Assembly (NCBI RefSeq): GCF_018350175.1
Contig: NC_058382.1
Location: 8,990,001 to 9,054,000, forward strand
Origin: Felis catus
Lineage: Eukaryota
DNA length: 64,000 bases
Direction of reading: 5' to 3'
Numbering within the stretch: position 1 is the stretch's first letter; the number at the start of each line of letters is the position of its first letter. A model generated the notes under the pieces. It worked only from the letters and a program-made list of their open reading frames with translations, had not been told where the DNA came from and did not search any database. Shown here one piece after another: positions 1 through 64,000 of the stretch. Both the position numbers and the translations under genes were made by a program.

Positions 1-394
1 CCCCTTCCTGGAAATCAACATGGTACACTCCCCTTCCCTTTCTGCTGCCTCCCTGTGGCTCAGCCCTGCGATCTAAAGGCCACCTCTCCGGCTTCTCCAC
101 ATGGTTTGGCCCAGACCCCCCCCCCCCCGCCCATGAATACCTTCACATAGTTGAGTCTGATGCTGAAACTGGACATCCCTATTCCACCCTCCTGCTGCCT
201 CCTGCTGGTTCAACCCAGTGCCGGTCCAGAATCTGACCGTTTTCTCCAGCTTGTCGACCTGGTACATTCCGGGTTCCCCCTTCGCAGCCTCCCTGTGGTC
301 AGAGCCCTACGCGGCTCAGCCCCCGCCCCTCTGCAGGGTCCAGCCTGTGGTGCCCTAAACTAACTCTCCCCCACCGGTGTCGTCTGTCTTACAG

Positions 395-420
395 TGGATG
401 GTGCCCCCCATGGTCGCTGA
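395..420 (+). CDS. CA11: Carbonic anhydrase-related protein 11, last coding exon only (rest of gene lies upstream of window)
   Basis: Acceptor tcttacag| followed by TG GAT GGT GCC CCC CAT GGT CGC TGA = (V)DGAPHGR*, matching the CA11 C-terminus as I recall it (VDGVPHGR); ATTAAA at 498-503; expected synteny immediately upstream of DBP. Confidence 0.85.
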
Positions 421-497
421 GACTCCCCATCGAGGATTGCGCCTGTCCTTTCCAAGTCTCCCCACTCGGGGAGGGGAGTCACCCCCAAAACAAAGCT

Positions 498-503
498 ATT
501 AAA
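498..503 (+). terminator. CA11: CA11 polyadenylation signal (ATTAAA)
   Basis: ATTAAA 78 nt after the CA11 stop, followed by T/GT-rich sequence. Confidence 0.65.
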
Positions 504-589
504 GGGACAGAATACTTCCTGTTTCTTAGTGGTCTGATTCTAGGCGCGGCGGGGAAACATTTGGGTATTGGAGAACAGCAGCCTTCTTC

Positions 590-1160
590 TAGAAACCAAT
601 CTCCCTCTTCCTAAACCGCACCACTCGGTTTTTTGGCTTCCTGTTTCCCCAAACTGTCATTTAGATTAGCGGCTCCTTTAAGTGGCGCCTCTTTCATTCC
701 CCCCCAACTCACCCTCCCCGTCGGGCAGCACGCGCAGAGCCATGTGCTTCCCCCTCCCGCCTGCCTCATTGGCCCGAACTGGGTCACGGTCCCGCCCCCA
801 GTGCCGTCTCCCATTGGGCAAATGTAGGTCAGGGTCCCGCCTCCCACCTAAAGGCGCAGCAACTTCACGCACTTAGCCCCTCACGCGCCCTCCCGGGCCT
901 TGGCGGATGCTGGGGTCCCATTGGCCGCGCGTCTCGAGGGGTCAAGACGCGATTGGCCCGTGCGTTCAGCCGGAGGGAGGCACGCGGCTGGGGTGCTTGG
1001 CCCGAGAGACAGGCGGGGGCCGAGAGGAGGGGTGTGCGCTGTGGCGTCGGGTGTTTTGGTTTGGCTTTTTTTTTTTTTTTTCCGCGAAAGAAGTTTGCGT
1101 TGGCCACGCCTCAAGGCGGCCGCCTCCTCTTGCCCCCTCCCCCGCCCCTCCGCGCACACC
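590..1160 (+). promoter_or_regulatory. DBP: DBP promoter (CpG-rich; CCAAT boxes, GC boxes, non-canonical E-boxes)
   Basis: CCAAT/ATTGG at ~596, 768, 813, 920, 952; CACGCG at ~729, 882, 981; GC boxes at ~791 and ~1139; lies between the CA11 polyA site and the DBP leader. Confidence 0.7.
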
Positions 1161-1535
1161 TCTTGGTGCAGATTGCAAAGCGCCTTCCGCTGAGAGAGCT
1201 GCAGATTTTGCAAGAGCCTAGCTCGCCCACCTTGCTGGAGCGCCTTGTGTCCCCCTGAACTCTGGGTTGCAAAGAGCCGGTTGCCTGATTTGACCACCCC
1301 CTCACCCGGACTGCATGGTCTCCTGGGACCCTCTTGAGTTGCACGTTTCTGCACTGAGGACTGCGAATCCCCGTCACTCCTAGGATTTGCAGTGTTCTGG
1401 ATACTGGAGGCTTGCAGGCTACGCTCGCCCGCTCCTGGGCAGGCACTCGCCCGAACCACAGGAGTGTGCCACTGACTGGCAGGCCAGCTCTTCGCCTCTC
1501 CATGAGCCCGTGAGCTTACGGGCAGGTGCCCGGTG

Positions 1536-4500
1536 ATGGCGCGGCCCGTGAGCGACAGGACCCCGGCCCCACTGCTGCTGGGCGGCCCAGCCGGGGCCCC
1601 CCCTGGCGGGGGAGCGCTGCTTGGGCTGCGGAGCCTTCTGCAGGGGACCAGCAAGCCCAAAGAGCCATCCAGCTGTGAGTTCTAGCCCCCGCCTATCCCA
1701 ACTCGGACACCCAACTCCCTTAGGGATTCAAATGCTGGGGCGGGGGGGGGGGGGACTAACTCCTATCGTGCCGAGAGTCCATTCTCAACCTTAATCTACT
1801 CAGTTACTAGGGTGTTTAGGACCCTAGTTCCCTCGGCACCTAGGATCCAAAAGTACCTGCTTAAAGCCCATCCACCAGGAGGACCCAGGAGTCCCCGTGT
1901 CCTCTTCCCGGAGGACCCAAGAGTCTAGGCCCCAGCCCCCCCGCTTCTTCTGGGTTATGAGAGTCCGGACCCCTGGGGTCCAGGAAAGAGGGAGGGGGTG
2001 TGTCGGATGCTCACACGGTATTGACACGGGCTTGGGCGGGGCCTCCTGGGGTCACATGGAGTCTGGGGATGAGGAATGTGCCCCAGGAATAGAGCCCCTT
2101 CCTGCCCCTTGCAGAGTGTGGGGGTGGGGAGAAGCGGCTACAGTGAGCAGGGGGGTAGGTTACAGAGAAATTACAGAGCCGTCATTTTTTTTTTCTCTCA
2201 CCTGCCCAACCCTCCACCTGCCTCTTTTTGAACTTCGGCCCTCCTTCCGTGGCTCTGTACCTTCCCTGGTCTCTATCCTCCCCCCTCTTTCTGAGTCTCT
2301 CTCCCTCTCTCGGTCTCTGCCTCGCTCTCTGTCTCTGCCGCCCCCGTCTGTGCCTTCTCTCTCTGGGTCTCTTTCGCTCTCTTGAGTCTCTGTTGCTTCC
2401 TCTCTCTGGGTCCTTGCCTTCCCTCTCTGATCTCTCCCTCTCCCCCGTCTCCCCCCTCTTTCTCTGGATCTCCGCCGTGTGGGTCTCAATCCCCCCATTC
2501 TTCCTGTCTTTCTGTGTCGGGGTCTCTCCTCCGTCTCTTCCTTCCCACCCCACGCGGTCTTTTTCCCCGCCCGCAGGTCTCCTGAAGGAAAAGGAGCGCA
2601 AGGCGGCTCCGCCGGCATCCACGGTCCCCGGGCCGGGCCTGGAGACGGCGGGCCCGGCGGATGCCCCAGCTGGGGCGGTGGTGGGCGGCGGATCCCCGCG
2701 AGGGCGCCCGGGGGCCGCGCCTGGCCCGGGTCTGTTGGCGCCGCTGCTGTGGGAGCGGACGCTGCCGTTCGGCGACGTGGAGTACGTGGACCTGGACGCC
2801 TTCTTGCTGGAGCACGGGCTCCCGCCCAGTCCGCCGCCCCCCGGTGGCCCATCACCGGCGCCCTCGCCCGTGCGCACGCCCGCACCCTCCCCGGGGCCCG
2901 GCTCCTGCGGCTCAGCTTCCCCTCGTTCCTCGCCGGGGCACGCCCCCACCCGGGCTGCCCTCGGGGCCGCGGGCGGCCACCGCGCAGGTGCGACGGCGGG
3001 GGCGGGAACAGGGCCCCGGCTGGGCGGGGCTTGGACTTCAGGGGCGGGGCTGCGACCCGGGGATGCGATGGTGGGGCTGGGGTTGTGCGCCCAAATTCTG
3101 GGTCCTTCTAGGCGAGAGATGTTTGGAGAGAAGTCCGGATTCTGTGTCCCTTAATGCATCAGGGTACTGGGTCTCCTGGATCCATTGGAGATAAGGGACT
3201 TGGAACCCCAAATTCCAGGAAGTATGTCCAGTAGGGAGATAGTGTGGATTTTTCGGTGGGACGTGGGGACCCAGGGTCCGGATACTCGAGGAGCCGGGAC
3301 TGGGATCCCAGAACACCGGAATTATTTACTGGGGAGTGAACTGCACTCCAGAATCCGGGCCCAGAATCGGTGGAGTGTGGAAGGACCATAACTCGTAGGT
3401 CCTCTACAAGGGAGAAAGCAAGGTCTGGGCACAGACTTCTGTTCCACCATGATGTAAGGGACTGTCTGCCCTGGTTCCTGAGTCCGCCAGTGGAGACGGG
3501 CTAGCACCCCGGATCCTCTAGAGGGGAGAAGGTCGGGGATCTTCATTCTAGATCTTACATTGAGGCTTGGACCGAGTCTCCTATGTCCTGGGAGAGGAGG
3601 GGCCGAGGATCCCAGAATCCTAGCGTGTATCCCAGTGGCGAGGGAGAAGGAGGTCGAGGGGGCCGTTTCTCAGTGTGTTCCCCAGAGCGTAGGAATGCCT
3701 GGATCTTTGGAGGTTGAGAGGTTCGAGCTAAGAAACCCCAAAGAGCCTAAGGAAAAGTGTGCTCTCTCGGGCACTGGGGGGTCCCAGGGGCGGTCTGCAG
3801 GTTGGGGATTCCCGGACACACCTGCCCCTGGCCGGACCTCCGGGCGGAACCAGGGCCCTCCCCTTCCCAGCCGCACATTCCCGCGCCACGTGAGTCCTCT
3901 CCTCTCTCCTCCATAGTCTTGACTTCGCGCACGCGCGGTCACGCGGAGGGGGCGGGGTCTGGGGAACTAGAGGGCGCCCGTGGCTGCAGGGGGGGCGGGG
4001 CGGGAAAGCAGGCGCCCGCACGTGACTGGCCCTGAACCTGTGTCCTCAGCTGGCCCTGGCTTGGTCGCTCTTAAAGGCACAGGCCGCCCCTGTCCCCTCT
4101 CTTGAACCGACCTCCAAAAACCTGTCATTTCCTCTTTTCATCCCTAACCCTTCGAAGCCAGCAGCTCTTAAGAAGCTTACCTGAAGCCTTTTCAGTGCAT
4201 TGGATTTCTTTTCCTTGAGCAGCCCCCCGGGGGGGGGGGGGGGCTAGGCTTTGGTCAGGGATTCAGTAAGCAGGACTCGGGCTAGACTATGGGAAGGAAG
4301 CTGACGCTGCCAATCCGAGGGCCAGAGGTGTTAGAAGCAATAGACCAGACTCGTGTTATTTAGGGTAAGTCAGTTATAATTGGGCTCATTTCTGTGTTTG
4401 TGAAAGTGGAGTCGGTTCCAAGATTTCTAAGCTACAAGGTAGCCTAGGGACCCTTCATAGTTTATATTAGAGAGGTTGATCTCTGGCAGACTTTACGGTA

Positions 4501-6554
4501 GGCCTCATAAGGGCCTTCCTCGGGGTGGAAAAGATACCTGAGCAGGGGGTAGCCTCTGCGAGTACCAAATATATACACACTCAGGTGGCACATTCTGTTT
4601 CCCCAAGGCCTGACCTCTCGGGACACACCCAGCCCTGTGGACCCAGACACCGTGGAGGTGCTGATGACATTTGAACCCGACCCAGCAGATTTAGCCCTGT
4701 CGAGCATTCCTGGCCACGAGACCTTTGACCCTCGGCGACATCGCTTCTCAGAGGAGGAACTTAAGCCCCAACCCATCATGAAGAAGGCTCGGAAGATCCA
4801 GGTACCAGAGGAGCAGAAGGTGAGCACTGCTAGATGTAGGATGTAGGCATGGCCTTTGCAGGCCCTACGGCCAGGGATGGCCCTTTCCTCCCAGTCAGGC
4901 CTGGGCTTCTCATTGGGGTTAGCTCTCACGGTTCCCTTAACCTACAGCCAAGGATCGGGCAGTCGTGCGAAGCCGTGGGGTGCGACGGGGCTGAGGTTTG
5001 GGCTTGAGATTTGCGAAGATGGTATCATTATGGGATGCAGTCTCAACCAGCCTTGCTGGGCCCAGTTGTGCAGGCTTGGGGCTGGGACCAGGCCCAGTTA
5101 CTAAGGACAGCATTCCTTAGCAGCAGGGTATCAGTCTGTTTCTTCTGAGCCGCTAGCCCTGCTGGGGCTGGTCCTTTGGTCTCTGATTTGGGGCATCGTT
5201 CAGGGTGCTTGCGTCCGCCTAGGATGCAGACTTTGACAGCCCGTCTGGGCCTTGTTTTCTGGGCCTGGACTGCTCCCTGGTGAGAGACCTCAAGCTCCCA
5301 TCAGCAGCCAGAGCTGCCTTCTGATTTGGGGCAGCGACCGCTTCTTTCCAGTCTTCTCCCTGTGGCCAATTCTGGGGCCTCCCCTAGTTAAGAGGTGTCC
5401 TGGCTGCTCACCAGACTTCACCTCACCCTTGTGTAAGACGCGACTGCTCGAAGCACCGAGGATTGGCCTGTAAACCCAGCCTGGACCGGCGGTTTCTCTT
5501 GTCATGGGGCCTGGGCCGGATTTACCCTAGTGAGCAGGGACGAGGCTTTAAGGAAACGGATGTGAGGTCATCTTTTGGAGCTCTGGGTGGCCCTTGTTAC
5601 TAAGGGGTGGGCCTCCTCAATCAAATTCTAGGACCAGAGAACCCTAAGTGTAATGGTGTGGGGAGGCCTCAGGATAGGCCCTTTTGCTAAAGTCCAGCCC
5701 TTCTGGCAACCAGGACCCGTTGGGAAGAAGGCAGCTCTCTGGCCTCTATTCAAGGCCAGTAGGTCAGAGACTGGCTACAGGCATTGGGACCACTTAGACA
5801 TTACCTTTGTTTGCTGGGGAAACAACAAGGAGGTTGCCTTGACAACCAGGTCCAAAGGCCCCCAGCTCTGGAAAGATTTATGGGACACAGAACCCCATCA
5901 CTGGGGAGCCTAGGCTTTCCTTAGCAACCAGGATCTGGGCAGGTGATGCATAAAGCAGTGCTTTTTATGGGGAGAAGCCCTCCGACCCTGAAGGCCCCAT
6001 CCCGTTGCTAGGGAAAGAGCATCCTTAGCAACCAGGGGCTACCTGGAGGCCCTTTGTTGGGTGAGGAGCAGTGGGGTCTGCTCTGCACAGTGGAAACATG
6101 AAACCAAATTGCTTTGAGTGTGGGTGGAACGATCTCACACCTTAGCTGTTGCTAGGGGCTTGCTCTCCTTAGCAACCGGATCCCTGGGTACCCATCCCAG
6201 GAGAGACCTGGTAACCTTTAAGCCCCACTGCTGGGCAAGAAACCCCCCCAGAGGGTCTCTTAGATGCCCTCCGTCCTTGAAGGCACAAGGAAAGCTGCTA
6301 CCCTTGGCCCTCAGTGCCTTCTCAAACCCCACCCCCAGGACGAGAAGTATTGGAGCCGGCGGTACAAGAATAACGAGGCAGCCAAGCGNNNNNNNNNNNN
6401 NNNNNNNNNNNNNNNNNNNNNNNNNNNNNNNNNNNNNNNNNNNNNNNNNNNNNNNNNNNNNNNNNNNNNNNNNNNNNNNNNNNNNNNNNNNNNNNNNNNN
6501 NNNNNNNNNNNNNNNNNNNNNNNNNNNNNNNNNNNNCAGCACGGAGCCCTGTGA
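1536..6554 (+). CDS. DBP: D-box binding PAR bZIP transcription factor, 325 aa; exons 1536-1674, 2577-2987, 4608-4819, 6339-6554
   Basis: [17 protein letters not shown]..., [27 protein letters not shown] domain [24 protein letters not shown], basic region [16 protein letters not shown]...QHGAL*; GT-AG junctions in phase (139+411+212+216=978 nt); leucine zipper hidden by N-run 6389-6536. Confidence 0.97.
3874..4024. promoter_or_regulatory. DBP: DBP intron-2 circadian E-box enhancer
   Basis: CACGTG at 3887-3892 and 4019-4024, CACGCG at 3930-3935 and 3940-3945, CACATT 7 nt before the first E-box; intronic CLOCK:BMAL1 E-boxes of Dbp are established in rodents. Confidence 0.8.
6389..6536. other. 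148-N gap inside DBP last coding exon
   Basis: Run of N; reading frame preserved across it. Confidence 0.99.
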
Positions 6555-6819
6555 GGCCGTCCCCTACGCTTGCCCGGCGGAGCTCTTCCCCGCCTCGCTC
6601 AGACTTGCGCCCCGACGCCCTTTTCCCTCCCCGCCCTGTGGCCCACAGGCCGGCCAGCTGGGTGCCCCAGGGACGTGATGATGCAGATAAATACATTTAT
6701 ATTTTTAAGAAAAAGCGAGCCTCCCCCCTCCCTCGCGGGGGCGGGGAGGGTCCTCTGTGTTGCCCCTGCCACTTCGGGGACCCCCCCCATCTTCCCACCG
6801 CCTCCGTTAACACACCCTG

Positions 6820-6825
6820 AATAAA
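6820..6825 (+). terminator. DBP: DBP polyadenylation signal (AATAAA)
   Basis: AATAAA 266 nt after the stop. Confidence 0.7.
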
Positions 6826-7039
6826 TCTTGAGAACCCCAGAGCCAGCTGTTGTGGGGGGAGGAGGCAGCTCCCTGGCCCCAGTTCGAGGCCATCGGGTCA
6901 CGCTGGCCGCGGTATGTGGGCAGGTCTGGGCTTGGAGCCACAAAAGGCAGCAGCTACCGGAAGCACCTAGGGTTGGATCCCTCCCACGGGTTGCGTGGTG
7001 CAGCAGGGACGACGGTCTGAGAGGAATGCAACGACTGCC

Positions 7040-7045
7040 TTTATT
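7040..7045 (-). terminator. SPHK2: SPHK2 polyadenylation signal (AATAAA on minus strand)
   Basis: TTTATT on plus strand ~590 nt past the SPHK2 stop. Confidence 0.65.
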
Positions 7046-7637
7046 GCATAGACCTTTTCAATTGCTCTGAAGATTGGGGTCGGGACGCACAGGAGACAGA
7101 AGACAGGAGACGGTCGTTTCCCCGCCCCCCACCGGCAAGGGGGTGAGGAGGAACATTAGTGCAAATCCGAGCGTCGGCCCCGGGGAACCTGCCCCTCGTG
7201 GGCTGATTGGCCAGTTAAGTGGAGGCACCGGAATGGATGGGGCGAGACCCGGGCCCTGACTGGCTAATGAACTAAGGCCTTCCCCAGCCCGCACATGACA
7301 GGTCCCGTCATTGGACAAGACGTAAGACAGTCCCCGCCCTCAGTCGACCTGGCGTCCTACGAGCCGGAAGCGAGGGTTTGGGCTGAGCCCCGCCCTCATC
7401 GGTCAGGCACTACCCTCGGGGCCAGCCCGTTTGGGACCATCATGAGCCTCCGGAATTCGGCCACACTCCAACTTTACCTCTGGTCCCCTGGGGGCGGGCG
7501 CAATCCTGAGACGGGGCTGGGGCCCCTGCGTGTGGGACCCTCGCCCTAACTCTAGCAGCTAGGCCACGCCCTTAGGTCAGGCTCCGCCTCCTTGGAATGT
7601 TGGCCCCGCCCCCGGCGGGCCGCAAGCTTCGTTGGGT

Positions 7638-10600
7638 TCAAGGCTCCCGACGCGGGCAGCCGGGAGGCCCAGTGAGCAGCGTGCCGAGGCCCGGATGCAT
7701 CTGCGCCTGCAGTGGCCCGTACTCCACCTGCTCTCCGTCCACAGTGAGCACGCCCCGAGGCGTGAGAGGCTCGAGGCGGAAGGCACGGGCCGCGGCGTAG
7801 CCCAGCTGCGGACAGCCCAGGCTGAAGTGGCTACCTCGCTCCATGGCCAGAAAAAGGCGTAGCAGCGCAGCACGGGAGATGCCACCACGCACCCAGCACA
7901 GGTGCACCAGGCCGTCGTCAAAGCGCGCGTGGGGAGCTGCCACCAGGTCTGCCCCCAGGTGGCTAGGGGAGATGGCCAGCATGAGCACAAAGTCCCCTTC
8001 CAGCGTCACCCAGCCTGGGGGGAGTGGGGTGCCCAAAGGAGGGAGCAGGTGGTCATGCGGACCCCTGGTAGAGACGGCTCCCGGAGAGCCGGGGGTGGGA
8101 GGGGGAAGCCCAGAGGATGCTAACGTTTCTGGGACCCCCTCGGTGATGGGTGACAGTAAAGCTGCCTTAGGGGAGCTAGGCGGTGAGGGCAGTGGTGGGT
8201 CTGGGGACAGGGGGGCATCCCCAGCCCCACCCCAGTCCCCGGCCAACTCTGGGCCCCCGCCATTGAGGGACAGGATGGGCAGGGGTTCAGGCGAGCCAGG
8301 GGAGGTCAGGGCGGGCTGGGGCAGGGGCAGGGGCAGGGGCAGGTCAGACACTGAACGATGCAGGGGTGAGTGTGCCACAGGTGGGGCCGGGGCCGGGGCC
8401 GGGGCCAGGGTCAGCTCTGACTTGGCACGGGGCAGGCCACGGGCAGGGGTGGGTGAGGTGGGCTCCACGGTGGCAGGGAGGTAGNNNNNNNNNNNNNNNN
8501 NNNNNNNNNNNNNNNNNNNNNNNNNNNNNNNNNNNNNNNNNNNNNNNNNNNNNNNNNNNNNNNNNNNNNNNNNNNNNNNNNNNNNNNNNNNNNNNNNNNN
8601 NNNNNNNNNNNNNNNNNNNNNNNNNNNNNNNNGGGAGCCGGAGGCCAGCGTCACAGACATCAGGTCCAGCGGGCGGCTGCCGCCCCGGCAGAGTAGCAGC
8701 GAGCAATTGAGCAGCAGGTCCACACCCAGGGCAGGCTCAAACCTTCACAGCCAGAGACGGATGGACACGGTGGGAAAGAGTAGACGGGCTTGGGTGAGAG
8801 GCACAGAGCACAGGGTAGCAGGAGAAAGGCACAGAAGGGGTGGGAAGCGGGGGGGGGGGAGGGGTGGTGGCCTGGCCCGCCTGCAGCAATCGGGCCCCCT
8901 CGGGATGGACTCTTCTTACTGAACCAGGCTCCCTGTCACTTCATTCCATGAGCGTTCCCCGAGTGCCATCTGTGTGCCAGGTACACTTCTGGGCACTAGG
9001 GACACAGCTGGGAACAATCCGGCAAAAATGTCGGGGGGGTGGGGGGTGTATGGGGAGCACCCCAGTCAGACTGATTGGCAGCGGGCTGGCGGGCAAAGGG
9101 GACTTGGGGACATTAAGTGCCAGGCCGCAGGAGGACTCATCCCTCCCCTCACGGTATCAGGCTCACCTACGACGCAGGACCCCACCTACCCCCCATGCTG
9201 GTTCACAGCTCCGGCCAAGGCATTGCCTGAGCCACACGGGAGGATGCCCACGGGCGTCTTCACAGCCTCTTCCCAGTCAGGGCGGTCCAGGAATCCGTTC
9301 AGCACCTGGAGGGCGGGAGACCAGACACCTGGGTCCCGGGGCCAGGCCAACCCCGCGCCCCAGTGCTCAAGCAGGATGCCCCCGCCCTACCTCAAACAGC
9401 AGCCCGTCTCCGGAGACCGTGACAATGCCGTCCCACTCACTCAGCCTCAGCCCCTGAACCAGCTCCCGGGCGTGGTTCTGTCGTTCTAGCGTGGGGAAGT
9501 CGGAGGTGAGCCAGGCTGTTCGGCTCTGTCCCGCCACCACGCCCCAGGACTCAAGGCTCAGGAGTCCTAGCCTCCCCCCCAACCCCAGCCCCTACCTCCA
9601 TCCCATCCTGACACAGCCCTTACCTGTCTGGATGAGGTTGAAGGACAGCCCAGCTTCGGAGATCATGGGCAGCACGTGGGTCTTACACCACTGCCAGGCC
9701 AGGCCCCGCCCCCCAAGGGGATTGACCAATAGGAGCAATCGGGGTGGCTTTGGCAGAAGCTCGGGGGTTATTTCTGCAAAGAGAGGGGAAGGCGTCTACA
9801 TGGGCCCCAGACCCAGGCCCCTCACCGCAGAAGCAGTAAACTGCAAACAGACCCAGGGGAACTGGTGGAGGGCTGGCACAGGAGACTGCTGGGAAGTCAA
9901 AGGTGGGTTTTTTGGTTTGTTTTTTTTTTTTCCTCTGGGGCTTCGGCTGCTGAGGCTCAGGTATGCACCTTCCGCACCCCCCGTCCCCCAAAGGCAGGAC
10001 TTGGGTGTCTAATCCCAATGCCCTTTGGACCCATGTGTGGGGGGAGGAAGGAGAGCTGTGGTTTTCACTTTCCTCTTCCTCAAACACCTGGAATCCAGGA
10101 TCAGGTTATTGCACCGTGCAAGGCCCCCTCCCCGTTCCCGTCCCCCAGGGCCCCCAGCCAGCCAGCCAGCAGGATCCTGGAAGTCCAAGGCAGACTCACC
10201 AGCTGGAGACCCTTGAACTTCTACCTTCCTGTGCCAACTGAGAAGCCTGGGGGGAGTGGGGCGCTCTGCCCAAAGGTCTCTGGCCACCCTCCACCCCCAA
10301 AGGCTGGATTAGATGCCACCTCTGGGCTCCTGGGCTGCCCTAGGGGACCTCTGTGAGTGCCTGTCCCTGGGTGGTGACTAATCATGTCTCAGTCTGCTGC
10401 TCGCGCCAGCCTGGGAACCTCTGACTCATCTGTGGTCAGGGCCCATGGAAGGGGGGAGGGGACACCGACAACCACTTATGGGAGCAGCAGACACCAATCG
10501 TGTTTTCTCTGCCTGTGGTTTTCTTCCTTCTGGGGCCCGTCCCTGTCTATCACTCTTTCGATACAGACCGAGAGAGACACAGCACAGACAGACACACAGT

Positions 10601-11666
10601 AGAGACAGAGATGCCCACAGAGGGAGACCCACGGAGACACCGAGGTGGCCCTAGGGACAGAGCGGCTGTGTAGTGCCTCACCCCCGTCCCCAGGCAGCGG
10701 CAGTCCACGGAGCAGACACATGAGGGCAGTGGCCCAGCGCTGGGCCTCAGCGCGGTTCTCCTCGTAGGTGGCCGCCCCGTCGACCCGAAAGGTGCGGGCG
10801 GCTCTGCGCCGGCCCCCGCGCCGGCCCTGCGGATAGGTGTAGATGCAGAAGTAGGCCGCCGCTGCGTCCGAGGGGCTGCGGCTCCGCAGGGTGCAGCAGC
10901 CGGACACCTCGGCCAGCGGGACCAGGCCGCCCCGGGGCCGGGCTTCAGGCTTTGGGCGCAGCCGCTGTACGTGTAGGGCCTGTGGTGTGAGAGTGAGGGC
11001 GAAGCGGGAGCCGCGGGCCGGGAAGGAGCCAAACTCGCCATGCAGGAGCGGGGTGCTGGCGGCCAATGGTGGCGGCGGTGGGGGGGCCATGGCCTTGGCC
11101 CTGTCCGGGGCGCTTCTAGGCCTGTGGCCCCAGCTCCAGGTCAGCTCCTGGTCTGGCCTCTGTGGGGAGGGAGGAGGGCAGGAGTCAGAGTCCAAGACCC
11201 CTATGGCTGATAGAGAAAAGCAGGGGCGGGGCCTGTGGACAAGGAGACAAGGGGGGCGGTGACAGACGAGATGGGAGCATCAGAAACAGACAGGCTCAGA
11301 CAAGGGTGGGGGGAGACCTTGAGGACACAGGACAGAAGTCAGTTGTATAGGAAGGCTAGCATCCTGGAGGGTGGACAGCCGGGCATGCAAACACTCATTC
11401 ACTTATCCCCCAAATAATTATTCAGTGCCCTCTATGTTCTAGTCACAGTGCCAGGCCCAGTGAACACAGCAGGGAACAGAACAGACAAAAATCCCTGCCT
11501 TTGTGGAGTTTATAGTCTTATCAGAAGACAGAAAAACGAGACGAAGAGGTAAAATATACAGTATGTTGGATTAACAAGGGCTTTGGAGAAAAATAAGGCA
11601 GAGGAGAGAGATCATGATGGTGGAGATATAAAGAAACAGACACGCAAAGATAGAGAACACCATGCG

Positions 11667-11704
<38 letters not shown>

Positions 11705-14367
11705 TGCTCACACGGTCATCTCCAGATGGAGAAAGTAACAAGGGAGAGACACTGGGACCCAAAGAGAGGGAGAAGTTCTAGAAGCCAGACAAACTCTGAG
11801 AGAAGGAGACCACCAGCTTCAAGGAGCAGACAGCTCAGATGATGAAAGATACTTAGGAGAGTCAGAGTTTAGGGGCCCCAGGAGGTCCTCTGAGGATCAG
11901 AAAGACAAAGGACAGGGCAGATAGGAGGGGCGGGGGGGGGGGTGTCGACAGCTGGAGAGATCAAGAAAGGGGTGTGACACGGAGGAGCTAAGGAGTCAGA
12001 GAGTTAGAGAAGCCACATGCAGGCACCTGAAAGGGGCAGGGGCCAAGAGCTGGACCCCGAGCACTGACCTGGGCGTCTGGCCGCCTGCTCTCCAGGGAGG
12101 GGGTAGGAGCCGGACCTGAGGTCCCCTCCCCACAGACCTTCCCCCTGCCCTCTGCCCAGCTTCTGCCACCTTCCAGCTCACCTTTGTCCCCCACCGCCCC
12201 GCCCACCCAGCCACCTGCTGGTCCTGCCCTCTCCTTCCTGGGCCCAGAGCTGCTCCAGATGCACCCCCATCTATGGACTCACCCTCAGAAGTCACCTCTG
12301 CCCCCTGCCCTGGGCAGCTCCCTCAGGCTCCACCCCTAACTTGAACGGATCCCTCCCCTATCCGTTAGCTCAAATCAGGCTTAAGTAGAGAGTCCTAGAT
12401 CTCCCCCAGTCCTGGGCCTGAGCCTCTGTCCCCAGGTCCTCAAGTCTCAGGCCCGGTCTCCATTCTCTCCAGCCCCTGCCTCCTGGTCCCCCAGACCTGG
12501 GCATGGGTCTCCATCCATAAATTCCCCGCAATCCATAAGCCTGAGTTCCTGTCTCCGGTTCCTCCGGTCCAGGTCCTGTATTCCCACCCCATTTCCAGAA
12601 CCCAGTCCCAGACCTGGGTTTCCATTCCTGGATCCCTCAATCCCGGTTCTGGTCCTGCGTCTCCATCCCACACCCCTGGTAACCCAGTCCCGGCCTGCGT
12701 CTCCGTTCCTCTTGGTCCCGCAGTCCCCCAGACTCGGGTCCCTGATCCTACCCCCGCACCCTCCTCACACGCCGAGTCCTCCTCCGGGCGGCCCCTCAAG
12801 TCAGCACCAACCGCCCCCATCAGACCCAGGGGTGGGGGGAGGGTGTGCATCGTCTCAGCCAATGGCCGCGCAGCCGGCCTGAGCCGCACCAGTGAAAGCG
12901 TGCGGGAGGCGGGGCCAGCCGGCTCGCGAGCTTGGCGCAGGGACTAGCGGAGGGACAGCTCGAGAACTGGGCGGGGTATCGCGCTCCGCGAGATCAGCTG
13001 CCATAGTAGGTGAGGGCACACGCGCAGCAGAGGGGGGCGTCACGACTCCATTGACAGCGCCGCTGACGCCATCTTTGTGGAGGGCAAGTGGTAGGCCTGT
13101 CCTGTCCATTGAGTTTATAAAAGAAAAGGGACGTGAGGAAGATCTCCGCCTGCAGATTAGAGACTGACCCTAACACAGGTAACAAAGACCCAGAGATATG
13201 CAACGGAAGTTAGTAAAAGAGACCCAGAAAAGCAGAGTCAGAAGCAGTAAGAGACTTAGAGTGCCCTCTGTTTTTCAGATAGTTACAGAAAGACAGGCGC
13301 TAAGAAAAACAGAGATATATACAAAGAAACAAAGACAATAGAATTGAGAACATGCAAGGCTAAGGCCACAAGAAGACCCAGAAAATGATGGACACAGAGA
13401 TGGAGACAGATAGTTCTGGAACGAAAGCCAGGGAGAAGAGGCTCATTAATTCATCTATTTACCTTGGATCCAAACCAGGATGGAGGCAGCCTGACATGGA
13501 CATCTGCCCACTGAATGACCCAGTAACATGGCAAGACAAAGAAACAAAGAGAGAGAGAGATGGGGAGAACCAGTATCTGAGACAGACCTCTAGGTCAGGG
13601 ATGAGGGAGGAAGACGATGTTGGAGGACCAGAGGCCCAGAGGAACCGAAATCCACAAGTCAGAGAGCAAAAATGCTGGGGCGCCTGGGTGGCTCAGTGGG
13701 TTAAGCATCTGGCTTCAGCTCAGGTCACGACCTCACTGCTCATGAGTTCGAGTCCCGCGTGGGGCTCTGTGCTGACAGCTCAGAGCCTGGAGCCTGCTTT
13801 AGATTCTGTCTCTATCTCTCTGCATCTCCCTTGCTCGCTGTCTCTGTCTCTCTCAAATATGAAATAAAACATAAAAATAAATTGAACAAAAAGAAAGCAG
13901 AAATGTTGACAGAGACATAGAGAAGCAAAGAAATTGTGCAATGGAGAGAAAGACATGAATAGTATCAGGAGACCAAAAAAACAGAATCACAGAAAGACAC
14001 ATGCAGAAGGAGACAGGGACAGAACTTGCTAAAAGTGATGAATGGAGGAAGTTCGTTTACTGTCAAACAATGTTCCTTGTGTTTAAACCCAGAGTAGCAA
14101 CAGCACCAGATAATATACGCCAAAGAATGATCCAGAGAGCGACAGGGGACAGAAAGATGGAGAGACAGGGAAACACACATCTTAGTTGGGGAGAAAGGCA
14201 GGCACACCAGACAAAGAGGCTGGGACTCAACAACAGAGACCAAGTCACAAACGCAAGGGCACAGCAACACGAAGAAAATTGTGTCCCATGGTATGGTGAT
14301 CTTCACGTTCACGTGGACCCTTCCTTACCTGATCCCCCTGCTCCTCTGTTTCAAGGTGTCCATTCAT
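7638..14367 (-). CDS. SPHK2: Sphingosine kinase 2, ~660 aa; exons 14329-14367, 10682-11159, 9624-9773, 9391-9485, 9190-9305, 7638-8742 (shorter isoform ATG at 11090)
   Basis: MNGHLETEEQGDQ|RPDQEL...MAPPPP; kinase motifs LVNPLGGRG, SGDGLLFE, PCGSGNAL, VDGE; C-terminus GPPGCPRREP*; in-phase GT-AG junctions (1983 nt); N-run 8485-8632 inside last exon. Confidence 0.96.
8485..8632. other. 148-N gap inside SPHK2 last coding exon
   Basis: Run of N; reading frame preserved across it. Confidence 0.99.
11665..11704. repeat. (CA)n/(CG)n microsatellite
   Basis: cgcacacacacgcgcgcacacacacacacacacacaca. Confidence 0.9.
12850..13090 (-). promoter_or_regulatory. SPHK2: CpG-rich putative internal/alternative SPHK2 promoter
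   Basis: Local CpG cluster inside an intron with CCAAT (~12859), GC boxes, TGACG half-sites and YY1-like GCCATCTT (~13068). Confidence 0.5.
13677..13895 (+). mobile_element. Carnivore tRNA-derived SINE (CAN-SINE)
   Basis: ggggcgcctgggtggctcag head, B-box GTTCGAG, (CT)n tract, A-rich tail. Confidence 0.9.
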
Positions 14368-14654
14368 CTGCTGGCCCTCTGCTTTGTTACCACATCAGCA
14401 AGACCCTGGTCCCGGGCAGGAGGCCATGGGAGGGTGGTATGGGCAAGGAGTCAGGCCTGACAGTGCGGGCCTGGCCTCTGGCCCCGTGGAGGACAGGTGA
14501 ATAAGTAGGAGGATCAAGGGCAGGCCGACCGGAGGCCAGGCTGGATGTGCTGGAGGCCCAACAGGCAGGGCTTCCCTGAGGAAGGAGAAAAGAGGGGACA
14601 GGTCAGCTTTGTCACTGCCCCAGCCAGTCTGTCCGGTCTTACACAATAAGGGCC

Positions 14655-14870
14655 GATAATAGGAATGGAAGCTAATTTGTATTGAGTGCTCATGTGTAAA
14701 GCATGGTACTAAGCGTTTTTTTTTTTTTACTAACTTATGTAATTCTGGAAAATATGTGCCAAGCCTATTTTTGTAGACAAGCAAAGTAAGGCGCAGAGAG
14801 GTTAAGTGACTTGCCCAAGGTCACACTGTTAGTAATTCGCAGAGCCGGGATTTGAATTTGGCTACAGCTG
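14655..14870 (+). mobile_element. MIR fragment
   Basis: MIR core: gcagagaggttaagtgacttgcccaaggtcacac...gagccgggatttgaa. Confidence 0.7.
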
Positions 14871-15439
14871 ACACGACCCCATCTCACCTTCTTTTCTGTG
14901 TCTCTGCTTCTCCCTCAATCTCCATCTCCCTTCTCTTTCTAGGTCTCCATTTCCCTCACCCTCGGTCTCTGTCCACTCCCCCTCTGGGTCTCCAATCCTC
15001 CTCCCCTCTGAGGCTTTTCCCCTCCTTCAAAGTCTCTCCTCCCCCTCTCTTTCTGGAGCCTTTCAGCGATTCCCTCTCCACCCCCCCCCACCCCCCCCCA
15101 GGCCCGGGGCTTCTGTGCGCCCCCTCCGCATTCCAGTACCGTGCAAAGCCCTCGCACTGATCGCGCTGGGTCACCTGAATCTCTCCGGCTGGGAAAAGCA
15201 GCCCCAGATGGCAGAGGCTGAGGAGGGGGTCAGAGAAAGAGGAGGGGGAGAAACGGCATCTAAAAATGGGAAATGCGGGATGCTCTAGACTGGGCTGCAG
15301 CAAGCGGATCTCGGGTTAGATCTCAGGTAGGACTTCCCCGAGCTAAGGCCGCACCAAACCAGCGCGGCACGAGATAAGGGAGGTGAGCCAGATAAGGAAA
15401 TGCCTGAAGCGTGGGGTCAGAAGTTTCCCGAGGTTCCGA

Positions 15440-15878
15440 CAGGCCCCGCCAGCTCCGCCTCCTCACCTCCAGTACTCGGCCCGCCGGGTCCTCCCGGAGC
15501 CACAGAGAGGCCGTCGGCGTCGGGCCAGAGCGTCACCGCGCGGCGCGTTCTCCCAGCTCTGCGCCACATCTCTCTCGCTCCCAGATCCCTTTCTTCCGGA
15601 AAACTATCGAGAACAGGGACTGGTGGGGCCAGAGAGGCCCCCGCCGGGCTTGGCCCCTCCTCCTCGACGTAGCGCTCGTTCCCCGTTGGTGGTTCGTCCA
15701 CTTATTCCGGAATCGCCCCTACGGCCGGGGAGGCGATTCGCCGTGAAGGGGCTCGGCTCGAGTGCCGCGCCGCGTCGTGCCCGTGTGACGTCACGGAGGC
15801 GCCACTCGCTGAAGGCTTTCCCCGCCCACCCCGGCGCTGTTCTCTCTTTCCGGACCTGGCTGAGCGGGAGGCGCCATC
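15440..15878. promoter_or_regulatory. RPL18: Head-to-head SPHK2/RPL18 CpG-island promoter, with RPL18 5'TOP tract
   Basis: Palindromic GTGACGTCAC (CRE) 15785-15794, ETS-like TTCCGG sites, pyrimidine tract ctctctttcc at ~15842-15851, YY1-like GCCATC before the ATG; candidate SPHK2 non-coding exon donor (minus) at 15467. Confidence 0.8.
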
Positions 15879-19865
<3,987 letters not shown>

Positions 19866-20129
19866 CCCCAGACCCTGCCTTGTTATTAAAAAGATTTGGA
19901 CTGTTGACGTCTTCTTGTGTGTTATTCCGGGGATGAGGGACAGGGGGCGGGACACGGGAGGGGATCGGATCGGATCGGATTGGAGTCTGGGAGTAGGATG
20001 CGCGCCCCTCTCCGTGGACACCAGTGGCGGAGGAGCCCTTCCCTCGGAGGCGGAGTCTAGCTCTACCCGCAGGCGCCCTCTGGAGGCTTCGGTGCGTGCT
20101 TGTCGGGATCTTGCACGTTGGACCCTTGA

Positions 20130-20330
20130 GGGCCCCCACGGCCAAAGTCCCGCCCCCTCAGTGAGCCTGGTGACAGGTGTTTCCGCACCTGTTCCCTCCC
20201 CCGGATTAACCGCACCCGCCCCTCTAAACCTGAGCTCGTCCCAGGCTCGGCCTGGTGGGCTGGGTGTGGACCCGGAAGTGCTGAGGGGGCGGGATCGCGG
20301 TGGGGGAGGGGTACGTGGGAACAGGTGAGT
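20130..20330 (+). promoter_or_regulatory. FAM83E: Putative FAM83E promoter / non-coding first exon
   Basis: GC boxes, ETS site CCGGAAGTG 20272-20280, consensus donor CAG|GTGAGT at 20324. Confidence 0.5.
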
Positions 20331-21656
20331 TGCTCCCCTTTAACCGAAGCTCGAGTCAGCTGGGGTCTGGCGGGGCCCTGGGCCCTGGGCCAGTGGCCTG
20401 GTGAGTGTGTTCCCTGGGCTGGGGCCTTCCCGTACCCGCGCTCGGCCTTCCGCAGGGACCTGCATCGGGCCCTCCTCTGTGTTTACACAAGGGGCTGGGT
20501 TCCCCGGATCCCAGGCTAAAACCTGATGAATGAGGTGAGACAGCCGGAAGGACGGCAGAAATAGAGGCAGGAGGTCTCCAGACCCCTGTTCTGACCTCCG
20601 AAAAGGCAAGGCAAGGAGGGAAAGGGGATGGGGGTCCGGACACACGGGGGGAGCTCTGGATGGGCGAGAGGGAGTCCTGGTTTTATTCCTCTTTATCTTT
20701 GTAGGCCTGGTCGCTGTGGCCTGGAGGAGGGAAGCTGCCTGGGTGCCGTGATTGGAAGGAGGGGCCGCTGGTTTGCAGGGATCAGGGGTCCACAGCCCAA
20801 AGGTTGGGTCAGGAGCCTCAAAGGAACAGCATGAGAGGGAGACAGGACAGGAGACAGAGTGGTCCTTGGCCAGGAATATGTGGTTAGCTAGCAGGAGATA
20901 GCAGGATTCGGGTAGAAACCCCGGCAGGGCAGCTCGGCCAGGGATCAGCAGAGATCAGAGGGCAGCCCGAGAGCACTCCGGCTGGGAGACAGGCGGGCAG
21001 GGGCAGCCAATCCAAGGAACGGTGGTTGGTCAGGCCCTCCAACCAGATGGGCCGGTTCCATGGTGATGAAACCTCCTGGTGAGCGGATCCTCCGCTGTGG
21101 CAGCCCGAGTGGGTGTGAACCCCCAGGAGCAGGGTCCCCAGTCCACGGAGACCGGTCTCGTTCCCTGGCTGGATAAGGGGGATGCCCAGACTTCGGGCTG
21201 GAGCCCATTCTTCCTAAGCTGAGCGAGCAGGTCCAAAGGGGAGGTGCGTGGAATGATCCGGCCGTGAGAGCCGCTGAGCCAGCCGCGAGTTGTCAGGAAA
21301 AACAGATTCTGCGGGACACGGCCGGGTGGTCAGATACGGACATTGTTGGAAGCAATCGATGCCTGCCAGATAATCCAAAGGAGAGCGTCAGTTCGACGCG
21401 CTATTGGTCAGGGGCACGTAGGCAGCCCGCTCTGCCTTTAGTTGGGGACATTTGGGTGGTAGGAGACAGGCAGGCGGCCTGTCGCCTGGAGATGGTGGGG
21501 CAGTCGGCCGGCTCTCTGGCCAGGACAGGTGGGCCATCAGCCTGACCAAGGCTGAGCCAGCAGACCGGTCATTTGGGGCATCGCGTGGCCAGCAGGCCGG
21601 AAGTTGTTGCGGGGCGGAGCATAGAGGAGGAGTTGAGGGGTCCCGTGGCCGCGTAG

Positions 21657-29477
<7,821 letters not shown>

Positions 29478-30271
29478 CGGGAGCCAAAGCCACCCTGGAC
29501 GGGCCTGTCGACGGTCACCTCCCAGCCCCCCGTCCCCCGTCCGTGTGGTGCCTTGGACAAGGCTTCTGGCCTCGGTGTCCGGGAAGCGGCAGGGATGTTT
29601 CCCCCTTTGTTCTAGAACTCGGGCAAGCCCAGTGCTCAGTCTAGATGCCAGTGTCGCAGTTCAGAAAATGGGCAGAAAGTGTCGACCCGCTGGCATCCCG
29701 GGACAGGGCATATCCAATTGCGGCCAGGCTGGAACTTGTCTGAGGACGGGCCTGGCCGAGTGGCCCCCGAGCCGGCGTCGCGTGGGGGCGAGGGTGGGGC
29801 GTCCCTGGGACAGGGTGGGGAGCCTCCTGGACCTATCAGGCTCCGGAGCTGTGGGTAAACTGAGCTTAGCAGAGGAGAGGAGAGAATCCAGTCCAGGGAG
29901 TGGGGCTTAATAATGAGGGACAGGAAATTGGTGGGGACCCCTGCTGGGGGGGCCGGTCAGGGCCCTGGGCGCTGGGACTGTTTTCTGGGTGCCAAGGGAC
30001 GAGTTGTTGGGGCTCCCTTTACCTCTGCTCACAATAAAGCTGCTTTATGCCAGAATCCTGCATTTTCACAGCCTAGCCGCAGACCCAGGAATCCAGTCCT
30101 GGGCCCTTCCTCCCTCAGACTCCCTGGGGGAGCCAGGCGCCCAGCCTGGGGGGGGTCCCCCCACCCCGGCGGCCTCCTCCCCTCGCGCGCCCCCTGCCGG
30201 CCGTCCACCGGCGCGCCGCCTCCAGAGCGCATCGAGAGTCGGGGGCAGGAGCGATGCGTTTATTCTCAAGG

Positions 30272-33200
30272 TCACAGGTCCGGGGGGTGCTCGGAGGCCT
30301 GGGCTGGGGTGGGGCTGGGATCGGGGTCCGGGCTGGCGTCCTCGGGGTCGTCCCAGGGGAAGGTGGGCAGCCCCCGCATCTGCTCCCGGTAGACGCGGTC
30401 GAAGGCTTCGCTCTGTGCCACCGTAAAGTGGTTCTTCCAGTCGCCGCACACCCCTGGAGGGGAGGGAGGGGCGGCGAGGGGAGGGAGGGGCGGCGAGGTG
30501 AGGCCGGGCGGGGTCATCCCCCGCGCCCCACATCCCAGCACCCTCCTGCCCACCTCCGGGCACCTCCCCGCTCCCTTTTCATCTCCACGTTTTTGCCCTT
30601 TTACCTCCTACTGATGGCTGCCTCTCACGCTGGCCCCCAGTCACCTGGCCAGACCCCTGGGCACCCGTATTGCCCCCTCCTTCCCTTGGCTCCCCCCCCC
30701 ACCCCGCCTCTCCTTTCAGTAGACCTGTTGCCTTCCTCCTGCAGCTTTACCCCCTGACCCCTTAAATCGCTCTGCCCAGAACCTCCCCCTCCCGCTCGAG
30801 CATTTCCTGGCTCCCTGTCCCTAACCTCCCTGGCTGGAAACGGGCATCCTCACTCCGGGGCTCCCACAACACCCACGCTACCTCCGTGATGGCTCCGCCC
30901 ATTGGGAATGTACCCGCACGCCCGTGCCAGGGAACGCGTGGAAGGGTGGCTTCCTCGGTTTCCCTCCTTAACCCTCCTGGCGACCCAGCAGGCGAGGGGC
31001 GTGACCTCTGCCCCTTCCACGGGCGCAGGGGGCCCTCGGGGCCGGCCTCGGGCTTCTCACCTGGGGCCAATGTCATTTGGATGGCAGTATTTTGAATTAC
31101 ATGACGCCCCCTAGTGAGGGGTGGGGGTGGGGCACCCTGTGATAGGCTGAATAATCACCCCCCCCCCCCAGATGTCCACGTCCTGGTCTTTGGAACCTAT
31201 GAATATGTGACCTTACAAGAGGGACTTTGCAGGTGTCATTGGTTAAGGATGGAGGTTTATCCAGGCAGACCCACAAGGGTCCCTATAAGAAGAGGGGGAG
31301 GGGCGCCCGGGGGGGGGGAGGGTGGCTCCGTCAGGTTGAGTGTCCGGCTCTTGATCTGGGCTCAGGACACGATCTCATGGTTTGTGAGATCGAGCCCCCC
31401 CCCCCCCATGGACGGTGCAGAGCCTGCTTGGGATTCCCTCTCTCTCTCTCTCTCTCTCTCTTTCCCTGTCTCTCTCTGCCCCTCCCCTGCTTGCTCCCTC
31501 TTGGTCTCTCTCAAAACAAACATAGGGAGAAAAAGAAAAAGAAAAAGAGGCGGGAGGCTTAGAGTCTGGGATTGGAAGACTGCCACCCTTCTGATCGGAA
31601 GACCCTGGAGGGGCGAGGAGCCCAGCAGTCCCTGTGGGGCTGGAAACGGAAAAGGCAGGGAACAGATTCTCCCCCCTGGAGCCTCCAGAAGGACCCGTCC
31701 CCCTGACACTTTTGATTTTTAACCCAGGGACACTGAGTTGGGACTTCTGACCAGAGCCGTAAGGGAATAAACGTGGGTTGTGTTAAGCCGCTAAGTTTGT
31801 GGTCTTGTAGCAGGAACAGGAAGAAGACACTCCCTCCCGCCCTTCCCGTAATCCGAGCGCTAGAATGTTTCTGGGCTGAACCTTAACACTAAGAAAGATT
31901 CACTAAGACTCTATATAGCCTCAGGACGGTTCAGTCCTGGCTGTGGCCTTGGACAGGGCCGTTTTGAGCTCTCTGGATGCCGGGCCCTGTGCTAAGCCCT
32001 GGGGGGGTAGGGGGGGGTCCCTCATGACCTTGTGAAGGCAGTGCTGCTCAGAGTGACCCCACGTTTCAGCTGGGAAAACCGAGGCCCAGAGAGGTGACAT
32101 GACCGCGCCAAGGTGCACAGCCAGGCGGTGGCCGGGTGAGCCTTGGAACCCCAGAGCCCCCGCACCTTTCCGGAGGAAGGCGCCGTGGCGTTGGTCCAGC
32201 AGGCTGGGGGGCAGCAGAGTGAAGTTGGACATGGCGTTGGCCTTCATGGCGCCGAAGGCCGAGTGCGCCACGACGGAGTCCAGCGCCTCCTTGCCCAGCG
32301 GCCAGCCCAAAAACTGGCATATGTCCTGCAGGCAGCTGTGGAGGTCCTGCGGGGGCCGGGGAGGGGGGTCAGGGAGGCCGGGCGGAGGGAGGGGACCCCA
32401 GGCAAGGAAGGAGCACCAGACCCAGAATCTGGATGTCCGAGTCCCCGACCCAGAGCCGTCTGGGTGGCTCTGCTGCTTTGCCTCAGTTTCCCCCACGACC
32501 AAGCCGAGGGATGGGGCGATGGCTTCCGAGAGTTTTCGCAGGCTGGGGGTTTCGGAGGGTTCCGCGGGTGGGAGGGAAGGGGCAGAGCCGGGGCAGAGGT
32601 CAGTTGGGCAGCTGGTGCACAATCACCCCCCACTCAGGTTAGAAGTGGGGGAAGGGGCGCCTGGGTGGCGCAGTCGGTTAAGCGTCCGACTTCAGCCAGG
32701 TCACGATCTCGCGGTCCGTGAGTTCGAGCCCCGCGTCGGGCTCTGGGCTGATGGCTCGGAGCCTGGAGCCTGTTTCCGATTCTGTGTCTCCCTCTCTCTC
32801 TGCCCCTCCCCCGTTCATGCTCTGTCTCTCTCTGTCCCAAAAATAAATAAACGTTAAAAAAAAAAAGTGGGGGTCAGCCTGTCTGTGCCCCAGATCTGCA
32901 CCTCCCCCCCGGGTGCCCATCCTGGAAGAGCAGCCTCACTCACTGGGTCACAGGACCAGATTCCCAGCCCGGCCTCCCCTCTCTCACTCCCCCTCCGCCC
33001 ACACCCCTGTCAGTCTCCCTCTGCTCCTCCCCTCCTCTGTTCTCGGCGCCCTTGCACTGGGCCTGCCTTGTCCTCTCCCCATGGACCCACGACTCGAGAC
33101 TCGGCCTCCTCCCTGGCCTCCCTGCCTCCAGGCGCCCACACCCAAAGCTGCTCCCGGCCCCCCTGTGGCTCCCCAGTGCCCTGGGACAGGAGTCCCCGCC

Positions 33201-36200
33201 CCCAGGCCTGGCTTTCAAGGACAGAAGTGGTCTGGCCTGGCCTGGCCTCTAATTCCAGAACTTAACCATTCCCTGCATTTTCCTCCCTGCAGCCTTGGCG
33301 GGGGGTGGCCGAGAATGCCCCGTGGCACCCTCCCCCACCAGGCAAACTTCCCCACCCAGATACAGCTCAAACATCACCCTCCTCCTGACAATGATCGATC
33401 GTTCAGGCCACATGGATTGAGGGGCGCCTGGGGGGCTCAGTCCGTTGAGCGTCCGACTTCGGCTCAGGTCACGATCTCACCGTCCACGGGTTTGAGCCCC
33501 ACATCTGTGCTGTCAGCACAGAGCGCACTTCGGGACTTCTGTCTCCCTCTCTCTCTCTCTGCCCCTCACCCTCTCTCTCTCTCTCATATCTGTGCCAAGC
33601 CCGCCAAGAGCCTTGCAGACAGGTGTCATTACCCCGGTCAGTAAATGGAGGCCCAGAGAGGGGAAGACACTCGTCCAGGGTCACACAGCTAGGGAGGAAC
33701 TCAGATTTCCGTGACCGAAACCCACGCTTCCCTCCTCTGTCTCGCCGCCTTCCCTGATACTTAGTGCCCAGGACAGTTAGCCTTCTCGTCAGCGCCGCCG
33801 GCCCCACGGCTCCGGATTTCCAGGCCATTCCTGGTTTTGCAACCCTACATCCCTTTATCTTCTTGAACCACCGGCGTGTCCCAGAAATTCTAACACGTGT
33901 GCAGTTCCTCACACGCTAGGGGCAGCCCAGAAGCTCTGCCAGGCTGCATGGCCCAGTTTTGGGCTTTGGAGAAAAAAGCTCGATGAAACAACAAAACAAA
34001 ACAAAACGAAGCGGGGGTGGGGTGGGGTGGGGGAGGGGATGGGGGGTGGCGGTTAACGCCAAACATCTTGTCTGGACCTTTCCATCAAAAGACGTTTACC
34101 GGGGGGCGCCTGGGTGGCGCAGTCGGTTAAGTGTCCGACTTCAGCCAGGTCACGATCTCACAGTCCGTGAGTTCGAGCCCCGCGTCGGGCTCTGGGCTGA
34201 TGGCTCAGAGCCTGGAGCCTGTTTCCGATTCTGTGTCTCCCTCTCTCTCTGCCCCTCGCCTGTTCATGCTCTGTCTCTCTCTGTCCCAAAAATAAATAAA
34301 CATTGAAAAAAAAAAAAAAAAAAAGACGTTTACCGGGGTGGGCAAAAGACTCAAGGCAGGTTGTCAACTGTCCCCCAGCTTCCTCCTCCATAAAACGGGG
34401 GTACTAACAATATTGGGGTGCACCCTTTACAATTATATTTTTTGCAGATCCAAACGGGTCCAATATGGGCAGCTGTAGGTGGTTCTAGGTAATCTGTGAC
34501 TCGCCTGTCCACACGCTGAGGATTAAGTGAGGTGTTTGGTGCGTGGTATTTTCGTTATTGCCGATCCCACAGGTCCTGCCTCGGGACCTAGTCGCTTTTA
34601 CTTTGCGCACTATATTAACACTTTGGGGTACCTTGTCAGATGGTCGTGCTATGCCGGGGGCTCCCTACGGCAACCTCACGAGCTGGCATTTTCCCGCCCA
34701 TTTTAAGGATGGGACGTCTGAGGCTCTGAGAGATTTGGGGGGACGTTAACTGCTTTGTCGGACACAAACATTCAGGTGCTTCCCCCTCCAAAAAGTACCG
34801 GCAGAGAGCATCCAAAAAAAAAAAAAAAATACATGAGGAGCGCCTGGGTGGCCCAGTCGGTTAAGCGTCCGACTCCCGTCTGACGGTTCGGGAGTTCGAG
34901 CCCCGCGTCGGGCTCTGTGTTGACAGCTCGGAGCCTGGAGCCCGCTTCCCATTCTGTGTCTCCCCCTCTCTCCAACCCCCCCCCCCGCCAAATAAAATAA
35001 AATCCATGACGTGTACATACAAGAAGGAAACATGTCTGGGGAGCTTGGGGAAGGGGCATGTAAGGGGACCCTCTCGGGTGCCCAGCTTCTGGAAACATCT
35101 TTGTTAAGGACCTGGAACGGCCGGGCGTGTTCGCTGGGGGCTGTGCCCCCAGAAGCCCGGCATCCTCCTTGCAGCGGGGCAAAGCAGTGGGCATTCTGGC
35201 ACGGCCCTTCTTCCAGGGAACTCTCCCTGATTGCCCCAGCCGGAAGGCATCTCTCTCCCAGGTGCCTGCTCCGGGGACGTCTGGTGGGGTCCGGACAGGA
35301 TCCCCGTCTAACTCCAAAGGCTCAGGGCCCACCCCTGGCTCCCACCTCCTCAGAGAAAAGCCAAGGTCCCTGCTGTGTCCCCCACCCCCACCCCTACCCC
35401 CACTCAGGCGGCTCTGGCCACATCCTCCTTTGCTCCCCTTGGAAACACATCAAGTGTGTGCTGTCACCTCAGGGCCTTTGCACTGGCCGGGTTCCCTCTG
35501 CCTGAGACCCCCCCCCCCCCACCAGCTATCCCCCTGGGTCGTCCTTGACCTTCAGATCTTTGCTTAAGTGTTATCTTCTCCCGGAGGCCTCCCCAACCGC
35601 CCTATTTAAAATTGTGCCCCCACACATTCCTTATCTTCCTTCCCGCCTTGCCTTTTCTCTCTCCTCTCCAGGTGCCATCTGTTTTCTTTGTTTGCCCATG
35701 GCCCCTCTCCTGCTCCCTGGCTCAGGACTCTGCTCTGTTCACCGCTGTGCCCCCAGTACCTACCTGGTGTGTTGGGGGAAGGGAAGGGGGCGGGAGGAGG
35801 GGTGGGGGAGGGAGGTGCGCCGGGTGGGGGTGGGGGTGGGGGCGCGGGATCACCTGCTGCAGTTCCTCGTAGGTGATGAACAGGAAGTTCTCTTTGCCCT
35901 TCATCCGAATCCAGCCCTTAATGTGGTCGAACCAGGAGCCAAACTGCACTACGGGGCGGAGGGGCAGGCGGATGAGGCCCCGGGCAGCAGGGCCACCCCC
36001 GCTGGGGGACCAGGGGGGGCCTGACTAGCCCCCCACGTGGCCCCGGGCATGGTGCCTCGGGGCTGGATGCCTCCCCCAAGCCCCCCCCCCCACATCTGGC
36101 CCCCGGAGAGAGAACCTTTGTCTCTCCATCTCTCTCTGTTTCTGCCCCTTTTCTGCATTTCTGTCTCTGTTTGTTTCTTCCCTTCTCTGTATCTGTGTGT

Positions 36201-39200
36201 CTGTCTGTCTGTCTCGGTTTCCTTCTGTCTCCTGCTCACTCTGTGCCTCTCAGTCTCTCTCCGCTTCTTTCTCCCCATTGCTGTGTCTGTCATCTGTCAT
36301 CGTCGCTCGGTCTCTTACATACCTGTCGCCTTCACTGTTAATCACGCCCTGTATCGCTGCCTCTCTCTCTCCTTCTTACCTTCCCTTACCCTTCCCTGCC
36401 CCCTTCCTGTCTGGGCCCAAGAGGGGCACCCCTTCTGGACCCCCACTCTGCCCCAGTCCTCACCTTCGCCTTTGAGAAAGTTCTGCAGGAACTGGTCAGG
36501 TGTGCCGGGGTCCTTCAACTGCCCGGCGATCTTGGAGTAATGATACAGCGAGACCACCACGTCCCGGGGGTTCCGGCCAATGTAGATCACCTGCGTATGG
36601 GTGTTGGGGAGAGGGGAGAAGGTGTCGCACACAGGCAGGACCCCACCCCAAAGACTGCATGCCCCCAAGCCTTCTCTGTTTCTGGGCTTGCAGCAGGAAG
36701 GCCTCAGGGTAGACTTCTCAGGGGACTTTCCTGCCAACAGTGGCTTAGATCAAGTTCATCGCATCCCAGAGGATGGGGAGACCTCCCTGCAGCCACATTC
36801 CAGCAGGACACGGGGACTGTTCCCGGACCAGGCGGGGTGACAGGTTGGCTTCAAGGGAATTAAGACCGGAGGACGGGGGTGGGGGGGTTCCGGGTGGCTC
36901 AGTCGGTTGGGCGTCTGGCTCTTGATTTCAGCTCAGGTCATGATCTCTCAGTTGGCAAGATGGAACCCCACATTGGGCTCTGTGCTCTCAGCATGGAGCC
37001 TGCTTGGGACTCTCTCTGTCCCTTTCTTTCTGCCCCTCCCTACCCCTCTCTAAATACATAAAACAGGAGGAGGAAGGCATGGGGGGCTCAGGATGGGGTT
37101 GATCAAGGTGAGAGGCACTGACTGACCCTCTTCGCCTCTGGGCCTGGTGTTCAAGGCTCCGACTCCCTGGCTCCTAGCTGATTACCAGCTTCCTATTCCA
37201 CAACCAAGCCTGAGTCAGCCCCACCAGATGGCTCCTTCCCTGGCCACCGTCTCCTTCCCCACGACCACGGTCAGCCACCCGGGCGGTCCGCCCCGACAAA
37301 CACCCCGGATGCCAAGGCTCGCGTGTCATCCCATGTCGCTGCCGGGAGGGTCAGGCAGCTCTGCTCGGGGACAGACACCTGGACGCTGACCCACACGCCT
37401 CCTTCCGCCACTGACTTTAGCCTCGGCCCTTTTGCTGGGATTCTCTGCGGCCGTGGGTGCAGCAGCTTGGCCGAGATCTGGGCCTTCTCGCAGCAAAGCC
37501 GTGAGCCTGACTGGGCGGGGGAGGGGGTCCCGGGGGGCCTCGTCTGTCTACACTCGCTTCCTTGGTGATGCGACCAGTCTCCTGCCTTTAATGGCCCCGT
37601 CCACCTCTGTGTCGACCAGCCAATTCCAGAGACGCGTGTCCTATTGAATCCTGATTCGGTTGCCTCACTGCCTACTGGCGACCCTCCACCTGGACGTCCA
37701 CGGGCCCCGACAGAGCTCCCGCCTTCCCCCGAGCCTCTCTCCCGGCCTCCCCAAGTCAGTTGACACCAGCATCATCTTCCCAGTTGCTCAAACCAAACGC
37801 CCTAGAGTCACCCTTGACTCATCTGGTTCACACCCACGCCCCATCTGCCAGCAAATCCTACTGCTGCTTCCACCTTCAACATACAACCCCAGCTCAGCCT
37901 CTTCTCTTCACCTCTGCGCGGGCCACCCCTTCCCACTCCGTGGGGCCCACCGTTGCCTCCCACCTGCGCGCTCTGCCCTCCTCGCCCACCCCTGCGGGCT
38001 GTTCGTGAAGTCATCACCTTTGCCCACGAGGAGATTTTTCTTCCCTATTCTCTCGGCCTGCCACCCTTTAGAACGTGGGCTTGCGAGGCAGGCATTGCTG
38101 CGCGTTTATTTACTGCCGTTCTCGATCAGGCACATAGTAGGTGCTCCGTAAATACCGTGCTGAATTCACCCCTTAGTTATGCGCTCCCCCACCCCCACAC
38201 GCCTCCCTCCTCCTGCACCTTGGCCTTGGAGGTGAAGAAGGCTTTGGCAAAGAGCTGGATGGGGAGGTGAGAACTCATGAGGCGGGGTCTGGGCTGGTCC
38301 GAGAGGCTGAAGGCACCCAGGATGGTCTCACACCAGGGCGCCCGCTTCCAGATGGGCACCGAGCGGATCCAGGATGGGTCCCCGTCCTTTAGGATTAAGC
38401 TGAGGATCTCAATCATCCAGTTGGTTCCTGTCAGGAGAAATTGGGCCAATCAATCAAAGGGCGGGGACGGGTGCAGGGGAGAGGGGCGGGGAAACAGAGT
38501 CGTGTTGGGCTTTACAGCGCCATTCACTACGGAGGTTGACCGCCCAGAGCCTCACGGCTGGCGGCGAGGCGAGGAAGTGACAGAGACCGGCTGGCTGTCC
38601 ACCGGACCCCATTTCCTTTCCCCACCAGGGAGATGAGGGGACCCCACTTCTCCGGCCTCTCCGGCAGCTACATGTGGGGCCGTGTGACCGAGTTCTGGCC
38701 AAGGAAGTGCAGGTGGCAGCCATTTCCAGGGCTGGCCCATAAACACCTCCTACGTGTCCCCCCCCCTCCCCCCCCCACTCTCTCTCCTTCCCTCTCTGCT
38801 GGCTGGATGCGAGGACCCAGTGGAAACTGGGGCTCCCGGGGATGGCAAGCCATGAGATGGAAGGAGCCAGAATGCCTGAGGCAGCCTGGATTTCCCCCAA
38901 CTTCCCTCCATCCCTCCACCAACTGGAGTTTGAGGAAACGACACAGAAGCTTCTAGCAGGCCTTCGTGTCTGAGATTCCGCGGCTCGCGGATGAGGACAG
39001 AAGCATCGTGTCCAAACACAGAGGGAGCTGGAATTAAATCCAGGCATCTGGACTTAAAATCTCAGCTCTCTTCACTGCCCCTTCTCGGGAGGAGCCCCTT
39101 GATCTCTGTGGGGGGATCTCATCAAATGGCCCAGTTCACACGTCCGGATTCCACGAGGATATAGGCAGGTCAGATGAGAAATAGAAAAAAATAATAATAA

Positions 39201-42200
39201 TATTGACAATCACCTGTCATTAGTATCATATTGCCCTGGATTCTCTGTAGGTTGTTTTTTTTTTTTTTTTAAGTAATCTCCGTGACCAACGTGGGGCTCG
39301 AACCCACGAACCCCAGGTCAAAGAATCACACGCTCCGCCGACTGAGCCAGCCAGGCGCCCCTCTAGTTCCCTGGATTCTAACAATAACCCCGCCCGGGTT
39401 CTTAATGGGTTGCCTCTCGCCTCCAAATTCATTCTTGGTTGCCCTGTTTTGGAATATTGGGGCCGGACCCTGTGAACGGTTCTCCGGCAGCGGCCAGTAG
39501 AGGGCGCTGGAGGAACCCCGCAGGAGGACAGGGTTCCCTTCCAGGTTCTCCCGGGCCCTTCCCTGCTGCTCTCGTGACCGGACAGCGGCCAGCAGTGCCG
39601 CGGGCCCCCAGTGACCCTTTCTCCCTCCACCACCGCCACCCCTCCCCCCGGCAGATTTCCTTGGGTGCTCTGCTTCAGCCCAAGGGGACTGGCTGATCCC
39701 TGTATGGGCTCTTCCTGTGTCCCCTGGGGCTCTCTTCACCTCTTGGTAGTTTAATCCTCCCTCACTTGTTTAAAAAAAAATTTTTTTTTTTAATGTTTAT
39801 TTGTTTTTGAGACAGAGACAGACAGGGCATGAACGGGGGAGGGTCAGAGAGAGAGAGAGAGGGAGACACAGAATCCGAAGCAGGCTCCAGGCTCCCAGCG
39901 GTCAGCACGGAGCCCCGCGTGGGGCTCACTCGTGAACCAAGAGATCGTGACCTGAGCCGCAGTCGGTCACTTAACCAACTGAGCCACCCAGGTGCCCCTC
40001 AACAGTCTCATTTTGAGGATTTACCCAAGATAAATGAAAACACATCTGCATGCGTGGAATTGCACACAAAGCCTCATAGCAGGTGTATTCATTCATACCT
40101 ACCCCAATCTGGGAACAACCCCAATGTCCTTCAAGAGATGAATGGATATACCACAGTCTATCCATAGAATGGACTACTTCTGGGCAGTAAAAAAAAAAAA
40201 AAGAAAAAAAAAATTCCAAGAGTTTGGATGAATCGAAAGTAGAATATGCCGAGTGAAAGAAATCGGTCTCCAAAGATGCACACAGTATGAGCCCATCTGT
40301 GTGACATTCTGGAAAAGGCAAAACTCTGGCGGGGGGGGGGGGGGGGGGGGTAAGCCGCCATGGTTGCCGGGAGCTGGCGGTGAGGGAGGAGCAGACCATG
40401 AACGGGTGTGAAGGGATTTGGGGGGTGAGGGAGCTGTTCTGTATCTTGGTTGCGATGGGGGTTGTATGACCGTATGTGTCTCTCAAAACTCAGAACTCTG
40501 AGGGAAATGGAAATGAATGGCCATGTTCCTAGAAGCATTACTCCTGACCGTCAAAGAGCGCAGACAATGCAAGTGTTGATCAACTGACCAATGAATAAAC
40601 AAAAAAGCGGTAGGCCCAGGGGGCGCCTGGGAGGCTCAGTCGCTTAAGGGTCTGACTTCAGCTCAGGTCATGATCTCACGGTTCGTGAGTTCAAGCCCCG
40701 CGTTGGGCTCTGTGCCGACGGCTCGGAGCCTGGAGCCTGATTCAGATTCTGCGTCTTCCTCTCTCTCTCTGCCCCTCCCCCACTCATGCTCTGTCTCTCT
40801 GTCTCTCAAAAGTCACTAAACATTAAAAAAATGAAAAAAAAAAAGGGGCGCCTGGGTGGCTCGGTCGGTTAAGCGGCCGACTTCGGCTCAGGTCATGATC
40901 TCGCAGTCTGTGAGTTCGAGCCCCGCATCGGGCTCTGTGCTCACAGCTCAGAGCCTGGAGCCTGTTTCAGATTCTGTGTCTCCCTCTCTGTGACCCTCCC
41001 CCGTTCATGCTCTGTCTCTGTCTCAAAAATAAATAAACGTTAAAAAAGAAAGAAAGAAAAATAGTACGAACCGTACTTGGCCATTAACGGGAACAAAACC
41101 CTGACCCGCGCTACCACATGGATGAGCCCCCAAAACATGCTTAATGAAAGAAGCCAGACGTGAAGGCAAATCCATAGAGTCAGAGAGCAGGTTAATGGCT
41201 GCCTAAGGTTTGGGGTCGGGGAGGTGGGGTTTGAGGAGTGATGGCTGATGGGTATCTTGTTCTAAACGTTCTAAAATGGATTGTGGTGACGTGTTGCACA
41301 AATCCGTGAATACATTACTGCCATAGAATTGTACACTTTATTTTGTAAAGATTTTTTAATGTTTATTTTATCTGTTTATTTTATTTATAAAAAATTTTTT
41401 AATTTTTTTAACGTTTTATTTATTTTTGAGACAGGGAGAGACAGAGCATGAACAGGGGAGGATCAGAGAGAGGGAGACACAGAATCCGAAACAGGCTCCA
41501 GGCTCTGAGCTGTCAGCACAGAGCCCAACGCGGGGCGCGAACTCACGGACCGAGAGATCATGACCTGAGCTGAAGTCGGCCGCTTAACCGACTGAGCCAC
41601 CCAGGCGCCCCCTAATGTTTATTTGTTTGAGAGAGAGAGAACACAAGCGGGAAGGGGAAGAGGGAGAGGGGAGAGGATCTGAAGCGGGCTCTGGGCTGAC
41701 AGCAGAGAGCCCGGTGCGGGGCTCGAACTCGCGACCCGTGAGATCATAACCTGAGCCGAAATCAGACGCTTAACTGACTGAGTCACCCACGTGCCCTGAA
41801 CCATACACTTTAAAATGGATAAACCACACGGTACGTGAATATCTCAAAAGGGACCCCTCACAGAACTCTATCGGAGAGCCATATTTTGAAAATTTTCAAA
41901 CACATTCTGACAAAGACATGAAGTAGGGATGTTTCATCCTCCGGGCGCCCCCCCCCCCCATTCCCAGCCTCTTCCACTGCCCCCTGCACCACAGCCTCAT
42001 TGATCCCCTCTTGTTCCTTCGATTCCCTCAAGCCTCCCCCGACCCCCGGGCCTTGGCGTGTGCCATTCCTCCGTCGTCTAGGACACCCTTTCCCACTCAA
42101 ACGCCTCTGCGGCTTCCAGATCTCCGCACGAACATCTTCTCCCCCTCAAAGCCTGCGCTCATCCCCCAGACGGTCTCTTGTTACCTACATTCAACGCTCT

Positions 42201-43658
42201 CTGCACCTTTCCTCGAGGTTACCCCCCCCAACCCTAATTATATAGTCAAAGGAGTGAGCGCGGGTTTACATAAAGCCTGTCTCGCCCGAGAAACTGACAA
42301 ATGTCTCCCCAGTTCACAGCCGCGTCTGCACCCGTGGCAGAGAATAAGCAACGTTTCGGGGAGGGAGGGAGAAAATGAAGATCGTCCCTCCCTCCGCCCC
42401 CACTTCCTTCCGCAAATATTTACTGAATGGGTGCCAGGCACCGACTGAGGCTCCAAGAATACAGCCGCGATCCAGGCACACTAAGCTGTCTGTCCTCCAA
42501 GAGCTCATGTTCTAGTGGGGGGGGGGGGGGAGATTGGAGGCTAAATCAACAACCAAAAACACAGCCAAGTGGCCGGTGGCGACAGGGGCTGAGAAGAAGA
42601 GTAGAGGCGAGTTCAAGGGGATAGAGCGGGACAGGGTGGGGACAGGTGCTGCAGCCCCGGAGGCCCCGGGAAGGCTTCCCCGAGGACGACTTGGTTGTGG
42701 GGGCGGAAGAGCGACACCTAGCGGAGGGGTCCGCCAGTGCAAACACCCAAGCTCCAGGTTCTGAGCGGATTCAGGCCTTCCCCCCACTGTTTCCTCTGCC
42801 TCCTTCCCCTGGGTGCTCCCTTCTCAGCCTCTGTGGCCACCTCCCCACCCCCACCCCCAGCAACCCCTCCCAGCAGGTACCTGACTTGGGGTAGGTGATG
42901 ATGAAGATGTCGTCGTCCTGCACATCAGCGTTCTCGACCATGCGGATGCTCTCGGGTGAGTAGATGCCCACGGGGAAGGGGATCCCCTTGTACCTGAAGT
43001 ATTCGCCTGACAACTTCTGGCTGTTGGAATATGGGGGAGACACCGTGAGGACCGGGGAGGAGACGAGGACTGAGGTCACCCCCGGAGGCGCGGTGGGGGG
43101 GGGGGGCGGAGGCAGAGAAATCTCAGGGCAGGAGGGACGGTGAGCAGGGAGACGGGGGAGGGGTACCCCCCTAGCTAGAGAATCCTGGCGACAAACTTTC
43201 CCTGAACCTCATTTCTTCATCTGCCAACTGGGAATGGTTTACCAGAACCCCACAACAATCCTATGCGGTGACAGTGATTAGCATCCCCCTTTTAGGAATG
43301 AAGAGAGCGAGGCACAGAGAGGTTGGGTGACTTTCCCAAAGCCACACAGCCGGTGGAACATGGAACACTTCACATCTGCATAGTGGGGCTAAGTGCTTTC
43401 CTTATATTGATTCTTTGGCCCGACCCTCGAGGGAGAGGCGAAGTCACCCCCTCCCCCTGCCATGTTACCAACGAGGAAATCGAAGCCACAGAAATTACGT
43501 GTCGTGCCCACTCTTTTGTGCAAGGCCACAGGGCTGGCAAAGCCCACTTATGAAACCCCATCCAGGGGTCACCATGAGGCTGAGATGCCCTTTTCATTTT
43601 TTTTTAGGTTTATTTACTCATTTTGAGAGAGAGAAGGAACGGGTGCAAGTGGGGCAGG

Positions 43659-43695
<37 letters not shown>

Positions 43696-46600
43696 CCAAG
43701 CAGGATCCCCACTGCCAGCCCAGAGCTCAACGCGCGGCTTGAACTCATGAAACGAAACATCGTGAACTGAGCCAAAATCAAGAGTCCGGTGCCCAACAGC
43801 CTGAGCCACCCAGGTGCTCCCAGGATTTTATTTTTTTTTAATTTTTTTAAAGAAATTAACACATGTTGGGACGCCTGGGTGGCTCAGTCGGTTGAGCGTC
43901 CGACTTTGGCTCAGGTCATGATCTCGCGGTCTGTGAGTTCGAGCCCCACGTTGGGCTCTGGGCTGACGGCTCAGAGCCTGGAGCCTGTTTCGGATTCTGT
44001 GTCTCCCTCTCTCTCTGCCCCTCCCCCGTTCATGCTCTGTCTCTCTCTGTCTCAAAAATAAATAAACGTTAAAAAAATTAAAAAAAAAAAAGAAATTAAC
44101 ACATGCTTTATTTATTTTCTTTTTCAGGATTTTTTTTTTCAACGTTTATTCATTTTTGGGACAGAGAGAGACAGAGCATGAACGGGGGAGGGGCAGAGAG
44201 AGAGGGAGACACAGAATCCGAAACAGGCTCCAGGCTCTGAGCCGTCAGCCCAGAGCCTGACGCGGGGCTCGAACTCACGGACCGCGAGATCGTGACCTGG
44301 CTGAAGTCGGACGCTTAACCGACTGTGCCACCCAGGCGCCCCTTCAGGATTTTATTTTTAAGTAATCTCTACACCCCAAGGTGGGGCTTGAATTTACAAC
44401 CCTCAGGCTCAAGCGTGGCACCCCTACCGAGTGAGCCAGCCAGGCACCCCCCCCACCCCTGCAATTGAAACAGTGTTACGCTTCAGCCCCTCACTTGAGC
44501 TGCCTTTCCGGAAAAAGCCCCACCAAGCGACCACAGGGCCATACCCGGAAGTAACATTTTCCCGGGTGAGCTGTTTTAAAAGCAATCCAAGTACCCCACT
44601 GTGTCTTTCCACCCGGAGCTTCCCCCCGGGGGGTCTCCTGCCCCTGGCAGGGGAGAGGGGGTGGGCATTTGGGGGACCTGGCACAGAGCCAGCTTTGGAT
44701 CCTCTGTCCGCCCCCTCCCCTGCCCCTCCCCTACTTCGGACCCTCTGTCTCCCTCTGACTCTGCCCCTGCCTCACTTGGGTGCCCACGGGCTCTCTCTTT
44801 CAAAAATAAATAACCATTAAAAAAAACCCAATAAGGTGACACAGAGGTGGGGATACTTTTTACTGAGTTTCCCTGGGGGTATTTATCAGGTCAGCAGTCA
44901 GGGAGCCTGGTCGCATTCGTGCAGGCCGGCTGGGAATTCCCAGAAGGCGCCTCGCCGCCTCACCTGTCCTAGGGCATCTGGCGTGAAAGTATGTGCGGGA
45001 GGAGGAGACACAGGTTCAAAGGGGATGAAGCCAGAAGCTACTCTGTGTCATTTTTCTGGAACGTTTAGGAGGGTCTGTCAGCTTTCAAAATGAGACAAGT
45101 TGCTGTCACTTGCTCCCTCCCCCTAAATCAACATCCCTCCCCGCCACCTAGGCTTGGAGTCGCACACATTGGTTCCTCGCCTTAAGGAGGACCCCTTCCG
45201 GGCGGTGTAAGCTTCCCTCCCCCCCGCAGAACTCGATCTGAGTTCTGAGCCGCGACACCGTGCTACTTTGCGTTGGTGTCCCGCTATAATACACGGAGGA
45301 CAATACATTGAAAATGGGGGGTGGGGGGAGTACGTGTGTAAGTAGGTTACACTGCCTGTGGGTTGCATTTCGGGATAGTAAAGAGGCTGTTATATAGATA
45401 CTCTTGTTATATAAAGAGGGTTGGGGTCCACACAGACGAAAACTCGGAAACACAAGGGGCTGAGCCAAAGATGAGCCACGAGCGTCCAGACCCCATGATT
45501 TCAATTATGGGAAGTTCAAGTACAGAAAGTAAGGTAGAAGGTGCTAGAAGGCAGGCGGCAGTTATCCTTGGGAGGAGGGGCTGACAGGGTGGGGGCAGAT
45601 GGGGGTCTGGTGGCGGTAATGCCTACCTTGCAAAATTCCTTGAGTTGTTGACCAAAGATCCGTGTTTTACTTTAACAAAGTATTCAGTGAACGAATAAAC
45701 AAAGCAGTAAAGGGGGGGGGGGGACCTTCCCATGAAAACACCTGTCTTAATTTTATTTTTAACTATTTATTTATCTATTTACCTTAAAACCACTGTTGTT
45801 TCTTTTCAAATGTTTGTTTATTTTTTTTTGGGGGGGGCAAGCAGGGGAGCGGCAGAGAGAGAGAGAACCCCTGCTAATTTTGTTAAAAACTAAGGACAGT
45901 GGGAAAATATAATGCGTCAATAGAAACAAAAATATTAAAATGAAGCCCTGCATTCAATAAATCTGGGCGAGAATTACTGTTTGGGGGCTTTCTTCAGATT
46001 TTGGGGGCGACTGGGTGGCTCGGTCGCTTGAGCGTCCGACTTCGGCTCAGGTCATGATCTCACAGTGCGTGGGTTCGAGCCCCGCGTCGGGCTCTGGGCT
46101 GACGGCTCGGAGCCCGGAGCCTGCTTCGGATTCTGGGTCTCCCTCTCTCTCTGCTCCTCCCCTGCTCACACGCTGTCTCTCTCTCTCAAAAATAAATACA
46201 GATTTTTAAAAAATTTAAAAAAAAGAGATTTTATTTTTTAAGTAGTAATCTCTACACCCAACACGGGGCTCAAACTCACAACCCTGAGACCCGGAGTCCT
46301 CCATCAGCTGAGTCAGCCGGGCCCTCCTACAATTAATCGTGGCCAGACACGGTAATAGAGCTAACGCTGGGCATTGTGTGTGTCCAGAGGAGGGGCACAC
46401 AGTAAGCCCTCAGCACCTTTTAGTCACTTTACTGCTCAGTGATGACGTCATTTCCCCCCCCCAAGGTTGAGTGTGGGTGTGGGCTTGGTGATGTCACTGG
46501 TTGCTAGGCAGATGAGCCCAATGCGTGGGCGCTCCGAGGTGGTCAGTTACCATCAGGCCGACTGGGGGCCAAGTGCCTGGGCCTTGGCTCTCTCCGTGCC

Positions 46601-49600
46601 TTGGGCGGCGGATCTCACCTCCTGAGCCTCGGTTGCCTCATCTGTCAAATGAGGATAATGGTAATCTCTACCCCATGGTTTTAATCGCACCTGAGGATTC
46701 AGAGGGATAATCCAGGTTAAGCGCTTGGCTTCTGATAACCACTCCGGAAATGAGCTCCCTTTAGTGGGCAGTGCTATTTCAGTCTTTGGTCTGACAGCAA
46801 CTTGGAGAAATTTCCTCCCCAGTTTACGCGACAGGAAAACGGATCCTGTGCCTGTCAGGAGTCCCTGAAACAGTCTGTGACTGCATACATGAATAAATAT
46901 GAGGGTGTCCCCCTCCCCCAGACCTCCCCCCTCTCCCAGCGTTCACAACCTGCAAATCGAGGGTCGGCGCCCCACCCCAGGAGGCCCTGGGGGAACATGG
47001 TTGGTGCTCAGCCAGTATTTGACTAACTGAATGAATGTGGGGGTTCCTTCATTCACCTGAATGAAGGAAGGGATCTCCCTAGAAACAAACGAAGTCAAGT
47101 CAAAGAGCTTTTGTTATGACCTCTTCCCTGCCTCAGTGGTTCTCGGTACCCAGCCCTTCAAAAATCCCCTGTCGGGCCTTTAGAGATGCCCAAAGTCTGC
47201 CTTCTTTGCAGGCCTCTTTCCGAACCTCACGCCCGTGCCCTCTGAGCCCAGAACAAGCAACCGCTCAATAAATGAATCGGTATCCGATAAATAACTGAGG
47301 CATGAACGGGGTAGGGTTGGGATGTCCCTCCGGGTTATGACGGCTACAGATAAGAAAAGGAAGATTAGGAAGGGGAAGTGGTTTGGCCGAGACCATAAAG
47401 CAAGTTCCAGGCAGGGCTGGGATTTGAACCTCAGCCCTGCAGACGGTTTTCTGTTCCAGTCCCCCCTTCCCCACGCACCCCACCCTCCAGCCGAATCTCC
47501 CCAGCGCGCTGAGCATCACTCCCCCTTCCGGTCCTCGGGATCTGCCAGTCCTCCAGCCAAGACTTTGGTCCCCTGTCCTCGTCTGCGCTAGAGTGTAGAG
47601 GCCACGGAGCCCCCACCCGATTCCCGCGTGGCCGGACCTCACTGGGTGTCCTAGAACAGGTGCCGTGTGCCTTCTCTCCCAACCTTGTAAATCAAACCTG
47701 GCCCCGGGGTGACCTTTCCACTCGCTGGGTGACGAGCCCGCCGGGTCCCCACACCACGTGCCCCACACCAGGCACACAGCAGTCGCTCGATGGGAGCAGA
47801 GGCATGGGGGTAACTATTGAGCTGGGTCAGAGGCCGGCAGGAGAAACAGACAGTGGGCTCCACGGCCAACACGACGGGCAGCTGGCCAAGGACCCACTGG
47901 GCCTCCCAGAAGATGCCTGGCCTGCCCTGCTCCGGAGACCCCCCGCCTCCCTCCATGGACACGAGAGTCTAATGGCCCAAGGCATTGGCCCTGAGGCCTT
48001 CTACCCCACCGTGTGCCAGGCGCTGGCCCTCCTTCTCTGTCCCCACTGCCCCCATCCAGCTCTGGTCTCCTCCTCGCCCCCCCCTCCCTGGGCCCTCAAC
48101 CTAGCCTCCTCAGTCTCGTGGCCTCCAGTCCCTCCCGCCTGCCCATCCCGCACCTGGCCGCAGCCCCTCAGCCCAGAACTCAACGCCCTGCATAGCCTGG
48201 GTCTGCCCATTTCTCTGCCCTCCTCAGACCTCTGACTTCCCTCTGCCGCCAGCAGGGGAGGAGGCGGGGTGGGGGGGGGCACTCATAAAGAAATTCTTTA
48301 ATTTTTAAAATTTTTTTTAACATTTATTTATTTATTTATTATTGAGAGACACAGCGTGAGCAGGGGAGGGGCAGAGAGAGAGAAAGAGAGAGAGAGAGAG
48401 AGGGAGACACAGAATCCGAAGCGGGCTCCAGGCTCCCGAGCGGTCGGCACAGAGCCCGACGCGGGGCTCGAACCCACACACCGCGAGATCATGACCTGAG
48501 CGGAAGTCTGGAGGCTCAACCGACTGAGCCACCCGGGGGGCCCCACTCACGAAGAAACTCTCAGCCGAGGACACACAGACTATCAGACTTCTAGAATCCC
48601 ATGAAGCGGGTATTGAGAACAGAGGGAAGGAACAGAGGCCCAGAAGGAACAGAGGCCCAGAAAGGTTAATGCGTTTCCCTAAGGCCACACAGCCGCCTTC
48701 CTAGGTGATCTCGGTACCCGTCAAGGCACCTTCACCCCCTCCCTCTGCCCCGAGGCCACAGTGCGTCCGTCACATTCAGTACTTTATCCCCGGTGCCTGG
48801 CACACGACCCATGCCATGAGCACATCGGTCCCCAGCTCAGATCCCCCGGGGGTGGGGTGCCTCGTCACCATCTCCAGGGGCAGAGACGGTGGGGAAGGCA
48901 GACAGGCTGAGGTTGGGTAACCCTGGATTTGAACTCAGGCTCGGCTACCAGCTAGCTCTGTGACCTTGAATAACCTCTCTGGGCTTCTGGACAAGGAGGA
49001 AGGATTAAAAGCCAGGGTCACCGGGTCACCTCCTTGCTGATCCCGCTGCTTCCAGCGCCCCGCCCCGCCCCCCACCGTGGTCGGTTCTCAGAATTGGTTA
49101 GAAACTAACTAGGCTGTTGACTCTCCCTCCTCAGAAATCCTCCCGGCCCTTCAGGCCCAGGCCTGCCCCACAGCCCTTGCACTGACTGATCTGTCTTCCA
49201 TTCGGGGACTAGCACCCTCACCTCCTGCCTGTGCTCCAAGATCACCCCTGCACTTCGTCCCTGAGGCCTCGGCCACCCGCCCTGTTTATAGCTGAGCCTC
49301 CCCCTTCCCCTCCCCCTGCCTCGTTTTCTGGAGCCCTTGAGAGGCTCCCTCCCTCCCTCCCTCCCTCGAGGCTGAGGTTTACGTGTTTCTTTCATTGTTG
49401 ATTGCCTTCCTACTGGGGAGTAAGCTCCGTGAGACCAGGGATTTTAGGCGTTTGTTTTCTTTTGTTTCCCCCTGTCTCGATTCCCAGTGTATCCCAAGCA
49501 CCCGAATACCCAGGGAAGCCCTTCAGTCAACACTCGTTGAAGAAATAAAAATAAGGCTGGGGCGCCCCGGGGTGGGGGGGAGGCTCAGTCGGTTGGGTGT

Positions 49601-50640
49601 CGGACTTCGGCTAGGGTCATGATCTTGCGGTCCGTGAGTGAGTTCGGGCCCCGTGAAGGGCTCTGTGCTGACAGCTCAGAGCCTGGAGCCTGTGTCCGAT
49701 TTGGTGTCTCCCTCTCTCTCTAGCCCTCCCCTGCTCACGCTCTGTCTCTCTGTCTCTGAAAAATGAATAAACCTTAAAAAAAAAATTTTTTTTTTTTAAA
49801 TAATGCTGAAAGCGCCCCCTTGGCACAGCGATCCCCACGACGTGATACGCCTGAATTCATTTATTCCCTCCACAAAGCTAGGAGGTGGGGGGTATTTCTA
49901 TCCCCGTGTTACAGATGTGTTATGGAGGCACAGAGAGGCAAAGTCACTGGGCTGATGTCACACAGCTACGGAGGGCAGAGCCGGGATTTGTACCCAAGCG
50001 GGTGTGGCCCCTAACCACCAAGGGCCATGAGGTACCCCCTGAATTCGATTCTTTCCAGGTGTGCTCTTTCCGGGCAGGGGCTGTAGGGGGTTCGGGATGG
50101 GGGGGGGTGGTCAAGGAGACATGGGTTTGACCTCACATAACCTCTCCAAGTATGTCTTCACCTGCCTCCCCTTGGTCACGGGAGTATTTAACTCCTTGGG
50201 GAATATTATTATCATACTGTATTGCATTATATACTGTATGTTAAAATATCTCACTGAACTGTACATCTTTTTTCGTTTAATTATTTATTTTGAGAGAGAG
50301 AGAAAGCACGAACAGGGGAGGGGCAGAGAGAGAGAATCCCAGGCAGGCTCTTTGCTGTCTGCACAGAGCCTGACACAGGGCTCGAACCCACGAACCTCGA
50401 CATAATGACCTGAGCCAAAGTCGGACCCTTAATTGACGGAGTCCCCCCAGGGGCCCCTCCCTGAACTATCTTAAGGTAAGCAGATTTTAAAGCAGATTCT
50501 CTTTCGGGGCGCCTGGGTAGCGGGGGGCTCTGTCGGTTAAATGTCCAATTCTCAAGTTTCAGCTCAGGTCATGAGCTTGAGGTTTTGTGAGTTCGAGCCC
50601 CAGTTCGGACTCTGTGCTGACAGTGTGGAGCCTGCTTGGG

Positions 50641-50688
<48 letters not shown>

Positions 50689-53600
50689 TCTGTCTCTGTC
50701 TCTCTCAAAAATAAATAAATAGGGGCGCCTGGGTGGCTCAGTCGGTTGAGCTTCTGACTTTGCCTCAGGTCACGATCTCGCGGTCCGTGAGTTCGAGCCC
50801 CGCGTCGGGCTCTGTGCTGACAGCTCAGAGCCTGGAGCCTGCTTCGGATGCTGTGTCTCCCTCTCTCTCTGCCCCTCCCCTGTTCATGCTCTCTCTCTCT
50901 CTGCCTCAAAAATAAATAAACGTTAAAAAAAAAAATTAAAATAAATAAATAAATAAATAAATACCCCCCCCCCACATTTTAAAACGGCTTCTCTCCCTCT
51001 CCTGCGTGTTCACCCAAGAGCAACGAAGTCGTATGTTCACTCCAATATCCGCACTCACACGTTTATAGCAACACTGTTCCCAATCGCCCCAAAGTGGGAA
51101 CACCCCAGACGTCCTTCAGCAGGTGCGCAGGCAAACGGGGACGTCCACACTGTGCGGCGCTACTTGGCAAAGACGAGAAACAGCCACTGAGAACGACCAC
51201 CCGTGGATGCGTCTCGAAGGTACCGCGCCGAGTGAAAGAAGCCAGACTCGGCCCCCACCCTGTAGAATTCCATCCATGTGACAGTGGCCCCCGAAGACGT
51301 CCGCATCCCAGTCCCCAGAGCCTATATGAGCGTGTTACATTTGCAGGCAAAGTGGGATCTGACAGCTGTGGTTACGGGAAGGGTTTCGAGATGGGGAGAT
51401 TATTGGGGGCCGGGGAGGGGACCCTAAATGTAATCACAAGGGTCCTTCTAAAAAGGGAGACGGCGGGGGGGGGGGGGGGCTGAGAGAGAAGCCAGGATCA
51501 TGGAAGCCGAAGGGAATGAGGAGAGAGCTTGGAAGATGCATTTGGAGGCAGCAAAAGGAGTCCAGAGCCAAAGACCACACAGGAAGCCTGTCGGGGCTGG
51601 CACAGAAGGAGAATTCTCTCCCAAGAGCCTCCAGGAGGGACGCGCTCCTGCCGACACGGGGATCTCTGCGCAGTGGCACCGAATCCAGACTTCTGACCCG
51701 CTCGCAGCCACAGGGGCGTGTGGTTAATTGTCGCAACCAACAACGGGAAACCAACAGGACGTTTTCCAGAAGGCAAAGCTGTACAGAGACGAGATGTGGG
51801 CGTGGGGGTAGGAGCCGAGGTGGGGATGGGGTGGGGGGCGGTGAGGGCATTCAGGGATGCGGAGGGCGTGACCACAAAGGGGGCATGGGACCCGTTCTGT
51901 ATCCTGAGGCTGGTGATGGTTACACAAATCTATACAGGCGCTAAAATTCGTAAACCTAAACACGCCCCTCCCCCCCCACAAATCGACTTTACTGTATGAT
52001 CTTCTTTTCTTTTCTTTCCTTAATGTTTACTTATTTTTTGAGAGAGAGACAGAGACAGAGCGAGAGAGGAGCAGGGGCAGAGAGAGGGAGACGCAGAATC
52101 CGAAGCAGGCTCCAGGCTCTGAGCCATCAGCACAGAGCCCGACGCGGGGCTCAAACTCACAGACCGTGAGATCATGACCTGAGCCGAAGGTGGAGGCTTA
52201 ACTGTTGGAACCACCCAGGCACCCCATCTTTTCTTTTTTTTAGTACTCTCTACGCCGGATGTGGGGCTTGAACTCCCAACCCCGAGATCAGGAGCCCCAT
52301 GCTCCAGGGACTGAGTCATCCAGGTGCCCCTGTATGTTTTTCTTTAACGAGCCTCTTTAATATAAATGCTTAAAGTCCACTATCCAGTCTTGTAGCAAAA
52401 CATCCCTTTGGCCAGTGTCCTTCTTGGCTATGCAGGACACTTTTCCAGGGGCCTTCCAGTCTGATGTCCAAAGACAGCTCTCCATATCCCCGGAAGCTTT
52501 AGGCCTTCTTGCCCGGGACGGGGTCAAATTGCTCCATTCAGCCCGCGAGGATTTATTGAGCACCTACGGTATGCCAGAGGCTGGGGCACAGAGTAGGTGG
52601 ACAAACAAACAAACAAAAAGCCCTATTGTGGTGTGTGTTTGAGTGGACAAAAATGAACCCCGAACGTTTTAAATGTGGTGTATCGGACGGTGATGGGGGC
52701 GGGGGGGGGGTAGGCGGGGATTAGGGAGTGTGCGGAAAAGGCTGCGATTATATATAGATATATTTTAAGTGTATTTATTTATTTTTGAGAGGGGAGGAGG
52801 GGCGGAGAGAGAAGAGAGAGAGACAGAGAGAGAGAAACCCAAGCGGGCTTGCCCTGTCAGCAGGGAGCCCAAAGCAAGGCTCGAACTCACCCCTGAGATC
52901 TTGACCTGAGCCGGATGCTTGACCGACAGAGCCACCCAGCACCCCCCTCTTCCAAGGTGGCGATTTAAGATCAAGGGAGTCAAGGGAGGGTCCTCTGAAG
53001 GGACCGGAGAGAGGCCTGGGAAGCAGTATGGGGGAGGGGGGGGGCAGGAGGGCGGGAACGGTTTGTGCAAAGCGGAGGAGAGAGAGGGGGCTGCTGGGAT
53101 TTGGGGGGCTGCAGGGGCACCGCCCCCTTCCTGCGAGCGGCCCCACCCTTGAGGAATGCAATCGGGCCGCAGGATGCTTCTAGCAGCCAGCCTGCCAGCC
53201 TGCTGACTCATGGCGGGGGCCTGTGACCAACCTGCCTTTCTCTGGGGGAGCCCTGCCAGACTCCCCGAGCCCGAACTGGGTTCACCGTGCCTCATTCCCA
53301 GGGCACACCGTGCGGTCTCCAGCCCAGCCCCATGCCTTTGCCTGGGCCCTTCTCTGTGGCGGGAGCGCCTTTCCTCACCTCCTGAAATTCCAGAAGCTTG
53401 GAGCCCATCTGGGCAAGCCTCCCCATCTCCTCTGGGCACCTCCTTCTCGGTGCAATGACTCACGCCTTGGCCGCAGTCCAGAGAGAAACCAGGCGCTTTT
53501 CACTTGCCCGCTCTTGGGGTTGGGGGGCGGGGGGGGATTATAGAGTCACCTCTTTGGGAGATCACTTGGCAACATTTTAATTATGCAGACCACCCCCTCT

Positions 53601-56600
53601 AAAGCGGGAGACAACCCCCCCCCCCACTCCAGGCGCATTGTTATATTGTTATTCGGCTCAGCATCCTGTTTGCTTCTTTCGCAGCCCTTTTCATACTTAG
53701 TAACTAATTTCTTTGGCTATGGCCTTCTTAAAATCAGTCAGGCCCCACTAGGAGGGGGAGGAGGAGGGAGCGGAAATTCCCCTTCTCCCGTGTCCCACCT
53801 CCAAGAATCAGTGATGTAAAACATCGTGTATGAAAAGAAAATCCCACTGGGGCGCCTGGGTGGCTCAGTGGGTCAAGCGTCCGACTTTGGCTCAGGTCAT
53901 GATCTCGTGGTTTGTGAGTTCGAGCGCCGCGTCCCTGTCTGGGTCTGTGCCCACAGCTCGGAGCCCGGGGCCTGCTCCCGATTCTGTGTCTCCCCCTCTC
54001 CCTGCCCCTCCCCTGCTTACACTCTGTCTCTGTCTCTCAGAAATAAACACTGGGGCGCCTGGGTGGCTCAGTCAGTTAAACATCCGACTTCGACTCAGGT
54101 CATGATCTCCAGGTACATGGGTTCGGGTCCCGCATGGGGCTCTGTGCTGACAGCTCGGAGCCTGGAGCCCGCTTCGGATTCTGTGTCTCCCCCTCTTTCC
54201 ACCACTCCCCCGCTCATGCTCTGTCTCTCCTCTCTCAAAAATAAATGAACATTAAAAAACTTTAAAAAGGATCATTAGGGCGTCTGGGTGGCTCAGCTGG
54301 TTAAGCATCCGGGACTCTTGATTTCGGCTCAGGTCAGGATCCCTGGGGACATGGGATCCAGCCCTGTGTCAGGGCTTTAGGCTGAGAAGAGTCTCTCTCT
54401 CTTTCTCTGCCCCTCCCCCTCCCAATAAAAAAAATAAAAGAAAATCCCGCGAGCACATATGGGACCGGTTCCAATGAAACGTTCTGATGTGTGCCTCTTC
54501 CTTCGAAATGCATCACAATTAAGGACGGATAGTGGTTTGGGTCTGGGGTAGTTGTGAGACTAGAATTTTCCACGTCCTGGCTTCCGTGCATCTTGAATCC
54601 TGAATTAAATCATAGTGGCAGTGGCTGCTGTGTGCTCGCCACCCCCCACCCCCACCCCTGCCCTTGGCTGGTGGGACCAGAGACATCTCAGGGGACTTGG
54701 AAGCCACCGGTGGAAGCACCTGACCCCAAATATGTGACCACATGGCCCAAAGCACTTGGGGCTGGATGGTGACCCCTCCTTGAATTTCTACTGGGTTAAG
54801 CACCTCACGTGGGTGGGGCTTGGGGGGGGTACATTTAAGTCTGGCAGACTTGCTTAATGAGGCACATGCGTATTTGTCTTTCTCTTTAGAAAATCTAAGT
54901 GGAGGAGGTGGGGAGGGGCCACCTGGGTGGCTCAGTCTCTTGGTTTCAGCTCAGGTCACGCTCTCACCGCTTCGTGTGTTCGAGCCCCGCATCGGGCTCT
55001 GTGCTGACAGCTCAGAGCCTGGAGCCTGTTTTAGATTCTGTGTCTCCCTCTCTCTGACCCTCCCCTGTTCATGCTCTATCTCTCCCTGTCTCAAAAATAA
55101 ATAAAACGTTAAAAAAAAAATTTTAGAAGCACAGGCAAACATAGGCACAGGGTGAGCGCTCAGAGCTCCTCAGAGCGCTCAGGCTCGAACTCACGAACGG
55201 TGAGACCGTGACCTGAGCCCCTGAGCCGAAGTCAGACCGGACGCTCAACCGACCGAGCCACCCAGGCGCCCCTCTTTTTTTTTTTTTTTAATGTTCATTC
55301 ATTTTTGAGAGACAGAGAGAGACAGAACATGAGCGGGGAAGGGGCAGAAGAGGGAGACGCTGAATCCAAGCAGGCTCCAGGCTCCGAGCCATCAGCACAG
55401 AGCCCGACGCAGGGCTGGAACTCGCGAACCGCGAGACCATGGCCTGACCCGAAATCGACGGCTCAACCCACTGAGCGCCCCCCCCCCAGGCACCCCAGAA
55501 ATGTCTTAATCTTAAGGGAATTTTGACAAGCGCACATCCTCACACAGTCCGAACTCCCATCAAGATATGCAAGAGTCCACGGCCCCAGAAAGTTTCCTCC
55601 TGTCTCTTCCTAATCTGTCCCCGCCCTTGCCCGAGTGGTGACCTCTGTCCTGCATTTACCTCATAAATTGAGCTGTCTGGTCTTGGCTGTTCTAGAACAT
55701 TCATCTTATGGAATGCACTCTGGCACCTGCCTTCTTTGCTGAGCATAACGTCCTCGACATTCCCTGGTGTCTGCGTGTATATTCGAATTTTTCCCTTTTT
55801 TGCAGCTGAGTAGAATTCTGCATGAATCAATCCCCGCGTGATTCTCCATCCATCCCCCTGTTCACGGCTGTTTCTAGATCAGGCTGTTCTGCCTAAAGCT
55901 GTTGCAATGTCCTTGCCTACGTTCTCATTTCTTGGGGCAGACAACCAGGTATTTTCTCTCTCTCTCAAACGAAATAAACTTAAAAACTTTTATATCAGCT
56001 TTTAAAGGGTTTTTTAAAAACGCGTGAGAGACATCCCTTTGATATATTACTTTTATAATAATTATAAAGAAAAATCTAGCTAAAGAAATGAATCACTCCC
56101 TTCAAATTCTCAGAGTTCTTTGTACTGTATCCCCGGCTCCGTCCCTCAAGGGCCAGCAGACTCATGGCGCCCCCACCGGCCCCCACCTCTCCCAGGTCCC
56201 CACACCAGCACGACCGGTGTTGTTCCGTACCCACCATCGAGTTCTCATTGTTCCCTATATACTCTATGCTCCAGCACACCTCGGATGTCTATGTGTGCTG
56301 TGCCTTTAGCCAGAGGCTCCTTTTGACTTTTCTCTCTCTCCTTTGTCTCTCTCCCTTGCAACATACATCCAACGGGAACTTTCTGTGATGATGGAAACAG
56401 CTCGCTCCGCGCCGGCCAGTATGACCTCTGCTTGTCTGCGTGTGGCTACTGAGCCCTTGAAATGCGGCCGTGATAACAGGGGCCCTTTTAGTTCTATTTG
56501 ATTAGTATTGATTTCAACCGCAACCCTGACACTTTACTCGGTTGTGAGAAAACTTTCTAGGCAGGTTTGGAACAACTCGGGCCTGGGAATTGACTTTTCA

Positions 56601-59166
56601 GTAGCTGTTAACGGGGTGAGGTCTATTTTTGTTTTTAATGTTTATTAAATTTGTTTATTTTTTATCCAAGTGTTTATTTAATTTTTTTTTAATGCTTATT
56701 TATTTTTGAGAGACAGAGAGAGGCAGAGCGTGAGCAGGGGAGGGGCAGAGAGAGAGGGAGACACAGAATCTGAAACAGGCTCCAGGCTCCGAGCCGTCGG
56801 CACAGAGCCCGACGCGGGGCTCGAACTCACAGACCGCGAGATCATGACCTGAGCCGAAGTCAGCAGCTTAACCGACTGAGCCACCCGGGGGGCCCCACGG
56901 GGCGAGAGCTACATGCCCATCAAGTCTTTCTGATGGGAGTTTGGCATCTCCTTGGAGAAAAAAAAACCCGCTCGGCCTCAGAGACTTAGTATGAAAAGAA
57001 GAATGGAAAATATTTCATCCATAGTTTGTTCTATCGGTTACATGTTGAAATGGTAACATCTCAGATACAGCGGGTTAAGTAAAATACAAAATTGAAATTA
57101 GTTTTGCCCGTGCCTTTTGCCACTTTTTTTTTTTTTTAAACGTGGCTCCTAGAAAATGTTTACCTGGGGGTTCACGCTGTGCATCTGTGGGACAGCGTTG
57201 GTCTGGAGGGTGGACAGACCACAGACTCATTGGTCCCGTGTGGGTGACGGCCTCTTCTTTCCCTCTGAGGTCCCCTCTGGGGGGCTTGGGGCGGGGGGGA
57301 GGCCCTAGGAGCAAAGCTCAGATGTACGACTCCTCTCTGGGCCTCAGTTTGCCCACCTGTAAGATGAGAATCCTCACACCGGCCGCCTCACAGGGCTGTT
57401 GGGAGGTTGGAGGGAGCTGACCCACACAAAGCCCTCAACCGGCCTGGCGCATGGGGAATGTTCTGGAAGGCTGTAATTATTACCGTTCTTCACCCAGACC
57501 CCACCCTTCCTGGCAGCTGAGTTCCTGGCTCAGGAGGGGTCACAGGATTTGGAGAAGGAAGAGAGAAAACCGCAGAAACCCTGACTCAGCAGAGAGCGCC
57601 CGGGTCTGACCCGTCCCCAGGCATCACCCCCTCTGCACCCATTTCGCAGACGCGCAGCTCCTAGCGCCCCCGTCTGCCCCGCGGGTCCCAGCCAGCGAGC
57701 CATGTGGCACATCCTTGTCCGCTGTAGCAAAGTCCTCTGGGTCAGGCCTCACCGGCAACACCAGCATCTCCCTCCTTGCCTCGGCATTCAATGCTACCAA
57801 GGGCCCGCCGGGCACCGCTCTCCCTCCCACCTTCCGCAAACCAAACCGGGCTGCTCAGTTCTTTCCAAGAGGGTCCTCGGTCGCTCCCATTTTCCGGCCC
57901 CTAAAGAGCACGTGGGAGTCTGGGGAGGGGGGTGGCTGTGAGCGTCTCCCGAGGCACCTTCTTTACTCGCGGTGGCCCGGAGTCCCCTCCCCTCTCTGCC
58001 CAAATCCGGGGCCCAGATTCCACCCAGGCGACAAGGCCCAATGTCTTATTATTTGTTTATTGCTCGGGACCTTTTTATTAGCGGGCCCCTTCTCCTTGGG
58101 CCAAGCAGCTCTGGGGACCGGCAGGGCTCTAGCCATAAAAGCTTTGGGGTGGCTCAGCCCTCCCCAGGGAAGGAGAGGGCGGGATTGTAAAACCTGGCCT
58201 GGGGACCTCAGCCATAAAGAGGCAGAGATCAGAAAGGGCCTTGCAGGAGGCTCTCCAAGATCAGAGGGAGGGAGGGGTGGTAACCACAGGTCCAAATGCC
58301 TGCTTGGCTTCCCCTGGCCTTGACTCCCTCCAGGAGGGGCTGGCCCGGAAATGTGGCGGAGCACAGGAGGCGGCCTACTAAGCCTCCGGTCTGGGCTGGG
58401 GCCCGCTTCCCCTTCCTCGTCTTGCTCATCCCAGCCAGGGCCTGTGAGTCGGGCAGGCTCGGTTCAAATCCTGGCTACACCCTACTTGGCAGCTGTGTGA
58501 CCTCGGGCAGCTCGCTCAACCTCTCTGGGCCTCCGGTGTCTCAACCATAAATGGGATGATAAGAGCTAGTCATCTGCGTGGGTTAATCTCACTGGTTGTG
58601 AAGGCGAAGGGGCTGAATGCGTGGCAGGCTCCCGGTGCGGTGAGCGCATAAGCAAGGGCGAAAAGGGACGAACGTCCCCTGGGCCTGTGTCGCCTTGGGC
58701 GCCACGGACCGTACGCTGAACACAAACTGCCCACGCGTCCTGCCTGCCTCCCGCTTTTAACATTTCCCTTGGCAAATTCTTACTTTGCCCTCAGGACCCC
58801 CTTTGGGTACACGGGACGCCCACACAATTTATAAGGCTTGATTTCTAACAAACCCCGTGAACGAGAACATTCTGAGCAGCGTGGCCTTGCGGGTGTCTCT
58901 GGGCTCCTCAACCGCTATCCCGATGAAATCCTTGTCCATTGCTTTTGGTTTCTTGGTTTTAGTTCTTTTAAATGTTTATTTTATTCGGGGGTGAGGGGAG
59001 GGGCAGGGGGGGGGGGAGACACGGAATCCAAAGCCGGCCAGACTCCCAGCCCTCAGCCCAGAGCCCGACGCGGGGCTCGAACCCACAAACCCACGAGACC
59101 ATGACCTGAGCCGAGGTCAGATGCAGCTGCTCAACGGACTGAGCCCCACCCCCGCCGTCTGCCCCG

Positions 59167-59199
<33 letters not shown>

Positions 59200-62116
59200 T
59201 GGCTCGTTTTTTTAAAGAGACTTTTGTCCTGAGTGCCTGTACTCCGACAGCGAGATATCGGCTTTTTGGGTTTGGGGGGGGGGCGGTAAAAAAATGGAAT
59301 CACGCTGCAGCTGGTGTCCTGTGATTCGTTCCTTTCGCTGGACATGAGGAGCCACTCGTGTGGCGGTTGCGTAACAAGGGTCCCCGTGGGAAGGTCCCGC
59401 TGCCCTTTGCTCCCCTGTGATCCAGACTTGCCTGCTGTCTGCCCCTCCTCTCCCCTGCTCACCTGCCTTCTGGTCCTGCCTCATCCTTGCTCGGGGCTTG
59501 CCTCATCTTTCCTCCATTCATTCCTTGACATCCTTCTCAGAGACCTGCTGGGGCCCCGGGGAGGCCCAACTCTGTCCCTACCCGCGAACTGTCCACGGTT
59601 TGATGCGTGGGATGCCTTTGAAGCTGGAGGTGTGGTCAGGGACCAAGGATCCGAAATTGGGGGAGAAAGACTTCGCGGGAGAGAGGTCGTCCCCGGGCAA
59701 AGGAATGTTTGGAAATACGCAAAGGCCTGAAGGTGGGAGGTCCAGGGCCCGAGAGTGAGAGCGGGTGTGGAGGCAACCAGGTGGGGCTCAGGCACTGAGG
59801 AAGGTGGGGACTGTGCGGAGAGGAGCTCCCACGGAAGAAGCAGGGCGAACGGCGAGACCCCGGCCCTACTCCTCCATTTTACAGCCAGCTCCGTCTTGAT
59901 CTCTAGTATTTCTGCTCCAGAGTAGGATTTCTCTGGGACAGAGAAATCTGTGTCTTAAACGTTGTAGACACCATCAGCATGGGCGCTAGGGAGCCACAGA
60001 GGGAACTTGAGCTGGAGAGGGCTACGGGTGGCTTTGGAGATGAGAAAAGACTTCTCCGGGAATCCTCAGAGGAAATGAACGTGCAAAGGCACTGGGGCAG
60101 AGAAGGTGAGGCATGTGGCCAGGGAATGTGAAGTCCTGGGGTACAGGCAGGAGGCCTGACCACCAGGGCCCAGAAAACCTTGGGACTGGGGGGAGGGGAG
60201 GGGCAGCTCTGGGAAGGACCGGAGACAGGGAGGCTGGGGTGAGACTGGGGGTGGTGGGAGAGGAGGCGTGGGGGGGGACACGCAGAAGGAGGGTGTGGGT
60301 GGAGAGTCCAGGGACAGGATGGTGGGGCTGGACGCTGACACGCCTGCGGGAGGGAACAGCAAAGCCTGGGGTGACCGGGACCCATGTGGACATCCCCAGA
60401 TGGAAACCCAGGAGGAGGCACGATTCCGGGGAGCCCCTGAGCCCCTGCCCCACGCTGCGGATGGTGTGTGTCTTAAGCCCGGGAGGGGCCCAGAGGGGAT
60501 GGTAGGGGCCCCTGGGAGACACATCCTTCTGGGCCCAGGGCTTCCAGAAGCTCAGAGAAGAAAGTCCGAGGGGCTAAAGGCACTCGCTCGGGCCTACACG
60601 TGGCTCACGGGCGACGGTTCGTGACCCCCACTTTTCAGACGGGAACCCTGAGGCTCAGGAGGGCACGTGACTGGATCAAGGTCACGCACTGAGCGAGGGC
60701 TGGCCATCTGCCGGCCCTCTGGCTGTGGGGGAGCAGAGAGGAGGGAGGCTCCCAGGTGGAGGGAAGCCGGGGGCTCTCGGGGGGGAGACAGGGCAGAAAG
60801 CCAGAGGGCCAGGAGAAAGGGACAGGAGAATGCGGAGCAGAAAATGCCAGGCCTTGGCCCGCAGCAGGGCGGGGACAGCCCGGAGCACCTCAGCCCCGGA
60901 GACACAGAGCCCAGAGCCCCTGGGAGCCTTGTCTACATCACACAGCTCTCAGAATTCAAGTGCTGGGATCCCTGGAGCCCAGGGAAGCTCCTGGCTGAGG
61001 GCAGGGAGGGCAGGGGAAGGGAGGGCAGGGTGCAGCCTGGGATGGCTGGAGGGGCCCAGAAGGCCAGCGGACAGACTTGCCTGGCCCGCCCGCCTGGCCT
61101 GCCAGAGAGTAAGATATCAGGGGTCGGAGATCATGTAGGCAGCGCACCTTGTGATCTCGGGCTGGCTGCCTGCCCTCTCTGAGCCTCCACTCGCCCATCT
61201 GAAGACGGGGCCACAGGCAGGGGGCGCGGGGGGTGGGGCGCGGGTGTGGCCAAGGCTATGGAGGACAGGAGGAACCGCAGACTCCTGGGGCAGACCGATG
61301 GGGTTCGGGTTTGCTTCCGGCCGCCCCATCACGGCCGTGGCACTTTCCCTCTCAGCCTCAGTTTCCCCATCCGGAAAGCGGGTACCGGTCGAGTGTCCGA
61401 CTCACCCCCAGGAACAGAGGAGTCATGCTCCGGAGGTGGGGAGGGCTGTGTGCTGACCTCTGCCTCGAGGGCCGGGCCGAGGAGCCCAGGGCCCATCCTC
61501 CGACCCTCCAAGCTTCCCCCCTGGGGACCCGGGGACCCGGGGACAAGGGCTCTGGCTCTGGGACCCAACTGCATCCCGGACCCCGCCCACCCCTGCCGTC
61601 TCCCAAACAGAGCAGGGACCACATCCTGAGCCCCTGTGAGGGGCAGCACCCCCATCTGAGGGTCCCTTGGAGTGTCCGGGAGGAAAAGGCGACATCAGAC
61701 CCTCCTGTGTCCTGACTGTTTGCTTTGAGCCAAATCCCTACCCTCACCCAGCCCCGCATCAGGAAGACGCCTCCGAAAGAGAGACAAACTGAGGCCCCAC
61801 AGCGGTCAGGGCCACCTCACAGGTCCCAGCTGCCAACTCGGCACAGTCCGTGCCCCACTCCCTTCCAGGAGGGACCTGCATCCCAGGGTGGAAGGGCCAG
61901 CTGGGTCCCGCCAGGCCAGGCGGGAGGCAGCAGGAGCCTGGCAGCCACCGGGGCAGAAACGGACCTGGGGCTCTCCCCCCAGGCCACCTCCTCCAGGCGG
62001 CGGGGTGGAGGGGGGATCTCCTGGCTCGCGCCCGGCTCTGGGCCTCACCTGATGTCCGAGATGTCCTCAGAGCCGTCCCACAGGGCCGGGATCCGGGGCT
62101 CCGCGGGCCCGTCCAT
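30272..62116 (-). CDS. SULT2B1: Hydroxysteroid/cholesterol sulfotransferase SULT2B1b, 333 aa; exons 62049-62116, 42881-43020, 38219-38427, 36464-36590, 35854-35948, 32166-32346, 30272-30453
   Basis: [23 protein letters not shown]|[12 protein letters not shown]; PAPS motifs [36 protein letters not shown]; catalytic SSHLP; 1002 nt in phase; AATAAA (minus) 30259-30264. Confidence 0.95.
31137..31815 (+). mobile_element. MaLR (MLT1-type) solo LTR interrupted by a CAN-SINE (~31300-31548)
   Basis: tgtgataggctgaataat...gatgtccacgtcct...tgaatatgtgacctta...gagcctccagaagga...aataaa...ttaagccgctaagtttgtgg, typical of MLT1. Confidence 0.7.
32654..32866 (+). mobile_element. Young felid SINE (SINEC_Fc-like) with TSD aagtgggg
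   Basis: Full-length; near-identical to copies at 34101 and 44130. Confidence 0.92.
33421..33590 (+). mobile_element. CAN-SINE
   Basis: SINE head plus CT tract. Confidence 0.85.
34101..34324 (+). mobile_element. Young felid SINE with clear TSD (aaaagacgtttaccggg)
   Basis: TSD visible on both flanks; long pure poly-A tail. Confidence 0.93.
34836..35000 (+). mobile_element. CAN-SINE
   Basis: SINE head, B-box, tail. Confidence 0.85.
36882..37063 (+). mobile_element. CAN-SINE (older)
   Basis: gggtggctcagtcggtt...gagcctgcttggga... Confidence 0.82.
37600..38165 (+). mobile_element. LINE2 3' fragment
   Basis: cagttgctcaaaccaaacgcctagagtcacccttgactc... and terminal ggcacatagtaggtgctccgtaaataccgtgctgaat. 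Confidence 0.6.
38580..38960 (+). mobile_element. Old MaLR LTR fragment (MLT1H/J-like)
   Basis: gtggggccgtgtgaccgagttctggccaagg...agatggaaggagcc motifs. Confidence 0.5.
39255..41850. mobile_element. Old L1 3'-end fragments (~40000-40615, 41060-41340, 41800-41850) interrupted by six CAN-SINEs (39255-39361 -, 39770-39998 -, 40619-40844 +, 40845-41060 +, 41390-41612 -, 41613-41797 -)
   Basis: L1M motifs tttacccaagataaatgaaaaca, aacaaccccaatgtcc, gaaagaagccagac, gaattgtacacttta; SINE heads and tails. Confidence 0.8.
43600..44450. mobile_element. Nested cluster of four CAN-SINEs (43600-43820 -, 43868-44091 +, 44130-44342 -, 44350-44450 -)
   Basis: TSDs aagaaattaacacatg and ttcaggatttt visible. 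Confidence 0.9.
46002..46325. mobile_element. Two CAN-SINEs (46002-46213 +, 46230-46325 -)
   Basis: SINE heads and tails. Confidence 0.85.
48305..48544 (-). mobile_element. CAN-SINE
   Basis: (TTTA)n tail, (GA)n, reverse head. Confidence 0.88.
49559..50960. mobile_element. CAN-SINE cluster (49559-49790 +, 50270-50457 -, 50505-50720 +, 50722-50960 +) with MIR at ~49860-50015
   Basis: SINE heads, CT tracts, AATAAA-rich tails; MIR core gaggcacagagagg...gcagagccgggatttg. Confidence 0.85.
51000..51995 (+). mobile_element. Old L1 3' fragment with inserted MLT1-type LTR (~51275-51757)
   Basis: L1 motifs tttatagcaacactgttc...gaaagaagccagac; LTR motifs tggcccccgaagacgtcc, ccctaaatgtaatcacaagggtcctt, gagcctccagg. 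Confidence 0.7.
52015..52945 (-). mobile_element. Three CAN-SINEs (52015-52226, 52230-52330, 52765-52945)
   Basis: Reverse-strand SINE bodies. Confidence 0.85.
53849..55497. mobile_element. CAN-SINE cluster (53849-54050 +, 54052-54260 +, 54278-54440 +, 54915-55120 +, 55180-55272 - partial, 55275-55497 -)
   Basis: SINE heads and tails. Confidence 0.87.
56365..57200. mobile_element. hAT-Charlie relics (MER3/MER33-like) interrupted by a CAN-SINE (56680-56896 -)
   Basis: gaactttctgtgatgatggaaac...gtggctactgagcccttgaaatg; ttacatgttgaaatg...gggttaagtaaaata. Confidence 0.6.
58965..59200 (-). mobile_element. CAN-SINE followed by long poly-C run
   Basis: Reverse SINE body; C homopolymer ~59167-59198. 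Confidence 0.8.
60314..61616 (+). repeat. Left arm of ~1.3 kb inverted segmental repeat (in SULT2B1b intron 1)
   Basis: Reverse complement of 62641-63976; by manual alignment ~22 substitutions and 4 indels. Confidence 0.97.
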
Positions 62117-62640
62117 GGCAGGCGGCGGGTGAGGGCGGGGAGGGGAGGACGCGCAGGGAGCCGGCGGCGCGCGGGGACCGGGTATGTGCAGCGGTGACGC
62201 CTGCCACCCGGGGCGTCCGCCAGGTGCCTACCTCCGCGCCCAAGGGGAGGGGCAGCACCCAGCCGGTTCTCCAAGCTGCTACCCACGCCTCCGACAGCGG
62301 GGAGAGGCTGGGAGAGAGCCGCCCTTCTCCGAGGGTGGGGAGGGGAGGAGGGTGATGGGCACATCTGAGGAATGTCGCCCGTGGCGTGGCGGGGCTGGGG
62401 GGGGGAGGGGCGGGGGGCAGAGTCCGAGGCGTAAGTCCAGCGCCACAAGGGAACCTCCCGGGCTGGTGGTTCTGGGCATACCTCTCTGGAGCCTCGGTTC
62501 GCTGCGGTGACAAAAAGGACAGTCCCATCGAAGAGAGTTCATTCATTCATCCACACTTGCATTCATTCAAGAAATCTTTACTGAGCGCCCAGGGGGCCAG
62601 GCAGGCGCTGTTCTAAGGGCTGGGACCCTGTGAGGAACCA

Positions 62641-63976
62641 CCTGCTCTGTTTGGGGGAGGTGGGAGAGGGCAGGGGTGGGCGGGGTCCGGGATGCAGCTG
62701 GGTCCCAGAGCCAGAGCCCTTGTCCCCGGGTCCCCGGGTCCCCAGGGGGGGAGCTTGGAGGGCCGGAGGATGGGCCCTGGGCTCCTCGGCCCGGCCCTCG
62801 AGGCAGAGGTCAGCACACAGCCCTCCCCACCTCCGGAGCATGACTCCTCTGTTCCTGGGGGTGAGTCGGACACTCGACCGGTACCCGCTTTCTGGATGGG
62901 GAAACTGAGGCTGAGAGGGAAAGTGCCACGGCCGTGATGGGGCGGCCGGAAGCAAACCCGAACCCCATCGGTCTGCCCCCGGAGTCTGCGGTTCCTCCCG
63001 TCCTCCATAGCCTTGGCCACACCCGCGCCCCCCCCCACCCCACGCCCCCTGCCCGTGGCCCCGTCTTCAGATGGGCGAGTGGAGGCTCAGAGAGGGCAGG
63101 CAGCCAGCCCGAGATCACAAGGTGCGCTGCCTACATGATCTCCGACCCCTGATATCTTACTCTCTGGCAGGCCAGGCGGGCGGGCCAGGCGAGTCTGTCC
63201 GCTGGCCTTCTGGGCCCCTCCAGCCACCCCAGGCTGCAGTGTTGGGCCCCTCCCCTGCCCTCCCCTCCCCTGCCCTCCCTGCCCTCAGCCAGGAGCTTCC
63301 CTGGGCTCCAGGGATCCCAGCACTTGAATTCTGAGAGCTGTGTGATGTAGACAAGGCTCCCAGGGGCTCTGGGCTCTGTGTCTCCGGGGCTGAGGTGCTC
63401 CGGGCTGTCCCCGCCCTGCTGCGGGCCAAGGCCTGGCATTTTCTGCTCCGCATTCTCCTGGCCCTTTCTCCTGGCCCTCTGGCTTTCTGCCCTGTCTCCC
63501 CCCCCCCCCCCGAGAGCCCCCGGCTTCCCTCCACCTGGGAGCCTCCCTCCTCTCTGCTCCCCCACAGCCAGAGGGCTGGCAGATGGCCAGCCCTCGCTCA
63601 GTGCGTGACCTTGATCCAGTCACGTGCCCTCCTGAGCCTCAGGGTCCCCGTCTGAAAAGTGGGGGTCACGAACCGTCGCCCGTGAGCCACGTGTAGGCCC
63701 GAGCGAGTGCCTTTAGCCCCTCGGACTTTCTTCTCTGAGCTTCTGGAAGCCCTGGGCCCAGAAGGATGTGTCTCCCAGGGGCCCCTGCCATCCCCTCTGG
63801 GCCCCTCCCGGGCTTAAGACACACACCGTCCGCAGCATGGGGCGGGGGCTCAGGGGCTCCCCGGAATCGACCCTCCTCCTGGGTTTCCATCTGGGGATGT
63901 CCACATGGGTCCCGGTCACCCCAGGCTTTGCTGTTCCCTCCCGCAGGCGTGTCAGCGTCCAGCCCCACCGTCCTGT
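62641..63976 (-). repeat. Right arm of ~1.3 kb inverted segmental repeat (upstream of SULT2B1b exon 1)
   Basis: Reverse complement of 60314-61616; mirrored ORF translations in the track confirm it. Confidence 0.97.
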
Positions 63977-64000
63977 TGCTGACTTATTTTTGTTTTTGTT

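What the first reader, a model, noticed from the sequence alone, without database searches (positions are those of the whole stretch)
60314..63976. SULT2B1b exon 1 and promoter sit in a 1-kb cassette between 1.3-kb inverted repeats: a candidate invertible switch
Seen: 60314-61616 and 62641-63976 are reverse complements (1303 vs 1336 bp; by hand ~22 substitutions, mostly transitions, plus indels of about 7, 14, 3 and 9 nt; ~98% identity). The arms are not one transposon but unique GC-rich DNA with small MIR pieces, and both outer ends lie inside the window. The 1,024-bp spacer holds the first coding exon of SULT2B1b (62049-62116), its donor and ~520 bp upstream. Established: near-identical inverted repeats promote recurrent inversion of the spacer by non-allelic recombination and are homogenised by gene conversion. 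Inference: flipping the spacer would point the promoter and exon 1 away from exons 2-7 with near-identical flanking context, turning SULT2B1b off and starting an outward transcript. About 1.7% divergence seems too high for two misjoined alleles, which argues for a real duplication.
Basis: partly seen in the sequence, partly recalled or inferred. Interest (0 to 1): 0.85.

Follow-up and report, generated by a model that had tools for sequence, protein, structure and literature searches.

The report
Inverted duplication around cat SULT2B1b exon 1
In a cat genome, the first exon and promoter of the cholesterol sulfotransferase gene SULT2B1b lie between two 1.3-kb mirror-image copies of ordinary DNA; this looks like a real, few-million-year-old duplication, and nothing found here suggests it acts as a flipping on/off switch.

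Summary
Bases 60314-61616 and 62641-63976 are reverse complements: 1303 vs 1336 nt, 23 substitutions (1.77%) and indels of 7, 14, 3 and 9 nt. The 1,024-nt spacer is unique. On the minus strand it carries SULT2B1b exon 1 (62116..62049) and about 520 nt upstream of it.

Seventeen of the 23 differences are transitions and about half lie at CpG sites, with losses on both arms. That is biological divergence, not read error. The arms hold diverged old repeat pieces, have no further copy in the window, and show no transposon ends. I therefore read a real inverted segmental duplication about 3-4 My old (about 70%, or about 85% counting all readings in which the repeat is real).

The switch idea is geometrically correct but unsupported:
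- The longest perfect match between the arms is 195 nt, at or below the usual threshold for efficient recombination.
- The arms have not been homogenised.
- Exon 1 is spliced to exon 2 in the cat protein model and in five other feliform annotations.

Neither decisive test could be run. The structure and both orientations are therefore unverified in reads.

Only 24 nt lie beyond the right arm, so the repeat may extend further. This is an ordinary kind of feature and of low-to-moderate interest.

The parts
60314..61616 (+). Left arm of the inverted repeat (1303 nt). Lies in SULT2B1 intron 1 and begins 432 nt downstream of the exon 1B donor in the gene's direction.
   Evidence: GC 0.67, CpG o/e 0.43
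61617..62640 (.). Unique 1,024-nt spacer. Not palindromic and no significant direct repeat at its ends.
62049..62116 (-). Coding part of SULT2B1b exon 1B: ATG at 62116, 22 codons plus 2 nt, GT donor at 62048-62047.
   Evidence: identical to the N-terminus of cat protein P0001
62117..62640 (-). 5' UTR and presumed TATA-less, GC-rich core promoter of SULT2B1b. A small CpG island spans about 62000-62200 (CpG o/e 0.87) and GC boxes lie at 62133, 62319 and 62408. The promoter function is inferred, not shown.
62641..63976 (-). Right arm of the inverted repeat (1336 nt), the reverse complement of the left arm. Lies upstream of the SULT2B1b promoter.
63977..64000 (.). The only 24 nt seen beyond the right arm. 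T-rich and unrelated to the left outer flank. Too short to prove that the repeat ends here.
42881..43020 (-). SULT2B1 exon 2 (shared part of exon 1A), about 19 kb downstream of exon 1B. Boundaries set by eye from splice signals.
38219..38427 (-). SULT2B1 exon 3, used as the search query. Boundaries approximate.
30275..36590 (-). SULT2B1 exons 4-7, at about 36590-36464, 35948-35854, 32346-32166 and 30453-30272. The gene looks intact.

Best explanation
This is a real, evolutionarily young inverted segmental duplication in the domestic cat genome. About 1.3 kb of ordinary GC-rich DNA next to SULT2B1b exon 1B was copied in reverse orientation to the other side of the exon and its promoter. The likely cause is a replication or repair template switch of the fold-back type (inferred). 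The two copies have since diverged almost independently for roughly 3-4 million years. The structure is essentially static: the gene is read in the assembled orientation (exon 1B spliced to exon 2). Recombination between the arms could in principle invert the 1-kb cassette and abolish SULT2B1b. If it happens at all, it would be a rare germline mutation producing a null allele, not a regulated or frequent switch.
For: Structure: searches give 1303/1336-nt arms, 1.77% substitutions and a unique spacer. Biological rather than technical divergence: 17 transitions against 6 transversions, about 12 of 23 at CpG sites, with CpG lost on both arms (6 on the left, 4 on the right). The arms are CpG-depleted (o/e 0.43), as expected for germline-methylated DNA that decays by deamination. 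The arms are old unique DNA copied as a block: they contain three mutually diverged pieces of an old interspersed repeat (z about 4 against shuffles), have no other copy in 64 kb, and show no target-site duplication or LTR-type termini. No assembly gap is nearby; the only N runs are at 6389-6536 and 8485-8632. A simple fold-back read artefact would have no 1-kb unique spacer. Allelic misjoining does not create an inverted copy, and 1.8% is far above what I recall for cat heterozygosity. Age: the Kimura two-parameter (K2P) distance of 0.0179 at the published cat rate (0.86e-8 per generation at 3.8 years) gives about 4 My. Against frequent exchange: the longest perfect tract is 195 nt against MEPS of about 134-232 nt in mitosis and 300-500 nt in meiosis. 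Differences cover the whole length of the arms. By the relation d = 2*mu/c (my own knowledge, as used for Y-chromosome palindromes), conversion is at most about 1e-6 per site per generation. Orientation in use: cat model P0001 and models from Prionailurus, Panthera pardus, P. tigris, P. onca and Hyaena begin with the exon 1B peptide joined to exon 2.
Against: Only 24 nt are visible beyond the right arm, so the true extent is unknown. Substitutions are mildly over-dispersed (variance/mean 2.1, P about 0.01). This could reflect CpG-dense patches or some patchy conversion. Close spacing of repeats can relax the homology requirement for recombination (alpha-globin example), so occasional inversion is not excluded. 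The protein models prove orientation only in the assemblies that were annotated.
Confidence: 0.7

Rival explanations
1. Assembly artefact. Only one arm exists in the cat genome, and the second, inverted copy was produced by a misjoin of divergent haplotypes or by chimeric molecules.
For: Not excluded, because no reads could be laid on the region. The structure sits in very GC-rich DNA (0.65-0.77), where sequencing and assembly are hardest. One of the indels is a run of seven G.
Against: The differences have the spectrum of real mutation, CpG transitions on both arms, so two distinct biological templates are required. Two alleles differing by 1.8% plus four indels in 1.3 kb would be exceptional. 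An allelic misjoin gives direct, not inverted, copies. Fold-back chimeras give palindromes without a 1-kb unique spacer. No gap flanks the structure.
Confidence: 0.12
2. A germline inversion polymorphism. The repeat is real, and recombination between the arms has produced, perhaps recurrently, cat chromosomes with the cassette flipped. Those chromosomes are SULT2B1b-null alleles segregating in the population.
For: The geometry is right. Inverted repeats of 1.6-24 kb mediate recurrent polymorphic inversions in humans, some of which move first exons. Closely spaced repeats can recombine through short matches. Some felid models lack exon 1B (Panthera uncia P0272, Acinonyx isoform X2 P0271), which is only a lead.
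Against: The arms are shorter than those of validated cases. The longest perfect tract is 195 nt. There is no homogenisation. In cat the SULT2B1a start codon reads ACG, so a flipped allele would probably be a full null of a gene whose loss causes recessive ichthyosis in humans, and it would be kept rare. Six feliform annotations show the 'on' orientation.
Confidence: 0.1
3. Two independent insertions of the same young 1.3-kb repeat family (for example solo LTRs) on either side of exon 1B, not a local duplication.
For: The two arms have the same extent, as copies of one element would. Genome-wide copy number could not be checked.
Against: There is no other copy in 64 kb. There are no target-site duplications and no TG...CA termini. 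The arms contain several mutually diverged pieces of an old repeat and are 67% GC. This is typical of old host DNA and not of a young element.
Confidence: 0.03
4. A programmed or somatic invertible switch. The cassette flips in tissues to turn SULT2B1b off and to start an outward transcript.
For: Only the geometry: promoter plus first exon between inverted repeats, with near-identical context after flipping.
Against: To my knowledge no recombinase-driven promoter inversion is known in mammals. The arms are generic DNA, 1.8% diverged and with short perfect tracts, which suppresses mitotic recombination. There is no homogenisation.
Confidence: 0.02

Closest known systems
Small inverted segmental duplications that mediate human polymorphic inversions by non-allelic homologous recombination (Aguado et al. 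2014, PMC3961182)
   Same: Two low-copy inverted repeats of kilobase size and high identity bracket a unique segment that contains gene parts. Inversion would separate a first exon from the rest of its gene, as described for some human cases.
   Different: The arms here (1.3 kb) are below the 1.6-24 kb range studied, and the spacer (1 kb) is far below the 5.1-226 kb inverted segments. Identity is 98.2%, with perfect tracts of at most 195 nt. No second orientation has been observed.
Fold-back inverted duplications with a single-copy spacer (Hermetz et al. 2014, PMC3907307)
   Same: An inverted copy and its original are separated by a normal-copy spacer. An exact 15-nt inverted block sits at the inner ends of the arms (61602-61616 / 62641-62655), which could be the short inverted sequence that primed a fold-back.
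   Different: Those cases are megabase-scale, pathogenic, and adjoin terminal deletions or translocations. This one is 1.3 kb, interstitial, fixed in an assembly, and leaves the gene intact. The 15-nt block may simply be arm sequence set apart by a 9-nt indel.
Sex-chromosome palindromes with arm-to-arm gene conversion (primate X and Y; my own knowledge)
   Same: Inverted arms around a unique spacer that can flip.
   Different: Those arms are 10 kb to over 1 Mb and more than 99.9% identical because of frequent conversion. Here the arms are 1.3 kb and 1.8% diverged, so such exchange is rare or absent.
Bacterial invertible promoters (fimS, hin; my own knowledge)
   Same: A promoter-bearing cassette lies between inverted repeats, and inversion would uncouple it from its gene.
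   Different: Those use short recombination sites and a dedicated site-specific recombinase, and they flip at high frequency. None of this applies here.

Membership tests
Inverted segmental duplication (low-copy inverted repeat) | Two copies of at least 1 kb with at least 90% identity | tested here: met
   1303/1336 nt. Identity is 98.2% over aligned columns and 96.4% counting gap positions.
Inverted segmental duplication (low-copy inverted repeat) | Inverted orientation on the same molecule around a unique spacer | tested here: met
Inverted segmental duplication (low-copy inverted repeat) | Not a high-copy transposable element | tested here: inconclusive
   No further copy in the window, no target-site duplication or LTR termini, and old diverged repeat pieces inside the arms. 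The genome-wide copy number could not be tested.
Inverted segmental duplication (low-copy inverted repeat) | Present in independent reads or assemblies of the species | not testable with these tools
Inverted-repeat-mediated (NAHR) polymorphic inversion | Both orientations of the spacer observed | not testable with these tools
   No reads and no second cat assembly were available. Protein models show the 'on' orientation in six feliform annotations.
Inverted-repeat-mediated (NAHR) polymorphic inversion | Uninterrupted identity reaching the minimal efficient processing segment | tested here: inconclusive
   Longest tracts are 195, 140, 136 and 129 nt, against 134-232 nt (mitotic) and 300-500 nt (meiotic). 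The requirement is relaxed for close repeats.
Inverted-repeat-mediated (NAHR) polymorphic inversion | Traces of arm-to-arm exchange (homogenised tracts) | tested here: not met
   The 23 substitutions run the full length of the arms, and the largest gap of 196 nt is as expected by chance (P = 0.50). The mild clustering falls in CpG-dense bins.
Programmed invertible promoter switch (phase variation type) | Short specific recombination sites as the inverted repeats | tested here: not met
   The arms are 1.3 kb of generic host DNA.
Programmed invertible promoter switch (phase variation type) | Dedicated site-specific recombinase | not tested
   The window was not searched systematically. The nine long ORFs scanned gave only a FAM83-type SACK1 domain.
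Fold-back inverted duplication with spacer | Single-copy spacer between the inverted copies | tested here: met
Fold-back inverted duplication with spacer | Short inverted sequences at the spacer/duplication boundary | tested here: inconclusive
   An exact 15-nt inverted block lies at the inner ends, set off from the rest of the arm by a 9-nt indel. It cannot be told apart from ordinary arm sequence without an outgroup.
Fold-back inverted duplication with spacer | Adjacent terminal deletion, translocation or ring | tested here: not met
   The structure is interstitial. All seven SULT2B1 exons and the convergent FAM83-type neighbour are in place.

The most novel reading that the evidence does not exclude
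The repeat is real, and the cassette is found in both orientations among domestic cats. That would be a recurrent, repeat-mediated inversion making a SULT2B1b-null allele. Because the SULT2B1a start codon is ACG in cat, it would probably be a complete null. It would be a hidden structural cause of recessive ichthyosis-like skin disease that SNP-based screens would miss.
Probability: 0.07. Interest if true: 0.55.

Novelty: new member of a known kind. Interest (0 to 1): 0.25.

Why it matters
If the repeat is real, the only remaining start of a gene needed for the skin's cholesterol-sulfate barrier sits between two recombination substrates. One crossover between them would silence the gene without changing copy number or any coding base. 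Exome or SNP screens would miss such an allele. The locus is therefore worth a glance when cats with unexplained scaling skin disease are studied. It is also a compact case for measuring how short and how diverged inverted repeats can be and still flip. As a kind of feature it is ordinary: small inverted duplications are common in mammalian genomes, and nothing here indicates regulated switching.

Tried and rejected

No human sequence was looked up.

3. Spliced model. The exons were not joined. I searched exon 3 alone by reference and then used the database protein it found.

4. PDB search with the 22-residue exon 1B peptide gave no hit. The query is too short, so this is uninformative.

5. 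Search for other copies of the boundary sequences or old repeats elsewhere in the window gave nothing useful.

6. The idea that the two spacer ends are halves of one old repeat or a target-site duplication was rejected. The local alignment score was 13, against a shuffle mean of 10.8 and maximum of 16.

7. The bacterial-type promoter/terminator scan is irrelevant for a mammalian locus and was empty.

8. The scan's earlier notes gave no second look at this structure and no notes on similar artefacts. Three look-ups failed on wording or range.

9. Literature. No paper links SULT2B1 to an inverted repeat or inversion, and none treats the cat locus.

10. Which arm is the original could not be decided. 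Junction microhomology is at most 1-2 nt and there is no outgroup.
Full report
**The observation**

The inverted repeat is in the sequence as described. The repeat finder reports four collinear inverted blocks of 477, 252, 208 and 376 nt, 97-99% complementary, covering 60309-61605 and 62661-63981. blastn of the left region against the reverse complement of the right region gives one alignment, 60314-61605 to 63976-62661, with 23 mismatches and 24 gap positions. A separate exact 15-nt match carries the homology to 61616/62641. A global alignment gives 1303 aligned columns, 1280 matches and 23 substitutions (1.77%). It also shows indels of 7, 14, 3 and 9 nt, all extra in the right arm.

The arms have no third copy in the 64-kb window. 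The 1,024-nt spacer is not itself palindromic. Its ends share no significant direct repeat: score 13 against a shuffle mean of 10.8 and maximum of 16. The only N runs lie more than 50 kb away, at 6389-6536 and 8485-8632.

**Gene context**

SULT2B1 lies on the minus strand.
- Bases 62116..62049 translate to [22 protein letters not shown] and are followed by a GT donor.
- An in-frame stop lies upstream of the ATG.
- The remaining exons lie at about 43020-42881, 38427-38219, 36590-36464, 35948-35854, 32346-32166 and 30453-30272.

Exon 1B is therefore about 19 kb upstream of exon 2. The left arm lies in intron 1, starting 432 nt past the donor. The right arm lies upstream of the promoter region.

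Exon 3, searched alone by reference, found a Felis catus protein model (P0001, UniRef A0ABI7YXZ7). It is identical to the window over exon 3, and its first residues are the exon 1B peptide joined to the exon 2 peptide read from the window. The window is therefore cat, and the exon 1B to exon 2 splice is an annotated one.

A FAM83-type SACK1 domain ORF at 21753-22544 on the plus strand is the convergent neighbour. This fits the synteny I recall for this locus.

The spacer is TATA-less and GC-rich. It has a small CpG island at about 62000-62200 (o/e 0.87) and three GC boxes. That the core promoter lies in the spacer is a reasonable inference but is not shown.

**Is the repeat real or an artefact?**

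The judgement therefore rests on internal evidence.

- *Mutation spectrum.* The differences look like mutation, not error: 17 transitions against 6 transversions, about 12 of 23 at CpG sites, and CpG lost on both arms (six on the left, four on the right). The arms are CpG-depleted (o/e 0.43), as expected for germline-methylated DNA. Two separate biological lineages of this sequence therefore exist.
- *Not alleles.* Two alleles differing by 1.8% plus four indels over 1.3 kb would be far above what I recall for cat heterozygosity. Misjoined alleles also give direct copies, not inverted ones.
- *Not a fold-back chimera.* A fold-back chimeric read gives a palindrome with no 1-kb unique spacer, and its arms would not differ by CpG transitions.
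- *Not a young transposon.* The arms contain three mutually diverged pieces of an old interspersed repeat (z about 4 against shuffles; by eye and from memory these resemble MIR cores). They have no target-site duplications and no TG...CA termini.

I put the reality of the repeat at about 85%.

One caveat concerns its extent. Only 24 nt, T-rich, lie beyond the right arm. If an insertion interrupts the homology there, the arms could be longer than 1.3 kb.

**Age**

The Kimura two-parameter (K2P) distance is 0.0179. At the published cat rate of 0.86e-8 per bp per generation at 3.8 years, this gives about 4 My. Rates of 3e-9 to 1e-9 per year give 3-9 My. Because half the changes are at hypermutable CpG sites, the true age is probably nearer the lower end. 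This assumes no gene conversion.

**Does it work as a switch?**

A crossover between the arms would turn exon 1B and its upstream 520 nt to face away from exons 2-7, leaving almost the same 1.3 kb on each side. Everything else argues that this is rare at best.

- The longest uninterrupted identity between the arms is 195 nt, followed by 140, 136 and 129 nt.
- In mammalian cells, reducing uninterrupted homology from 232 to 134 nt cut intrachromosomal recombination 20-fold. Meiotic minimal efficient processing segments are estimated at 300-500 nt, although very close repeats can use shorter matches (PMC2583991).
- The arms are not homogenised. Substitutions run the full length of the arms, and the largest difference-free gap (196 nt) is what chance gives (P = 0.50). 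The mild over-dispersion (variance/mean 2.1, P about 0.01) coincides with CpG-dense bins.
- With the relation d = 2*mu/c (my own knowledge, as used for Y-chromosome palindromes), 1.8% divergence caps conversion at about 1e-6 per site per generation. Crossovers, and hence inversions, would be rarer still. That is a mutation rate, not a switching rate.
- Protein models beginning with the exon 1B peptide joined to exon 2 exist for cat, Prionailurus bengalensis, Panthera pardus, P. tigris, P. onca and Hyaena hyaena. In all these assemblies the exon points the working way. This is weak evidence, because assemblies without such a model are not informative. The single Panthera uncia model and Acinonyx isoform X2 lack exon 1B, which I record only as a lead.
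- In cat the SULT2B1a start codon reads ACG (43046..43044 on the minus strand). A flipped allele would therefore probably abolish the whole gene. SULT2B1 loss causes recessive congenital ichthyosis in humans (PMC11392796), so such alleles would be selected against.

**Most likely origin (inferred)**

The likely origin is a fold-back or template-switch event during replication or repair, which leaves an inverted copy separated from its original by a single-copy spacer. Large human inverted duplications show such a spacer, with short inverted sequences at the spacer boundary (PMC3907307).

Here an exact 15-nt inverted block sits at the inner ends of the arms, set off from the rest by a 9-nt indel. 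It could be a priming microhomology or simply arm sequence. Without an outgroup I cannot say which arm is the original.

**Comparison with known things**

The closest known kind is the small inverted segmental duplication that mediates polymorphic inversions by non-allelic homologous recombination. Validated human cases use repeats of 1.6-24 kb around 5.1-226 kb segments, are often recurrent, and sometimes move first exons (PMC3961182). The cat structure is smaller and more diverged, and no second orientation is known.

It is unlike sex-chromosome palindromes, whose arms are kept more than 99.9% identical. It is also unlike bacterial invertible promoters, which use short sites and a dedicated recombinase. 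Both comparisons rest on my own knowledge.

No paper in the library links SULT2B1 to an inverted repeat or treats the cat locus.

**Verdict**

| Question | Result |
|---|---|
| Observation | Confirmed |
| Real, static, young inverted duplication | About 0.70 |
| Assembly artefact | About 0.12 |
| Segregating germline inversion | About 0.10 |
| Repeat-family insertions | About 0.03 |
| Programmed or somatic switch | About 0.02 |
| Novelty | New member of a known kind |
| Interest | Low to moderate |

Noticed in passing
window 43044-43046 (minus strand): At the position where I recall the SULT2B1a start codon, the cat sequence reads ACG (ctc ACG gtg tct ccc cca ...). The 'a' isoform is therefore probably lost or started at a non-AUG codon, which leaves exon 1B as the only ordinary start of the gene.
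   Followed up: partly
window 21753-22544 (+): An ORF with a SACK1 (FAM83-type) domain, E = 7e-39. It is the expected FAM83E-like neighbour, convergent with SULT2B1.
   Followed up: partly
window 6389-6536 and 8485-8632: Two N runs of exactly 148 nt each, about 2 kb apart.
   Followed up: no
proteins P0272 (Panthera uncia) and P0271 (Acinonyx jubatus isoform X2): These felid SULT2B1 models lack the exon 1B peptide and start from other upstream sequence. This could be annotation noise, a gap, or a different local structure in those assemblies.
   Followed up: no
protein P0001 (Felis catus, UniRef A0ABI7YXZ7): This cat model follows exons 1B-4 and then runs out of frame. The exon 5 peptide is missing and the tail is frame-shifted, so it is a mis-spliced or exon-skipping model rather than the functional enzyme.
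   Followed up: no
window 60000-60500: A strongly G-rich strand bias (GC skew up to +0.42) with runs of GGGG/GGGAGG just outside and across the outer end of the left arm. It has possible G-quadruplex-forming character next to the duplication breakpoint.
   Followed up: no
window 61523-61544 and 62722-62743: An 8-nt tandem repeat (GGGGACCC, 2.8 copies), present identically in both arms near their inner ends.
   Followed up: no
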